From the NCBI GenBank assembly GCA_947478395.1, contig CANJVR010000003.1:384001-448000 (forward strand): a stretch of 64,000 bases of DNA, in the 5' to 3' direction. Positions 1 to 64,000 of this stretch are shown piece by piece. The DNA is from Opitutia bacterium (GTDB taxonomy: Bacteria; Verrucomicrobiota; Verrucomicrobiia; Opitutales; Opitutaceae). The notes below the pieces were generated by a model that saw nothing but the letters and a program-made list of their open reading frames with translations, did no database searches and was not told the DNA's origin. Position numbers and translations under genes: made by a program. Position 1 is the stretch's first letter; every line of letters begins with the position of its first letter.

Positions 1-791
1 TCGGGATTGCCCGTGGTGGAGCGCAGGGCCTCCTCGATTTCGCCGCGCAGGATCGTCAGCGGCGTGCGCAATTCGTGCGAGGCATCGGCGGTGAAACGTG
101 AGGCCTGCTCGAAGCTGCGTTGCAGGCGGTCGAACATCGCGTTCAACACGCGGGTGTGGCGGCCGATCTCGTCGTCGGCCGGCAGGACCGGCAGGCGCGC
201 ATCGAGTCGCTCCGCGGTGATCGCAGCGGCGGCGGCGGTGATGTCGACGATCGGCCGGAGCGCGCGGCCGGCCATCCACCAACTGCCCAACCCGACGACG
301 ACGAGGACGACGGGCAGCGCGAGAAAATAAGCGGTCAGCAACTGCTCGACGGTCTCGCGCGCCGGTGCCGCGTCCGCCGCGATGAGTAACCGCAGGTCAC
401 CCCGTTTGAAATTTGCCAGGCGCAGCCGGCGGTCGCCGAGGCGCGCAAAGAAGAAACGCCGGCCGGACAGCGGGCGTTGCACGACGGGATTCAGGTCGGC
501 GGGATAAACGTACAGGACGGTGCCCTTGGCCTCGAGGACGGCAAAACCATAGATCGACTTGGCGTTCTGCAAAACCGCAGCGGAGCGTTCGGCGCCGAGC
601 CAGGCCTCGTTCGACGACGTCGGCATTTCCGCCGCGAGCAGATTCGAATTGGCCGTCAACCGGTGGTCGATCTCGGCGATTTCCTCGCGGTAGACATTGA
701 GCGCAGACACCACGCCCAGCGTGAGCAACGCGAGCCCGGTCACCAACGCTGACCAAAGCGTGAGTTTCGTGCGCAGCCGCCAGCGATTCAT
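1..791 (-). CDS. Heavy-metal-type sensor histidine kinase (CusS/CzcS-like), 5' part; runs off the window start
   Basis: Not in the ORF track because no stop lies in the window. ATG at 791-789 overlaps the regulator stop (ATGA). Translation begins MNRWRLRTKLTLWSALV (TM1), has a second TM and HAMP region, then the H-box RFTADASHELRTPLTILRGEIE near 30-100. Confidence 0.9.
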   Translation of the reverse strand, partial: MNRWRLRTKLTLWSALVTGLALLTLGVVSALNVYREEIAEIDHRLTANSNLLAAEMPTSSNEAWLGAERSAAVLQNAKSIYGFAVLEAKGTVLYVYPADLNPVVQRPLSGRRFFFARLGDRRLRLANFKRGDLRLLIAADAAPARETVEQLLTAYFLALPVVLVVVGLGSWWMAGRALRPIVDITAAAAAITAERLDARLPVLPADDEIGRHTRVLNAMFDRLQRSFEQASRFTADASHELRTPLTILRGEIEEALRSTTGNP

Positions 792-1462
792 AGGCCGGCT
801 TTCAACGTGTACCCCACGCCCCGCACCGTCTGCACCAAGGGCACGGCGTGGCCGTCGTCGATTTTGCGGCGCAGGCGCTGGATGCCGACGTCGACCACGT
901 TCGTGCCCGGATCGAAATGATAATCCCACACGTGTTCGCACAACTGCGTGCGCGTGTGCACGCGGCCGGGCGAGCGCATCAGATACTCCAGCAGCGCAAA
1001 CTCCCGGGTGGTGAGTTCGACTTTTCTCCCGGCGCGGCGCACCTCGCGGGTCGTCAGGTTGAGCGTGAGTTCACCGAGCTGGAGGAGGCTCAGGCCTTCG
1101 CCTGACAACCGACGCCAGACCGCACGGAGGCGCGCGATCAGCTCCTCGATGGAAAACGGTTTGGTGATGTAGTCGTCCGCGCCAAGGTTGAGGCCCTCGA
1201 CCCGTTCGGAAAGGCCTTCGCGCGCCGTGAGCAAAATGATCGGAACGCGGTTACGCTGTTCCCGCAGTTCCCGCAACACGCTGAGGCCGTCGCGTCCCGG
1301 GAGCATGATATCGAGCACCAGTGCGTCGAAACTTTCCGTGGACGCGAGATGCAGGGCATCGTCGCCGCGGTGGCAGACCGTGGGATTGAAACCGACCTCG
1401 CTGAGGCCTTTGCGCACGAAGGCCGCGATTTTCTTTTCGTCTTCCGCAATGAGGATGCGCAT
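788..1462 (-). CDS. OmpR-family response regulator, CusR/CopR/CzcR-like
   Basis: MRILIAEDE...LDIMLPGRDG...LLTAR...GADDYITKPF receiver domain and winged-helix VWDYHFDPGTNVVDV...TVRGVGY. Start moved to the ATG at 1462. Confidence 0.93.
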   Translation of the reverse strand: MRILIAEDEKKIAAFVRKGLSEVGFNPTVCHRGDDALHLASTESFDALVLDIMLPGRDGLSVLRELREQRNRVPIILLTAREGLSERVEGLNLGADDYITKPFSIEELIARLRAVWRRLSGEGLSLLQLGELTLNLTTREVRRAGRKVELTTREFALLEYLMRSPGRVHTRTQLCEHVWDYHFDPGTNVVDVGIQRLRRKIDDGHAVPLVQTVRGVGYTLKAGL

Positions 1463-1536
1463 GGGGGCAAAGCTGTCAGCGTGAACGGGCTCCGACAAGA
1501 GTCGGCCTCGGTTCACGGCGAGATGCGAATGGGCGA

Positions 1537-1881
1537 TTAATCGATGTCGAGCACCTTGCCATTCCCGGCGTCGATTTCGACCTCTTTGATTTTTCCGTCG
1601 GCCCCAACCACATCGAACGAATATTGGAGATTCCCGTCTTCGACTTCGAGTTCGGCCTTGATGACCTTGCCCGGGGCGGCGTCGAGAGCGGCCTTGAGCG
1701 CCACCTCCATCGAGATCTTGGCGAGGCCAGGGAGGTCGGCCGGCTGTACCTTACCCGTGGGGCGGATCGAAGCGACGGCGGTGGATTTCTTCTCGGCTTT
1801 GTCTGCGGAGCACGAGCTGGCCGCGCAGACCATGCCGAGCGCGAGAGCGCCGGAGATAAGGAAGGTACGGATATTTTTCAT
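1537..1881 (-). CDS. Secreted or lipoprotein PepSY-domain protein
   Basis: Signal-like MKNIRTFLISGALALGMVCAASSC, then ISMEVALKAAL...PGKVIKAELEVEDG..YSFDV...EVEIDAGNGKVL, a typical PepSY pattern. Confidence 0.85.
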   Translation of the reverse strand: MKNIRTFLISGALALGMVCAASSCSADKAEKKSTAVASIRPTGKVQPADLPGLAKISMEVALKAALDAAPGKVIKAELEVEDGNLQYSFDVVGADGKIKEVEIDAGNGKVLDID

Positions 1882-1974
1882 GACGAAGGGAAGAAGATGG
1901 TTTGCGCCGTGATCGGCGGGATAGCAGTCACGGCGAACTGTACACGGCAAAAATGGCGAAGGGAATCTCCGCTC

Positions 1975-1992
1975 CATGACAAAACGGTCATG
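1975..1992. promoter_or_regulatory. Putative CusR/CopR-type operator (CATGAC-AAAACG-GTCATG)
   Basis: Palindrome in the divergent intergenic region. It resembles the E. coli CusR box core ATGACAA..TTGTCAT, and a near-identical copy lies at 4563-4578. Confidence 0.7.
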
Positions 1993-2105
1993 CCCCCACC
2001 GGGTTGCGGGCGCCGGGTTTGCCTCGGTAAATTACAACTCCGTCATCATCGGCGTCACACCCGCGTTACTTTTTTCCGCTACGCTGCCCGCCCGATTCCA
2101 AACGC

Positions 2106-4544
2106 ATGAAACTGTATCGTCTCGCCGCGCTGTCCTTCGCTCTTTCCGTCGCTTTGATGGCCCAAAAAACCGGGGAGGGGAGTGCCACCGGCACGATTGC
2201 CGATTCGGCGACCGGCCGTCCGGTGGAATACGTGGCCGTCACGGTTAAAAACAAATCCGATGGTCAGGCGGTGCGCTCGGGCGCGACGGACGCCAAAGGG
2301 GCTTTCGATTTGGAGAAAATCCCGTTCGGCCGTTACGATCTAAGTTACGGATTGGTGGGCTCCGACACACCCGACACCGCCGAATTCACGCTCGATGCCC
2401 AGCACGGCACCGCGAATCTTGGGCGCCTGCTGCTGACTGGGAGCAGCGTGGTGAAGCTGGACAAAGTGGAGGTGACGACCGGCAAGGAGGCCTTCTACAA
2501 TTCGATCGACCGGAAAGTCTACAACGTCGGCAAGGACATCCAGAGTGTCACGGGCTCGGCGAGCGAGCTGCTCGCGAACGTACCGTCGGTGCAGGTCGAT
2601 ATCGAGGGCAACGTCAGCCTGCGCGGCGATGCCAACGTGCTGATCTTGGTGAACGGTAAAACCTCCACGATGATGGGCAAAAATCGGGCCGCCGTCCTCG
2701 AGCAGATGCCTGCCGATGGCATCGAAAAAATCGAGGTCATCACCAACCCCTCCGCGAAATACAAACCCGACGGAACCGGCGGGATCATCAATATCACGCT
2801 GAAGAAAAAACAGGACCCCGGCTATTCCGGCAGCGCGCGCGCCTCCATCGGCAACAATCAGCGCTACAACGGGAGCGTCACCGCGAATTTCAACCCAGGG
2901 AAATACAACATCTACGGCAGCGCCAGCGTGCGTCAGGACGACCGGCCGCGCTCGGTGCACGACGAACGTTCCCATCCCGACGCCACCGGCACGCCGGTCG
3001 CCACCACTCAGGTTACCGCTGAGCATTCCCGGCCTCTGTCGCGCATCGTTCAGGCGGGCTTGGATTACAAAGCCGACGACCAGACGAAGATCGGCGGTTC
3101 GGTACATTATAACTACCGCGATTTTGTCCGTCACACCGTGGTTTCAAATCTCACGCGGACGGGTGGCGTTGTGACCACCGACTACGACCGGGTCCGCACC
3201 GATCCAGAATACGAAAAGGATTTGGAATTTACGGGGACGTTGCAGCACTCATTCGCCAAGGAGGGCGAGGAGCTGAACTTCGAGCTGCGCAACGGCAAGA
3301 CCACGGAGCAGGAGGACAACCGCTACGCGAACATCTACCGCGACGGCAGCACCACTCGCCCGCTCGACAACGAACTGCTCAAGAATATCGAGACAAACAC
3401 CGAAGCCGCGGCGGACTACGCGAATCCGTTTGGCGAGGATGCGAAACTGGAATCCGGCTACAACGGCCAGTGGAACCAGGTCGACATGGATTTTCGCGGG
3501 AGTTTTTTCGACCCGACGACGCAGGCATGGCGGGCGGATAGTTCCCGGACCAACCGCTTTGTCTACGACGGCGAGATTCACGCGCTCTACAGTACCTTAG
3601 CGCGTAAGTTCGGGGCCTTCGGACTGCTCGCTGGCCTGCGTTTCGAACAGGCCACCATTCACACAAATCAAATCACCGCCGGGCTGAAGGACAGAAACGA
3701 GTACAACCATTTTTATCCTAGCCTCCACCTCAGCTATAATTTGTCGGACGCCCAACAGCTCCAGTTGAACTACAGCCATCGCGTTCATCGTCCCGAGGGC
3801 GACGATCTTAATCCCTTTCCGCAGTACGATGATCCCAGCAATTTGCGCGTGGGTAATCCCCGCCTGCGGCCCGAAGACATCCATTCCGTCGAGGCGGGCT
3901 ACCAATACAAAAATAACGACACGACCTACCTCGCCACCGTTTACTACCGCTATCGTTACAATGGCATGACTGAGGTCCGTCGTTTTGTGAACAGCGTCAC
4001 GCTGCTGCCGGACTCGAACGGCACCACGCTGCTCACCACGCGGGAAAACCTCGGAGTCAACCGTTCCAGCGGTCTCGAATTCGGCGCCACCACGCGGTTG
4101 AAGGAACGCCTCTCACTGAATTTTAGTTCGAACGTGTATCGCTCGGAGATCGATGCCAGCAACCTCGGTTTCAGCGCGCGGCGCACCGCCATCGCGTGGG
4201 ACGCGAAGCTCAACCTGAACTTCGACGTGTCGAAAACCACGCTCGTCCAGTTGAACACCAACTACACCGCGAAACGCCTCACGCCGCAGGGTTATCGATA
4301 TCCCACCTATCTCGCGAACGTGGGCCTGCGCCACAATTTCAAGGACAAGAAAATGGCGTTTATTCTCAGTGTATCGGATATCTTAAATTCGCTGAAGGAA
4401 CGGACGCTGGTCGACACGCCGACCTTGCGGCAGGAAGTCACCCGTCGGCGCAGTTCACGAATCCTCTATGCTGGTTTCATCTATAATTTCGGCAAACCGG
4501 CCAAAAAATCGAAAGACGATCTCCAGTTCGACAACGCGCTCTGA
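2106..4544 (+). CDS. TonB-dependent receptor / outer-membrane beta-barrel protein with N-terminal carboxypeptidase-regulatory-like domain
   Basis: Signal peptide; GTIAD...PVEYVAV N-domain; plug motifs LANVPSVQVD, IEKIEVITNPSAKYKPDGTGGIINI; barrel motif GNPRLRPE; ends GFIYNFG plus a short tail. Confidence 0.9.
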   Translation: MKLYRLAALSFALSVALMAQKTGEGSATGTIADSATGRPVEYVAVTVKNKSDGQAVRSGATDAKGAFDLEKIPFGRYDLSYGLVGSDTPDTAEFTLDAQHGTANLGRLLLTGSSVVKLDKVEVTTGKEAFYNSIDRKVYNVGKDIQSVTGSASELLANVPSVQVDIEGNVSLRGDANVLILVNGKTSTMMGKNRAAVLEQMPADGIEKIEVITNPSAKYKPDGTGGIINITLKKKQDPGYSGSARASIGNNQRYNGSVTANFNPGKYNIYGSASVRQDDRPRSVHDERSHPDATGTPVATTQVTAEHSRPLSRIVQAGLDYKADDQTKIGGSVHYNYRDFVRHTVVSNLTRTGGVVTTDYDRVRTDPEYEKDLEFTGTLQHSFAKEGEELNFELRNGKTTEQEDNRYANIYRDGSTTRPLDNELLKNIETNTEAAADYANPFGEDAKLESGYNGQWNQVDMDFRGSFFDPTTQAWRADSSRTNRFVYDGEIHALYSTLARKFGAFGLLAGLRFEQATIHTNQITAGLKDRNEYNHFYPSLHLSYNLSDAQQLQLNYSHRVHRPEGDDLNPFPQYDDPSNLRVGNPRLRPEDIHSVEAGYQYKNNDTTYLATVYYRYRYNGMTEVRRFVNSVTLLPDSNGTTLLTTRENLGVNRSSGLEFGATTRLKERLSLNFSSNVYRSEIDASNLGFSARRTAIAWDAKLNLNFDVSKTTLVQLNTNYTAKRLTPQGYRYPTYLANVGLRHNFKDKKMAFILSVSDILNSLKERTLVDTPTLRQEVTRRRSSRILYAGFIYNFGKPAKKSKDDLQFDNAL

Positions 4545-4562
4545 TCCACCGCCTCTCCTCAA

Positions 4563-4578
4563 ATGACAAAAACGTCAT
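4563..4578. promoter_or_regulatory. Second putative CusR/CopR-type operator (ATGAC-AAAAAC-GTCAT)
   Basis: Same arms and 6-nt A-rich spacer as 1976-1991; lies 60 nt upstream of the YncE-like gene. Confidence 0.7.
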
Positions 4579-4637
4579 ATGCCGCCTGTTGCCACTCCTG
4601 CGGCGCTGCACCCAGCTCACGTCAGTTCCTTCACCCT

Positions 4638-5657
4638 ATGAAATTGTTCCTCTCCTTCGTCTCCGCGCTCTCCCTTGCCACGGTTTCCTTCGCGGCGGCC
4701 GCCGACTACCACATCGTGGCGCACTTCAATATCGGCGGCACCGGTGGCTACGACTATCTCCGCGTCGATCCCGTTGCTCGCCGGCTGTATGTCGCGCACG
4801 AAAAACGCGTCGAGGTCCTCGATGCCGACACCGGCAAAAAAGTGGGTGAGATCGGTCCCGCCACGCGGGCCCACGGGATCGCCCTTGCGCCGGAGTTGAA
4901 CCACGGGTTCGTCACGAGCGGCGTCGACGATCTGATCACGATGTTCGACTTGAAAACACTCGCGACGCTCAAACAGGTGAAATCCACCGGCTCCAATCCC
5001 GACGCTATCGAATACGATCCCGAGTCGAAGAAAATTTACGTGGGCAATCACGGCAGCGGTGAAATCGTCGTGATCGATCCAGCTTCAGGCGAAATCACCG
5101 GCACGCTCGCCTTGGGCGGCAAACTCGAGGGCATCGCTTTCGATGGCCGCGGCCAAGGCTACGTGATCGCCGAGGACAAAGCGGCGGTCCATGTGTTCGA
5201 CACGCACACCCTCAAGGCGAAGGCCACGTGGGCGTTTGCTCCGGGCGAAGGCGGCACCGGCCTCGCCGTCGACGCGGCCAATCACCGGCTCTTCGCCTCG
5301 TGCGGGAATAACAAAATGGTGGTACTCGATAGCGACAGCGGGAAATTTGTCGCCAGCGCGGTCATCGGTGATGATCCCGACGGCCTCACCTTCGATCCGA
5401 AGAATCACCGCATCTTCACTTCCAACGTTGATGGTACGCTCACGGTGATTCAGCAGGATTCCGCTGATAAGTATTCCGTGCTGCAAAACGTGAAGACCCC
5501 GCCGACCTCCAAGACCATCGCCTTCGATGCAAAGACGGGCAACGTGATCACCTGCGCGCCGCAATACGGACCGAAGCCCGCCCGCGTGGCCGGTGGACCC
5601 GCGCCGAAAGCCCCGATCATTCCGGGCTCGTTCGAAGCGGTGGTCGTCGGTCAATAA
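4638..5657 (+). CDS. YncE-family secreted beta-propeller protein
   Basis: Signal peptide MKLFLSFVSALSLATVSFAAAA; GGYDYL.VD..ARRLYVAH and repeated blade motifs (HGIAL, NPDAIEYD, EGIAFD, DGLTFD). Start moved to ATG 4638. Confidence 0.85.
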   Translation: MKLFLSFVSALSLATVSFAAAADYHIVAHFNIGGTGGYDYLRVDPVARRLYVAHEKRVEVLDADTGKKVGEIGPATRAHGIALAPELNHGFVTSGVDDLITMFDLKTLATLKQVKSTGSNPDAIEYDPESKKIYVGNHGSGEIVVIDPASGEITGTLALGGKLEGIAFDGRGQGYVIAEDKAAVHVFDTHTLKAKATWAFAPGEGGTGLAVDAANHRLFASCGNNKMVVLDSDSGKFVASAVIGDDPDGLTFDPKNHRIFTSNVDGTLTVIQQDSADKYSVLQNVKTPPTSKTIAFDAKTGNVITCAPQYGPKPARVAGGPAPKAPIIPGSFEAVVVGQ

Positions 5658-5675
5658 ACGAGTTTGGATTTGCTG

Positions 5676-7085
5676 ATGACCTTTGCGCGTAACCGTCTGC
5701 AGGGCGTGCTCGCCTCCGTCGTGGGATTGCTGGCGGGTTGTGCCAGCCAGCCCCCGCCACCGCCGTCAGCGCTTTCGGCGGCCGCGCGGGCGGTTAGTTT
5801 CGATGCGCGTTCGCTGCGCGACGCCGGGCTGCGGCAATTTCTCGCTGAGAATCTTGGCGCGGCTCCGACCGACGCTTGGGATTTTGAAACGCTGGGGTGG
5901 GTCGCATTCTATTATCATCCCTCGCTTGAACTGGCGCGCGCGCAATGGGCCACGGCGCGCGCGGTTGCGACCACGGCGGGCGTGCGGCCGAACCCCACGC
6001 TCACGTTTACGCCGGGTTACAACTCCACGCGGGTGCCGGGAGTTTCACCGTGGATGCCCGGTATCAATTTCGATTTTCTTTTCCCAACCGCGGGCAAGCG
6101 CGGCCACCAGGAGGCGATCGCGCGCAGCGATGCCGAGGCGGCCCGGCTCGCGGTTTTCTCCGCGGCGTGGCAAATCCGCGCGGAGTTGCGGCGTGCGCTG
6201 ATGGATGCGACAGCCGCGGTGCGGCGCGAAGGTTTGCTGCGCGGGCAGCTCGAGGTTCAGCAAAAACTGGTCGCACTGCTTGAGCAACGTTTCGCCGCCG
6301 GCAGTGCCGCGGCTACGGATGTTTCGGTGCTGCACACGGCCGCATTGCGCGCCGAGGCCGTGGCGGCGGATGCGGCGAGTCAGACGGTCATCGCCCGGTC
6401 CCGCGTCGCGGCTGCGCTGGGCTTGCCGCTGGCGGCGCTCGATGGTGTTACGCTACCCGCTGCTCCGGCGCTGGCCGTCTTTTCATCCGACGCACTTGCC
6501 CAAGCCCGGCGTGAGTCGCTGCAGTCGCGGGCCGATGTCCTCGTGGCACTCGCCAAATATCAATCTGCGCAGTCCACCCTCGAGCTGGAGTTCGCGAAAC
6601 GGATGCCCGACATCCATCTCGGACCGGGCTACCAATGGGATCAGGGCACGAACAAGTGGACGCTGGGCATTTCGCTCGAGCTCCCGATTTTCCACCGCAA
6701 CGAAGCGCCGATCGCCGAGGCCACGGCGCGTCGGGCCGAGGCGGCGGCACAGTTCAATGTCGTCCAAGCGCAAGCCATCGCTGCGATCGATGCTGCCGTA
6801 GTCGCGCAAAGTGCGGCAGGTATTCAACTCGCTCGCGCCCGACTTCTCCGCACCGAAATCGAAAAGCAGGGCGCCTTGGTGCGTCAGCGCCTTGAACTTG
6901 GCGGGGCTGATCAGGTTGAGGTCCAGACCGCGCGCCTCGATCTCGCGACGGTTGATACCGCCGTCGCCGACGCCGAGAGCGCAAACGCCCTCGCCGCCGG
7001 TCAACTTGAGGACGCGTTGCAACTGCCCTTTCCCCATCTCGCCGCGCTGGCCGCCGCCGTGCCGGCCAACTCCCGCACGCCATGA
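5676..7085 (+). CDS. TolC/CzcC-family outer-membrane efflux lipoprotein
   Basis: Lipobox LLAGC; PNPTL, LELPIFHRN and helical OEP-like repeats; precedes MFP and RND genes. Confidence 0.88.
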   Translation: MTFARNRLQGVLASVVGLLAGCASQPPPPPSALSAAARAVSFDARSLRDAGLRQFLAENLGAAPTDAWDFETLGWVAFYYHPSLELARAQWATARAVATTAGVRPNPTLTFTPGYNSTRVPGVSPWMPGINFDFLFPTAGKRGHQEAIARSDAEAARLAVFSAAWQIRAELRRALMDATAAVRREGLLRGQLEVQQKLVALLEQRFAAGSAAATDVSVLHTAALRAEAVAADAASQTVIARSRVAAALGLPLAALDGVTLPAAPALAVFSSDALAQARRESLQSRADVLVALAKYQSAQSTLELEFAKRMPDIHLGPGYQWDQGTNKWTLGISLELPIFHRNEAPIAEATARRAEAAAQFNVVQAQAIAAIDAAVVAQSAAGIQLARARLLRTEIEKQGALVRQRLELGGADQVEVQTARLDLATVDTAVADAESANALAAGQLEDALQLPFPHLAALAAAVPANSRTP

Positions 7086-8062
7086 AAAAACTCGTTGTCG
7101 GAATTTTGATCGGTCTGCTCGCGGGCGCCGGCGCCACGTGGGTCACGCTTCGTCCTCACGGGGGGACCGCGGCCGAGTCGCCCAAAGCCGAGGCCGCGAA
7201 GCCGCCGGAGAAGGAAAAGGAAAACCCTCTGCGTCTTAATGCAGCGAAACGCACGGCGGCGGGCATCACGCTGGCCAAGGCCGCTGAAGCGGCGCTGACC
7301 TCCGAGGTCGCGGCGTTCGGCCGGGTGCTGGATGCGACCTCGATGGTCGCGTTGGGCGCCGAGGCGGAAACCGCGCGCGTGGCCGCAGGTGCTACCGAAA
7401 AAGAATTGGACCGCGCGAAAAAACTTTTCGCCGCCGGCGGTAATGCCTCTGCGCAGATGGTGGAAACCGCCGAAGCTAACGCGGCCCGCGATCGCACCGC
7501 CGTTGCGTCCGCTCAAGCGCGGTTGTTGACCACGTGGGGACGCGAGGTCGCGAAGAATTTTATAGCCATCAATCAGGCGCTGGTGGCCGGGGCGTCACTC
7601 GCGCGGCTCGATGTGTTGCCGGGAGATCCGGTCGGCGCCGCGCCGAAAGCCGCGCATCTCGCGCTGGCGGGAAGCACCGACGTTTTCGAAGCCGAAGTTC
7701 TCGGGCCGTCGCCGGTCGCCGATCCCCAGGTGCAGGGCGCGAGTTTTCTGGTGCTCTTGCGCGGACATCCGCTGCCGGCCGGCGCCGCGTTGCGCGGAAC
7801 GCTTCCCGGAATCGGTGCAGCGGTTCCGGCGTTCGTCGTACCGCGGGGTGCGGTTGTATACCATCAGGGCAGTGCGTGGGTTTTCGTTTTGGGCGAGGAA
7901 GATACCTTTGAACGCAAGCTCGTCAGTCTCGGCCGCGCGATCGGTGACGATGGTGTCGCGGTGACGCAGGGCGTGGATGCCGCCGAGCAAATCGTGACGA
8001 CCGGCGCGCAGCAATTGCTCGCGGCTGAATTGCAGGCGGGCGGGGCACCCGAAGCGGACTAA
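7082..8062 (+). CDS. RND efflux periplasmic adaptor (MFP)
   Basis: N-terminal TM anchor, alpha-hairpin ELDRAKKLF, C-terminal VPRGAVV...WVFV...FERKLVSLG...GAQQL; ATGA overlap with tolC. Confidence 0.85.
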   Translation: MKKLVVGILIGLLAGAGATWVTLRPHGGTAAESPKAEAAKPPEKEKENPLRLNAAKRTAAGITLAKAAEAALTSEVAAFGRVLDATSMVALGAEAETARVAAGATEKELDRAKKLFAAGGNASAQMVETAEANAARDRTAVASAQARLLTTWGREVAKNFIAINQALVAGASLARLDVLPGDPVGAAPKAAHLALAGSTDVFEAEVLGPSPVADPQVQGASFLVLLRGHPLPAGAALRGTLPGIGAAVPAFVVPRGAVVYHQGSAWVFVLGEEDTFERKLVSLGRAIGDDGVAVTQGVDAAEQIVTTGAQQLLAAELQAGGAPEAD

Positions 8063-8066
8063 CACC

Positions 8067-11000
8067 ATGCTGCAAGCTCTCGTCCAGTTATCGCTGCGGT
8101 TTCGCGGCGTGGTGCTTTCGCTCGCATGTCTCGTGCTCGCCTACGGCGGCTGGGTGGCGATGCACGCCAAGCTCGATGTGTTTCCGGAGTTTGTGCCGCC
8201 CCAAGTGACGGTGCAAACCGAGGCGCCTGGACTCGCGCCTGAGCAGGTGGAAACGCTTGTCACCCGGCCGATCGAAAACGCGATCAACGGGTTGGGCAGC
8301 CAGGAGTCGCTGCGCTCGGAGACGATTCAGGGACTTTCCGTCATCACCCTTGTTTTTAAGGAAGGCACCGACGTGCAGGTCGCGCGGCAGATGGTGGCGG
8401 AAAAGCTCGGGGAAATCGCGGGCCAGCTCCCGGCGGGCGTTCGTCCGCCGAAACTTTCGCCGTTGGTTTCGTCGACGATGGATCTGCTGAAAGTGGGCCT
8501 CGTCACCGACAAGATGTCGCCGATGGAGCTGCGCACGTTTGCCGATTGGACGTTGAAGCCGCGCCTGTTGTCCGTACCAGGCGTCGCGAAGTGCAGCGTA
8601 TTCGGGGGCGACGTGCGGCAGCTGCAGATTCAAGTTCACCCCGATGAGCTCATCGCCCGTGGGCTTGCGCTCAGCGATGTTTTGACGGCGGCGCGCGCGG
8701 CGAGCGGCGTGCGCGGGGGTGGATTTATCGAGACGCGCAACCAGCGCATCGTGCTCCAAACCGAGGGCCAGCTCCTCACCCCGGAGGAGATCGGCAATAT
8801 CGTAATCGTCACGAGCGCCAGTGGGGCGCCGGTGCGGCTCAAGGACGTCGCGACGGTAGCTTACGGTGCGCAACCGAAAGTTGGCGACGCGCTTGTGATG
8901 GGAAAACCCGGCGTGCTGTTGACGTTGTCGTCGCAGTTCGGGGCGAACACGATGGAGGTGACGAAACTCCTTGAAGCGGCGATCGAGGACCTGAAGCCGT
9001 TGCTCGAGCGCGAGGGGATTACATTTTATCCGCGGCTCCACCGGCCGGCATCGTTCATCGAAGCCTCGTTGACGCACATCCGCGATTCGCTGCTGCTCGG
9101 GGCGGCGTTGGTGGCGCTGATCCTTTTTGTTTTCCTCGGTCATGTGCGGACGGCGTTGATCTCGCTCGCGGCGATTCCGCTGTCGCTGCTCAGCGCGGTG
9201 ATCGTGATGGATCACTTCGGTGTCTCGCTGAACACGATCACGCTGGGCGGTCTGGCGATCGCGCTCGGCGAAGTGGTCGACGATGCGATTATCGACGTGG
9301 AAAACATCGTACGACGCCTGCGCGAAAATGGGACGCTCGCGAAGCCTCGATCCGCGCTGGCGGTCGTGCTGGCAGCGTCGATCGAAGTGCGTAGCGCGGT
9401 CGTCTACGCGACGTTGATCGTGATTCTCGTTTTTGTGCCGGTGCTCACGTTGACCGGTTTGCAGGGGAGCTTCTTCGCGCCGCTGGCGCGCAGCTACATT
9501 TTCGCGATTTTGGCTTCGCTAGTGACGGCGCTGACGGTCACGCCCGCGCTGACGCTGATGTTTTTTTCGCGCCACGCGAAGGAGGCGGCGGCGCCCCGTT
9601 TGCAGGGATTTTTGCGGCGCGGCTACGAGCGGCTGCTGCACGGCGTAGCACGTTATCCCTGGCCGATCATTGTGGCGGTCGTACTGTTCGTCGGGCTGGC
9701 GCTTTCACGGGTGTCGCAGCTCGGCGGGGAATTTCTGCCGGAATTTCGCGAAGGCCATTTCGTGCTCGGCGTTTCGACGGCGCCGGGCGCTTCGCTCGAT
9801 GAAATGCGCCGCATTGGCGAACAGGTTTCCAAGGCGCTGCTGGCAAATCCGCACATCGCCACGGTTGAGCAGCAGATTGGCCGCGCCGAGCTGGGCGAAG
9901 ACACCTGGGGTCCGCACAAATCGGAATTTCACGTGGATCTCAAGCCGCTCACGCCCGACGAGGAGGAGGGCGTCTCGGGAGAAATCCGCCAAGTGCTGGA
10001 GAATGTTCCTGGCATCCAGTTCGAGATTCTCACGTTTCTCGGCGACCGTATCGGCGAGAGCATTAGCGGCGAGACGTCGCCGGTGGTCGTAAATATTTTC
10101 GGTGAAAATCTAGACGTGCTGGACGAAAAGGCGGCCGAGGTGGCGCATGCGCTGGAAGGCGTGCCGGGCGCGGCGGACGTGGAGGTGAAGTCTCCGCCCG
10201 GTGCGCCGCGCATCGCGATCCGGCTGCGACCGGTCGAGCTCACGGCGTTTGGGTTGCGGCCGTTGGATGCGCTCGAGGCCATCGAGACGGCTTACGAAGG
10301 GGCGGTGGTCGGGCAGATTTATCGGGAGAACGAGGTCAACGACATCGCCGTCACGCTCGATCCGGCGAGCCGGCGGAATCCCGAAGACATCGGTGGATTG
10401 ATTCTTTCCAGTGGCTCAGGTCAGCGGGTGCCGTTGCGCGCGGTCGCCGACGTGTTTCGGACCGAAGGGCGTTTTTCAATCCTGCATGACGGAGCACGGC
10501 GCCGGCAGACGATCACCTGCAATCCGACGCGTGACGTGCAGTCTTTTGTGGCGGACGCGCGGCGCATCGTGGCTGACAAGGTCCAGTTGCCGAAGGGCGT
10601 TTATCTGGAGTTTGCCGGTGCGGCCGAGGCGCAGAAAGCGGCGACGCGCGAGCTGCTCCTGCATGCGGCGATCGCAGCGGCGGGGATTTTGTTGCTGCTC
10701 TCGATCGTGCTCGGGCACTGGCGCAACGTGATGGTGGTACTTTTCAATCTGCCTTTCGCCCTGGCGGGCGGCGTGCTCGTGGTCTACCTCGCGAAACTCG
10801 CCGGTTCGGAAAGTGCGGGTGCGCTGACGATGGGTTCGCTGGTGGGCTTTGTGACGCTGTTTGGTGTGACCACGCGCAACGCGATCATGCTGCTCTCGCA
10901 CTACGAGCATCTCGTCCTGTTGGAGGGCCAGACTTGGAATCTGGCGACGGCGATTCGCGGTGCGTCGGAACGGTTGGTCCCGATTTTGATGACAGCGACG

Positions 11001-11186
11001 GTGACCGCGTTGGGGTTGTTGCCGCTGGCGCTGCACAGCGGTGAAGCTGGCTGCGAAATCGAGGGGCCGATGGCGGTGGTGATTCTTGGCGGGCTCGTGA
11101 CATCGACCGCGTTGAATCTGCTGGTGCTCCCGACGCTCTCGCTGCGGTTTGCGCGATTTGAGGCGAAGGCGGACGATTTGGATTAA
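8067..11186 (+). CDS. CzcA/CusA-family (heavy-metal-efflux-like) RND permease
   Basis: 1039 aa; DVFPEF.PPQV.VQTEAPGL.PEQVE, TM4 GEVVDDAIIDVEN, ERLVPILMTA, PMAVVILGGL.TST.LNL. Confidence 0.93.
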   Translation: MLQALVQLSLRFRGVVLSLACLVLAYGGWVAMHAKLDVFPEFVPPQVTVQTEAPGLAPEQVETLVTRPIENAINGLGSQESLRSETIQGLSVITLVFKEGTDVQVARQMVAEKLGEIAGQLPAGVRPPKLSPLVSSTMDLLKVGLVTDKMSPMELRTFADWTLKPRLLSVPGVAKCSVFGGDVRQLQIQVHPDELIARGLALSDVLTAARAASGVRGGGFIETRNQRIVLQTEGQLLTPEEIGNIVIVTSASGAPVRLKDVATVAYGAQPKVGDALVMGKPGVLLTLSSQFGANTMEVTKLLEAAIEDLKPLLEREGITFYPRLHRPASFIEASLTHIRDSLLLGAALVALILFVFLGHVRTALISLAAIPLSLLSAVIVMDHFGVSLNTITLGGLAIALGEVVDDAIIDVENIVRRLRENGTLAKPRSALAVVLAASIEVRSAVVYATLIVILVFVPVLTLTGLQGSFFAPLARSYIFAILASLVTALTVTPALTLMFFSRHAKEAAAPRLQGFLRRGYERLLHGVARYPWPIIVAVVLFVGLALSRVSQLGGEFLPEFREGHFVLGVSTAPGASLDEMRRIGEQVSKALLANPHIATVEQQIGRAELGEDTWGPHKSEFHVDLKPLTPDEEEGVSGEIRQVLENVPGIQFEILTFLGDRIGESISGETSPVVVNIFGENLDVLDEKAAEVAHALEGVPGAADVEVKSPPGAPRIAIRLRPVELTAFGLRPLDALEAIETAYEGAVVGQIYRENEVNDIAVTLDPASRRNPEDIGGLILSSGSGQRVPLRAVADVFRTEGRFSILHDGARRRQTITCNPTRDVQSFVADARRIVADKVQLPKGVYLEFAGAAEAQKAATRELLLHAAIAAAGILLLLSIVLGHWRNVMVVLFNLPFALAGGVLVVYLAKLAGSESAGALTMGSLVGFVTLFGVTTRNAIMLLSHYEHLVLLEGQTWNLATAIRGASERLVPILMTATVTALGLLPLALHSGEAGCEIEGPMAVVILGGLVTSTALNLLVLPTLSLRFARFEAKADDLD

Positions 11187-11240
11187 GTCGGGCGGCGAGG
11201 AAATCTTGCCGTGAGCCGCGCACTGGGTGGACTCCCCTTC

Positions 11241-12140
11241 ATGGCACTCTGGGGCATCGACTTGGGCGGAACGAAAATCGAAGGGGCCATGATCGATCCG
11301 GCACGACCGGGCGAGGCTTTGCACCGGCTGCGGGTGCCGACTGAGAGCGCCAAAGGTTACGAGCACGTCGTCAGTCAAATCGAGTTAGTCGTGAGCGAGC
11401 TCGAGCGCGTTTCCGGGCAGCGGCGCCCGGCGAAGATCGGGATCGGCACGCCGGGAGCCACGGAGCCGTCCACGGGACGGCTGAAAAATTCGAACACCAC
11501 GTGTTTGAACGGCCGGCCGTTGGCGGCGGATTTGTCGGCGAAGCTGGGGGTGCGCGCGAGTTTGGCCAACGACGCGAATTGTTGTGCGCTGGCCGAGGCC
11601 ACGCTGGGCGCGGGGCGCGGACGCAGCGTGGTGTTTGGCGTCATCGTCGGCACGGGGGTGGGCGGGGGCATCGTGGTAAACGCCCGTTTGATTGACGGTC
11701 GTCACGGCATCGCCGGCGAGTGGGGCCACAACCCGATGCGGGGAGAAACGGCGCGGTGCTATTGCGGGCGGACGGGTTGTGTTGAAACGGTATTCTCCGG
11801 GCCGGCGCTGGAGCGCTTTTACCAGGATAGCGGCGGCGAGGCGCTGCGTTTGCCGGAAATCGTGCGCCGGGCGGACGCCGGTGAACTGCGTGCGACCGCG
11901 ACCTTGGACCGACTCGTGGAAAAATTTGGCGAGGCGATCGCGGCCGTGATCAACCTCCTCGATCCCGACGCGGTGGTGATCGGCGGGGGCGTGGGCAATC
12001 TCGACCTGCTCTACACCGAGCGCACGCGCCAGGCGGTCCTGGCCCACGTATTTAACCCGGAGCTGCAGACGGAGTTTCTGCGGCCGCAACTGGGCGACAG
12101 CGCCGGGGTGTTCGGCGCCGCGATGTTAGGGGCGGATTGA
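11241..12140 (+). CDS. ROK-family sugar kinase (fructokinase/Mak-like)
   Basis: GIDLGGTKIE, NDANCCALAE, GTGVGGG, GEWGH, zinc motif CYCGRTGCVE. Confidence 0.9.
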   Translation: MALWGIDLGGTKIEGAMIDPARPGEALHRLRVPTESAKGYEHVVSQIELVVSELERVSGQRRPAKIGIGTPGATEPSTGRLKNSNTTCLNGRPLAADLSAKLGVRASLANDANCCALAEATLGAGRGRSVVFGVIVGTGVGGGIVVNARLIDGRHGIAGEWGHNPMRGETARCYCGRTGCVETVFSGPALERFYQDSGGEALRLPEIVRRADAGELRATATLDRLVEKFGEAIAAVINLLDPDAVVIGGGVGNLDLLYTERTRQAVLAHVFNPELQTEFLRPQLGDSAGVFGAAMLGAD

Positions 12141-12186
12141 CCGTGCGAGGTATAGAGCGGCTTAAGTTTTTCCGTGGCCGCTTTTG

Positions 12187-12256
12187 GTAGTGGCCGGCGT
12201 CTCTGCCGGCCGAGTTCGGCGTCCCCATTTCGGCAGGCAGGGACGCCTGCCGCTAC
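12187..12256. repeat. GTAG-headed REP doublet (REPIN-like), family A
   Basis: Arms GTAGTGGCCGGCGTCTCTGCCGGCCG (12187-12212) and inverted CGGCAGGCAGGGACGCCTGCCGCTAC (12231-12256). The right arm recurs at 55307-55332 with 1 mismatch. Confidence 0.75.
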
Positions 12257-12330
12257 GTCGTTTGCGGCTACGCTTTTGGTTAAGCTGCTCTAGACTTGTG
12301 CCTCCGGCTAAATCGACCGGTATGGTCGCC

Positions 12331-13089
12331 ATGCGTTTTTCACTGCATCGTATCGCCCTCGTTGCTTTTGCGCTGGCGCTGACGTCAAGGGCTGCGGTCG
12401 CCGCGCCCACGCTGCACTTGGTCGGTGACTCAACGATGGCCGACAAGAAGAAGTCTCCGCCCAATCCCGAGACCGGTTGGGGTCAGGCGTTGCCGGCGTT
12501 TTTCCGTGATTCGACGCAGGTCAAAAATTATGCGGCCGATGGCCGGAGCACGAAGAGCTTCATCGACGAGGGGCGTTGGGCCAAAGTCGTGGCGGCGTTA
12601 CAGGCTGGTGATTTCGTGATCATCCAGTTCGGGCACAACGATGAGAAGGCGGACCGGCCGGACGTCTACGCGGCGTCCCGAGGCGCTTATCAGGATAACC
12701 TCCGCCGTTTGATCCGCGATGTGCGAGAGCACGGGGCAGTGCCGATTCTCGCGACCTCGGTGGCGCGTCGAAAATGGAATGTTGCCGGTGATCAACTCGT
12801 TGAAACCCACGGAGATTATCTGGCTGCGCTGACGGCCGTGGCGGTCGAGCAGAAGGTGCCGTTACTTGAACTCAACCGGCTTACGACGGAATTGGAGCGC
12901 GCGCACGGCGTCGAAGGCTCTAAGAAACTACATCTCTATTACGGCGCGGGTGAATTCAGCCGCTGGCCCGACGGCGTGAAGGATGACACGCATTATTCCG
13001 AATATGGAGCGGCCCGTGTCGCGGCGCTCGCGGTGCAGGAGTTCCTGCGCCTGCAGTTGCCGCTGTCGACCTGGCTGAAGGACAAATAG
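12331..13089 (+). CDS. SGNH/GDSL rhamnogalacturonan acetylesterase-like protein (CE12)
   Basis: Signal peptide; GDSTM, GWGQ, GRSTKSF, IQFGHND, DDTH catalytic blocks. Alternative ATG at 12322. Confidence 0.9.
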   Translation: MRFSLHRIALVAFALALTSRAAVAAPTLHLVGDSTMADKKKSPPNPETGWGQALPAFFRDSTQVKNYAADGRSTKSFIDEGRWAKVVAALQAGDFVIIQFGHNDEKADRPDVYAASRGAYQDNLRRLIRDVREHGAVPILATSVARRKWNVAGDQLVETHGDYLAALTAVAVEQKVPLLELNRLTTELERAHGVEGSKKLHLYYGAGEFSRWPDGVKDDTHYSEYGAARVAALAVQEFLRLQLPLSTWLKDK

Positions 13090-13148
13090 CCGTCGAGCGG
13101 TTCTAAGGCGCGCCCGCCCGTAGGTCACATCTCTGCGCCTCGATGCTC

Positions 13149-14189
13149 TCAGGCTTTCTTGGCTAGCGCGGCGGAAACCAGCGTGGGGCCATCGACCCAA
13201 TGACCGGGAATCATGGTGGTCGACGCGGGGTCGGGAATACCGCGCTCGTTGCGCTGCAGCTGGGCGATGAGCAACTCGACCCCGCGGGCGCCTAGCGTGT
13301 GAGGATGCAGGTCGAGCCCGGCACAAGGGCGGTCTTGCTGGGTGACGTTGAGGCAGAAAAATCCGTGGGTCTTTGGTACCCGTGCACCGCAGGCGGTCAT
13401 CCAGTCGATGAGGTCCGTCGAGTGCCCGATCACCACATCAGGCTCGTAGCGCTTGAACCATTTTGTGAAAGCGGGCGCGTTGATTTCCGAGAGGATCAAC
13501 GGCGGGATGTTTTCCGCGTCGGCGTGATTGCGCTGAAACGACGTGAAGGCGCCAGCCCAGCGATGCTGGAGGCGTTCATCTTGATGCTGGTTGAGGACGA
13601 TCCCGGGCTTTTGGTAACCGAGACTTCTCAACCGCTCCAGCGCGCCGATCAGGGAGCGGTGATGGTCTGAGCAGACCGAGTGCAGGGCGGGGCGCTCGAT
13701 CGCATAGTCGCTGTAAATCCCCGCGTAGCGCGACCAGTCGAGTTTGGAGAAATCGGGCGTATTCCACGCGGGGAGGAGCAGCACGCCTTGAATGCCGCGC
13801 GACTGCAGAATCGTGTCCAAGCGCGCGACGGTCACGCCCTGTTGGCCCACGAGGAAAGTTTGCAGTTTGAACCCAAGTTCGCCGGCCCGGTTGCGTGCGC
13901 CCTCGGTCAGCGCGGTGTGAAAACGACCGGCATCGGTCGGCCGCGTGGCCTCATCAAGGTCGACGGCGGCAATGACGCCGCGAAACATTTGATTCCGGGA
14001 GCGGCGGACCTCCGACATGACGGCTCCCACGAGTGGATTGGGGCGATACCCGGCAGCAGCTGCGGCAGCTTTGACGCGCGCGGCGGTTTCAGGCCGAACA
14101 CAGGCAGACCCCCGCAGGGCTTCAGACACGGTGGTACGCGATAATCCCAAGGAAGCGGCAAGGGTACGAACGGTGGCGTTGGCGGGCAT
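13149..14189 (-). CDS. LacI-family transcriptional regulator
   Basis: N-terminal HTH TVRTLAASLGLSRTTVSEALRG...GYRPNP, followed by a periplasmic-binding-like domain. Confidence 0.88.
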   Translation of the reverse strand: MPANATVRTLAASLGLSRTTVSEALRGSACVRPETAARVKAAAAAAGYRPNPLVGAVMSEVRRSRNQMFRGVIAAVDLDEATRPTDAGRFHTALTEGARNRAGELGFKLQTFLVGQQGVTVARLDTILQSRGIQGVLLLPAWNTPDFSKLDWSRYAGIYSDYAIERPALHSVCSDHHRSLIGALERLRSLGYQKPGIVLNQHQDERLQHRWAGAFTSFQRNHADAENIPPLILSEINAPAFTKWFKRYEPDVVIGHSTDLIDWMTACGARVPKTHGFFCLNVTQQDRPCAGLDLHPHTLGARGVELLIAQLQRNERGIPDPASTTMIPGHWVDGPTLVSAALAKKA

Positions 14190-14391
14190 GAAAAAAGGCT
14201 AGGGGCTCGCTTGGCGTGACGGGGCAGTCACGCGCATGGTATAATCGGTCACAGCCGGGAATGACGCGTGCGCAGGATAAAAGGCGCGCAAGAAATTAAC
14301 TGTCCGATTTCGATGCGGCTTCAGGCTCAAGCATCGCGTCGCCCACCCTTTGCTTTGTGAAAAAGGGTGGGGCGCGTGATCGATCCCCGAT

Positions 14392-15399
14392 TCAATAGTT
14401 AACGAAGTACCCCTGCAAAACCCGCGAGTCTTGGCTCACCGTGAGGCCGAGCATGAGGAGGACACGGGCCTTTTGCGGGTTAAGCTCGTCGGCGGCGATG
14501 AAGTCCAGCCGGTCATCGTCGATCTCGATATTGCGTTCGACCACGCCGCCGCCCGTGCGTGAGCTGCGGACGATGGCGACGCCGGATTTCGCCGCGGCGG
14601 CCGAGGCGGCGAGGGCCAGCGCGCCCAAGTTACCGTCACCGACGCCAGCGATCACCAGACCGCGGGCGCCGGCGGCGACAGCCGCGTCGATGAGAGTTCG
14701 ATCCATGCCGGCGTGGGCAAAAACAATATCAACCCGCGGCAGGGCGCCGCGTACCGGCAGGGTGAACTCGCTCGCGGCGGTGTGGCGCCGCACGGGAGGG
14801 GCGTAAAAGTGCGGTCGCCCGGCGTTGACCAAGCCGGCGAGTCCGCGATGGCCGCTGTTAAAGGTGCCGAGTTGCGTGGTGTTGGTTTTCGCCACTTCGC
14901 GTGCGAAATGAATCTCGTCGTTGGCGACGATGAGGACACCCCGGCCACGCGCTGCTGGCGTCGTGGCGACGGCGACGGCGTTGAAAAGATTCATTGGGCC
15001 GTCGGCGCTCATGGCGTTGGCCGGCCGCATCGCGCCCACGAGCACAATGGGTTTTTCGGTGTGAACGACCAGGTTTAGAAAATAGCCGGTTTCCTCCATC
15101 GTGTCGGTGCCATGAGTGATCACGACGCCGGCGATCGTGGGATCGTCGAGTGCGGCCTGCGTGCGGGCGGCGAGCTTACGCCATGTCGCCTCGTCCATGT
15201 CCTGCGAGCCGATCGCGGCGACTTGCTCGACATCGATCCGGGCGAGTTCGCGCAGCCGGGGCACGGCGGCGATGAGGGCTTCCGCCGAAAAGACGGCCGA
15301 CTTGTAACCGCGCGCGCCGCGGGCTTGAGCGCCTGCGATGGTGCCGCCCGTGGCAAGGACGCGGACGCGCGGCAGGAGCGTTGAAGCGGGACGAGGCAT
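14392..15399 (-). CDS. L-asparaginase (type II-like sequence, no signal peptide)
   Basis: ATGGTIAG and HGTDTMEET catalytic motifs; GAMRP, SADGPMNL, LNPQKAR. Confidence 0.93.
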   Translation of the reverse strand: MPRPASTLLPRVRVLATGGTIAGAQARGARGYKSAVFSAEALIAAVPRLRELARIDVEQVAAIGSQDMDEATWRKLAARTQAALDDPTIAGVVITHGTDTMEETGYFLNLVVHTEKPIVLVGAMRPANAMSADGPMNLFNAVAVATTPAARGRGVLIVANDEIHFAREVAKTNTTQLGTFNSGHRGLAGLVNAGRPHFYAPPVRRHTAASEFTLPVRGALPRVDIVFAHAGMDRTLIDAAVAAGARGLVIAGVGDGNLGALALAASAAAAKSGVAIVRSSRTGGGVVERNIEIDDDRLDFIAADELNPQKARVLLMLGLTVSQDSRVLQGYFVNY

Positions 15400-15640
15400 G
15401 CGTGGAAGCTAAGTCGCGCCCGGACGTGCTCAAAGTTTTTCGGTAACGATAGATTGGTCGCGTTTGGTCTCGGGCAGGTCGCGACGGGAGTAGCGGCGTT
15501 ACGGGCCGGGAAAATCAGAACGGCCGCCGTGGTTTGGCCGCTAACTGGGCGCAATATCGAGGCCGGCGTTCATACCCGGATCGTGGGCCATGGGGCCCAT
15601 GGGTCGCGATGGCCGCAGCGGCCGGCGGTCTGATTTCCTA

Positions 15641-15735
15641 AAGGTAGGGCGGGTTATCCTTAACCCGCCGCTGCGACTCGGCTCACTCGGAGCTCGGCGC
15701 CAAACCGGCGGATTAGGGATAATCCGCCCTACCTT
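15641..15735. repeat. GTAG-headed REP doublet (REPIN-like), family B
   Basis: 30-nt inverted arms at 15641-15670 and 15706-15735 (27/30 match). Each arm is a hairpin GGCGG(G/A)TTA-TCC(T/C)-TAA(C/T)CCGCC preceded by GTAG. Confidence 0.8.
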
Positions 15736-15742
15736 AAGCTCC

Positions 15743-17527
15743 TCACGGCTTGAGCGCCGGCTCGTACCATTCGCGGCGGAGCCAGTCGACGACGAGGCTG
15801 AGTTCCTGCTCGGTCAGCAACTTCTCGGTGCCGAAGGCCGGCATGCGGTCGTTGCGCCGGCCGTAGAAACGCGCGTGGCTCGGGTCCGAGATGAAAGCGA
15901 GCAGCCAGGCGCGCGACCCGTAGCCCGTCAGGTCCGGCGCGGTGCTGTCGTCGTTGGGCGCGTGAAACTGGTGGCAATTTGTACAGCCCATGTCAGCGCC
16001 GGCGATCAGACGCCGGCCTTCGTCGATGATCGCGGTGTCGCGGAGATCGACGGCGGTTTGCGACGGGAGGGCGGCTTCGCCGGAGAGGGCGACGATGACT
16101 TTTTGCAGGCGGGCCTGGTCGGCGGGCGTAAATTTCGCGATGTCGTCCTTCACGAATTTTACCATCTCGCCCGAGCGCGCTTTTGAACCGCCAAAATAGT
16201 GAGGACCGTCGACTTGTTTGGGATCGAGCAGACCAGCGATCCATTCGCGGCTGGCGAAACCCTTCAGGTCGGAGGCACTCAGGGCATCTTTTGGCTGGCC
16301 GCCGAGGCCGTCGTGACCGTCGAAGCGATGGCAACTCGCACAGTTTTTCGCGAAGAGCTTCGGGCCTTGAGTGAACGGATCATTACGGAGCAACGTGATC
16401 GCGCCGGTGGGCGGAATACCGTTGGGCGATTGGGCGAGCTCAACGACGCGATGCGCATCACGTTCCGCGACGGCGACGCTGGCGATAAAGGGCAGATCGG
16501 CGTGGTCGGCCTTTTGCTGAAGGACCGTTAATGCGACGATCCCAGCGAGCATGATCCAAAGAAACCCGAGGTTGAAGCGGTGCCCGAGTTTCCATTTTCC
16601 GATGAACGGCATGGCGGCCAGAATGAGCATGACCACGGAGGGAATCACGATCGCGCCCCAAATCTCGTTCTCGCCGGGGAAATATTTTAGCAGCTCAAAC
16701 AGGAAGAGAAAATACCACTCGGGCCGGGCGGGGAAATTTTCCGAGGGATCAGCCGGCGCGCCGAGTTCAGCGCCGTGAGCGCGGAACACCAGAAACAGCA
16801 CCGTCAGCATGACCGCGAAACACGCGATGGCGTCGCGCAGGACTTGATCGGGCCAAAAGGCCGCGTCGGGGCGACGCCGAGGTTCGGCGGGTGTGATGCC
16901 GTGCTTTCGAAAAAGGTAAATGTGCGCGACAATGAAAGCGATGATCGCACCGGGAATAAAACCGGCATGCAGCGCAAAAAATCGGGTCAGCGTGTGGTGC
17001 CCGTAGGTATTGCCGCCCACGATGATTTTTTGCAGCGACGGCCCAATGACGGGCGTGATCGCGGCGATATTGGTGGCGACGGTCGTCGCCCACAGCCCTT
17101 TTTGGTCCCAAGGGAGCAAGTAGCCTGTCAGCGACAGCGCCAGCGTGAGCAGCAACAGCACGATCCCGGACCAGAAGTTAACTTCGCGCGGCGCTTTGTA
17201 GGCGCCGTCGATCACGACCTGCATGAGGTGGAAAACGAGCAACACCGTCATCGCCTGCGCCGTGAAGTGATGGATGCCGCGCAGAAACCAGCCGCCCCAC
17301 ATCACGTGCTGGATAAAATAAACGCTCTCCCAAGCGGTTTGGGAACTCGGACTGTAAGCGATCCAGAGAAACAGCCCGGTGATCACCTGAACGGTGAAGC
17401 AAAAGGCGAGCGTGCTGCCCCAAATATAGCGCCACCGGGCCCCGCCCGGCACGTTTTCGAAGAGCGTTTCGTGCAGCAGCTTTTTGTAGCCCGTGCGTTG
17501 GTCGAGCCAGTCGAGGGACGCTTTCAT
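15743..17527 (-). CDS. Cytochrome b (b6-like N-terminus plus subunit-IV-like part) fused to a diheme cytochrome c
   Basis: Heme-b His pairs (GIHHF...VFHL; ALHAG...VAHIY), GYLLPWDQ, Qo motif PEWY, two CxxCH motifs (CASCH, CTNCH) and MPAF. Start moved to ATG 17527. Confidence 0.9.
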   Translation of the reverse strand: MKASLDWLDQRTGYKKLLHETLFENVPGGARWRYIWGSTLAFCFTVQVITGLFLWIAYSPSSQTAWESVYFIQHVMWGGWFLRGIHHFTAQAMTVLLVFHLMQVVIDGAYKAPREVNFWSGIVLLLLTLALSLTGYLLPWDQKGLWATTVATNIAAITPVIGPSLQKIIVGGNTYGHHTLTRFFALHAGFIPGAIIAFIVAHIYLFRKHGITPAEPRRRPDAAFWPDQVLRDAIACFAVMLTVLFLVFRAHGAELGAPADPSENFPARPEWYFLFLFELLKYFPGENEIWGAIVIPSVVMLILAAMPFIGKWKLGHRFNLGFLWIMLAGIVALTVLQQKADHADLPFIASVAVAERDAHRVVELAQSPNGIPPTGAITLLRNDPFTQGPKLFAKNCASCHRFDGHDGLGGQPKDALSASDLKGFASREWIAGLLDPKQVDGPHYFGGSKARSGEMVKFVKDDIAKFTPADQARLQKVIVALSGEAALPSQTAVDLRDTAIIDEGRRLIAGADMGCTNCHQFHAPNDDSTAPDLTGYGSRAWLLAFISDPSHARFYGRRNDRMPAFGTEKLLTEQELSLVVDWLRREWYEPALKP

Positions 17528-18072
17528 CAGACGGGAATTTTCTCGTGGGTTCCGGCGCGGAACCTTTGGAACGTCACCCAAATTTCGGTGCCATTTCGGA
17601 TCTCGACCGGCAACTCATCGAGCGCGCGGGGACTCGGGCTTTTCAAATCGAGGATCTGGCCGTCGAGCTTGAACTGACTGTTGTGGCACGGGCAGAAATA
17701 GTCTTTGTCCGTCGGGCGATACTTGACGGAGCAGCCAGCATGCGGGCACGAAGCGTTGAGCGCGCGGACACTGCCGCCTTTGAGCCGCTGGAGATAGACA
17801 CTGCCGACTGGGACGTTGGGCGTCGTATTCCAAGCGTCGACCAAAGTGATAATCGCCGGGAAAGCCACGGGCTCGCCTCCCTCCGGGACGGCGTTAAGGC
17901 TCGCGACGCGGATCGAGGCACCGACCTCTGATTTACGGCGGAGAGGATCGCACAAAACGCCGAGTCCGGCGACGGCCGGCGCAATGGCGAGAGAGCCTCC
18001 GATTACGATGGAGGCGGCTTTCGTGAGAAAGTCGCGCCGGTCGGGCTGTGACGGAAGGTGGGAGTTATCCAT
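17527..18072 (-). CDS. Rieske [2Fe-2S] subunit of a Rieske/cytochrome b complex
   Basis: Tat motif RRDFL plus TM helix; CPHAGC and CPCHNS boxes; SPRALD. Confidence 0.92.
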   Translation of the reverse strand: MDNSHLPSQPDRRDFLTKAASIVIGGSLAIAPAVAGLGVLCDPLRRKSEVGASIRVASLNAVPEGGEPVAFPAIITLVDAWNTTPNVPVGSVYLQRLKGGSVRALNASCPHAGCSVKYRPTDKDYFCPCHNSQFKLDGQILDLKSPSPRALDELPVEIRNGTEIWVTFQRFRAGTHEKIPV

Positions 18073-18427
18073 GCCGGAAAAAATGCGGCCAATTGGCCGC
18101 GGTGGTGGGACGAATTTCCCACGAAATCGTTTCTGAAGTAAACCGCAAATGGACGCGGCGATTTTCACAGACAGCGCAAGGATCCGATAAAATTTCCCCA
18201 CCGCTCCGGCGTGGCCGGGCGGTCATTAGCGAGGCACGCGGGCGAGTTAGCCCGGCAACTATAGCTGATGCTGGATCACCCCAGGCGACTTTCGGCGTAG
18301 GCTGGCGCGCTTGGGCGCTCACGGACGAGTTAAAGGTTAGGCGGAAAGGCCCCGAATCCCGCGGCCTGCGAGTTGCTTGCCTAGGGCCCGCGAGACAGAC
18401 ACGTTCGGCGGAAATTTCCCCTCTGTT

Positions 18428-20509
18428 ATGAGCTCTGTTACCCCGGTTTCTATTTGGCCCAAGACTTGGTGGCGTGCACTCGGTTGGAGCGCGGTCGTGG
18501 CGCTCGGCACGAGTTGCATCGGCGTCCTGGCGCTTTCGCGCGGCGAGCCACTCAACGCCCTTTGGATGGTCGTCGCGGCCCTGTGCGTGTTCGCGGTCTC
18601 GTACCGGTTTCACTCGGCGTGGCTCATGGCGAAAGTTTTCACGCTCGACGAACTCCGGGCCACGCCGGCGGAGCAGCACTCCGACGGGAAGGACTTCGTG
18701 AAGACGAACAAGTGGGTGGTCTTCGGTCACCATTTTGCTGCGATTGCCGGACCGGGGCCGCTGGTGGGCCCCGTCCTCGCGGCGCAGTTCGGTTATCTGC
18801 CCGGTATGCTGTGGATGCTGATCGGTGCCACACTCGGCGGCGCCGTCCATGACAGTGTGATCATGTTCTGTTCGGTGCGGCGTCGCGGCAAATCGCTCGG
18901 CCGGATGGTGCGCGATGAAGTGGGGCCGTTTGCTGGCATGGTGGCGTTGGTGAGCATTCTTGGGATCATGGTGATCTTGCTCGCGGTCCTCGCGCTCGTG
19001 GTGGTCAACGCGCTCGCGGAAAGTCCGTGGGGCCTCTTCACAATTTTGGCTACGATGCCCATCGCCGTGGTCATGGGATTCGCGATGCGCGGGGCCGGAC
19101 ATAGCACAGTACGATTGGTGGTGATCAGCGCGGTGGGGGTGATGGCGCTGCTCGCGGCGGTCTGGGGCGGGCGATACTTAGAGGGCACCGCGCTGGAGCA
19201 CTGGCTCACCCTCAATGGCACCACGCTGGCCTGGGGCATCATGGGGTACGCGATCGTCGCGTCGGTCTTGCCGGTCTGGGTGCTCCTCGCACCGCGGGAT
19301 TATCTGAGCACGTTCATGAAAATCGGCACGGTGGCCGCGCTCGGGCTGGCGATCGCAGTACTCGCGCCGAAATTGCAGATGCCGGCGCTCACTAAATTCA
19401 TCGACGGCTCGGGCCCGGTGTTCGCCGGGCCGGTGTTTCCCTTCTGTTTTATCACCATCGCGTGCGCGGCGGTGTCGGGCTTCCACTCGATCATCTCCTC
19501 GGGCACCACGCCGAAGATGATCGCACGCGAGACGCATATCCGCGTGGTGGGCTACGGCGCCATGATCACGGAAATGTGTGTCGGTATCATGGCGCTGATC
19601 GCCGCCTGCGCGATGCAGCCGGGCGAATATTTTGCCATCAACCTGAAGGGCGAAGCGGCGGTCGTCGTCGCGAAAGTCACGGCGCTCGGTTTTCCCGTGA
19701 CCGCGCCGCAAATGGCCGACCTTGCGGCGAGCGTGGGCGAAAAAACCATGATCGGCCGCACCGGCGGAGCCCCGACGTTTGCGGTGGGGATGGCGCATAT
19801 GTTTGCCGGAGTATTCGGCAGTCGGGCGGCGCTAGCGCTGTGGTATCATTTCGCGATCATGTTCGAGGCGCTGTTTATTCTGACGGCGATCGATGCCGGA
19901 ACGCGGGTGGGGCGCTTCGTCGTGCAGGATTTGCTCGGTTACGTCTGGAAACCGCTCGGCGACACGCGCTCGCTGGCGGGCAACACGCTCGCCACGGCGC
20001 TCTTCGTCGGCGCCTGGGGTTGGTTTCTATATCAAGGCGTGATTGATCCGCTGGGCGGCATCAACTCGCTCTGGCCGCTCTTCGGGGTGGCCAACCAGCT
20101 GCTCGCCGTCGTTGCGCTGGCGCTCGGGACGACGGTGTTGATCAAGATGGGCCGCGTCCGCTACGCGTGGGTGACGCTCCTGCCGCTCGGCTGGCTCCTG
20201 GCCGTGACGATGACGGCCGGTTCGATGAAAATCTTCAGCGCCGATCCGCGTCTGGGTTTCCTTAGCGGGGCCAACGCCTTGGTCGGTAAACTCGCCACGG
20301 CCACGGGGCCCGCCGAGATTGCTTCGCTGCAGCGGCAGATTTTTAACGCGCGGGTGGACGCCGCGGTGACGGGCACATTCCTGGTGCTGGTAATCTTCAT
20401 CGTCGCCGCAAATGCCCGCACTTGGTGGCAGCTTCTCGCCCGCAAGCGGGCGCCGGATTTGCGCGAAGAGCCCTACGTCCTCGGGCCGAGTGCCGCCACC
20501 AGCCCGTGA
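18428..20509 (+). CDS. cstA: Carbon starvation protein A family peptide/pyruvate transporter
   Basis: [70 protein letters not shown]. Confidence 0.93.
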
Positions 20510-20857
20510 TCCTGGATTAAGAAAACGTCCGCGACGCGGAGGATACGATGGGTCACCGCCGCAACCTTCCGGCTTTGAACTCACGATTCTGACTTCAAAC
20601 GCGCGAAGTGCGGACGGGTAAATTGAAACGCTAAATCTTTGGGGGACCGGACTCGGTTGCGGGCCACGGCTCACATCAGAGGTTGGGGTGATACCTCGTA
20701 AATTTCGGCGAGGTGGCTTGAACCAATTACGTTCTCCCTGTGAGCGGTAAAAATACGCGTTTCAATCTTTAGCGGAATCTGAACCCGGGGTGGGTCGATT
20801 TCAGTTTGAAGTTCCGAGGATGAACTTGAAATGAAACGGAAGAGACCTGGCTCAACG

Positions 20858-22885
20858 TCAAAATTTCAACGTGAACTCCACCCCATAGGTCCGCGGTGCG
20901 CCGGGCGTGCCGTGGCCGGTGCCGGCGGCGATGGCGCTGTAGTAGCCGATATCGGTGAGGTTTTCGCCGTAGGCGGTGACGCGGTAGTTTCCGCGGCTGT
21001 AGCCGAAACGAGCGCCGAGGAGCGCGTACGAGCGTTGGCCAAGGGCGAGGTTTTCGCTCTCGGTGTAGAACGTCCGGCCGTTCGCGGTCAGCTCGAGGCC
21101 GCCGAAGAAGCCACTCGCGTGGGCATAGTCGGCGCGGAGGCTGGCGTCGTAAAGCGGCACGTACGGCGCGCGTTTGCCGTTAAACGTTTTCCCGGTGTAA
21201 GGGTCGCGGAATTCACGGAGCGTCACGTCCGTCGTGCCGAGATCGGCGGCAAGCGTTACGCCGGGGAAGGGTTTCCAGGTGAGCTCAAGTTCGCTGCCAA
21301 ACGAACGCGCGCGGGGGGCATTGACGACGAGATAATCGTCCGCGACCGAGGTCGTGGCGAATGAGCGTTCGATTTGGTAACCGGTGATATCGTAATAGAA
21401 AAAGCGCAGCGTGGCGCTGATCGTTTTGTCGGTGGAAGCGCGAGTGATACCGGTCTCGAACGTTTTGGTTCGTTCGGGTGCGAAGGAAGCAAGAGCGCGA
21501 TTGCCCGTGAATGCGGAAAACCCGCCGGGTTTGTAGCCGGCGCCCAAGCTCGCGAAGAGATTGGTTTCGCGGTCGAGCGTGTAGTTCAGAGCGAGTTTAG
21601 GCAGGAGCGCGGTCGATGCACGCTGCAGATCGAAGACTTGCCGTACCGGGATGAATTCATCGCGCTGCATCGTCTTGCGCGAATCCTCGGCGCGAAGACC
21701 GACGGTGAAGCGGAGATCAGAGCTGAGCCGGAAGGTCGCTTCGCCAAAGGCGGCGAGGTCGCGGGCGTTGATCACGTAGCTGGATTTCTCGATGACGTAC
21801 GGGCCGAACGCGCGAGTGAAGCCACCGTCGGTGTCGCCATCGGTGTAGATCGCGCCGATCTGCCAGCGAACAGCAGACGTACCGGGCGACGCGAGCTTCA
21901 CTTCCTGATGCCAGTTTTTCTGGTTTAGCGTGGAGCCGTTGAACAGTTCAGAGGGACCGAAGGCGAGAACACTGGCGTAGGGGCCGAGATCCCAGCGGTT
22001 GAGACTCGTGGTGGCGCTCAGCAAGCCGATGGGCGTCGTGAATACGGCCTTCAGGGCAGCGTTGGCGGCGTCGAGCGCGGTGTAACCCTCGGTCTTCCGC
22101 GTAACGGTGAAGAGAGGTCCGCCGAGCGGGACGAGCGGCTGCACGCCATCGCGCACATGCAGGGCGGTGCCGAGGAAAGTGAGTTCAGTGCCGGGCGTGG
22201 GACGGAAGCGAAAGCGCGCGAGCGCTGAGGAAGATTCCTTGCCGTCGATATCGCGCCCAAGGCGGGTGTTGGTGAGGTATCCGTCGCGGGCGGAGTAGGC
22301 GGCGTTCACGTAGGCATCGGCTGTGGCGTGAGCGGCCGTGCTAGCACTCGCGGAAACCGCGCGGGCGGAATAATTGCCGTAGCTCGCGTCGATTTCGCCG
22401 CGCGCGGCGGTGCCGGGTTCGGGCGTGGTGAGCGTGACAACGCCCGCCGAGCCGGCACGGCCGAACACGGTGTTCTGGCTCGGACCGCGGTGTAATTCGG
22501 CCCGGGCGAAGCCGGCGAGGCTGGTGGGAAACGTGAAGCCACTGCCGAGCGGCAGATCGTCGAGATAAAAGCTGATCGCCGGATCACCGAAGATCGGCGT
22601 GTTGGTCAGGCCGCGCAGGGCGAAGGTATCGTTAAAGGAATGCGCGTCGTTGGTGGATTCGAAGAAATTCGCCGCGCGGGCCGCCAGCTCAGGGAGCGAA
22701 ATTTTGCTCTGGGGAAGATAGTCAAATCCCAGCCGTGAGACGGTGGCGGGGGACTCGGTCAATAAAAGTTCGGTGACGGTGACGGTCTCGCCGCGGACGA
22801 TCGGTTCGAGGCGCGGGGTCGACTGTGCGCGAACAAACGCAACGGAGCTGATAAAAATAAGGGTGAGGCCAGGGATGAAACGCAT
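20858..22885 (-). CDS. TonB-dependent receptor
   Basis: Signal peptide; plug ALRGL...YLDD...ELHRGP...GVV; GYKPGGF, PERTKTFETG, GENLTD, PRTYGVEFTLKF with terminal Phe. Confidence 0.9.
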   Translation of the reverse strand: MRFIPGLTLIFISSVAFVRAQSTPRLEPIVRGETVTVTELLLTESPATVSRLGFDYLPQSKISLPELAARAANFFESTNDAHSFNDTFALRGLTNTPIFGDPAISFYLDDLPLGSGFTFPTSLAGFARAELHRGPSQNTVFGRAGSAGVVTLTTPEPGTAARGEIDASYGNYSARAVSASASTAAHATADAYVNAAYSARDGYLTNTRLGRDIDGKESSSALARFRFRPTPGTELTFLGTALHVRDGVQPLVPLGGPLFTVTRKTEGYTALDAANAALKAVFTTPIGLLSATTSLNRWDLGPYASVLAFGPSELFNGSTLNQKNWHQEVKLASPGTSAVRWQIGAIYTDGDTDGGFTRAFGPYVIEKSSYVINARDLAAFGEATFRLSSDLRFTVGLRAEDSRKTMQRDEFIPVRQVFDLQRASTALLPKLALNYTLDRETNLFASLGAGYKPGGFSAFTGNRALASFAPERTKTFETGITRASTDKTISATLRFFYYDITGYQIERSFATTSVADDYLVVNAPRARSFGSELELTWKPFPGVTLAADLGTTDVTLREFRDPYTGKTFNGKRAPYVPLYDASLRADYAHASGFFGGLELTANGRTFYTESENLALGQRSYALLGARFGYSRGNYRVTAYGENLTDIGYYSAIAAGTGHGTPGAPRTYGVEFTLKF

Positions 22886-23045
22886 GGGTTTTCGAGGAAG
22901 GCGGCAGGTAAAAGATTAACGCGCAGACACGAGGGTGAAAAAGTTGTTTCGGTTTAGGCGAGTAGGGGCGGAGCACTTTATCTCTAGCGGTTTGGCTTGG
23001 CCCCGGTTTCTGCAAAAACCGAGGCACTAAACCCTGCGACTACCC

Positions 23046-23074
23046 AATAAAAAGCCGGCCCTGCAGGCCGGCTT
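23046..23074 (-). terminator. Rho-independent terminator downstream of pfk
   Basis: Minus strand reads AAGCCGGCC-TGCA-GGGCCGGCTT followed by TTTATT, about 25 nt after the pfk stop. Confidence 0.75.
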
Positions 23075-23098
23075 GGAAGAAGAAAGGCTTTGCGGAGG

Positions 23099-24355
23099 TC
23101 AGGCCTGGTAGGGCGGCAGAACTTTGTCGGCGCGCACTTTCTCAAGCCGGGCGAAGACTGGGACGCCGTTGTCCGAGGGGATGGCAACTTCACCGGCGAT
23201 GAGCGGTTGCGCGTAGCGCAGGAACTGGAAGTTCATGCTGACGCCGTCCTCGTTGATCCATTCGCGGGGCAGTTTTTTCACGCCGTTGGCGATGTCGCTC
23301 AGGGACGCGAGGCCGGTTTCGACGCTGTAGGCCTCGGCGTCGCCGCGGAGGAGCGTGACCATCTTGTCGGTTTCGCCGGCGATGGCGGCTTCGACGGCAG
23401 CTTGGCCGGCGAGGTAAGCCTCATCGACGTCCGTTTTCGACGCGGTATGGGCCGCGGCGCGTTGCATGAGGCCGGGTTTGGCGACGCGCACTTTCACGCC
23501 GGGAATGTTCTGTTCGACGATTTCGCCGAGCACATCGCCGGCGCCGCCGAGTTTGGCGTGGCCGAAAGCGTCGGTCGCGGCGTCGGCGGCGACGTAGTTG
23601 CCGTTGGCATCTACGAGGCCTTCGGCGACGACGATTTGGCAGAATTTTTCGCGCTTCAGGACCCGACGGATGTCTTCGAGGACCTTCGCTTGGTCGAAGG
23701 GAATTTCGGGGAGCAAAATGAGGTGCGGCGGATCGTGCGGGTGATCCTTGCGTTTTGCGAGGGCGGTACCGGCGGCGATCCAGCCGGCGCTGCGGCCCAT
23801 GACTTCGATAATGGAGACGAGGTCGCCTTGGCCCATCGCTTCGCTGTCGCAGGCGATTTCACGGACGGTGGTGGCGAGATATTTGATCACGCTGCCGTAG
23901 CCAGGGGTGTGATCGGTGATGGGGAGATCGTTGTCGATCGTCTTGGGTACCCCGATGACGCGGAGTTCATAGCCCTGAGCTTGGGCGAGCTTGGAGATCT
24001 TATCGGCCGTGTCCTGTGAATCGTTGCCGCCGATGTAGAAAAAGTAGCGGATATTGTGCGCCTTGAACACTTCTAGCACGCGGTCGAAATCGGCCTGTTT
24101 CTTGAGCTTGTAGCGGCAGGTACCGAGAGCGGCGCCGGGCGTGTATTTGAGGGCGCGGATTTGCTGCTGGGACTCGGCGGCCAAGTCGATGAAGTCCTCG
24201 TTCAGGATGCCGAGGACGCCATTGAGCGTGCCGTAGATCTCCTCGATACACTCATGGTTGAGCGCTTCGGCGATGACGCCTGCGACGCTGGCATTGATGA
24301 CGGAGGTGGGGCCACCGGACTGGCCCACCAAGACGTTTCCTACAAGTTCAGCCAT
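23099..24355 (-). CDS. 6-phosphofructokinase, probably PPi-dependent
   Basis: GQSGGPT, GGNDS, PKTIDND, EVMGRSAGW. Asp in GGNDS and Lys in PKTIDND are the PPi-type signature. Confidence 0.9.
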   Translation of the reverse strand: MAELVGNVLVGQSGGPTSVINASVAGVIAEALNHECIEEIYGTLNGVLGILNEDFIDLAAESQQQIRALKYTPGAALGTCRYKLKKQADFDRVLEVFKAHNIRYFFYIGGNDSQDTADKISKLAQAQGYELRVIGVPKTIDNDLPITDHTPGYGSVIKYLATTVREIACDSEAMGQGDLVSIIEVMGRSAGWIAAGTALAKRKDHPHDPPHLILLPEIPFDQAKVLEDIRRVLKREKFCQIVVAEGLVDANGNYVAADAATDAFGHAKLGGAGDVLGEIVEQNIPGVKVRVAKPGLMQRAAAHTASKTDVDEAYLAGQAAVEAAIAGETDKMVTLLRGDAEAYSVETGLASLSDIANGVKKLPREWINEDGVSMNFQFLRYAQPLIAGEVAIPSDNGVPVFARLEKVRADKVLPPYQA

Positions 24356-24567
24356 GATGATGTGGTGTTAAATTTAAACGATGTGCGACTGCGTGAATGG
24401 GAGAGGAAGCGCGGGGGGTGCGGCGGAAGCAAACGAAAATTTGCGCGGTGGCTGCGGGGCTCTGCTCATCTGGGATCGAGCCGCTGGAATTTGAAACAGA
24501 ACTGGCCTGAGGGTGCTGGATTATGGCAATCTGGGTGGTGCTCAGAAGTTCTTAAAAACAGTCCACC

Positions 24568-25620
24568 ATGCCCCGCCTGCGCCTCGCCGTTTTTTTTGCC
24601 ATGCTCGCGCCCGTTTGGGGCGTGGAAGTCGCGGCGTCGCTTCCTTCGGCCGACCGTGCTCCGGTGCAGGCGAAACACGGGAGCGATGATTTTGTTTTCT
24701 CTCTCTGGCCAACGGCGTTTCAGCGTCATCCTCGGCTGGACTTTAATGTCGTCACCGAAATGACCGGGGCGGGCCGGAAATGGCCGGCGCCTTCGCCGAA
24801 GAACCCCGCTTACTATGTCGTGCAAGCAGGGCAGCCCTACAACGGCGGACTCATGGGCCCGGAAGGAAGTCTTGATCCGCGGGCCGGCCCGCAATTCTTC
24901 TCGGCGTTGGAAAGGGCATTGGGCGAAAATGGTTTTCGCCCGGCGGCAGGCACCGGTCAGAGCCCGACCATCGTGATTATTTATCAATATGGCGCGTATG
25001 CCTTCAATCCGCCGGTGACCACGGCCTCACCGATGTTGGGTGAGGTCGACAACGGCGCAGCCGATCCCGCTCTGCCCGAAGACGTCGCGCTGCCTGAGCG
25101 GGAAATTAGACGGGCCTTGCTGAATCGAGCCCTGCTCTTGGGCGGACGAAAATTTGCGGCGCAGATCGCCGACGCCATGGATCAGGTGGACGTGAAGGCC
25201 CGGCTGGAACGCGTGTTCGCCGCGCCCGACGGGGCGGAGGCTTCGGTCGGCAGCGTAGGGGCGTTGCTGCCGGATTCATTCGATCGTCTGCGGGCGCAGA
25301 GCGTGGCAATGGAACGGCTGGTCGAGGAATTGTTTGCGAGCAGCTATTTTGTTGTCGCTTCGGCCTACGACTACAAAGCACTCGCGAAAGGCGAACGGCG
25401 GCTGCTCTGGCGCACCAAGATGACGGTAAATTCAATGGGCGTTAACATGGCTGAAAGCCTGCCCCCACTCATCGCGAGTGCCGCCCCTTTTCTCGGCCGG
25501 GAGACGGCGGAGCCGGTGGCGATGACCAAACAAGTTTCCCGTTCGGGTCGCGTGGAGGTCGGCGCACCCACCGTGGACGAACGGGCGCCGGCGGCGCCCA
25601 ATCCGCTTCTGGCCCGATAA
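24568..25620 (+). CDS. Secreted hypothetical protein
   Basis: 350-aa ORF with signal peptide filling the gap between pfk and purB; C-terminal YFVVASAYDY...LLWRTKM block; no function recognised. Confidence 0.7.
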   Translation: MPRLRLAVFFAMLAPVWGVEVAASLPSADRAPVQAKHGSDDFVFSLWPTAFQRHPRLDFNVVTEMTGAGRKWPAPSPKNPAYYVVQAGQPYNGGLMGPEGSLDPRAGPQFFSALERALGENGFRPAAGTGQSPTIVIIYQYGAYAFNPPVTTASPMLGEVDNGAADPALPEDVALPEREIRRALLNRALLLGGRKFAAQIADAMDQVDVKARLERVFAAPDGAEASVGSVGALLPDSFDRLRAQSVAMERLVEELFASSYFVVASAYDYKALAKGERRLLWRTKMTVNSMGVNMAESLPPLIASAAPFLGRETAEPVAMTKQVSRSGRVEVGAPTVDERAPAAPNPLLAR

Positions 25621-25674
25621 ATTTTTTACCGAAGCGGAGATCGCTTCACGGAAAATTCGGACGGGACGCCGGCG

Positions 25675-27144
25675 TCAGAGCAACCGCGCCGGCAGATATT
25701 CCGCCGAGCCTTTGTAACGTTTTGCGAGCGGTTTTACTGCGGTGATGAATGCGTCCACCTGGTGGGGCGCCGCGCCGACAAAACGGGCGTTTTCCGAGAG
25801 AATCGCTTGCAGCGCTTTTTTCCCGAGGCCCAAGCGGCGATCGCCGGCGAGGCGCGCGAGCAGATCGGCGTCGCCATTGCCCGAGCGGAGCGCTTTCGCC
25901 GCGGCGAGCGCGTGTTCCTTGATCGCTTCGTGCGCGGTTTCGCGACCCGCACCCTGTTTGACCGCTTCCATCAGAATGGTCGTGGTCGCGAGGAAGGGCA
26001 GATTGCGTTCGTTCTCCGCGCTGATCGCGGCCGGGAAAACCTCCATCTGGCGCAGCACGGTGAGATACGTCTCAAGCAGGCCATCGATCGCGAAGAAGGC
26101 GTCGGGCAACGCGACGCGGCGCACGACCGAACACGAAACATCGCCTTCGTTCCACTGGTGGCCGGCGAGGGCGCCCGTCATCGCAACGTAACCGGAAATG
26201 ATCGTGGAAAAACCGCAGATGCGCTCGCAGTTGCGCGCGTTTACCTTGTGCGGCATGGCCGACGAGCCGACCTGTCCGGCTTGAAAACCTTCGGTGAGCA
26301 GGCCGGCTCCCGCCATGAGGCGCAGCGTCGTGGCGAAACTGGCCGCGGCCGCTCCGATCTGGTGCAGCGCGGTGACCACTTCGAAATCCAAACTGCGCGG
26401 ATAGACCTGGCCGACGGCATCGAGCGACGCGCGGAACCCGAGGTGCTTGATCACGCGCGCCTCGAGATCGGCGACTTTGTGCGCGTCGCCGCCGAGCAGG
26501 GTGAGTTGGTCGAGTTGGGTGCCGACCGCACCCTTCAAGCCGCGCACCGGATAACGCTCGATCAACTCCGTGAGGCGCGTAAACGCCGCGAGCAACTCCT
26601 GGCCGAACATCGCGAAACGTTTGCCGAGGGTGGTCGGTTGAGCCGGAACGTTGTGCGTGCGGCCCGTGAGCATGAGATCGCGGTGCGCCTCCGCCTGACG
26701 CGAGAGCGCGAGGAGCGCGGCCGCAGTTTTAAAACGCACGACCTGCAGGCCGCGATAAATCTGGAGCTGCTCGACATTCTCCGTGAGGTCGCGACTCGTG
26801 AGTCCTAGGTGGATGAACTGGCGTTTGGCGAGTTCCGAAAACTCCTCGATGCGAGCTTTCACGTCATGGAGCGTGATGCGTTCGCGTTGGCCGATGGCGC
26901 CGAGGTCGATCTGTGATTTGACGCGTTCGTAGTCCTTGATCGCGTCGGCGGGAATCGGGACGCCGAGATCGCGCTGGGCCTTCATGACGGCGATCCAGAA
27001 ATCGCGTTCGAGCGCGACCCGCCCGTGCTGCGACCAGATGGCTTTCATCGCGGTCGACGCGTAGCGCTCGGCGAGGACGTTGGGGATCGCGGCCTCGGTT
27101 AGTTCAGGAGTGGCGGGCACAGCGGGAGCGATGGACGGCTTCAA
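25675..27144 (-). CDS. purB: Adenylosuccinate lyase
   Basis: NVLAERYAS, HDVKA, IHLGLTSRD, GRTHNVPAQPTTLGKR, GSSAMPHKVN. Exact start uncertain (TTG). Confidence 0.93.
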   Translation of the reverse strand: MKPSIAPAVPATPELTEAAIPNVLAERYASTAMKAIWSQHGRVALERDFWIAVMKAQRDLGVPIPADAIKDYERVKSQIDLGAIGQRERITLHDVKARIEEFSELAKRQFIHLGLTSRDLTENVEQLQIYRGLQVVRFKTAAALLALSRQAEAHRDLMLTGRTHNVPAQPTTLGKRFAMFGQELLAAFTRLTELIERYPVRGLKGAVGTQLDQLTLLGGDAHKVADLEARVIKHLGFRASLDAVGQVYPRSLDFEVVTALHQIGAAAASFATTLRLMAGAGLLTEGFQAGQVGSSAMPHKVNARNCERICGFSTIISGYVAMTGALAGHQWNEGDVSCSVVRRVALPDAFFAIDGLLETYLTVLRQMEVFPAAISAENERNLPFLATTTILMEAVKQGAGRETAHEAIKEHALAAAKALRSGNGDADLLARLAGDRRLGLGKKALQAILSENARFVGAAPHQVDAFITAVKPLAKRYKGSAEYLPARLL

Positions 27145-27297
27145 GGGATGGGGATTACACCGAGAGAAGAACCATGGGCAAACGGGAAAATGCCAGAGCG
27201 GTTCTTCCAGGAGGACGCCTCGACCAGGAATGGCGCGGGATCAGTCGCGAGGCGCCAGGATGGGTTAAGCCATGGCGCGCCCCTGAAACGGCACGGC

Positions 27298-28401
27298 TTA
27301 CGCCGCCAGACAGCGCACCGTCATTTCGCGGAGCACTTCTTCCTGTTCGTTGGAACGGCGGATGATCGTTTCGAAGGCGGAGATGAATTCCTGCTGGTTG
27401 TCGATCAGCCGGCGTAGCGAGGGGAGTTTCGCCGAGCCGGCGAGTTTTCCGACGTACCACGCGTTTTGCGTGAAGAGATTATAAGAACTCTTCTCCGTCG
27501 CGCCGATGAAATGATTTCCATATGCCGCCTGCGCGCGTGGCAGGCCGTCGAGCCCGCGCGGCCCGAGGCGCACGTCGCCGCTGTCGACGAGCGCGCGCAC
27601 TTGGAGAAGAATGCGGTTCCGATTCTGCAGGGCGCTGATGATCGGGCGCGCGTCGCCGCCGGAGAAAAAGTGGCGATGGAGCGCGGCGAGCGTCCACCTC
27701 AAGTCACCGCTGAAAAACGCCTCGGCGGCCTCAAAAAAATCGCCCTCCGCCACGTTCGGGGTGAGCTCCGCCACGTGGGCCTCCTCAATTTTCGCGCCGT
27801 TTTCTGCGCCAGCGTAGGTCGCCAGTTTGCGCGTTTCCTCGACGACGAGGCGCGTGTTCGCGCCGACTTTCGCGAGTAGCAGCTCAAGCGCACCCGGGGC
27901 AAACGCGATGCCGAGGGAGCGGGCTTCGGCCAGCGCGACGCCCGCGAGCGCCTCACCGGCATCGTCGCCGTCGCCTCCCGCCAGCGCGAAGTCGGCATTT
28001 TTCTCGCACCATTTGGGAAACGAGCGGCGGCGATCCACCGGCGAGGCCGTGATGAGCACGCTCGTTTCGGCCGGATTCAAACCTTCGAGCAGTTGTTGCA
28101 GATCCTCGACGAGTTTTAGCGTGCCCTCGGCGCGGCCGGTTGGGGTGTCGGCGAGAAAGTTGACGTCCTTCAACCACACCACGCGTTTGCCACCGAACAT
28201 CGAGACCGTCTGCACGCTTTCCCGAAAGCGGTTCAACGCCGTCTCAACCTCGCCCATATTTGCGGCGAATCCGTTGATGGTTTCGCGGGAAAACTCATCC
28301 GCGACATCGGCGGTGAGTGCGGCGAATCGTTCCGCGCCCATCCGGCCGACGAGATAATCGTCGCCGCCGCAGATGAACGTGAAATTTTTCGCCGGAGCCA
28401 T
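27298..28401 (-). CDS. holA: DNA polymerase III delta subunit
   Basis: FICGGDDYLV, TVSMFGGKRVVWLKD, ETRKLATY pattern; typical length. Confidence 0.8.
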   Translation of the reverse strand: MAPAKNFTFICGGDDYLVGRMGAERFAALTADVADEFSRETINGFAANMGEVETALNRFRESVQTVSMFGGKRVVWLKDVNFLADTPTGRAEGTLKLVEDLQQLLEGLNPAETSVLITASPVDRRRSFPKWCEKNADFALAGGDGDDAGEALAGVALAEARSLGIAFAPGALELLLAKVGANTRLVVEETRKLATYAGAENGAKIEEAHVAELTPNVAEGDFFEAAEAFFSGDLRWTLAALHRHFFSGGDARPIISALQNRNRILLQVRALVDSGDVRLGPRGLDGLPRAQAAYGNHFIGATEKSSYNLFTQNAWYVGKLAGSAKLPSLRRLIDNQQEFISAFETIIRRSNEQEEVLREMTVRCLAA

Positions 28402-28494
28402 AGGCCCTGATATGGCGTGGAAGGCGCGACGGGCGCACGAAAAAAATCGCCAGTGGTTCCGGCGTGCGCTGAATCAGCGTGATCTTTTCGTTTG

Positions 28495-30198
28495 ATGTTC
28501 ACTGAACCTCCACGCCCGCCGACCGCCCCCGTGTCGTGGCGGCGCGATCTGCTCCTGCTCACGCTCGCATTCGGCCTGCTTTTTGCGTTCCGGCTGGGCA
28601 GTTACCCGCTGAGCAATCCGGACGAGGGGCGTTACGCCGAAATCCCGCGCGAGATGGTCGCGGGCGGCGACTGGATCACGCCGCGGCTCGACGGCATTAA
28701 CTACTTCGAGAAGCCGCCGTTGGTCTACTGGACCACCGCGCTGTGCCTGAAATTTTTCGGCCCTAGCGAGTGGTCGATGCGCGCGACCCCAGCGCTGTTT
28801 GCGCTCGCGGGCGTGTTGCTGACTTATGGAGCGGCGCGTAAACTTCACGGCCGCGCGGCCGGCCTCGGCGCGGCGGTGGTCTTGGGGACGTCGATTCTCT
28901 GGTTCGTGCTGGGGCGGATCATGCTGCTCGACATGGCGGTGTCTGTTTTGATGAGTGCGACGTTGTTCTGTTTTATCCTCGCGGTGCGTGAGCCCGCGGG
29001 AGCGACGCGGCGGTGGCTGTTTTACGGGCTCTATGCGAGCGCCGCGCTCGCGACGCTGACGAAGGGGCTGATCGGATTTCTCGTCACGGGGGCGGTAATG
29101 TTTCTCTGGCTCTTGGTTTTCAACCAATGGAAACGGCTGCGACCGATGCATCTGCCCTCGGGCATCGCGCTGTTTCTGGCGATCGCGGCGCCGTGGCATC
29201 TCCTCGCCGCCTCGCACAATGAAACTTGGGTTCACCGTTACTTGGTCTACGAGCACTGGGAACGTTTCACGTCTCCCGCCGCCTCCCGGCCCGGCGCATG
29301 GTGGTATTTCATCCCCATCGTTCTCGGCGGCCTGATCCCGTGGAGCGGGTTTCTATTCTCCGCGGTACGCGATGGACTCCGCGGCGGCTGGGCGAAGCGC
29401 GAGGAGAACGGCGTCGCCTGGTTTTTGGTCACGTGGGCCGGTTTCATTTTTTTATTTTTCACCAAGTCGCACTCGAAACTCGCGCCTTACATTTTGCCGA
29501 TTTTCCCGGCCCTGGCGGTGCTGGTCGGCGGTTGGCTCGCGCGCCTGCCGCTGGGCCGGGCCGGGGCGGCGCGGGCGCGGGTGGGCCTGGGCGTATTTTC
29601 GTTTTTCTGCGGCCTGCTGGCGGCGGCGCTTTGCGTGTTGGTGTTGCGGCCGGCCTTGGTCCGCATGGCGCCGGAACAGGCGCTGGCGCTGCGCCCCCCC
29701 GCATTGACCATGGCGGTCGTGCTGGCGCTCGGCGGAATCCTGGCGCCTTGGTGGGCGAAGGTCCGGGGCATGCGCGCCGCCATGGGTGTGATCGTCGCGA
29801 CGATGGCGGTTTTTTTCGGCACGCTGATGTTTGCGGCGCCGGACATTTCGAAGCCCGGCACCAAACCGCTGGCCTTGCTCGTCAAGGCGCGCGCGTTACC
29901 GGGCGATCGCGTCGTGCACTATCACGAATTTTTCCACGACTTCACGTTTTATGCGGAGCGCGTGGTGGATACCGTGGCATTCAAGGGCGAACTCGAACTC
30001 GAGGAGGACGCCGCCGCGCGTGCGACCGGGCGCTACGATATGAAGGAGGCGGCGTTCCGCGCGCTCTGGAGCGGATCGGGCCGGGTGTGGGCCGTCGCGC
30101 GCAAGAAGGATCTCAAGGAACTTTTTGCCGACACCGCGTTTCGTTATCATTTGATCGCGGAAACCCCCGATCACATCCTTTTCAGCAATCAACCCTGA
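28495..30198 (+). CDS. arnT: Lipid A 4-amino-4-deoxy-L-arabinose transferase (GT83/ArnT-like)
   Basis: PDEGRYAEIPREM, GDWITPRLDG..YFEKPPL.YW, LTKG, SKL.PYILP; first gene of the arn operon. Confidence 0.85.
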   Translation: MFTEPPRPPTAPVSWRRDLLLLTLAFGLLFAFRLGSYPLSNPDEGRYAEIPREMVAGGDWITPRLDGINYFEKPPLVYWTTALCLKFFGPSEWSMRATPALFALAGVLLTYGAARKLHGRAAGLGAAVVLGTSILWFVLGRIMLLDMAVSVLMSATLFCFILAVREPAGATRRWLFYGLYASAALATLTKGLIGFLVTGAVMFLWLLVFNQWKRLRPMHLPSGIALFLAIAAPWHLLAASHNETWVHRYLVYEHWERFTSPAASRPGAWWYFIPIVLGGLIPWSGFLFSAVRDGLRGGWAKREENGVAWFLVTWAGFIFLFFTKSHSKLAPYILPIFPALAVLVGGWLARLPLGRAGAARARVGLGVFSFFCGLLAAALCVLVLRPALVRMAPEQALALRPPALTMAVVLALGGILAPWWAKVRGMRAAMGVIVATMAVFFGTLMFAAPDISKPGTKPLALLVKARALPGDRVVHYHEFFHDFTFYAERVVDTVAFKGELELEEDAAARATGRYDMKEAAFRALWSGSGRVWAVARKKDLKELFADTAFRYHLIAETPDHILFSNQP

Positions 30199-30199
30199 T

Positions 30200-31390
30200 A
30201 TGTCCGCTCTCGCATCGACGACCGCTCCCGCCGCTTTGGCTCCGCCCGCGCTGCCTTATCTTCCCCTCACGCGCCCGACGATCGACGAGGAAACGATTGC
30301 CGGCGTCTGCGAAGTGCTGCGCTCGGGCTGGATCACGTCCGGCCCCAACGTAAAAGCCCTCGAGGGAAAACTCTCCGAATATTTCGGCGGCCGGCCGGTG
30401 CGCGTATTCAACTCCGGCACCTGCACGATGGAAATCGCCCTGCGCATCGCGGGCGTTGGCGCCGGTCACGAGGTCATCACCACGCCGTTGTCGTGGGTCG
30501 CGACGAGCAACGTCATCCTCGAAGTCGGCGCCAAGCCGGTGTTCGTCGATATCGATCCCGTCACGCGCAATCTCGATCTGGATCGCGTCGAGGCGGCCAT
30601 CACACCGGCCACACGCGCGATCATCCCCGTCGATCTCGCTGGGCTGCCGGTCGATCGCGACCGTCTCTATGCGATCGCGAAAAAGCATAATCTTCGCGTC
30701 GTCGAGGATGCCGCGCAATCGATGGGCACGACGTGGCAGGGCCAACGCATCGGCGGGTTCGGCGATTTTGTGTCGTTCAGTTTTCATCCGAATAAAAACA
30801 TCACGACGATCGAGGGCGGTTGTCTCGTGATGAACACCGAAGCCGAGGCCAAGCTCGCCGAGCAATACCGCTTGCAGGGCGTGGTGCGCTCGGGCTTCGA
30901 CGGCATGGAGGTCGAGGTGGTCGGCGGGAAATTTAATCTCACGGACGTAGCCGCGCGCGTGGGCCTCGGGCAATTGCCGCGGCTGGAAGAGTTCAACGCG
31001 AAGCGCCGCGAGCTGGCGCGGGCCTATTTCGATGAATTTGCCGCACCCGGCGTCGCGGCCGCCGGGCTCGGCCTGCCGGTCGCTGATTTCAAACAGAGCA
31101 ACTGGCACATGTTTCAAGTCATGCTGCCCGCGGCGCGGCTCACGCTGACCCGCGCCGAAGTCATGGCGAAATTGCACGCGGCCGGCGTCGGTAGCGGGGT
31201 GCATTACCCGCCGATTCATCTTTTCGCGATTTATCGCCGGCTCGGCTGGAAAGAGGGCGATTGCCCGCAGGCCGAGGCGGTGGGCCGCAGCATTCTCACG
31301 CTGCCGCTTTTCCCGACGATGGCCCGGAGCGACGTCACGCGCGTGGTCAACGCGCTGGTCAAGATTCTGGCCGACCATAAAAAAGCATGA
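30200..31390 (+). CDS. arnB: UDP-4-keto-arabinose aminotransferase (DegT/DnrJ family)
   Basis: LRSGWITSGP, EDAAQ, SFHPNKNITTIEGG (PLP lysine), GVHYPP, LTLPLFP. Confidence 0.88.
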   Translation: MSALASTTAPAALAPPALPYLPLTRPTIDEETIAGVCEVLRSGWITSGPNVKALEGKLSEYFGGRPVRVFNSGTCTMEIALRIAGVGAGHEVITTPLSWVATSNVILEVGAKPVFVDIDPVTRNLDLDRVEAAITPATRAIIPVDLAGLPVDRDRLYAIAKKHNLRVVEDAAQSMGTTWQGQRIGGFGDFVSFSFHPNKNITTIEGGCLVMNTEAEAKLAEQYRLQGVVRSGFDGMEVEVVGGKFNLTDVAARVGLGQLPRLEEFNAKRRELARAYFDEFAAPGVAAAGLGLPVADFKQSNWHMFQVMLPAARLTLTRAEVMAKLHAAGVGSGVHYPPIHLFAIYRRLGWKEGDCPQAEAVGRSILTLPLFPTMARSDVTRVVNALVKILADHKKA

Positions 31391-32343
31391 CTGCGCCGAA
31401 CCATCTCCCGCTTTCCATCGTAATCCCCGTTTACAACGAGGAGCTGAATCTGCCGACCCTCTTCGCGCGGCTTTATCCCGCGCTCGATGCGCTCGGGCGC
31501 CGGTATGAAATCATTTTCACCAACGACGGTTCGCACGACCGGTCGATCGAGTTGCTCAAGGCGCAATACGCGGCGCGGCCCGATGTGACGCGCGTCATCG
31601 ATTTCAACGCCAACTACGGCCAGCACATGGCGATCATGGCCGCGTTTGAGCGGGTGCGCGGCGACGTGATCGTGACCCTCGATGCTGATCTGCAAAATCC
31701 GCCCGAGGAAATCCACAAACTGCTGGAAAAAATCGACGCCGGCCACGACTACGTGGGCGGCTACCGGCTGGAGCGGCAGGATTCGTTTTTTCGGAAATAC
31801 GCCTCGAAGCTGATCAATTTTGTGCGCGAGAAAACCACGAGCATCGAAATGACAGATCAAGGTTGCATGCTCCGCGCCTACTCGCGCCCGATCATCGACG
31901 CGATCGTGCGCAGCGGCGCGATCAATACGTTCATCCCCGCGCTCGCCTACAGTTTTTCGGGCCATCCGGCGGAAGTAGGGGTGAAACACGAGGAGCGCCA
32001 CGCCGGCGTGTCGAACTACTCGTTCTACAGTCTGATCCGGTTGAACTTCGACTTGATCACCGGCTTCTCGATCGCGCCCTTGCAATATTTCACGATGTTC
32101 GCGATGGCCTGTTCGGGCGGAAGTTTTGCGCTGGTGGCCGTGCTGCTCGTGCGCCGGTTCGTCTTCGACAATCTCGACCGCGACACCTTCGGCGTGTTCA
32201 CGCTGCTGGCGTTTGTCCTCTTTTTGCTGAGCGTCGCGATGATCGGCATCGGCCTGATCGGCGAATACGTGGGGCGCACTTACCAAGTCGTTCGCGCGCG
32301 CCAGCGGTACCACGTGAAGGAAGTATTGGAGGCGAAAAGCTAA
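31387..32343 (+). CDS. arnC: Undecaprenyl-phosphate Ara4FN transferase (GT2)
   Basis: SIVIPVYNEE, NDGS.D, NYGQHMAIMAAF, TLDADLQNPPEEI, two C-terminal TM helices. Confidence 0.88.
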   Translation: MTAPNHLPLSIVIPVYNEELNLPTLFARLYPALDALGRRYEIIFTNDGSHDRSIELLKAQYAARPDVTRVIDFNANYGQHMAIMAAFERVRGDVIVTLDADLQNPPEEIHKLLEKIDAGHDYVGGYRLERQDSFFRKYASKLINFVREKTTSIEMTDQGCMLRAYSRPIIDAIVRSGAINTFIPALAYSFSGHPAEVGVKHEERHAGVSNYSFYSLIRLNFDLITGFSIAPLQYFTMFAMACSGGSFALVAVLLVRRFVFDNLDRDTFGVFTLLAFVLFLLSVAMIGIGLIGEYVGRTYQVVRARQRYHVKEVLEAKS

Positions 32344-32346
32344 AGC

Positions 32347-33252
32347 ATGGGTCGGCCCCGCATCATTTTTTTCGGCTACAGCGAAGTAGGCTATTCGTGT
32401 TTGTCGCTGCTGCTGGAGCGCGGTGACAACGTCGTCGCGCTCATCACGCACGAGGACAATCCGCACGAGAAAATCTGGTTCAAGACGCCCGCCGTCGCTG
32501 CGCGCGAGCAAGGGATGCCGGTTTTCACCCCCGAGTCAGTCAATACGCCCGAATGGCGCGAACGGATCGCGGCCCTCCGGCCCGATTTGATCCTTTCGGT
32601 GTACTACCGCCACATGATCGGCACCAAGATCCTCGCTTTGCCGCCGCTCGGCGCCTGGAACATGCATGGTTCCCTGCTGCCGAAATACCGCGGACGCGCC
32701 CCGATCAATTGGGCGGTGCTGCACGGTGAGCCACGTATCGGCATGACGCTGCATCGCATGGTGAAAAGCGCCGACGCCGGCGCCGTGGTCGATCAAGCGG
32801 GCGTGGACATCGGGCCGCGCGATACGGCCGAGCAGGCTTTTCGGAAAGCGCTGCCGTGCGCCCGGGCCGTGCTGGCGCGCCAGATCGATTCGCTGCTCGC
32901 CGGAACCGTAAAAGAGACCGCTCAGGATGAGTCGCAGGCGAACTACTTCGGCGGACGCAAACCCGAGGATGGCCGAATCGACTGGACGCGGACGAGCGCG
33001 CAAATTTTCAACCTGATCCGCGCCGTGACCGATCCGTATCCAGGTGCTTTCACCGACGTGGGCGCGTCGCGCCTGATGGTGTGGTGGGCCGAATCCGAGT
33101 CACCTGCGGCCCAGGGAAAGCGCGGTGCGCCCGGTGAAATTCTGTTCGTGACGCCGCTGGTGATCGCGACAGGCGATGGCGCGCTGGAACTCACGAAGAT
33201 TGAGTGGCGTGACGCACCCGGACCGGAGTTGAAGGTGGGGCAAAAATTATAG
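32347..33252 (+). CDS. UDP-Ara4N formyltransferase (stand-alone ArnA N-terminal domain)
   Basis: NMHGSLLPKYRGRAPINWAVLHGE, ADAG, YFGGRKPEDG, NLIRAVT.PYPGAF. Confidence 0.9.
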   Translation: MGRPRIIFFGYSEVGYSCLSLLLERGDNVVALITHEDNPHEKIWFKTPAVAAREQGMPVFTPESVNTPEWRERIAALRPDLILSVYYRHMIGTKILALPPLGAWNMHGSLLPKYRGRAPINWAVLHGEPRIGMTLHRMVKSADAGAVVDQAGVDIGPRDTAEQAFRKALPCARAVLARQIDSLLAGTVKETAQDESQANYFGGRKPEDGRIDWTRTSAQIFNLIRAVTDPYPGAFTDVGASRLMVWWAESESPAAQGKRGAPGEILFVTPLVIATGDGALELTKIEWRDAPGPELKVGQKL

Positions 33253-33341
33253 GACTGATACGCGCGGCTTCCCGGCGGTCATCTTCGTTCGTGTCTTTTC
33301 CGCCGCTTCATGGTTAACCCTCTTTCTTAAACCACTCACTC

Positions 33342-34379
33342 ATGCCTCTCAAAGTTCTCATCCTCGGTGCCAACGGTTTCATCGGCAGCTCGCTCACGCG
33401 GGCGATCCTTAAACAGAAAGACTGGGAGGTCTACGGGATGGATATCGGCTCGCACAAGCTGGAGGACAGCCTCGGCAACCCGCGTTTCAAGTTCGTCGAG
33501 GGCGATATCACGATCAACCGCGAGTACATCGAATATCACGTGAAGAAGTGCGACGCGGTTATCCCGCTCGTCGCGATCGCGAATCCGATTCAGTACGTGA
33601 AGGACCCGCTGAAGGTTTTCGAACTCGATTTCGAAGCTAACCTCGCGGTCGTTCGCCACTGCGCGAAATACAAGAAGCGCATCATCTTTCCGTCCACCTC
33701 CGAGGTCTACGGCATGAGCACGGACAAACACCTCGATGAGGCCACGACCTCGCTCGTCTACGGGCCCATCGAGCGCCAGCGCTGGATTTATGCGTGCTCG
33801 AAGCAGCTGCTCGACCGCGTGATTTACGCCTACGGCGTGCGCGACAACGTGGACTACACGCTCTTCCGTCCGTTCAATTGGATCGGACCGAAGCTGGACG
33901 ACGTGATGGAGCCGAAGGAGGGCAGCTCGCGCCTCTTTACGCAGTTCATCTCGAACGTGATCTTTAAAAAGCCGCTGCAGCTCGTCGACGGCGGCAAGCA
34001 GAGCCGTTCGTTTACCTTCATCGATGACGGCGTGGATGCGTTGCTGCGCATCATCGAAAACAAGGACGGCTGTGCGTCGCGGCAGATTTTCAATCTCGGC
34101 AATCCGCGGAACGACGTGAGCGTGGCCGAGCTGGCGAAGCTCATCATCGAGGCCTTTAAGGACTATCCCGATTACGCCGAGCACGCCGCGCAGGCGAAAA
34201 CCGTGGTCGTGACCTCGGGCAAATATTTCGGAAAATATTATCAGGACATCCAGAAGCGCGTGCCCTCAATCGCGAATGCGAAGAAACAGCTGGGCTGGAA
34301 TCCCAAGGTGAACCTCAAGAAGGCGATCAAGCTCACGCTGGATTACCACCTCGCGCACAAAGATTATCAGCTGGAATGA
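33342..34379 (+). CDS. UDP-glucuronate dehydrogenase/decarboxylase (stand-alone ArnA C-terminal domain)
   Basis: ILGANGFIG, PLVAIANP..Y...PL.VFELDFE.NL, FPSTSEVYG, RWIYACSKQLLDRVI, FRPFNWIGP. Confidence 0.92.
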   Translation: MPLKVLILGANGFIGSSLTRAILKQKDWEVYGMDIGSHKLEDSLGNPRFKFVEGDITINREYIEYHVKKCDAVIPLVAIANPIQYVKDPLKVFELDFEANLAVVRHCAKYKKRIIFPSTSEVYGMSTDKHLDEATTSLVYGPIERQRWIYACSKQLLDRVIYAYGVRDNVDYTLFRPFNWIGPKLDDVMEPKEGSSRLFTQFISNVIFKKPLQLVDGGKQSRSFTFIDDGVDALLRIIENKDGCASRQIFNLGNPRNDVSVAELAKLIIEAFKDYPDYAEHAAQAKTVVVTSGKYFGKYYQDIQKRVPSIANAKKQLGWNPKVNLKKAIKLTLDYHLAHKDYQLE

Positions 34380-34381
34380 CG

Positions 34382-34444
34382 TGGGAGCGCGGGCGCCCTC
34401 GTCCGCTGGAATTTCGGAAGCGGACGAGGGCGTCCGCGCTCCCA
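34382..34444. repeat. Inverted-repeat REP-like element between arnA2 and arnD
   Basis: TGGGAGCGCGGGCGCCCTCGTCCGCT (34382-34407) and AGCGGACGAGGGCGTCCGCGCTCCCA (34419-34444): 25/26 complementary. Confidence 0.8.
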
Positions 34445-34467
34445 GTAAAGAACCAACGTAATCACCC

Positions 34468-35373
34468 ATGCCCATCCGCCTCGCTCTCAAAGTCGACGTC
34501 GATACCGATCGCGGTACGCGCGAGGGTGTGCCGAATCTGGTCGCCGATTGCGAGGCGGTGGAGGCGCCTGCGGCGTTTCTCTTTTCGCTCGGGCCGGATC
34601 AGACCGGCCGGGCGATCACGCGGGTGTTTCGCCCCGGATTTTTCCAGAAGGTCAGCCGCACGAGCGTGGTGCAGATCTACGGAGTACGCACCCTGCTCAA
34701 CGGCACGCTGCTCCCGGCGCCGCATATCGGCCGGCGCAACGCCGCTGTCATGCGGGCTGTACGCGATGCGGGCTTCGAGGTGGGGATCCACTGCTTTAAC
34801 CATTACCGCTGGCAGGACTACCTGCACGCGATGCCGCTCGCGGCCGTGCGGGAGGAATTCGGAGCGGCCCGCGCGGAATTTCTGCGCATTTTTGGGGTGG
34901 AGGCCCGCACGGCGGGAGCACCGGGCTGGCAGAGTAACGCGAAAAGCCGGGAGGTTTACGACGAAGCAGAACTGCTTTACGCGAGCGACACGCGCGGGGG
35001 AGACCCGTTTTTTCCGCGGGTGGGCGGGCACGTTTTTAAAACGCTCGAAATTCCGAGCACGCTGCCGACGTTCGACGAGTTGATGGGCCGGCCGGAATAT
35101 CCGGACGATAAAATCGTCGCGCACTATCTCTCGTTACTGCGCGGCGATCGCCCGAACGTGTTTACGCTGCACGCCGAGATTGAGGGCATGGGCCGTCGCA
35201 CGCTTTTTCGGGAATTACTCGCGGCGTGCAAAAACGCGGGCGTGGAATTCGTCCGCATGGACGACCTCGCGCAGGAATTGCTCGCGAACCGGGCGACGAT
35301 TCCGGTGCGGGACCAAGTGATGGCGGAGATCGACGGCCGATCGGGCTTCGTGGCAGCGCAGTCTGGGGCGTGA
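34468..35373 (+). CDS. arnD: Undecaprenyl-P-Ara4FN deformylase (polysaccharide deacetylase fold)
   Basis: LKVDVDT.RGTREGVP, FSLGPD.TGR, GAPGW, YASDTRG, IPSTLPTFDE, TLHAEIEG. Confidence 0.88.
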   Translation: MPIRLALKVDVDTDRGTREGVPNLVADCEAVEAPAAFLFSLGPDQTGRAITRVFRPGFFQKVSRTSVVQIYGVRTLLNGTLLPAPHIGRRNAAVMRAVRDAGFEVGIHCFNHYRWQDYLHAMPLAAVREEFGAARAEFLRIFGVEARTAGAPGWQSNAKSREVYDEAELLYASDTRGGDPFFPRVGGHVFKTLEIPSTLPTFDELMGRPEYPDDKIVAHYLSLLRGDRPNVFTLHAEIEGMGRRTLFRELLAACKNAGVEFVRMDDLAQELLANRATIPVRDQVMAEIDGRSGFVAAQSGA

Positions 35374-35433
35374 CGCCGGCGATCGAATGTAGGCCGGGCG
35401 CCCCGCCCGCATCAATCAAGCAGGGCCTTGCTC

Positions 35434-36576
35434 TTACCGCTCGATCTTGCGAAACAGCCAAATACCCAGCCCGGCAAAGATAAGATTGGGCAGCCATAGG
35501 AGCATGTCGGGGTGATATTCCGGATGCCGGTCGAGCCAGCTCACCATCACGGTCAGAACATAATAGCCGAGAAAGAGCAGCACGGCCACGCCGAGGTTGG
35601 CGCTGGTTTCGCGGCGTGAAACGCTAATGCCGAGCGGAACAGCGATGATCGCGAACGCCAGCACGGCGAAGGCGAGGGTGAACTTTTCCTGCCGCGCCAG
35701 TCGCACTTTCATGACCGCGATCTCGTGGTCCTTGGGTTGCGCCGGATCTGACGGCAGGGCGGTGACGCGGGCCTCTTCGGCTCCGAGTTCGCTGTAGGTC
35801 ATTTCACGGAGCTTCTGCTGGCGTTTCTTGCGGCCGAAAATTTTCTCGAGCGAGAGGTGTTGTGGGTCGGAGGTCTCGAACGAACCGACCTGGGGCGCCT
35901 CCGAAAAATCTTCCGGTCGCTTGGATTTGCGCGTCTCCATTTGCGCGCGGGTGAGCGTGAGCACGAGGTCGTAGGCGTTTTCATCGTACTCGAAATGGCC
36001 CGACTCCGCCCGGATAAGCTCAATCACGCGGCCCGCGGAATCGAGTTTCCAGAGCCAGAAATCACGCATGACTGAGCCTTCCTTTTCGCCGATGTAGACG
36101 ACCACGCCGTCAAAATTGCGGATGAATGTCTTGGGCGTGACGAGGCGGAGTGGATTGGCCCGCACCGCGAGTGCGAGTTGATGTTCGAAGCTAAGCCGGG
36201 CCGCGGGCATCGCGTCGAAATTTGCGTAGAGGCCAAAGGCGGCGCCGAGCGCGCCGAGGATCAGAATGGGTCGGGCGATGCGCGTGAGGGAAACCCCGGC
36301 GGTGCGCATGGCCGTGATCTCGCTGTCGGCCGAGAGCCGGCCGAGGGTCAGCAAAACGCCGGTGAGCACGCCCATCGGCAGGGCAAACGGAGCGACTGCA
36401 GGGAAAAGCATCAGGATCAGCCGCAGTGCCACGCTCCAACCGAGCTGGCCCGCGAGGAGCGGCGCGAGTACGTCGCGCACCGCGTTGCCGAGCATTAACA
36501 CGAACGCGAGCACGCCGACCGCCGCCGTGCAGGTAAACAGCACGCTTTTGAAAATATAACGGTCGAGGAGGTTCAC
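35434..36576 (-). CDS. LPS export permease, LptF/LptG family
   Basis: MNLLDRYIFK, GRLSADSEITAMRTAGVSL, 3+3 TM helices around a periplasmic domain, WLPN. Confidence 0.9.
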   Translation of the reverse strand: MNLLDRYIFKSVLFTCTAAVGVLAFVLMLGNAVRDVLAPLLAGQLGWSVALRLILMLFPAVAPFALPMGVLTGVLLTLGRLSADSEITAMRTAGVSLTRIARPILILGALGAAFGLYANFDAMPAARLSFEHQLALAVRANPLRLVTPKTFIRNFDGVVVYIGEKEGSVMRDFWLWKLDSAGRVIELIRAESGHFEYDENAYDLVLTLTRAQMETRKSKRPEDFSEAPQVGSFETSDPQHLSLEKIFGRKKRQQKLREMTYSELGAEEARVTALPSDPAQPKDHEIAVMKVRLARQEKFTLAFAVLAFAIIAVPLGISVSRRETSANLGVAVLLFLGYYVLTVMVSWLDRHPEYHPDMLLWLPNLIFAGLGIWLFRKIER

Positions 36577-36730
36577 GCGGCGGCCGAAGGTTCATCGCAG
36601 ACCCATGAGGCGCGGACAAGGCGGTTCGTGTTTTAGCGATTTTTGTTTCCGGCTCTGTTCTTAATGAAGGGCGGGCGCTCTCAGCCGTCACGGCGGACCA
36701 TCCGGGGCGAGGGCACCCGGCTCATATTTT

Positions 36731-37441
36731 TTATGGCGCGGCCCAAGTTTGGATCACCCCGGGCAGTTCGAGCGCGGATTTTAGCGTGAAGAAACGTCCG
36801 GATGCTTCGGGCGCCGCTTCGACGCGCTCCGCGGCCCACGTGATAGGATAGGGCACGTGCGCGCCGGCTCCGCCGAGGGCCAGCACGGGCAGGATGTCGG
36901 ACTTGAGCGAATTGCCGACCATCAGGAAGCGCGCGGGCGCGATCGCATGACGGCGGAAAAGCGCGGCGTAGCTCGATACATCCTTTTCGGAGAGAATTTC
37001 GACGTGACGAAAATGCGTGGCGAGCCCGGAGCGCGCGAGTTTTCGCTCCTGATCCCGCAGATCGCCTTTCGTGATGACGAGCAGGCGGTACGCGGGGGCA
37101 AGGTCGGCCAGGATTTCAGGAATGCCGGGCAGGACATCGACGGGATGCGCCAGCATTTCCTGACCGAGCGCGATGAGTTGCTGGATTTCGCTCGCGCTGA
37201 TTTTTCCGGCGGTGAGCGCGATGGCGGTCTCGATGGCGGAGAGGGTGAAGCCTTTCACCCCGTAGCCGTACAACTCCAGGTTGCGCATCTCCGTCGCGAA
37301 TAACATGCGGTCGACCGTGGCCGCGTCGTGGTAGTGCGCGAGGAGGGTGCGATAGCGTGCGTGGACGCGCTCGAAGATGGTTTCGTTGTGCCAGAGCGTG
37401 TCGTCGGCATCGAAGCCGATGGTGAGTTCAGAGGCGGCCAT
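36731..37441 (-). CDS. HAD-superfamily hydrolase
   Basis: IGFDADDTLWHNE, ITKGDL.DQERK, MVGNSLKSDILP. Confidence 0.9.
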   Translation of the reverse strand: MAASELTIGFDADDTLWHNETIFERVHARYRTLLAHYHDAATVDRMLFATEMRNLELYGYGVKGFTLSAIETAIALTAGKISASEIQQLIALGQEMLAHPVDVLPGIPEILADLAPAYRLLVITKGDLRDQERKLARSGLATHFRHVEILSEKDVSSYAALFRRHAIAPARFLMVGNSLKSDILPVLALGGAGAHVPYPITWAAERVEAAPEASGRFFTLKSALELPGVIQTWAAP

Positions 37442-37724
37442 GGACAAAAACGCAAGGCAGCCGGGCATCGCATGGCAATGCCGCGCTCAGGTGCGGATCG
37501 AAACGCTCGGTGAATGCCGGACCGAGATCGGCGGCGGAATCCGGCCAGACAAGGGCGACTCGAAGCGGTTCGGCGGATGGATCGCCGCCGGGGATATAAG
37601 GTGCGGGCGGGTGGCCTAAATCGCTGCGGAGGCGGATAGCGTGTTGAACGTTTACGCCGGCACCTTCGGCGGTTGGGCTTGTCGCAGCGGGTTCGCCCGA
37701 ATTGGCTAACCACGGATTACACGG

Positions 37725-38579
37725 ATGAAACGGATAAGATTTTTGACCTGGATCTTTGCTCTATGGGCTTTTGTTGCCCTCGGACTACACGCGGCCGAGA
37801 GCGAATCGCTGGCGCAGCGCACGCTGCGTCAGCTCACGGAGCGGCAGCGCACGCTCTTCGAGGATGCCGCGAAGCAGGGGGACAACTTGGAGGCGGAATC
37901 ATTTCGTTCGCAGGTGCAGGATTTGAGTCACAGCTATGAACGGCTGTTGCAGGACAATCCCAAGTTCGCCGCGGCCTACGCGGCTTATGGTTATCTTTTG
38001 TGCAAGGTCGACATGCGCAAGCAGGCGGCGGCGCTTTTGCTGAAGGCCAACCAGCTCGATAGCGACATTCCCCTCGTAAAAAACCAGCTGGGCAACCTGC
38101 TGGCTGAGGATGGTAAGCCGCTCGATGCGCTGCCTTATTTTCTCGCGGCGGTGAAACTGGTGCCCAACGAGCCCTTGTACCACTATCAGCTCGGCACGCT
38201 GCTGGCCGAGGCGCGTGATGATTTTCTGAAGAGCGGGTCGTGGACGCGGCCGGCGCTCGATCGCGCGATGCACGAGGCGTTTCGTCGTGCGGCGGAGCTG
38301 GCCCCGGCGCGCTTCGAGTTTGGCTACCGTTACGCGGAGTCGTTTTACGATCTCGCCACGCCGGATTGGGACGGAGCGCTCAAGGTCTGGGCGGCGTTGG
38401 AAGAAAAAGCGCCCACTCCGATCGAGCAGCAGACCCTCCGTTTGCATGCGGCAAATGTGTTGTTGAAACAGGGCCGCGCCGACCAGGCGAAACTCCTGCT
38501 CAACACCGTGACGGAGCCGGCCCTTCAGGCGCAGAAACAAAAGCTGATTGCACCGCCGGCTGAGACCGAGAAAAAGTGA
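37725..38579 (+). CDS. Secreted TPR-repeat protein
   Basis: Signal peptide; helical repeats (AAYAAYGYLL, VKNQLGNLL...ALPYFLAAVKLVP, YHYQLGTLL). Confidence 0.8.
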   Translation: MKRIRFLTWIFALWAFVALGLHAAESESLAQRTLRQLTERQRTLFEDAAKQGDNLEAESFRSQVQDLSHSYERLLQDNPKFAAAYAAYGYLLCKVDMRKQAAALLLKANQLDSDIPLVKNQLGNLLAEDGKPLDALPYFLAAVKLVPNEPLYHYQLGTLLAEARDDFLKSGSWTRPALDRAMHEAFRRAAELAPARFEFGYRYAESFYDLATPDWDGALKVWAALEEKAPTPIEQQTLRLHAANVLLKQGRADQAKLLLNTVTEPALQAQKQKLIAPPAETEKK

Positions 38580-38585
38580 CGGGCT

Positions 38586-39254
38586 ATGGATCTTGGTCTC
38601 ACGCCTGATGTTCTGCGCACCGGACTGCTACTTTATCTCCTGTTGGTGGTGACGCTTTGTCTGCGCACCTACGGCCAGGCGTGGGTGGCCACGCGGCTGG
38701 GCGATTCGACTCCGGCCGACCACGGTCGTCTCACGCTGAATCCGCTGCCTCATATGGATCTGATCGGTTCGGTGATTCTGCCGCTAATTTGTATTTTTTA
38801 TCTGCAGCCGCGGTTGGGTGGCATCAGTTTTTTTCTGGCGTGGGCCCGGCCGGTCCCGATCAACCCGTCGAATTTCCCCCATCCCGGCCGCGACTACATG
38901 TACACCCAGCTCGCCAATCCGGTCGTGAGTCTGGGCCTTGCGTTGGTCGCCTCGGTGGCAGGCGGACTGATGTTTCACTTCGATCCCCGCACGCTCGAGC
39001 TGTTCGGCTCGCTGATTATACTCAACGCGAGTCTCATCGTGATTGATTTCCTCCCCATCCCGCCGCTGCCCGGCGGCATGGTGCTCAAGCAACTCGGCGT
39101 GATGAGCGAGGAGACGTTCTGGCAGATTTCGCGCTGGAGCGGGCTCGTGCTGATGGTGGCGTTTAACATCCCCGCGGTGCGCGCCTTGATTTCGTTCATG
39201 ATCGGGCTGGTGGCGGCGCCGTTCGCGCTGTTGCTGCGATCGTTGATTTCATGA
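38586..39254 (+). CDS. Site-2 protease (M50) homologue lacking catalytic motifs
   Basis: Family block AWVA.RLGD.TP...GRLTLNPL.H.D.IG, WARPVPINP and LPIPPL retained. HExxH reads RTYGQ and NxxPxxxLDG reads DFLPIPPLPGG. Confidence 0.82.
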   Translation: MDLGLTPDVLRTGLLLYLLLVVTLCLRTYGQAWVATRLGDSTPADHGRLTLNPLPHMDLIGSVILPLICIFYLQPRLGGISFFLAWARPVPINPSNFPHPGRDYMYTQLANPVVSLGLALVASVAGGLMFHFDPRTLELFGSLIILNASLIVIDFLPIPPLPGGMVLKQLGVMSEETFWQISRWSGLVLMVAFNIPAVRALISFMIGLVAAPFALLLRSLIS

Positions 39255-40186
39255 GCGACGCGGCGACGGTGTTCTCCCGCTTAATCGGGCGAGGTGCGTC
39301 GCGGGCCGAGACCGTGGGCGCCTGGCTTCGGTTGGCGGAAAAACTTTACGCTCAGGCGGGCGCCGGTCTTGGCCAGGTATCGGCCAGCGCGCACGATGAA
39401 GCGCTTTACCTGCTGCTGCGTACGCTGGAGCTGCCGCTTGATAGCGACGCGCGCGTGCTGAAAAAAAAACTGACCGCCGCGCAGCGTACTAACGTAGCGG
39501 CGGTGTTTCGCCGGCGGCTCGTCGAGCGGGTGCCGGCGGCTTATCTCACGCGCGAAGCGTGGCTCGGCGAAGATCGATTCTATGTCGACGAGCGAGTGAT
39601 TATTCCCCGTTCCTATTTTTTGGAGATTATCCCGGAGCAACTCGACGACTGGTTGCCGGCCGCGAAGCAAGTCACGCACGTGGTGGATGTTTGCACCGGC
39701 TCGGGTTGTCTCGCGATTCTGCTGGCGAAACATTTTCCAAAGGCCCGCGTGGACGCCGTGGACCTCTCAACCGCGGCACTCGAAGTGGCGGCCATCAATG
39801 TGAAATCTCACCGGCTGGGGCGGCGCGTGGCATTGCACTGCAGCGATGTCTTCGACCGAGTTCCTGCGGCGAAGTACGATGTGATTCTGAGTAACCCGCC
39901 CTACGAGCCGAGTGCGCATTGCGACGCGCTGCCGTTGGAGTTTCAGCGGGAACCGCGGCTGGCGCTCGACGGCGGCGCGGACGGCCTCGATATCATTCGC
40001 AAGCTGCTGCGCCAGGCGCGGACCCGACTGCAGCCGCACGGCATTGTATTGATTGAAGTGGGCGGATTGCGCGCGGTGATGGACCGCGAATTTGCCGCGC
40101 TCGAGCCGCACTGGTTGCAGACGCACGACGGCAGCGACTGCGTATGCGTGATCAATGCGGCGCGGCTGAAACGGTGGCGGGGTTGA
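39251..40186 (+). CDS. prmB: Ribosomal protein L3 N5-glutamine methyltransferase
   Basis: ERVPAAYLT.EAW, FYVDERVIIPRS, DVCTGSGCLAI, SNPPY, EP.LAL.GG.DGLD, IEVG. Confidence 0.85.
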   Translation: MSDAATVFSRLIGRGASRAETVGAWLRLAEKLYAQAGAGLGQVSASAHDEALYLLLRTLELPLDSDARVLKKKLTAAQRTNVAAVFRRRLVERVPAAYLTREAWLGEDRFYVDERVIIPRSYFLEIIPEQLDDWLPAAKQVTHVVDVCTGSGCLAILLAKHFPKARVDAVDLSTAALEVAAINVKSHRLGRRVALHCSDVFDRVPAAKYDVILSNPPYEPSAHCDALPLEFQREPRLALDGGADGLDIIRKLLRQARTRLQPHGIVLIEVGGLRAVMDREFAALEPHWLQTHDGSDCVCVINAARLKRWRG

Positions 40187-40206
40187 GCTCGGATTTCGGA
40201 AGGTTC

Positions 40207-40318
40207 GCCACGAAGAGGCCCCAAGATTCCTCTTTTTCTCCGACTGCCTCCCCGGCGCGCCTCCAGGCGCATCAACGCGTTGCTGGAGCGGAGTAAACTT
40301 TTCGTGCCTTTTCGTGGC
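40207..40318. mobile_element. Putative MITE-like element (copy 1) with imperfect terminal inverted repeats
   Basis: GCCACGAAGAGGC...GCCTTTTCGTGGC termini and internal GCGCGCCTCCAGGCGC core; related copy at 41624-41732. Confidence 0.55.
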
Positions 40319-40401
40319 CAAAATTCCGGAGTTTGAACTCGGCGATTGTCTCGACGGGCGCGGCGGCTTGGCATGGCGGGCGCTTTTCAAGCACCTCATT
40401 C

Positions 40402-41601
40402 ATGGACGCTCATTTGATGGAATTTCTCGGGATGCTGGTGCGCTGGCTGCACGTCATTGCCGGCGTGGCGTGGATCGGGTCGTCGTTTTATTTCATCTGG
40501 CTCGACAACAGCCTCGATGCACCCGAACCCGGTTCCGCCAACGCGACGAAGGGCGTCTCCGGCGAACTCTGGGCGGTCCATGGCGGCGGTTTCTATAATC
40601 CGCAGAAGTACGCCGTCGCGCCGCCATTGCTGCCGGAGAAATTGCACTGGTTCAAATGGGAGGCGTACACGACGTGGCTTTCGGGCACCGCGCTGCTGGT
40701 GCTCGTTTACTGGCTGCACGCGCAGACGATGATGGTCGACTCGCGCCTCGTGGCGCTTTCGGGCCTTCAGGCCGTCGGGATCGGCGCCGGCAGCATGGTG
40801 CTTTCGTGGTTCGTGTACGACGCGTTGTGCCGTTCGCCGCTCGGTAAACGCGAAGGACTGCTCGCCCTGGTGGTGTTTGCGTTGCTCGGCGGTTTGACCT
40901 GGGCGCTCTGCCACTGGCTCGGCGGGCGCGCCGCGTACATCCACGTCGGCACTTCGATCGGCACGATCATGGCGGCAAACGTTTTTTTCGTGATCATCCC
41001 CGGGCAGAAAAAAATGGTGGATGCGATGCGCGCGGGCGGTTTACCGGATCCGATCTACGGCAAGCGCGGCAAGCAGCGCAGCGTGCATAATAATTATTTC
41101 ACGCTGCCGGTGATTTTCATCATGATCAGCAACCACTATGCTGCGACGTACAGCCACGCGCAAAATTGGGCCGTGTTGCTGCTGATCTCGGGCGCGGCGG
41201 TGTCGATCCGCCATTTTTTCAATCGCAAGCACAAGGGCGTCTACGCGTGGCAATTCCTGGGCGCGGGCGGCGTGATGCTCGGATTTACCGCGTGGTGGAC
41301 GGGGCCGCACGGCCCGCCGCCGCCGATGTCTGCGCTGCCGGTCAGCTTTGCGCAGATCCAGCCGATCATGGCGCAGCGTTGTGCGACCTGCCACATGCCC
41401 ACGCCAACGTTTCCCGGCATCGCGCAGGCCCCGGCGGGCGTTTTGCTGAACAACTCAGCGAACATCGCGCAGAACGCGGGCCGGATATATCAGCAGGTCG
41501 CGGTGACGCGCATCATGCCGCTCGGGAATATTACACAAATCACCGACGAGGAACGCGCGATGATCGCCCGCTGGGTCCACGACGGGGCGAAGACGCAGTG
41601 A
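40402..41601 (+). CDS. puuD: Membrane urate hydroxylase with C-terminal cytochrome c
   Basis: RWLHVIAG.AWIGSSFYFIWLD, GELWAVHGGGFY, LHWFKWEAYTTWLSG, KQRSVHNNYFTLPV.F.MISNHY, CATCH, MPLGN.T. Confidence 0.9.
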   Translation: MDAHLMEFLGMLVRWLHVIAGVAWIGSSFYFIWLDNSLDAPEPGSANATKGVSGELWAVHGGGFYNPQKYAVAPPLLPEKLHWFKWEAYTTWLSGTALLVLVYWLHAQTMMVDSRLVALSGLQAVGIGAGSMVLSWFVYDALCRSPLGKREGLLALVVFALLGGLTWALCHWLGGRAAYIHVGTSIGTIMAANVFFVIIPGQKKMVDAMRAGGLPDPIYGKRGKQRSVHNNYFTLPVIFIMISNHYAATYSHAQNWAVLLLISGAAVSIRHFFNRKHKGVYAWQFLGAGGVMLGFTAWWTGPHGPPPPMSALPVSFAQIQPIMAQRCATCHMPTPTFPGIAQAPAGVLLNNSANIAQNAGRIYQQVAVTRIMPLGNITQITDEERAMIARWVHDGAKTQ

Positions 41602-41623
41602 ATTTTAAGGCGGCGGAATTTTG

Positions 41624-41732
41624 GCCACGAAGAGGCGCAAGGATTTCGTTCACTCCGGCCAAATCTCCCGCGCGCCTCTAGGCGCGTGGATGGCTTTTCG
41701 CAGTATTGGATATTTTCGTGCCGCTTCGTCGC
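41624..41732. mobile_element. Putative MITE-like element (copy 2)
   Basis: GCCACGAAGAGGC...GCCGCTTCGTCGC termini and internal GCGCGCCTCTAGGCGC core; same orientation as copy 1. Confidence 0.55.
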
Positions 41733-41752
41733 CATCTTCCGATCGGATCGGC

Positions 41753-42142
41753 TTAGGGTTTGCGGACGGGGAGGCCGGCATCGGCCCAGGTTTTGAAGGC
41801 GCCAGCGTTGGCGACCTTGAAACCCTTTTCGGCCAGCGCGCTGCCCACGATGCCGGCGCGATTGCCGCTGCGGCAGTAGAGGATGATTTCTTTGCCGGCG
41901 TTTTTCTCGAGGAACGGTTTCCAGTCTTTTTGCGCGCCGTCGAAGTCGCTTTTCGCGAGGAGCACCGCGGGCGCGGCGACGCCAGTCTCGGCCCACTCGG
42001 AGGGCTCGCGGCAATCGACGAGGACGGCTTTGCCTTCGGCGATGAGTTTGGCGGCGGCGGCTGGTTCGATTTTGGCGACGTCAGCAGCCCAGGCGAAACT
42101 GACGGTGGCGAGAAGCGTGGCGAGGAGGCGAGGAAGTTTCAT
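41753..42142 (-). CDS. Periplasmic single-domain rhodanese (PspE-like)
   Basis: Signal peptide; VDCREPSEW and active-site loop YCRSGNRA; GAFKTW..AGLP. Confidence 0.88.
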   Translation of the reverse strand: MKLPRLLATLLATVSFAWAADVAKIEPAAAAKLIAEGKAVLVDCREPSEWAETGVAAPAVLLAKSDFDGAQKDWKPFLEKNAGKEIILYCRSGNRAGIVGSALAEKGFKVANAGAFKTWADAGLPVRKP

Positions 42143-42209
42143 AGGGAGGAAGGGGAGTTCTGGGGGCGGTATCGGCCTAGTGCGCGACCGCCCAATTGGT
42201 GGGGGTGGG

Positions 42210-42401
42210 TTAATTTTTCTTGCTCGAACAGGTGCTCAGGCCGAGCGGCACGTAGGCGGGGCAAAAGCGGAACACAGCGGTGAGGATGGGTACGAGGCCG
42301 ACGAGGCCCCACCAGGATTTCAAGTAGTAGCCAACGCCGAGCAGCGCGAGGCCAGCGGTGAGGCGGAGAGTGCGGTCGACGGAGCCGATGTTGGAGTTCA
42401 T
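42210..42401 (-). CDS. DUF2892 (YgaP-like) small membrane protein
   Basis: MNSNIGSVDRTLRLTAG...GLVPILTAVFRFCPAY.PLG.STC. Confidence 0.85.
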   Translation of the reverse strand: MNSNIGSVDRTLRLTAGLALLGVGYYLKSWWGLVGLVPILTAVFRFCPAYVPLGLSTCSSKKN

Positions 42402-42443
42402 GGAGGATCGTGATGGTTGCTGAACGAGGGGTATGGACAAATA

Positions 42444-45400
42444 TTACGCGGCGGAGTGCCGGTTGGTGACGTAGTAAAGAACGGGAACGGCCAGCCGGCT
42501 GATCAAAAGGGAGGCGATTTCGCCGGCCATCAGGCTGATGGCGAGGCCTTGGAAAATCGGATCGGCGAGAATCACACTCGCGCCCACGACGACGGCGAGC
42601 GCGGTGAGCAGCATCGGGCGAAAGCGGACGGCGCCGGCCTCGATGACGGCTTCGCGTAAGGGGAGACCATGGGCGCGCCGCAGTTCGATAAAATCGACGA
42701 GGATGATGGAATTGCGGACGACGATCCCTGCGCCCGCCATAAAGCCGATCATCGACGTCGCGGTGAAAAATGCTCCGAGCGCCCAGTGCGCCGGGAGAAT
42801 GCCGATCAGAGAAAACGGAATCGCGGCCATGACGACGAGCGGCGTGACGTAGCTTTTGAACCAGCCGACCAGCAGCATGGCGATGAGTACTAGGACCGCG
42901 GCGAAGGCGAGACCGAGATCGCGAAACACTTCGAGCGTGATGTGCCATTCGCCGTCCCATTTCAGCGAAGGCTGCTGGTCGTCGAAAGGTTGGTTAAGAT
43001 GGTAAATGGGGAGTTCAGCGGTGCTGGCGCCGAAGTGGCGGGCGTCGATTTTCTGGATCTCGCGATGCATAGGGAACAGCGCGTACGCAGGGCTTTCGAC
43101 GATGCCGGCGACGTCCGCAGTGACGTAGGTGACGGGCTTGAGATTTTTGCGGTAGAGGTTGCGCTCGCCGGTCGTGCGTTCGACGCGTACGAGCTCGGAG
43201 AGTGGGATGAGTGGCGCCGCGGGATTGAGGTCGGCGCGGACGTCGAGGGCGAGAATCGCGGCGGGATCAGCGCGGGTCGAGGCGGGGAGATCGACGATGA
43301 TCGGGAGGTCTTCGCGCTCGGCGGGAAGGTGTAGTAGGTCGATCGTGTGGCCTTGGGTGGCGAGGGCGATGGTTTGGTTGATCGCGGCCATACTGACTCC
43401 GTGGATCGCGGCCAGTTCGCGATCGGCGACATAGCGGATCGTGGGCTGGGCGTCTTCGACGAACCAATCGACGTCCACGACCCCGGGAGATTTTTGCATG
43501 ATTTCCCGGACAGCTTGCGCGAGCGCGAGGCGCTGCGTTTCGGATGGGCCGTAGATTTCCGCGACGATGGATTGAAGGACGGGTGGACCGGGGGGGACCT
43601 CGGAGACGGCGATGTTGGCGCCATAGGATTGCGCGATCGCCGTGAGTCGGGGGCGGAGTCGGCGGGCGATGGCGTGGCTTTGGTCGGAGCGTTCAGATTT
43701 ACCGACGAGGTTGACTTGGATGTCAGCGACATTGGGTCCGCGGCGGAGGAAGGAATGGCGGACAAGGCCGTTGAAGTTAAACGGCGCGGAGGTACCGGCG
43801 TAGATTTGATAATCGCGAACGTTGGGTTCCCCGCGGAGGGCGGCGGTCATTTCGGTGGCGATGCGGGTGGTCTGCTCGAGGGTGGTGCCCTCGGGGGTGT
43901 TCAGCACGATCTGGAACTCCGACTTGTTGTCGAAGGGGAGCATCTTGATCGTAACCGCGCCGGTGAGTACGAAGCCGACCGCAAGCAGGAGTAGCCCGAC
44001 GATGCCGATGAGAAACGTCCAACGCCAGCGGGCACGGTCGAGCAGGGGCCCCATCACGCGGTAGTAGAGGCGGGTGAACCAGTCGGATGGCGCGGGTTCG
44101 ATTTCTCCGTGCGCATCCGCGGGCACCTTCGGTCCATCGCCCGATGGGACGCGAACGGGTTGGTGGCGGCGGAGGAGGCGGATGGCGGCCCATGGCGTGA
44201 CGGTGAAGGCGATGAGAATGGAAAAAAGCATCGCGGCGGTGGAGCCGATCGGAATGGGCCGCATGTAGGGTCCCATGAGCCCGCCGACGAACGCCATGGG
44301 CAGGATGGCGGCGATGACCGCCCAGGTGGCGAGGATCGTGGGGTTGCCCACTTCGTCGACGGCAGCGAGGGCGACTTCGCCCAGAGACTTGTGGGCGGCG
44401 CTGGGCAGTCGCAGATGGCGGACAATGTTTTCGACGACGACGATCGCATCGTCCACGAGGATACCGATGGAGAAGATCAGCGCGAAGAGCGTGATGCGGT
44501 TGAGCGTGTACCCGTAAAGGTAGAACACGAGCAGCGTGAGCGCGAGGGTGGTGGGAATCGCGAGGAGCACGACGAACGATTCCCGCCAGCCCAGGAAGAT
44601 CAGGACGAGGAGGGCGACGCCGAAGACCGCGATGCCCATGTGGAGGAGGAGCTCGTCGCTTTTCTCGGCGGCGGTGTGGCCGTAGTCGCGGGTGACGGTG
44701 ACGGTCACATCGGCGGGGAGGAGGGTGCCGCGAAGCGTATCGACCTTGGCGAGGGCGGTGCGGACGACGTCGATGGCATTGGCGCCGGGGCGTTTGGCGA
44801 GACTCAGTGTAACAGCCGGCTCCAAATCGGTCGCAGCGGAGCCGTGGAGGACGTAGTCGGCGGGTTCCTCGGTGGCGTCGGTGATCGTGGCGACATCGCG
44901 AAGGTAGACGGGCGTGGCGCCGTGCAGGCCGACCACGACGGAGGCGGCGTCGTTGCGGTCGCGGAGGAACCCACCGCTTTCGAGGAGGAACTCGGTGTTG
45001 GCAAAAGGGCGTGAACCGATTTGGAGCTGCCGGTTGGCGGCTTGGAGCGCGGGGGCGATCTGATTGGCGGTGAGACCCTGGGCGGTGAGGGCGGCGGAAT
45101 CGAGTTGCACGCGCAGGGCCCGGCGAACGCCGCCGCTCACCGTCGTTTCGGCGACCTCCGGAATGGCTTTGAGGGCATCGTCGAGTTGGAGGGCGAGACG
45201 CCGGAGGGCCAGAGAATCGTGGTGGGAGCTGGAGAGGGTGAGAGCGAGAATCGGGACATCGTCGATCGTGCGGGGCTTGATGAGCGGCGCGGTGGCCCCG
45301 AGGGGAAGGCGATCGAGATTGGCCTGGAGGCGTTGGTTAAGGCGGACCAGCGCGGGCTCGATGGCGGTACCGACGCGGTAGCGGACAATGATGACGCTGC

Positions 45401-45695
45401 GGCCCGGGCTGGAGGTGGAGTAGAGATATTCGACGCCGGGAATTTCCCAGAGGAGTTTCTCGAGCGGGCGAGTGAGTCGGTTTTCGATTTCGAGCGGTGT
45501 CGCGCCGGGGAGGGCGCTGATCACGTCGATCATGGGGACGTTGATCTGAGGCTCCTCTTCGCGCGGGAGCATCAGGACGGCAAAGAGCCCGAGGATAACG
45601 GATGCGATGATCGCGATCGGGGTGAGTTTCGACGTGGCGAAGTACGCGGCTAGGCGGCCCGCGAGTCCGAGGGGAGCTGAATCGCCGGCAGTCAT
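42444..45695 (-). CDS. AcrB-superfamily RND permease
   Basis: 1083 aa; PREEEPQI.VPMIDV, TLNRITLFALIFSIGILVDDAIVVVEN, KMLPFDNKSE, RFRPMLLTA. Confidence 0.92.
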   Translation of the reverse strand: MTAGDSAPLGLAGRLAAYFATSKLTPIAIIASVILGLFAVLMLPREEEPQINVPMIDVISALPGATPLEIENRLTRPLEKLLWEIPGVEYLYSTSSPGRSVIIVRYRVGTAIEPALVRLNQRLQANLDRLPLGATAPLIKPRTIDDVPILALTLSSSHHDSLALRRLALQLDDALKAIPEVAETTVSGGVRRALRVQLDSAALTAQGLTANQIAPALQAANRQLQIGSRPFANTEFLLESGGFLRDRNDAASVVVGLHGATPVYLRDVATITDATEEPADYVLHGSAATDLEPAVTLSLAKRPGANAIDVVRTALAKVDTLRGTLLPADVTVTVTRDYGHTAAEKSDELLLHMGIAVFGVALLVLIFLGWRESFVVLLAIPTTLALTLLVFYLYGYTLNRITLFALIFSIGILVDDAIVVVENIVRHLRLPSAAHKSLGEVALAAVDEVGNPTILATWAVIAAILPMAFVGGLMGPYMRPIPIGSTAAMLFSILIAFTVTPWAAIRLLRRHQPVRVPSGDGPKVPADAHGEIEPAPSDWFTRLYYRVMGPLLDRARWRWTFLIGIVGLLLLAVGFVLTGAVTIKMLPFDNKSEFQIVLNTPEGTTLEQTTRIATEMTAALRGEPNVRDYQIYAGTSAPFNFNGLVRHSFLRRGPNVADIQVNLVGKSERSDQSHAIARRLRPRLTAIAQSYGANIAVSEVPPGPPVLQSIVAEIYGPSETQRLALAQAVREIMQKSPGVVDVDWFVEDAQPTIRYVADRELAAIHGVSMAAINQTIALATQGHTIDLLHLPAEREDLPIIVDLPASTRADPAAILALDVRADLNPAAPLIPLSELVRVERTTGERNLYRKNLKPVTYVTADVAGIVESPAYALFPMHREIQKIDARHFGASTAELPIYHLNQPFDDQQPSLKWDGEWHITLEVFRDLGLAFAAVLVLIAMLLVGWFKSYVTPLVVMAAIPFSLIGILPAHWALGAFFTATSMIGFMAGAGIVVRNSIILVDFIELRRAHGLPLREAVIEAGAVRFRPMLLTALAVVVGASVILADPIFQGLAISLMAGEIASLLISRLAVPVLYYVTNRHSAA

Positions 45696-46717
45696 GGGCG
45701 GAGGTTGACGTGTTGGCCATCGCGGAGCGCGGGAGCGGGATCGAGGACGACGGTTTCGCCCGCGGTGAGGCCGGAAAGAATGACGGTATTTTCGCCGTGG
45801 GCACCGGCCGACTTCACGAGCCGGAGCTGGGTCTGGCCCCCGGCGCTGACGACGAAGACGCGTTCCAGCGAACCAAAGACGGTGAGGGCTCGGGTGGGAA
45901 CGAGAAGGACCGTAGAGTTTCCCCCGGTCGGCCAGAGGACACGAACCAGCTGACCGGATCGGAAAGAGACGGTGGCGGGAAGATCGAGTTGAGCGAGCCG
46001 GGTGCGGGTGATCGGATCGGCGGCGGCGGAGAGCTCAGCAAGCCGGGCGGTGACCGTGGTGACCGCTTCCGGACCGGACGGTATGGCCAAGCCGGTCCCG
46101 ATTGGAATGGAGGCTAAACTGGCGGGAACCTGGACCTCGGCGCGGAGATGGTCCGTCGCCTCGAGGTCGAGGAGAGGCGTGCCCGGGAGAGCGAGGTCAC
46201 CGCTGTTGATGAGTTTGCGGGTGATGGTGCCGGCGAAAGGTGCGGTGATCCGGGTGTAACCGAGCAGCGCCTCGGCTTCGGTGACGGCGGCTTGCGCGAG
46301 CTGGCGGCGGTCCGCGGCGGCGCGGGCGGAATCGGCGGCGGCGGCATTTAGTTTCACGAGTTCCGTTTCGCGGGCTGACTCGCGTTCAGCTTGAGCGAGG
46401 ACGGCGCGGGCTTGCGAGAGGCGGGCCGGAACTTCCGGCGCGTGGAGCGTGAGGAGGAGTTCCCCGGCGGAAACGTTCTGGCCGACGAAGAACGTGGCGC
46501 CGGTGACACTACCCATGACGCGGGCGGCGAGGGTCGCGTGTTCCAGCGGACGCACCGTGGCAGTCAGGGTCTGCGTGTTTGCGAGGCCAACGAATTCAAC
46601 GCGGGCGGAGCGGACATCCACGGCCGGTTGATCCGGGATGGCGGTGGGCGGCGGGTTGCGTCCACAGCCAGAAAATACCGAGGTGGCGAAGGCGAGGAGA
46701 ATGGCGAACGGACGCAT
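45692..46717 (-). CDS. RND periplasmic adaptor (MFP), lipoprotein
   Basis: Lipobox FSGC; lipoyl halves, ITAPFAGTIT, ADPITRT, VILSGLTAGETVV; ATGA overlap with the RND gene. Confidence 0.9.
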   Translation of the reverse strand: MRPFAILLAFATSVFSGCGRNPPPTAIPDQPAVDVRSARVEFVGLANTQTLTATVRPLEHATLAARVMGSVTGATFFVGQNVSAGELLLTLHAPEVPARLSQARAVLAQAERESARETELVKLNAAAADSARAAADRRQLAQAAVTEAEALLGYTRITAPFAGTITRKLINSGDLALPGTPLLDLEATDHLRAEVQVPASLASIPIGTGLAIPSGPEAVTTVTARLAELSAAADPITRTRLAQLDLPATVSFRSGQLVRVLWPTGGNSTVLLVPTRALTVFGSLERVFVVSAGGQTQLRLVKSAGAHGENTVILSGLTAGETVVLDPAPALRDGQHVNLRP

Positions 46718-46735
46718 GACGGGGAGCGCGGGGGA

Positions 46736-46963
46736 TTACGGCCGGGTGGAGCCGCCGACCCGGATGTACCCGTCGGGCGTGATCCAGCCGATTTTTTTAA
46801 GCAGGAAGGTGGGCGGGCAGAAGCCGGTGAACGCGGACTGAATAAGGTTGAGTCCCGCGAAAGCGGTGAGGAATAGCCAGCGCTCGTCGAGCCAGAGCGC
46901 GAGCACTACGCTGGCGAGAACGACCGAGCCGGCGAGAACGCGGATAAATGATTCAGTTTTCAT
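46736..46963 (-). CDS. DUF2892 (YgaP-like) small membrane protein
   Basis: IRVLAGSVVLASV.L...WLFLTAFAGLNLIQSAFTGFCP...LKKIG. Confidence 0.87.
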   Translation of the reverse strand: MKTESFIRVLAGSVVLASVVLALWLDERWLFLTAFAGLNLIQSAFTGFCPPTFLLKKIGWITPDGYIRVGGSTRP

Positions 46964-46980
46964 GGGGCGGAGTGCGGGTG

Positions 46981-47016
46981 TATTTATATATGTTTATATG
47001 CGCATATGCTTGTAAA
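46981..47016. promoter_or_regulatory. AT-rich divergent promoter/operator (likely ArsR site)
   Basis: Perfect palindrome ATATGCGCATAT (46996-47007) within three 8-nt ATATGNNN units (46988-47011), between divergent DUF2892 and arsR-family genes. Confidence 0.6.
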
Positions 47017-47044
47017 ATAGTCAAGCGGTGCTTGGGTTGCGGCC

Positions 47045-47380
47045 ATGGGAAAAAAACCGCGGGTAATGACGGAAGAGGCGCTGGGGCTGATTGCGCGGCG
47101 ATTTGCTGTGCTGGCGGAGCCGATGCGGCTGCGGTTGCTGCACGCGCTGTTCGACGGCGAAAAAAGCGTGGGAGTGCTTGTCGAGCTGAGCGGCGGCACG
47201 CAGGCGAATGTATCGCGCCACCTCCAGACGCTGACGGACGCCGGGATGCTCACGCGCCGAAAGGAAGGCCTGCAGGTTTTTTACGGGATCGGCGACAAGT
47301 CGGTCTTCGAGTTGTGCGAACTGGTGTGTGGCAGTTTGGAGCAGCAGCACACGCAGCGGGCCGAGTCGCTGGCTCGTTAG
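47045..47380 (+). CDS. ArsR/SmtB-family transcriptional repressor
   Basis: FAVLAEPMRLRLL, QANVSRHL..L..AG, RRKEG..VFY; C-terminal CELVC. Confidence 0.9.
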   Translation: MGKKPRVMTEEALGLIARRFAVLAEPMRLRLLHALFDGEKSVGVLVELSGGTQANVSRHLQTLTDAGMLTRRKEGLQVFYGIGDKSVFELCELVCGSLEQQHTQRAESLAR

Positions 47381-47475
47381 GTCCGCGTTGGAAATGAGCA
47401 GGCGGTGCCCCGTCTTAGTCGCTAGGGCCGCCGGGCAGACGATTCTAGTTCAGCCCGCAGTTATGTGTAGCCGGC

Positions 47476-49137
47476 CTAGAACAGCCGCCGGCCTTTGGCT
47501 TGGGGTGGGGCGGGGAGGCCGAGGAGGGCGGAGAGGGTGGGGGCGAGGTCGTCGACGCCGACGCGCTCAGGACGAACGCTGCGGGGAATGCCCGCACCGA
47601 ACCACAGCATTGGCACGTGGGTGTCGTAGTCGTACGGCGAGCCGTGGGTCGAACCCATCGCGCGGGAAAAATAGTACGGCTTTAAGATAACGACTAGATC
47701 CCGGCCGCGGCCGGCGTTGTAACTGCGGCGGGTCATGTCGAGAATACTGTCGGTCGTGGGCTCGGCGGCGAGTAGCTCCTCGCGGGTGTAGGCCTCGGCG
47801 ATGGGTGGCTGGAGTCGGAGCGCTTTTTGGACCACGATCGCGGCGGCGGCGGCGGAAATACTCTTGGCGGCGAGAGCGGCGGGACGGAAATGGTAGCAAA
47901 AATTTTCGCGCACAAACCACGTTTCGTTAGCGGGGAGGGGGCCGTAGGCCGCGTTGAGAGCGCGGCGGGCGTCGTCGTCGAGGGCGGCCGCGTTGACGCG
48001 GCCTGCCGGATGATCGCGGGCAATCTCAGGCATGGGGGCTACGCCGTGATCGGCGGTGAGCACGATGAGGCAGTGCGTGAGTCCAACCTCACGGTTGACG
48101 CGGTCGAAGAACGCGGCGAGGACGCGGTCGAGACGTAGCACGGAATCCATGACTTCATGGCTGTCGGGTCCGTAGGTGTGGCCGACGGCGTCGATCTGAG
48201 AAAAACCCACGGCGAGCAAATCGGTGGCTTCGTGTTGGCCGAGGCGTTCGGCGACGAGCGCGCGCTGCGCGAGTTCGCCCAATGCTTCCGTCGTGAAAGG
48301 AGCCCAATCGTAAGCATCGAAAAACTTTGGCGTGATCGTGGTTTCGCCTCCGTCCATGCGCTTGGGAAACGTGCGGGTGAAACCGGAGCCGGTGGTTTCG
48401 CCCACGACATCGTCCGGGCCTTGCACGCGGTCGTAGATCGCGGGGTCGAGGAGGCGCTCCCATGTTTTTTCGAACACGGCTTCTGCGCGTTTCTCCGCGT
48501 TGAACGCGACAATCCACGCCGGGAGATCGGCGCGATAGTAGCGCGATGTGATGAAGCGACCGATTTCGTCCCAGTATACGCCGTCGGCTTTTTGTCCGCC
48601 GAGCAGGATGGCGGAGCGATCCTTGTTCGAAAGGGAGATCACGCGCGATTTGTCGCCGTAGCGCTTTTTGAGTTCGTCGCCCACAGTAGTGCTGTGGAAA
48701 TTCTTCGGCGAACGCCCGGTTTTCTGGGGATTGCGCGCGGCGACCGGCCCCATTTCGCGCGGGTCGATGCCAACGAGCGGCGAGCCGCGGTCTTCGACGG
48801 AGTTGACGATCTCGCCGGAATCGAGGTCGAACCACTCGTTGGAAATGATGCTGTGATCCCGGGAGAACGCACCGCTGAGAATCTGGGCGTGGCCGGGGGC
48901 GGTGACGGTGAGGCTATGGCGGTAGTTTGCGTTTTCGAAAACGGTGCCGCCCTCCAGGAGACGTTTGAAGCCGCCCTCGACGAAATAGGGACGGAAGCGC
49001 ACGAGGTAGTCGGCGCGCAACTGGTCGATCGAGATCACGACGACGAGTTTTGGGGGCGCGGGCGGCGCGGCGGCGCGGACCGTGTAGGCGGCGAAAAAAA
49101 GCCCAAAGAACGCGAGCAGGATGCGGCGAAGAGTCAT
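47476..49137 (-). CDS. Alkaline phosphatase superfamily protein (PafA-like)
   Basis: Signal peptide; ISIDQLRADY, Thr nucleophile TAPGH, KDRSAIL, D.VGHTYGPDS.E, TADHG, HGSPYDYDTHVP. Confidence 0.9.
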   Translation of the reverse strand: MTLRRILLAFFGLFFAAYTVRAAAPPAPPKLVVVISIDQLRADYLVRFRPYFVEGGFKRLLEGGTVFENANYRHSLTVTAPGHAQILSGAFSRDHSIISNEWFDLDSGEIVNSVEDRGSPLVGIDPREMGPVAARNPQKTGRSPKNFHSTTVGDELKKRYGDKSRVISLSNKDRSAILLGGQKADGVYWDEIGRFITSRYYRADLPAWIVAFNAEKRAEAVFEKTWERLLDPAIYDRVQGPDDVVGETTGSGFTRTFPKRMDGGETTITPKFFDAYDWAPFTTEALGELAQRALVAERLGQHEATDLLAVGFSQIDAVGHTYGPDSHEVMDSVLRLDRVLAAFFDRVNREVGLTHCLIVLTADHGVAPMPEIARDHPAGRVNAAALDDDARRALNAAYGPLPANETWFVRENFCYHFRPAALAAKSISAAAAAIVVQKALRLQPPIAEAYTREELLAAEPTTDSILDMTRRSYNAGRGRDLVVILKPYYFSRAMGSTHGSPYDYDTHVPMLWFGAGIPRSVRPERVGVDDLAPTLSALLGLPAPPQAKGRRLF

Positions 49138-49308
49138 GGCAAAAAGGGACAAGAGGAGGGTGAGTGACGAGGGCAAGCCCGCGGAGAGGCGTGGGGCGGT
49201 CCGGGAGCCAAATTTCACGCGTTCGTTTTATGAGAAGAGTTTTCCGCGCAGCTGGGGCGAAGGGGCGAGGGGGGCTCGGACAGATGCAGCGATCCAATGC
49301 TCCCCGTC

Positions 49309-49334
49309 CGGCGCGTTAGGGATAACGCGTCCCA
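49309..49334. repeat. Degenerate single REP of family B
   Basis: CGGCGCGTTAGGGATAACGCGTCCCA shares the TTAGGGATAA hairpin core with 15706-15735. Confidence 0.5.
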
Positions 49335-49340
49335 TTTTTT

Positions 49341-49859
49341 TCAAACACCCTCTTGGCGGATTTTCGCTTGAGCCATAGCGGGGCCGGATTTGAGCCAGAC
49401 CCCGTAGGCGGCGAAGGCGGCGAGGGAGAAAAAGACCAGGAGATGGCCGGTAAGTTGGCGGATCTGCACGGCTTGTGCCGTCCGGAATTCGGCGGGGGTG
49501 AGCTCGCGCAGAATTTTATCGTGTGACTTGAGGACGAGGCGGGTTTCGGACACGCGCACGGGATCGCCGCCCTCGTTTAGCGTTAGACAAACGAAGAAGT
49601 TGGCGAAGACGTACACGAGGAGCGCGACAGTGCCGATTTTTATCCCCCGTGGGATGTTGCCGAAGATTTCGGAGACGAGATTTTTGCGGGGGACTTTGCG
49701 GAGCTGCCAGATGACGAGCGGCCAGACGACGAAAAGTAGCGGCACAAAGATGAGCACCGGATAGAACGCGATGCCCGCAAACGTGAGTACATGAGCGGCG
49801 GCGCAGGCGGCGGCACCGAAGACGGAGACCAAGAATGTGAGACGAAGACCGGAGGACAT
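49341..49859 (-). CDS. Hypothetical membrane protein (about 4 TM)
   Basis: 172-aa ORF with hydrophobic segments filling the gap; function unknown. Confidence 0.7.
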   Translation of the reverse strand: MSSGLRLTFLVSVFGAAACAAAHVLTFAGIAFYPVLIFVPLLFVVWPLVIWQLRKVPRKNLVSEIFGNIPRGIKIGTVALLVYVFANFFVCLTLNEGGDPVRVSETRLVLKSHDKILRELTPAEFRTAQAVQIRQLTGHLLVFFSLAAFAAYGVWLKSGPAMAQAKIRQEGV

Positions 49860-49942
49860 TTTTTTGCTTTGGAAGGTGGCGTTCCGACCTCTTGCGGTGG
49901 GCTTCGGAAGGGCTCGCGAAGTTGGGTCCGAAGGCCCGGTCC

Positions 49943-50548
49943 CTACTTCGTCAGGTCATACAGCGCGTAGCCGGCGAAAAGATTCGGCAGCGCCCGGCAA
50001 GGCGTTTTCCAGTCGCCGCCGAGGAGGACGCGGCGCGTGATACGGATTTTGTGGTCTGCGCAGAAATCCTCGAAGTCGGCGACGGAGACCGGATTGGCGG
50101 GGCGACTCTCGGCCCACGCGGTCTTGTAGACCGCGTTGCGCGCTTTGCGTCCGCGTACCAGGAGATCGAGCCGGTTTTTCCAGAAGGCGTGGTTGACGAA
50201 GCCCACGGTGACTGAGCGCGCGACCCGCAGCGCCTCCGCGATGACGGCGGCGGGATTGTGCAGCTCCTGCACCGTGCGCGAGCAGATCACGCGGTCGAAA
50301 TGTTTTTCTGGAAACGCCGCCATGCACGTAATCATGTCGCCCTGATAGGCCGGCACGCCCCGGAGGACGCAGGCGGTGACGCGCGAGAAATCGAGATCCA
50401 CGCCGAGGGCGGAAACCTGTTTTGTCTGCACGAGGTAATCGAGCAGCTCGCCGCGGCCGCAGCCAAGATCGAGCACGCGCGTTTGCGGTTCCACCCAGTC
50501 ACCGATGATCTGCATGTCGACCGTACGCTTTTCGACGAGCTTGGTCAT
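49943..50548 (-). CDS. metW: Methionine biosynthesis protein MetW
   Basis: RVLDLGCGRGELL SAM-binding motif, FDRVICSRTVQ, VGFVNHAFWKNR; directly downstream of metX. Confidence 0.88.
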   Translation of the reverse strand: MTKLVEKRTVDMQIIGDWVEPQTRVLDLGCGRGELLDYLVQTKQVSALGVDLDFSRVTACVLRGVPAYQGDMITCMAAFPEKHFDRVICSRTVQELHNPAAVIAEALRVARSVTVGFVNHAFWKNRLDLLVRGRKARNAVYKTAWAESRPANPVSVADFEDFCADHKIRITRRVLLGGDWKTPCRALPNLFAGYALYDLTK

Positions 50549-50569
50549 ACGGCAGGGGATGAGACATTA

Positions 50570-50663
50570 CCCACGCAACACACGGAATAGGGAGTGCTCG
50601 CGAACAAGGCGGGGAAAGGCCGGCGGGTTGTTTTCATTCCGTATTTTCCGTGTGTACCGTGGG
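50570..50663. repeat. CCACG-type inverted-repeat element between metX and metW
   Basis: CCCACGCAACACACGGAA (50570-50587) versus TTCCGTGTGTACCGTGGG (50646-50663): 16/18 complementary. Confidence 0.6.
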
Positions 50664-50669
50664 CGATAT

Positions 50670-51923
50670 TCAGATCGTAAAGTCGAACTGATTGGGTTGC
50701 GGGCGGTCGAGGAAGCCGCGGATGAGAGCGTAGAGTTCGTCGCTCTCGAGGAGAAAAGAATCGTGGCCGAGATCGGTGGAGAGTTCGGCGTAGCTGGCGC
50801 GTTTGCCGGCGCGGAGGAGGGCGAGGGCGATGGCCCGGTTTTGCTCGGGCGGGAACAGCCAGTCGCTGGTGAAGCCGACGACGAGGGACTCAGCTTGCAC
50901 GGGCGCGAAGGCTTGCTCGAGGGAGCCGTAGGCGTGATCGAGGTCGAACTGGTCGAGGGCGCGCGTGATGTAGAGGTATGAATTCGCGTCGAAGCGGTTG
51001 ATGAACGTCTGGCCCTGATGGCGCAGGTAGCTCTCAACTTCGAACTGGAGATTGAAATCCGCTGCGGCGGCGATGCTAGGTTGGCCGCCGGCGGCGGGCG
51101 GCAGCTCCGCGCTGAGCTGTGGACTCTTGGCGCGGGATTGAATGGTGCGGCGGCCGAATTTTCGGTCCATGCTGGCGTCGCTGAGATAGGTGATGTGCGC
51201 CATCATGCGTGCGATCGCGAGGCCGACGCGCGGGCCGCCGTCGCGGGTATAATCGCCGTTGTTCCAGCCCGGATCCTGCATGATGGCCTGGCGACCGACT
51301 TCGTTGAAGGCGATCGCTTGGGCGCCTTCCCGCGCGGTGGTGGCCATCGCGAGCAGGCGGCGAGTGAAGCGGGGAAACTCGATGGCGAAGAGCATCGCGG
51401 TCATGCCGCCCATCGAGCCGCCGATCACGGTGTGGAGTTCTGCGATGCCGAGGTGGTCGAGCAGAAGTTTTTGCGCGCGCACCATGTCAAGGATGGTAAG
51501 GGCGGGGAAACGGAGGCCGTAAGGTTCGCCCGTGGCGGGATTCGTGGAAGACGGGCCGCTGGAGCCGGAGCAGCCGCCGGGAACGTTGGCGCAGACCACG
51601 AAGAAGCGGCGCGTGTCGACGGCCTTGCCGGGGCCGATGAGGTTGTTCCACCAGCCGGGTTTTTTATCGGTGGGTGAATTCCAGCCGGCGCAGTGGTGAT
51701 TGCCGCTGAGGGCGTGGCAGATGAGCACGGCGTTGTCCCGTGTGGCGTTGAGCGTGCCGTAGGTTTCGTAGCGCAGCGTGAGGCCGTCGAGCTGCTGGCC
51801 GTTCTTGAACGTGAAGGGGCGCGGATAAACGAAATCGCGCGGCACAACGAGGCCGACGTCGTCCGGCGCGAGATGGCGCGGGACGACGGGCGCGGCAGCG
51901 GAAGCCTCGGGCTCGTCGGTCAT
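50670..51923 (-). CDS. metX: Homoserine O-acyltransferase (MetX family)
   Basis: YETYG.LN, CHALSG, GWW..LIGPGK, GGSMGG, ARMMAHITY, SYL.HQG..F..RFDANSY, SDWLFP, GHDSFL. Confidence 0.93.
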   Translation of the reverse strand: MTDEPEASAAAPVVPRHLAPDDVGLVVPRDFVYPRPFTFKNGQQLDGLTLRYETYGTLNATRDNAVLICHALSGNHHCAGWNSPTDKKPGWWNNLIGPGKAVDTRRFFVVCANVPGGCSGSSGPSSTNPATGEPYGLRFPALTILDMVRAQKLLLDHLGIAELHTVIGGSMGGMTAMLFAIEFPRFTRRLLAMATTAREGAQAIAFNEVGRQAIMQDPGWNNGDYTRDGGPRVGLAIARMMAHITYLSDASMDRKFGRRTIQSRAKSPQLSAELPPAAGGQPSIAAAADFNLQFEVESYLRHQGQTFINRFDANSYLYITRALDQFDLDHAYGSLEQAFAPVQAESLVVGFTSDWLFPPEQNRAIALALLRAGKRASYAELSTDLGHDSFLLESDELYALIRGFLDRPQPNQFDFTI

Positions 51924-52099
51924 GGAGAAAACTTAATAACGAACGAGACGCGCGCGAGGCAAGAAACCAACCCGTGGTTTCGAGTCTTGGGCTTTGGGTT
52001 TCGCGGGGGGTGAACCGAAAATTCCCAACTGCGAAATTGCTGGGCTGAGGAACCCCGAAGCCCAAAACGGTCGCAGCCGTCCATCAGCGGCGCGGCGGA

Positions 52100-53905
52100 C
52101 TACCTCTTCTTCGGTGTTACGTTCTTCACCGGCTTGCTGCCGCTGAGCGCGTTCGCGACGGCGATGGGACCGATGGCGGGGTCTTTCAGGCGGTTGATGA
52201 TCATCATCTGCGCGATCGTGAAAAGACCGTTGGTCGTCGAATAGAGCGAGAGCGCGGCCGGCAGGTTGTAACAGAACAGCGTGAAAATCACGGGCATGAA
52301 TTTCATCATCGTGGCCTGTGTTTGATCCATCGTCGGAGACGTCGGAGTCATGCGCATCTGGACGACCATGGTGACGCCAAGCAGCAGGGGCAGAATGTTC
52401 AGCGGCAGTCCGCCGAGATGCATGATCGTATCGGGCGCGGAAAGGTCGTGCGCCCACAGGAACGGCGCGTAGCGGAGTTCCGCGGTGCTTTGCAGCATCG
52501 AATAAAAGCCGAGGAAGAACGGCATCGTCAGCAGTTGGGGCAGACAGCCGCCGACCGGGTTGACCTTACGCTCCTTGAAGAGCGCCATGGTGGCCATCTG
52601 CTGCTTCTGCGGGTTGTCCTTGAACTTCTCCTTGATGGCGGCGAGCTCCGGCTGGAGCTGCGCCATGCGTTTCATCGAACGCGTGGAGGCCACCGTGGCC
52701 GGGATGAAAAGGATCTTGAGGATGAGCGTGCTGAGCACGATCGCCAGGCCCCAGTTCGGGATCACGCTGTGCATCCAGTTCATCAACGTGACGAGCAGCT
52801 GCGCGAAGAATTTGAAAAAGCCATACTCCATGACCTTGTCCTGGTCGGCCTTGAAAACGTCGGTGTTCGCGAGTCGCTTGTATTCCTTCGGCCCGACATA
52901 GAAATTTCCCGCGAGTGCCGCCGTGCCGCCGGCCGCGAGCGGCTTGACGTCGAACTGCGCAACCCCGGCGATGCCGTAGGCGTTGTGATCGGTGTCGGGT
53001 AGCGCGGCGAGCAGCTTCACCCGCCGCGTGACGAGACCGGTGCCGGGTTCGTCGGGCGTGAGGATGCTGGCGAAGAACTGGTTTTTCACCGCGGCCCACG
53101 CGATGGGACCGCCGCTCGCGATCGACGATTGCGCTTCGCTGGCGCCGATGCCGAAGAAGCCGCTGCCACCTTCAAGTTTCGAACGCGCGATGAATTTCTG
53201 GGCGTCGGGGCCGGCGTAGCCGGTGCTGAGTTGCAGGCCGGCATCGAGGGCATTCACCGGTGCCGCGGTGCCAAGTGCGAGGCTGACCCGCAGCGGAGCG
53301 CCCGTCTGCGCGGTCAGATTCCGAAAGGTCGTCTCGTGCCGCAACTGGTAGGGATCGGATTTTTCTCCTGCGCTCGGGGCGAGGATGTACCGGCGCGTGA
53401 CCTCGAGTTTGCCGTCGAGCACGGCGCGGAAAACGATTTCCGACGCGGTTTGGGAAACGATGTCGTACCGCGTGGCGCGATCGAGGCCGGGAAATTCCGT
53501 GAACGCCAGCATCGGGTCGGCGTGAAGTTCGTTGAAGATAAACGCATCCGGCCGGCCTTGCGCGGCGGGGTATTTTTTCAGGGCGACGTCGCTGACCGCC
53601 CCGCCGAAATCCGTGAAACGCACGGCAATGAAATCATTTTCCAAAATTGTCACCTTGGCCCCCGCGTGTTCGGTGCTGGTCGCGGCGAACGCGGCCTGCG
53701 GCCCGCCGCTTACGGTGGGCGTCGCGGCGGCGCCGGTTGCGGCCGTGGCGGGAGCCGCGGCCGTGTTCGCGGTCTGCTCGGCCACCGCCGCGCGCACGGC
53801 CGCGGGCGTCGCGGGCTGGTGCGGGAACAGGCGCTGGCTGAGGTACAGACTGGCGAAGGCGGCGATGATGAAGAAGGCGCCGAGGAAGGTGTTCTTTTTG
53901 TCCAT
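52100..53905 (-). CDS. yidC: Membrane protein insertase YidC
   Basis: MDKKN TM1, large periplasmic domain, YVGPK, NWGLAIV, NPVGGCLP, FLWAHDLSAPD, LSLY. Confidence 0.95.
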   Translation of the reverse strand: MDKKNTFLGAFFIIAAFASLYLSQRLFPHQPATPAAVRAAVAEQTANTAAAPATAATGAAATPTVSGGPQAAFAATSTEHAGAKVTILENDFIAVRFTDFGGAVSDVALKKYPAAQGRPDAFIFNELHADPMLAFTEFPGLDRATRYDIVSQTASEIVFRAVLDGKLEVTRRYILAPSAGEKSDPYQLRHETTFRNLTAQTGAPLRVSLALGTAAPVNALDAGLQLSTGYAGPDAQKFIARSKLEGGSGFFGIGASEAQSSIASGGPIAWAAVKNQFFASILTPDEPGTGLVTRRVKLLAALPDTDHNAYGIAGVAQFDVKPLAAGGTAALAGNFYVGPKEYKRLANTDVFKADQDKVMEYGFFKFFAQLLVTLMNWMHSVIPNWGLAIVLSTLILKILFIPATVASTRSMKRMAQLQPELAAIKEKFKDNPQKQQMATMALFKERKVNPVGGCLPQLLTMPFFLGFYSMLQSTAELRYAPFLWAHDLSAPDTIMHLGGLPLNILPLLLGVTMVVQMRMTPTSPTMDQTQATMMKFMPVIFTLFCYNLPAALSLYSTTNGLFTIAQMMIINRLKDPAIGPIAVANALSGSKPVKNVTPKKR

Positions 53906-53919
53906 TGAAGAAAATCGGA

Positions 53920-54246
53920 TCAGCGTCGGGCGGTCGCGTTGACTTGGACGCAGGTTGGCGCGCTGCGGCGCGCTTTGGGCACGGGATCGAAACCGCCGGG
54001 ATGTAGTGGCGTGCACTTTAGCAGGCGCCGGGTGGCGAGCCAGCTGCCGGCCACCACGCCATGAACGGTGACGGCCTCCGCGGCGTAGTGCGAGCAGGTC
54101 GGAGCAAAGCGACAGCCGCAGGTGGGGCCGCCAACGATCCGGAGCGCCGGTGAAACCGCAAACTGGTAGAACCGGATGAGCTCGAGTAGCGCGGCGGCGG
54201 GTAGCCGGGCGATGCTGACGAAAAATGCAGTCCAGCGCTCAGTCAT
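53920..54246 (-). CDS. yidD: Membrane protein insertion efficiency factor
   Basis: [20 protein letters not shown]...[17 protein letters not shown]. Confidence 0.92.
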
Positions 54247-54622
54247 GTTTGGGCAGAACCACCACGGCTGCGGCGATCTGAGCGCAGGCGTTGATAAAAA
54301 TCTTTTCGAGTTCCGGGAAAGGGCGTTGGTTCATCGCGGCGCGGGCGATGAAAAGATAATCACAGCCGGCGGGGAGAAGAGCCTGATGCTGGCGGAAAAG
54401 TTCGCGCAGACGGCGTTTAGCGCGGTTGCGCAAAATCGCGTGGCCTACGGCGGCGGTCGAGGCGATGACGCACGCGCGCGGCCGGGAAATTTCAGCGGTC
54501 GACCCCGAGGCGCGAGGCAGCCACCAAGCGGTGAAAGCGCGGGCGTCAAAACGCCGGCCCTCGGCGCGCACGGCGCGAATCTCGTCCTGGCGGCGGAGAT
54601 GCTGCTCAGGGCGGAAACGCAT
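54239..54622 (-). CDS. rnpA: Ribonuclease P protein component
   Basis: [18 protein letters not shown] (RNR motif); conserved position between rpmH and yidD. Confidence 0.9.
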
Positions 54623-54665
54623 GGGACCGCGGCGGTTAAACGAACGCGGACGAGCCAGCGCGGAC

Positions 54666-54803
54666 TCAGACGACGGTCAGACGCTTGCGACCCTTAAGAC
54701 GGCGGGCCTTGATGACTTTACGGCCGCCTTTAGTGGCCATACGGGCGCGGTAGCCGATCTTGCGGGCGCGTTTCTTGCGATGCGGGCGGAAGGTGGGTTG
54801 CAT
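54666..54803 (-). CDS. rpmH: 50S ribosomal protein L34
   Basis: [45 protein letters not shown] (45 aa). The true start is ATG 54803, not the long ORF start. Confidence 0.96.
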
Positions 54804-55262
54804 GATGCGTGAGCGATTAGAGGTGACTGAAGTGCCGAACCGCTGCCGGGGTGTCAAGGCGCGGTTTGGTCCGGCAGTGGGTCGGTTCGAAATCAAGATT
54901 TTCAGCCGAGAATCTGGAATCTCCAAAACGCGCCGGGCCGGCGTTGCGGTTTCAGCCCAGTACTCATAAGGGTAACCTATTTCCGCCCGCGAGGCGCATC
55001 GCATTTCGATTTGAAGGAATCGACCCGAAAGATCCGCCAATTTGGAGCTGGGCTGGGCCTCTATTGGTCGGTCGCGCGGTCCTTTTAACCCGTAAAACCG
55101 AGACCAATCCCTCATCATGAAAAACCGCCCGAAAGGCCAAGCTGGCCGCGCGGCTAAGTTCACTCCGATCAAATCGAAGGAAAGGTGGAGCAGGAAGCCG
55201 GCTAGATCTAAAGAATGTTGGATCGGGATTGAGCGGTTTCAGTTTTCTCCTGGTCGTTTTGG

Positions 55263-55332
55263 GTCGCGGCAGGCGTTTATACCTGCCGGGTTCTGCGCCC
55301 TCGTTTCGGCAGGCAGGGACGCCTGCCGCGAC
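55263..55332. repeat. REP doublet, family A (second copy)
   Basis: GTCGCGGCAGGCGTTTATACCTGCCG and CGGCAGGCAGGGACGCCTGCCGCGAC arms; 26 nt (55304-55329) identical to 12228-12253. Confidence 0.7.
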
Positions 55333-55563
55333 ATCGTTTAAGCACAACCAGGCGCGAGATTTTCGCTGGCTCCGGCTGAGAACTGACTGCGCCCCTAGGT
55401 GCGCGGGTGACATCGGTGCAGGCGGAGCCATCTTTGGGGCGTCTTTGTGGCCAACAGTTCTGGAGCTCCGGCCGAGCGAGCGCGCGAAGCACGGTAGGCG
55501 CGGTGCGTCTCGACGCGGAAAAACCGCTGTCAAACGGCGGCGAAATTGCCACGGTCCGTCGCT

Positions 55564-56001
55564 ATGCGCATCGCTGTCATCGCCGACACGCACGATTTAT
55601 TTCCGGCCACCCTTCCGTCGCGACTGCGCTCGGCGGATGAGATCTGGCATCTCGGCGACGTGTGTGCGCCCGAGACGCTCGTGGAATTCGAGCAACTGGG
55701 AAAACCGCTGCGCGTGGTGCAGGGGAACAACGATTTTTATCCGGCATGGCCGATCGCGCTCGAACTTGAACGAGAAGGTATAAAATTTTATCTGACCCAT
55801 ATTCCACCGAGGCGCGCGCCGCTGGGGTTTAACGTGGTACTGCACGGACATACTCATGTGCCCCGCGATGAGCTGGGCGCGACGGCGCGGTGGCTAAACC
55901 CCGGTTGCATCACGAGACCGAACCGCGGCGCGCCGGCGAGTTTTGCTTGGTTGACGATGGAGAAAGGGAAAAAACTCCGATGGGATCTGATACGGCTTTG
56001 A
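55564..56001 (+). CDS. YfcE-like metallophosphoesterase
   Basis: IADTH, HLGD, VQGNND, TH, HGHTH, NPG. Confidence 0.9.
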   Translation: MRIAVIADTHDLFPATLPSRLRSADEIWHLGDVCAPETLVEFEQLGKPLRVVQGNNDFYPAWPIALELEREGIKFYLTHIPPRRAPLGFNVVLHGHTHVPRDELGATARWLNPGCITRPNRGAPASFAWLTMEKGKKLRWDLIRL

Positions 56002-56028
56002 AAACGCGGCCGCGTCGGCCGTTTTCGT

Positions 56029-56428
56029 TTGTCGCGGCTCGACGAAGAGACGGTGCGACTCAACATCTCCGACCATGATTGGCGCGACGCTCGCCGCTCA
56101 ATTCCAACCGGCCGATTAGGAGGCGTTGGTTTCGTGGTTCCTCGAGTGCGTCAACGGCCGGCATCGCGCGGAGGTGCAGGGAAGGGGTGGTGCGGCCATC
56201 GCACCGGCGGCGGGGACTCGCGACGCGATTGATGACGGAAATCGAGACCGGTGCCCGTGAGCATCGCGTGTGGTTGTGGTATCTCGACAGGGGCGATGGC
56301 GAGGCGAGTAACCGGGCCTTTTATGAAACGCCGGGTTTGTTTATGTCGGCGGGGTTCCTGGCTTTGCGCTCGATCCGCACGGACGGCCGGCGCCGAACGC
56401 TATTTTCTACAAGACGCTGGCGCCGTAA
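56029..56428 (+). pseudogene. Degraded GNAT acetyltransferase
   Basis: Pieces in different frames: RLDEETVRLNISD...GGVGFVVP; V.PSHRRRGLATRLM.EIE..AR...LD...NRAFYE; after a frameshift near 56337, VYVGGVPGFALDPHGRPAPNAIFYKTLAP* (TAA 56426-56428). Confidence 0.7.
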
Positions 56429-56434
56429 CGGCGA

Positions 56435-57235
56435 ATGGTTTTAGTTCGCGGGAACGTGAGCCAAGAGCAGCAACAGGATTTGTTTGCAGTGTTCGCCCCG
56501 GCGCCGGGCGTGCATCACGCGCCGCCGGCGGACGTTCATCAGTTAAAGGAAAAATTAGTGTTTGAGCGGAGCCATCGTGCGCGGAACTACCGGCTGACGT
56601 TGCGGCGCGATGGCACGGCGGTGGCAACGATTCCAGCGCGCGGCTCGCAGCGTGAGGCGGAGCGTTTTGTGGCGGAGCAGATCGAATGGTTGGATCGCGC
56701 GCGCGCGCGACAACGGCGCCGGCCGCGTGCCGCCGAAGTGTGGACGCTCGGCACGCGCGTGTTGTGGCGCGGCGAGTTGGCCGCGATTCGGGCGGCCGCG
56801 GTCGGCGATTCCACGGCCCGCGCCGGGAACAGCCGGCCGCAGGTGTGCGTGTCGGCAGATGTATTTCGAGTGCCGGCGTTCGATGGCGATTTGCGTCCGA
56901 CCCTCGAGGCGCAGTTTGCGCGGCGCGCGAAAATCGAATTGCCCGCGCGCACGTGGGAACTTGCGGCGGTGACAGGAGTGGATGTGAAAAACGTGACCGT
57001 GCGCAACCAACGCTCGCGCTGGGGCTCTTGTTCAGCGACGGGAACGATTTCGTTGAACTGGCGATTGGTGCAAACGCCGGAGTTTGTGCGCGACTACATT
57101 ATTTATCACGAGCTGATGCACCTGCGGGAGATGAATCACTCGGAGCGTTTTTGGGCCCGCGTCGAGGAGGTCTGTCCGGGCTGGCGTGAGGCCGAGGCTT
57201 GGCTGAAGCGCAACGGCTCGCTGGTCGGGCTGTGA
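56435..57235 (+). CDS. YgjP/DUF45 (M48-like) zinc metallohydrolase
   Basis: VRNQRSRWGSCS..GTISLNWRL, DYIIYHELMHLREMNHSERFW. Alternative GTG start at 56456. Confidence 0.88.
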   Translation: MVLVRGNVSQEQQQDLFAVFAPAPGVHHAPPADVHQLKEKLVFERSHRARNYRLTLRRDGTAVATIPARGSQREAERFVAEQIEWLDRARARQRRRPRAAEVWTLGTRVLWRGELAAIRAAAVGDSTARAGNSRPQVCVSADVFRVPAFDGDLRPTLEAQFARRAKIELPARTWELAAVTGVDVKNVTVRNQRSRWGSCSATGTISLNWRLVQTPEFVRDYIIYHELMHLREMNHSERFWARVEEVCPGWREAEAWLKRNGSLVGL

Positions 57236-57385
57236 CGCCAGTGTGACGTCAGTTGTTTGCGGGGAGGGAAACGCGCGGGAAAGCAGTCGGCCGCGGGTCT
57301 GAGCATAGCGCAGGGCGCGGTCCGACGCCGATGCGCCTTTCCTGCTCTCCTAGACTGCCGCGCGCCTAGGCGTTCCCCCGCGAAC

Positions 57386-57934
57386 TCAGCGGAAGTCGAT
57401 GAGTTCGACTTCGAAAATGAGCGTGGCCTTCGGTGGAATCTTCGGCGGCTGGCCCTTCAAGCCGTAGCCCAGCCAATACGGAATGATCAGGGTGCGCTTC
57501 TCGCCTTTCTTCATGGTGAGAAAAGCCTCGTCCCACCCGGCAATCACCACCCCCATGCCGACGCGAAACGTCAGGGGCACGCCGCGCTGGTACGAGCTGT
57601 CGAAGGGGGTGCCGTCGATCAGACGTCCGGCGTAATGCGCGATCACTTCTCCGCCGATCCGGGGATAACCGTCGCCGGTGCCGGGCGTGTGCTCGACCCA
57701 TTGCAAGCCGGAGGGAAATTTTTTGGCGGTGCCGTACGTTTTGGCGATCAGCATCGCGTCGTCCGTGCTGAATTGCGGTGTGGTTTCCGCGAGCGCGGCG
57801 CGCATCGCGGAGTTGATGGGGCGGCCGGGATTTTTGCGGGCGAGCATGCCCGAGCGCACGACGATCGCGATGGTCCCGAGAAGAACCCCCAGGAAGATGA
57901 GATAGAAAATACTGCGCGGAGGAGAGTAGGCCAT
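57386..57934 (-). CDS. FKBP-type peptidyl-prolyl isomerase with N-terminal membrane anchor
   Basis: SGLQW, HYAGRL.DGT.FDSS, VIAGWDE, GEKRTLIIPYWLGYG, IPP.ATLIFEVEL. Confidence 0.93.
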   Translation of the reverse strand: MAYSPPRSIFYLIFLGVLLGTIAIVVRSGMLARKNPGRPINSAMRAALAETTPQFSTDDAMLIAKTYGTAKKFPSGLQWVEHTPGTGDGYPRIGGEVIAHYAGRLIDGTPFDSSYQRGVPLTFRVGMGVVIAGWDEAFLTMKKGEKRTLIIPYWLGYGLKGQPPKIPPKATLIFEVELIDFR

Positions 57935-58109
57935 GACTGGGCCGACGAGATACGAACCGCCGGGAAAGGCAATCGCCCGGCACCGTCAAGGTTGGGCCGT
58001 TGATTTAGGATTGAGCCTCGCCGAAGTATTCTTCGCCTGAAGCTCCACGCGCTCACGCGCGCTGCCTACGCCGATAATACCCTTGGTGTAGGCGGATCGG
58101 CGCTCCCGC

Positions 58110-58282
58110 TCAGGGCACGTGCGTATGGGTGCGCACACCGCCGATGCCGCCGATCGTGATTTTCGCGGCGGTCCGTTCTTCCGTGAGCGAGAGCTCGGAA
58201 CGGCGATGCAGGTCTTCGTAGAGCGCCTCAAGCGAGGGATAAGAGGCGGGCTAGCTTGGCTTCGCCCGCGGCTTTTACCGCG
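58110..58282 (-). pseudogene. Remnant of an M20-family amidohydrolase N-terminus
   Basis: Minus strand reads AVKAAGEAKLA, then a frameshift, then ASYPSLEALYEDLHRRSELSLTEERTAAKI. This matches the M20D pattern LY..LH.HPELS..E..TA; the similarity then ends. Confidence 0.6.
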
Positions 58283-58361
58283 CTTTACGTCGCCGCGTAA
58301 AATGGTCCGGACCGGGTGAAAGCCAGTGCGAACAGGCGCGCGCAACCGAAGTCAGGATAAC

Positions 58362-59531
58362 TCATTTTGATTCCAATTTAAAAATCAGCGCATCGAGCAG
58401 GGCATCGGTTTGGAGTTTTACCTGTTGGCTCGGAGGAACTGGCTGGCCCGCTGGCGCCGTTGCTTGCTGGCGCGCGAAAGCCGCATCACCGGCCGCTTGG
58501 GCGGCGGCGAGGAAGGCGTCCTTGGCGGCGTGAAACGCGCCGTCGTCGACGAGGTCGGCCGGGGCGGTCGGTCGTCCGAGAAATGCAGGGGTCGTCGCAT
58601 CGCCGATCCACACGCGCCAGTCTTTTTCGTCGGCGAAATACGCGACGACCGCGCCGCGCTGGAGCGTGCCGAGCTTTTGGGCGAGCGCGCGCATGAACTG
58701 CCCGGCCTTGGCGTCGTCCGCCGGCGGCGGCGATTTCGCGAACAGGCGTACGCGGATTTTTACGCCGGTGGCGCGTTCAAGGTTGGCGAGCTTGTAGCCG
58801 AAGGTTTTCGCGCGCGGCGGATCGGTGGGCAGGAGATGATCGGTATCGTCGAAGTACAACGCGCCGCTGGCGTCCATCGGCGCCGGCACCGCCGCCGGAT
58901 CGCTGGCCGGCGAAAGTTTGGTGCTCACCACGAGCGCAGGAAAATGAGCTTCGTCGGCCTGAAATTTTCGCGCGGCGGTTCCGATCCGTACGATGTGTAC
59001 GCTCATCGTGTCGTCCTGCTTGATCGATGGCAGAATCTCCAGCCCGCGCACCACGCGCCCGAAAACGGAGTGGAGATAGTTGAGCCGGTTGGTATCGCGC
59101 AGCGTGATAAAAAATTGCGAGCCGTTGGTGGCGGGGCCGCTGTTCGCCATCGAAAGCACACCGGCGGACGAGTGCCGAAGTCCCGGTACAAATTCGTCGG
59201 CAAACGTATAGCCCGGTCCACCTTCGCCCGTACCGAGCGGATCGCCGCCCTGCACGACAAAATCGGCGACGACGCGGTGGAATTTCAGTCCGTTGAAAAA
59301 CGGTTTGCCGGGCGCGGGCCCAAGCGTGCCCTCGGCCAGGCCGACAAAGCTCGCGACGGTGAGCGGCGCTTGGGTGAAAAACAATTCCGCGGTGAGCGTC
59401 CCCCGCGGCGTGGTGATTTCGGCGTAGAGTCCGTTGGGCAGGGCCGGGGCGGTGGCATCGGCGCCGCGCAAAGCGGCGAGCGGCGCGCCGAAAATCGCGA
59501 GGATCAGCGAAGCGCAAAGGCGGACCTTCAT
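58362..59531 (-). CDS. Secreted cyclophilin-type PPIase with extra C-terminal domain
   Basis: Signal peptide from ATG 59531; PLTVASFVGLAEG, FHRVV.DF.VQGGDP, GVLSMANSGP.TNGSQFFIT, HSVFG; about 190-aa C-terminal extension. Confidence 0.88.
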   Translation of the reverse strand: MKVRLCASLILAIFGAPLAALRGADATAPALPNGLYAEITTPRGTLTAELFFTQAPLTVASFVGLAEGTLGPAPGKPFFNGLKFHRVVADFVVQGGDPLGTGEGGPGYTFADEFVPGLRHSSAGVLSMANSGPATNGSQFFITLRDTNRLNYLHSVFGRVVRGLEILPSIKQDDTMSVHIVRIGTAARKFQADEAHFPALVVSTKLSPASDPAAVPAPMDASGALYFDDTDHLLPTDPPRAKTFGYKLANLERATGVKIRVRLFAKSPPPADDAKAGQFMRALAQKLGTLQRGAVVAYFADEKDWRVWIGDATTPAFLGRPTAPADLVDDGAFHAAKDAFLAAAQAAGDAAFARQQATAPAGQPVPPSQQVKLQTDALLDALIFKLESK

Positions 59532-60676
59532 TTGGGATCGGTTTGGTCGATGACAGCGGAGACCACTTCGCCCGCGACGGCATAAAGGTGGCCCTGACGC
59601 GTGCGGCCGGCGTTGTCGGGTGGCGGATTGGGACCGGCGGACGCGGGCAGTTTCAAATCCGCGGGACCGCCGATCACGATCCACTGGTCTTCGTTCGCAA
59701 AATAGCAGACGAGGATGGCGCCGGGCGCGAGGTGAAGCTGGGTGGCGAGGGCGGCCGCGGCTTGCGCGACGGTGGTCGCGGGAACTTCGACGGAGGCCGC
59801 GTCGAGGAGTCGCACATAAATTTTTCGACCGGTGAAACGCTCCAGATTGCCGAGCCGGTTCTCCAAGTATTTCGCCTGCCATGGAGGCGGCGCATCGGCG
59901 CCGACGCCCGATAAATCCTCGAGGTGCGGTGGAGCTTTGCGCGGGGCGGCGGCGAGTCGTGCGTTGAATGCGGCCTCGTCGGTGCGAAAGGCGAGCGCGT
60001 CGGCACCGCGTCGAACAATCTTCACGGTCATCGGATCTCCCCGTACGATTTGGGCCGGCACCTCGGGGTGGCGGATCACACGGCCGAAGATGGCGTGGTT
60101 GAAATCGAGATAACGCGACGCGCCGAGCGTGATGAAAAATTGCGAGCCGTTCGAGTCAGGCCCGCCGTTGGCCATCGAGAGTACACCCGGCCCGTCGTGA
60201 CGCAGGCCGGCGGCGAATTCGTCCGGAAACTTGTAGCCGGGATCGCCGCGCCCGGTGCCGGTGGGATCTCCGCCTTGAATGGCGAAGTCCGGCACAACCC
60301 GGTGGAAAATCAGGCCGTCGTAAAACGGTTTGCGCGGGGTGGGACCGAGCGCGCCTTCGGCGAGGCCGACGAAGCTGGCCACCGTCAGCGGCATTTTTTC
60401 GAAAAACAATTCCACCGTGATCACCCCGCGCGGCGTGCCGATCTCGGCGTAGAGCCCGTCGGGCAACGGCTGGGCCGGATCGTGTTTTGCGATTTCCGCG
60501 GCTTGCGCGAGCGCCGCGGCGCGCACGGCTTCGGCCGCCTTGGCGGCAGCGAGAGCGACGGGATCAGGCGCGGCCGGTGGCGCTGGTAATCGCGGCGGCG
60601 TGGTCGCGCAGCCGGCGCCGAGTGCGATGGCTAACGTCAAGGCGAAGACGCCACGGCGAATGGAGGCCGTTTTCAT
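59528..60676 (-). CDS. Lipoprotein cyclophilin-type PPIase with extra C-terminal domain
   Basis: Lipobox LGAGC from ATG 60676; same cyclophilin motifs; paralogue of the downstream gene with ATGA overlap. Confidence 0.88.
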   Translation of the reverse strand: MKTASIRRGVFALTLAIALGAGCATTPPRLPAPPAAPDPVALAAAKAAEAVRAAALAQAAEIAKHDPAQPLPDGLYAEIGTPRGVITVELFFEKMPLTVASFVGLAEGALGPTPRKPFYDGLIFHRVVPDFAIQGGDPTGTGRGDPGYKFPDEFAAGLRHDGPGVLSMANGGPDSNGSQFFITLGASRYLDFNHAIFGRVIRHPEVPAQIVRGDPMTVKIVRRGADALAFRTDEAAFNARLAAAPRKAPPHLEDLSGVGADAPPPWQAKYLENRLGNLERFTGRKIYVRLLDAASVEVPATTVAQAAAALATQLHLAPGAILVCYFANEDQWIVIGGPADLKLPASAGPNPPPDNAGRTRQGHLYAVAGEVVSAVIDQTDPK

Positions 60677-60819
60677 TGGCGCGCGGCGTGAGGGTACCCC
60701 GCCTCCAGAAATCTCCGCCAAGGCTAGTTTCGGGTGGGTTCTCATCTGGGGGTCTCGGATCTGAGCTGAACGAACTTCCCGGGGTTCACGGACCGGTCGG
60801 AGACCGGTCCTTACTTACC

Positions 60820-61149
60820 TCACGGCAGAAACGAACAAATATATTCGCAGAGGCCGGCGCTGACCGAAATCGAGAAGCCGCTTTTGGCCGGGACATCGAA
60901 GAAAGTGCCCGCGGGATAATCCTGCGTGGTGGTCTGGCCGTCGAGCGTGACGCGGCACGCGCCGGCAACGATTTCCATGCGCTCGGCGGCGTCAGTCCCG
61001 AAATGATAAGAGCCCGGACGGATGAGCCCGAGGGTCTTTTTCACGTCGCCCGCGAACCGGACGGTGTGACTGACGACGTTGCCGTCGAAATAAACGTTGG
61101 CCTTGGTCAACACGGTGACACCGGCGAATTGGGTGGGAAGCGCGGACAT
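60820..61149 (-). CDS. ppnP: Pyrimidine/purine nucleoside phosphorylase (YaiE/DUF1255)
   Basis: KANVYFDGNV.S, KTLG.I.PG.Y.FGT..AERMEIV.G, F.VPA.S.F, YICSF. Confidence 0.9.
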   Translation of the reverse strand: MSALPTQFAGVTVLTKANVYFDGNVVSHTVRFAGDVKKTLGLIRPGSYHFGTDAAERMEIVAGACRVTLDGQTTTQDYPAGTFFDVPAKSGFSISVSAGLCEYICSFLP

Positions 61150-61432
61150 GGTTTGGCGACGTTGAGTTTCGGTCGGGACCGAGGCAAGCGCGCGCTCATT
61201 CGGAGCGTGAGGTTCGCGCGGAGTCCGCGGAAGAATGAATTAGTTGGGGCCCGGCGATCGTGATTATCGGATCGGAGCGCCGCGGTGCCCGACCGTTTGG
61301 TCCCCGCGACGCAGAGATGAATGTCACCTATTAAGTGACATTAGAGCGGGGCGCGGGGCGGGGGTGGTGCTGGGTTTTTTAACGCGGGCGCGTGCGATGG
61401 AACGTGCCAAGCGGCGCTAACCAGTCGCCACG

Positions 61433-62767
61433 TTAACGTAGGTTCGGGCGCGTCAGTCGCGCGAAACGCCCCGTGAGAAAAATCGATGCGCACGCGAGCC
61501 CGGCCGCGAGGGCAGCCCAAATGCCGACGGCACCCATCGGTCCGCGCACTCCCAGCAGATATCCGCCCGGAATCGCGATCACCCAATACGCCACGAACGT
61601 GATGGCCGTGGGCCATTTCACGTCGTGCAACCCGCGGAGCGCGGCTGATCCGATGACTTGCGCGCCGTCAAAAAATTGAAACATCGCCACGACGATGAGC
61701 AACTGGGTCGCGAGGGCCACGACCGGCGCGTCGTGCACAAACCAGCTGGCCATGGTTTCGCCCATCAGGAAATAAAGGCCGACAAACAGGGACGCGAGTA
61801 GCGCGCCTAAGCCCAGCGCGCTGAAGCCGATCGGTCGTAGTCGTGCGGTCTCTCCCGCGCCGACTGCGTTGCTCACGCGCATGCCCGTGGCCATTGAAAG
61901 GCCGAGGAAAAACATGAACGTCGTTGATGCGCACGTGATGGCGATCTGATGCGCCGCCAGCGCACCCGCGCCGAGCCAGCCCATCATCACGGCCGATGCC
62001 GTAAAAGCCCCGCTTTCGAATAAAAGCATGCCTGAGGCGGGCAATCCCAGCTTCAGCATTTCCCGCAAACGTGCCGGTGACAACGGAGCCCACCACCGCA
62101 ATGGCAGGGCCGCGTGCAAAGCGCGATCGCGCTGGAGCCACAGGAAAATCACGACGACGCCGAGCGTGCGTGAAATGAGGGTCGATACTCCGGCGCCCGT
62201 GAGACCAAGCGCAGGCGCACCTAGGTGGCCATAGATGAGCACCCAATTTAGAAATGCATTCAGACCCACGCCGCCGAGCATGATGAACATCGGCGTCCAG
62301 GGCCGGCCCATCGCTTCCGAAAACTGTCGGAGTGCGAGATAAACCAGCACGGGCGTGATCGACACGCCGATGAGCAGAAAAAACGGATTCACCAACGCGA
62401 AAACTTCTGCTGGTTGATCGAATCGTTGGAGCTGAGTGCCCAGCAGTACGATCACCAGCGTTTCGAGCACGCCGAAACCGAAGGCCAGCGCTACGCCGTG
62501 GCGCAGGTATTCCCCGCACTCCGATGGCCGGTCTGCACCCCGCGCGCGTGCCACGAACACCGCGACCGGAAGCATCAAGCCGATGCCGACCACGTAAAAC
62601 ACGCCAAAGACGTTTCCCCCAAACGCCGAAGCTGCCAGCGGGACCGTGCCCGTCCGCCCAATCATCACACTGTCGGTGATACCCATCAGCATCTGGCTCA
62701 CCTGGCCGACGATGATCGGCACGGCGAGCGCGAGCGTGGGGCGGATTTCGGCCAGGGCGCGTCTCAT
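61433..62767 (-). CDS. MATE-family efflux transporter (NorM-like)
   Basis: LAVPII.GQ, DSVMIGR.G...LAA, LNWVLIYG..G.P.LG..GAG, LAAHQIA, FQFFDG.Q....ALRG..D. Confidence 0.92.
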   Translation of the reverse strand: MRRALAEIRPTLALAVPIIVGQVSQMLMGITDSVMIGRTGTVPLAASAFGGNVFGVFYVVGIGLMLPVAVFVARARGADRPSECGEYLRHGVALAFGFGVLETLVIVLLGTQLQRFDQPAEVFALVNPFFLLIGVSITPVLVYLALRQFSEAMGRPWTPMFIMLGGVGLNAFLNWVLIYGHLGAPALGLTGAGVSTLISRTLGVVVIFLWLQRDRALHAALPLRWWAPLSPARLREMLKLGLPASGMLLFESGAFTASAVMMGWLGAGALAAHQIAITCASTTFMFFLGLSMATGMRVSNAVGAGETARLRPIGFSALGLGALLASLFVGLYFLMGETMASWFVHDAPVVALATQLLIVVAMFQFFDGAQVIGSAALRGLHDVKWPTAITFVAYWVIAIPGGYLLGVRGPMGAVGIWAALAAGLACASIFLTGRFARLTRPNLR

Positions 62768-63037
62768 AAAAAAGAAAAGGCGCAAAGGCTGCCGCCTTGA
62801 AACACGAAACACACGCCAACAATCCCCGCGCGTGACCCCGCTGCGCCGTTTTTTCTGTTTAATCGGAACCCTCGCGCGGCCCCCGATCAGGACCGATGCA
62901 GAGTGCCGATCGATGGAGGCGAGGGGCGATTCAACAACGCAAGACCATCTGTTTCTCCAGCGACAAACCCGGGTTGAAAGATTCGCCCGAGAGAAAAATA
63001 GGGGGAGGGGGAATTCTCCCGCCGGTCGGGTCAGGCG

Positions 63038-63454
63038 TTAACGAGCCTGCCGCACGCGCACCGTATATTTTTTTGCCAGCGGGTTGGCGGCGGTGAAACG
63101 CACGGCTTCCGTCGCATCCCCGGCGAGCGTGAGCGTTTGCCACGCCGTTTCGTCGTTGGTGGGTATCCCCTGCTCATCTTTGAAAACACAATTGATCTGA
63201 ATCGAAATTTTGGCGGTCCCGCGGTTTTTCACGTTCGCCACCAACTCGAGACGTCCATCCGCGCGATTGAACGGATGCAGGCCGGTGCACGTGATCCCGT
63301 TTTGCGTGGCCTTGTCGAGCAGATCGAAATTTTCGGTGTTTTCGACTGAGTAACGCGTGCTGTCCGGAGGAGTGAATGCCGTGGGCTCCGAAGCGCAGCC
63401 GGAAAAAAATAGGCAGACGCAGGTAGCAGCTAAAACGGCGAAAGGAGCTTTCAT
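63038..63454 (-). CDS. YcfL/DUF1425-like lipoprotein
   Basis: Lipobox FSGC; GRLELVANVKNR...IQINCVFKDEQG...WQTLTL...A.NP.A..Y.V.VR. Confidence 0.75.
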   Translation of the reverse strand: MKAPFAVLAATCVCLFFSGCASEPTAFTPPDSTRYSVENTENFDLLDKATQNGITCTGLHPFNRADGRLELVANVKNRGTAKISIQINCVFKDEQGIPTNDETAWQTLTLAGDATEAVRFTAANPLAKKYTVRVRQAR

Positions 63455-63606
63455 TACTTTTCGGCGGTGGAGTGAAGGTGAAAGGGAAGCGATTCGCAAT
63501 GGGCGGGGCGGATCACCTCGAAATCACGCATTAACCCCGCGGGGAGCGAGCGGGAAAATCTCGCCCATGGCGGGCGGAAGCGGCCGTCGTCCCGGCCGCG
63601 TGGTCC

Positions 63607-64000
63607 TCACTTGGTCAGCACCAGGTCGCCGGCGTTGGCCTCCACGGGGGCGTTGTTTCGCACGCGATGCGTGAGGCGATCGAGATACAGGTAGATGGTC
63701 GGCGTGATGTAGAGCGTCAGTAACTGCGAAACAATCAGGCCGCCCACGACGGCGAGACCGAGGGAACGACGCGAATCCGCTCCGGCACCGAGCCCGAGGG
63801 CGATGGGAATCGCCCCGGCCAGCGCGGCGAACGTGGTCATCATAATCGGCCGGAAGCGGACGAGGCACGCTTCGACGATCGCTTTTTCCGCGTCGAATTC
63901 CGCCCCCATCTCCCGCTCCTTCGCGATGGCAAAATCGACCATCATGATGGCGTTTTTCTTCACGATGCCGATCAGGAGAATTACGCCGACGTAGCCCATT
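63607..64000 (-). CDS. MdtB/MdtC-type RND permease, C-terminal fragment (gene starts beyond the window)
   Basis: [44 protein letters not shown]...[19 protein letters not shown]. Confidence 0.92.

Follow-up and report, generated by a model that had tools for sequence, protein, structure and literature searches.

What does a bacterium do with a site-2 protease (S2P) homologue in which the zinc ligands and the catalytic glutamate have all been replaced? The question is raised by a 222-residue reading frame in an Opitutaceae genome (assembly GCA_947478395.1, contig CANJVR010000003.1), located in the window analyzed here, a stretch of 64,000 nucleotides (positions 384,001 to 448,000 of the contig). 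The gene is located between those for a TPR-repeat protein and for PrmB (Table 1), beginning 6 nt after the end of the TPR gene (38579) and overlapping prmB by the letters ATGA (39251-39254), both of which had been reported in an earlier note on this DNA and proved correct. The signal peptide of the TPR protein was judged by eye, with no predictor, and the Atlas look-alikes of this protein were Verrucomicrobiota TPR clusters. A search for a sigma-70-like promoter in positions 37300-40500 found none and was uninformative. A hint of RNA came from two 151-nt contigs covering the S2P gene in run X20, with none in X19; such contigs show neither level nor strand.

Table 1. Coordinates in the window of the genes and motifs of the locus.
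Feature	Coordinates	Strand	Remarks
TPR-repeat protein, 284 aa, likely signal peptide	37725..38579	+	Pfam TPR_17 above cut-off; constant upstream neighbour of the slot
S2P pseudoprotease gene (M50 homologue, 222 aa)	38586..39254	+	Open frame intact; swappable gene of the slot
RTYGQ replacing HExxH (R27, T28, Q31; residues 27-31)	38664..38678	+	Alignment with orthologues
Loop after TM1 (G39-G61), common to dead and intact alleles	38700..38768	+	Conservation
Remodelled TM2 motif: Q108 gained, Asn of GPxxN replaced by S115	38907..38930	+	Conservation
DxxPxxxxP replacing NxxPxxxxD (D154, P162)	39045..39071	+	Conservation
prmB, ribosomal protein L3 glutamine methyltransferase	39251..40186	+	TIGR03533, 321.6 bits (cut-off 229.7)

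Active S2P enzymes bear two signatures: HExxH in the first transmembrane helix (TM1), providing two zinc ligands and the catalytic Glu, and NxxPxxxxDG, providing the third zinc ligand and an Asn that clamps the substrate. Neither is present in this protein. RTYGQ occupies the column in which orthologues carry HEWAH or HEWGH, and DFLPIPPLPGG (residues 154-164) is aligned to the orthologous NLIPLPPLDGG, with D154 and P162 in the positions of the Asn and the Asp. The replacement of HExxH by RTYGQ and of the LDG Asp by Pro, in an intact frame, was already described in the earlier note and is upheld by the reading frame and the orthologue alignment, which revealed two further changes: the Asn of NxxPxxxxDG is Asp154, and that of GPxxN is Ser115. 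The substitutions are H27R, E28T, H31Q and D162P, plus N154D and N115S, such that all three zinc ligands and the catalytic Glu are replaced. In RseP, according to the available part of the source (10.1101/2022.01.31.478169), the equivalent zinc ligands are H22, H26 and D402 and the substrate clamp is N394, the equivalence of N394 and residue 154 resting on motif position. An assembly or sequencing error was considered as the origin of the motif loss and rejected: the same allele is present in samples of two further studies (runs X16 and X14), whose DNA contigs cover the motif region with no motif-codon difference among those listed. Of five listed differences in the gene that were translated, four were silent.

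The affiliation of this dead S2P, as it is termed below, was examined by profile comparison. With the Pfam M50 family (PF02163) it scored 13.8 bits, below the cut-off of 27.2, which its intact sister alleles exceed. A profile of 72 dead homologues matched one of 74 intact homologues with a probability of 100 (E 3.6e-63), and the profile of the intact subfamily matched MjS2P (3b4r; E 2.6e-16), RseP and SpoIVFB. By these sequence comparisons the dead S2P classifies as a homologue of Peptidase M50, the site-2 protease family. Its AF2 model had a pLDDT of 90.9, and the top Foldseek match, albeit a weak one, was again 3b4r (E 0.22, probability 0.96, TM 0.42), with no match at E ≤0.001. The intact sister alleles, by their matches to M50 and 3b4r, resemble the known small M50 proteases that lack a PDZ domain (MjS2P, 3b4r, and SpoIVFB, 8vjl, with RseP as the mechanistic reference). 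In contrast to those enzymes, the dead S2P retains neither of the His ligands, nor the Glu or the Asp ligand, and two Asn residues of the pocket have likewise been replaced. In the databases, the related dead proteins are labelled as ordinary site-2 or Zn-dependent proteases.

The altered motifs are widely shared. Among the best 120 of 225 homologues (query included), which are 51-73% identical to the query, R27, Q31, D154 and P162 were present in 120/120 and Q108 in 118/120; since ranking by similarity favours the dead clade, these counts describe the best 120 and not the lower 105. Motifs were also read in all 148 S2P-carrying genomes among 401 genomes of the family, plus three more genomes. 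The resulting 151 copies comprised 110 intact, 36 dead-clade and five otherwise altered forms (107, 36 and five, respectively, among the 148 carriers). R27 and Q31 occurred in 36/36 dead-clade copies and His in 110/110 intact ones. N115 was found in all of the intact copies, as were the N and D of NxxPxxxxD, and 83% of the dead copies carried Ser at the former position. The altered forms outside of the dead clade had RE[WS]AR (four genomes) or HGWIR together with an Asp-to-Pro change (one genome). In a broader library, clustered at 50% identity, 117 of 151 rows were intact, 20 altered and 14 fragments, so that 20 of the 137 scored rows were altered; these 20 comprise the query itself, two rows of the dead clade and a few that were misaligned or truncated, besides the remaining altered rows. 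His-to-Arg changes recur in separate lineages. The dead forms themselves constitute one branch (22 members, SH-aLRT 100 in a quick tree), which was recovered with SH-aLRT 97 when the columns of the motifs were left out together with 17 rows that were redundant or long, demonstrating a single origin for the main dead clade. Its stem is long (0.86), and it spans 10 genus codes with open frames.

The genes of this clade are under selection. A pairwise counting script gave dN/dS values of 0.11-0.29 in 10 dead pairs and of 0.03-0.26 in the nine computable of 10 intact pairs, all of which are rough because dS spans 0.26 to 1.8. The loss of catalytic residues from a gene still under purifying selection is the hallmark of a pseudoprotease, and the dead S2P is almost certainly a functional one. 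Conservation of the motif loss, with dN/dS well below 1, was what the earlier note had proposed to look for, and both were observed. The same note had held that its reading would fail if close orthologues retained HExxH while this copy evolved neutrally. Such orthologues do exist, but this copy evolves non-neutrally: at this locus, 16 of 17 congeners keep HExxH (one of them clipped by a contig end), and the remaining one has a dead allele, 70% identical to the query. The predominance of HExxH among congeners is the one observation that agrees with the neutral decay of a redundant protease, or with a sequencing artefact. The distribution of the clade over many genera with open frames, the dN/dS values and the recovery of the same allele in other samples are in opposition to it. 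Neutral decay was thus rejected, given the motif residues in every one of the 120 listed homologues and the low dN/dS, and its likelihood is negligible.

The part of the protein that has been lost in the dead clade is the polar catalytic pocket (H27, E28, H31, N115, N154 and D162), and the parts retained are the loop after TM1, W86/P89 and the proline bulge. Within the loop, G39, D40, T42, P43, G47, R48, T50, P53, H56, D58 and G61 are at least 90% conserved in dead and intact forms. From its position relative to the edge strand of RseP, as presented in the available part of 10.1101/2022.01.31.478169, the loop (G39-G61) is likely the substrate-binding strand region. The residues that took over the pocket, R27, Q31, Q108 and D154, show the same invariance as the catalytic residues before them, and they arose on the long stem, both of which would suit a new ligand-binding or catalytic site, e.g., one that accepts the head group of an anionic lipid or the C-terminus of a peptide. 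However, the dead-specific residues include neither a nucleophile nor a new set of metal ligands, H56 and D58 are also present in the intact alleles, and other inactivated lineages use different residues. New chemistry of this kind is therefore quite improbable.

In terms of its distribution, the S2P gene behaves differently from its flanks. A tree of the TPR and PrmB proteins (69 rows) agrees with genus, at the minimum of 12 changes, but 11 changes have to be assumed on it for the dead state. Several genera are divided among three classes on the S2P tree, where monophyly of the genus of the window genome was rejected (p-AU 2e-117). In the four closest pairs of dead and intact loci, the TPR proteins are 82-91% and the PrmB proteins 86-88% identical, and the S2P proteins only 35-46%; DNA identity drops at the start of the S2P gene and recovers early in prmB. 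These patterns demonstrate that gene-sized swaps occur between the TPR gene and prmB. Exchange of alleles by recombination would be the simplest reading. Ancestral tandem paralogues with repeated loss are less likely, since the allele varies even between sister genomes and two strong copies in one genome were not seen among the matches from the 401 family genomes. A tandem pair of active and dead S2P was likewise considered and rejected; second S2P matches per genome scored at most 54 bits among the matches listed for the 401 family genomes.

The slot between the two flanking genes also accommodates a gene of another family. In 13 of 14 genomes that lack the S2P, the gene directly upstream of prmB encodes a membrane protein of ~270 aa that contains a WR motif and has a tail rich in Cys. 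The designation Derlin-like used here is a lead, which rests on weak sequence similarity to DER1 and rhomboid proteins. Pfam DER1 was detected in one of five of these proteins, at an E value of 2.8e-4 that is below the cut-off, and Rhomboid or DER1 was assigned to 13-15% of the members of the corresponding Atlas clusters. The Derlin-like profile matched a rhomboid-family gene of the window genome with a probability of 90, and against solved structures it found no relative at E <0.14. The model made from a nine-row alignment (pLDDT 53.8) was unusable for a fold search. The nine aligned members contain no invariant Ser, and the sole invariant His is located in the C-terminal Cys-rich tail and none in the membrane; with reference to what we take to be the positions of the GxSG and His motifs, the protein appears to lack a Ser-His dyad. 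It is not homologous to the S2P (profile probability 0.3). Both TPR and prmB flank the Derlin-like gene in 33 of 40 fetched regions, and 10 loci carry the two genes in tandem, in both orders (TPR-Derlin-S2P-prmB and TPR-S2P-Derlin-prmB).

The S2P and the Derlin-like family are nearly mutually exclusive. In the 401 family genomes, 148 have the S2P and 267 the Derlin-like gene; 18 have both, versus 98.5 expected, and four have neither. Two of these four presumed exceptions lack matches to TPR and prmB, one has a run of N in the slot and one has the TPR gene with no slot gene, and three of them look like assembly gaps. None of the 36 dead-clade genomes contains the Derlin-like gene, as opposed to 17 of the 107 with an intact allele. 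Among 251 genomes of the phylum, the S2P was found in 103, the Derlin-like gene in 80, both in nine (32.8 expected) and neither in 77, and many of the weaker S2P matches at this level may belong to another M50 subfamily; in all of these co-occurrence counts related genomes are non-independent and limited candidates were scored per genome. A tree of the flanks (101 rows) required at least 18 changes between S2P and Derlin-like and 14 changes of the dead state. Of 13 independent pairs on this tree, 12 run in opposite directions (p 0.0005), an outcome favoured by its composition, because only two of the 18 genomes that carry both genes are included and the Derlin-only genomes were picked by hand. 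In other families of the order, the Derlin-like gene was present in six of eight genomes with no S2P match and absent from the two S2P carriers examined. At these six Derlin-like loci of the order, neither TPR nor prmB lies within 1.5 kb, and the neighbours of both genes in other families were varied and gave no functional clue.

Such exclusion might arise from the mechanics of the slot, if recombination in the TPR gene and prmB replaces any occupant, the jobs of the occupants differ and the dead S2P has an unrelated non-catalytic role of its own. The boundaries of the swaps, which coincide with the gene, the tandem loci as putative intermediates and the lack of homology between the two families would all be accommodated. 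What renders this explanation unlikely is that 397 of the 401 genomes keep at least one of the families, with most of the presumed exceptions attributable to gaps, and that the negative association also holds in families in which the Derlin-like gene resides elsewhere. A job shared by the dead S2P and the Derlin-like protein is the more probable alternative. The shared job would likely be non-proteolytic, because nearly every genome of the family keeps one of the two, the dead S2P suffices and the Derlin-like protein, too, seems to be devoid of catalytic residues. In opposition to this reading, HExxH and the Asp are strictly retained in the intact alleles (107 of 148 carriers), from which it follows that cutting is selected in most carriers.

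The flanking genes differ in their ties to the slot. Of the 41 dead loci, 40 have TPR as the upstream neighbour and 38 have prmB as the downstream one, and the conserved TPR-S2P-prmB order suggested in the earlier note was thereby confirmed. In other families of the order, TPR adjoins the S2P in six of eight loci and prmB in none of the eight. The link to TPR is older than the dead allele and persists when a non-homologous gene takes the slot; prmB appears to be a mere flank of the slot, in this family only. The TPR gene follows genus on trees. The median ratio of TPR to PrmB divergence was 1.67 between S2P and Derlin-like carriers and 1.25 in pairs with the same occupant, the pairs being non-independent.

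On this basis, the model of the earlier note can be evaluated, a membrane adaptor or decoy that is perhaps paired with the TPR protein. Spelled out, the dead S2P would anchor the periplasmic TPR protein in the membrane or act as its receptor, or it would regulate an active S2P as a decoy. The adjacency of TPR and S2P across the order and the difference in divergence ratio are compatible with an anchor. On the other hand, the same TPR gene precedes the intact alleles and the unrelated Derlin-like gene, none of the TPR columns changes along with the dead state in over two of four genera, and TPR change is not in excess in the closest dead/active pairs. The search for an active paralogue yielded only an RseP-like gene and a second, more distant M50, both intact, and no second copy of this S2P subfamily was found in the genome. 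A decoy role towards an enzyme of the same subfamily would have no target, because the other M50 genes of the genome are distant. The model as a whole is improbable: its conserved pseudoprotease, purifying selection and gene order stand, and a special pairing of the dead form with TPR is unsupported in the form proposed.

The best explanation, tentative and derived from the distribution and from analogy, is that the dead S2P may serve as a non-cutting membrane adaptor in membrane-protein quality control, interchangeable with a pseudo-rhomboid. In the proposed mechanism, the vacant zinc pocket would be occupied by a fixed polar network of R27, Q31, Q108 and D154, keeping the fold stable without metal. 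The retained TM1 loop would remain able to capture a client helix or to make the bilayer thinner. Putative clients would be held, or passed to a processive protease such as FtsH (suggested by analogy alone), in the manner of YqgP and the Derlins. The alleles would likely move among relatives through homologous recombination, for which the TPR gene and prmB would provide the anchors.

A number of observations weigh against the adaptor reading. The substrate-clamp Asn, equivalent to N394 of RseP, is now Asp. The adaptor role of YqgP needs an unobstructed active site, and Arg27 may block the pocket. One shared slot can by itself yield exclusion, and the phylum genomes with neither family amount to 77 of 251. 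The window genome holds three other rhomboid-family genes, two of them without GxSG. Finally, the Derlin-like fold is weakly supported, in view of the DER1 score and the model quality given above.

The frequent turnover at the slot, both of the S2P and Derlin-like genes and of the dead state, together with the His-to-Arg changes in separate lineages, could also reflect escape from a phage, bacteriocin or contact toxin that makes use of the active site of the slot protein. Loss of that site, or a swap to another fold, would then have an advantage as long as it is rare, with a needed scaffold role preserved. This scenario is compatible with the adaptor reading and would account for the fast turnover. 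A precedent is provided by enterococcal RseP, whose HExxH mutants lose bacteriocin sensitivity according to the available text of PMC5413573. Conversely, no antagonist is known here, PADLOC matched none of the four proteins searched, and selection within each class of alleles is purifying and not diversifying. Escape is distinctly unlikely as the explanation.

Known systems offer partial parallels to the adaptor reading. EGY3 is, in the available portions of PMC9355673 and PMC10978774, a conserved M50/S2P homologue without HExxH that is reported to stabilise proteins and not to cut them, and it is called the sole, plant-specific pseudoenzyme of the S2P family (PMC9355673; also PMC10978774). 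EGY3 is a plant chloroplast protein, whereas the dead S2P is bacterial, has 222 aa and replaces intact Opitutaceae alleles at one locus. The nesting of the dead clade among intact Opitutaceae alleles points to an origin separate from that of EGY3, which is set apart here by its description. YqgP of Bacillus subtilis, as described in the accessible part of PMC7231995, presents a substrate to FtsH without needing its own protease activity, and this adaptor role of a bacterial intramembrane-protease fold served as the model for the proposed mechanism. In contrast to the dead S2P, an M50 fold in which inactivity is fixed, YqgP is a rhomboid that retains its activity, has the adaptor role in addition and needs an open active site. 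Derlins and iRhoms are inactive rhomboid folds that bind clients and thin membranes in quality control, according to the available text of PMC12615303; the alternative occupant of the slot resembles them, but they are eukaryotic and of rhomboid fold, and the dead S2P is unrelated to them in sequence. PMC12067869, of which part was available, provided background only. Neither a bacterial inactive S2P nor displacement between S2P and rhomboid was found in the literature covered, with paywalled papers and supplements outside its scope.

Given that EGY3 is called the only such protein in the portions of those papers available, a conserved clade of bacterial S2P pseudoproteases is itself new. The pattern of swaps outweighs it in significance: intact, dead and non-homologous alleles occur naturally between the same flanks and constitute a ready complementation series, by which the roles of the small PDZ-less M50 proteins and of the bacterial Derlin-like proteins become testable. 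More speculatively, two unrelated intramembrane-protease folds could be interchangeable parts for one near-indispensable, non-cutting step of quality control in the Opitutaceae, circulating between genera as a long-lived balanced polymorphism. If this were true, the main job of a widespread small M50 subfamily would be non-proteolytic. If the dead S2P can indeed replace a pseudo-rhomboid, a non-catalytic role in the membrane would be common to intramembrane-protease folds and would have been reached more than once.

Motif loss in the site-2 protease (S2P) homologue also occurs apart from the dead clade. Four genomes encode a copy in which both His residues are replaced by Arg, with Glu and Asp retained, while in one other genome, on a long branch, the motif reads HGWIR and Asp is changed to Pro; the latter genome carries a Derlin-like gene as well. 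These motif losses are independent inactivations of the same gene. The intact alleles likewise fall into deep classes, of the HEWGH/LDGS and HEWAH/LDGG types, as a comparison of one relative's locus, L026, with L007-L020 shows. These classes cross genus boundaries, and two within-genus pairs across them are 44-46% identical.

Features in the window, the source genome (G000, contigs C1-C3) and relatives' loci (L handles).
Feature	Location	Strand	Remark
Derlin-like membrane protein	L161:669-1487		further loci L156-L168, L228-L267
S2P copies inactivated independently of the dead clade	L095, L104, L190 (genus code g32), L203, L120		
Arn-like lipid A modification cluster	window 28492-35373	+	read by eye
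Fusion of a urate oxidase N-terminal membrane domain with a weak cytochrome c domain	window 40333-41601	+	
Rhomboid with GLSG and His	G000:C3:325279-325692	-	outside window
Two further rhomboid-family genes, without GxSG	G000 C2:561511 and C1:273043		

The ArnA parts of the Arn-like cluster are separate genes (formyltransferase, 32347-33252; dehydrogenase, 33342-34379). The urate oxidase/cytochrome c fusion gene also lies downstream of prmB in 10 of the 41 dead loci. Downstream of prmB in a relative's genome (G350, L270:3395-3760), the translation shows a short, repeated peptide pattern, which suggests a DNA repeat array, e.g., CRISPR.

Among the other rhomboid-family genes of the source genome, the GLSG-bearing one has a sequence that we take to be reminiscent of rhombosortases.

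The Derlin-like family is present in 267 of the 401 family genomes, and Pfam and NCBIfam detect next to none of it. Its C-terminal tail is rich in Cys and His, resembling a zinc finger. This uncharacterised family is a worthwhile target for study by itself.
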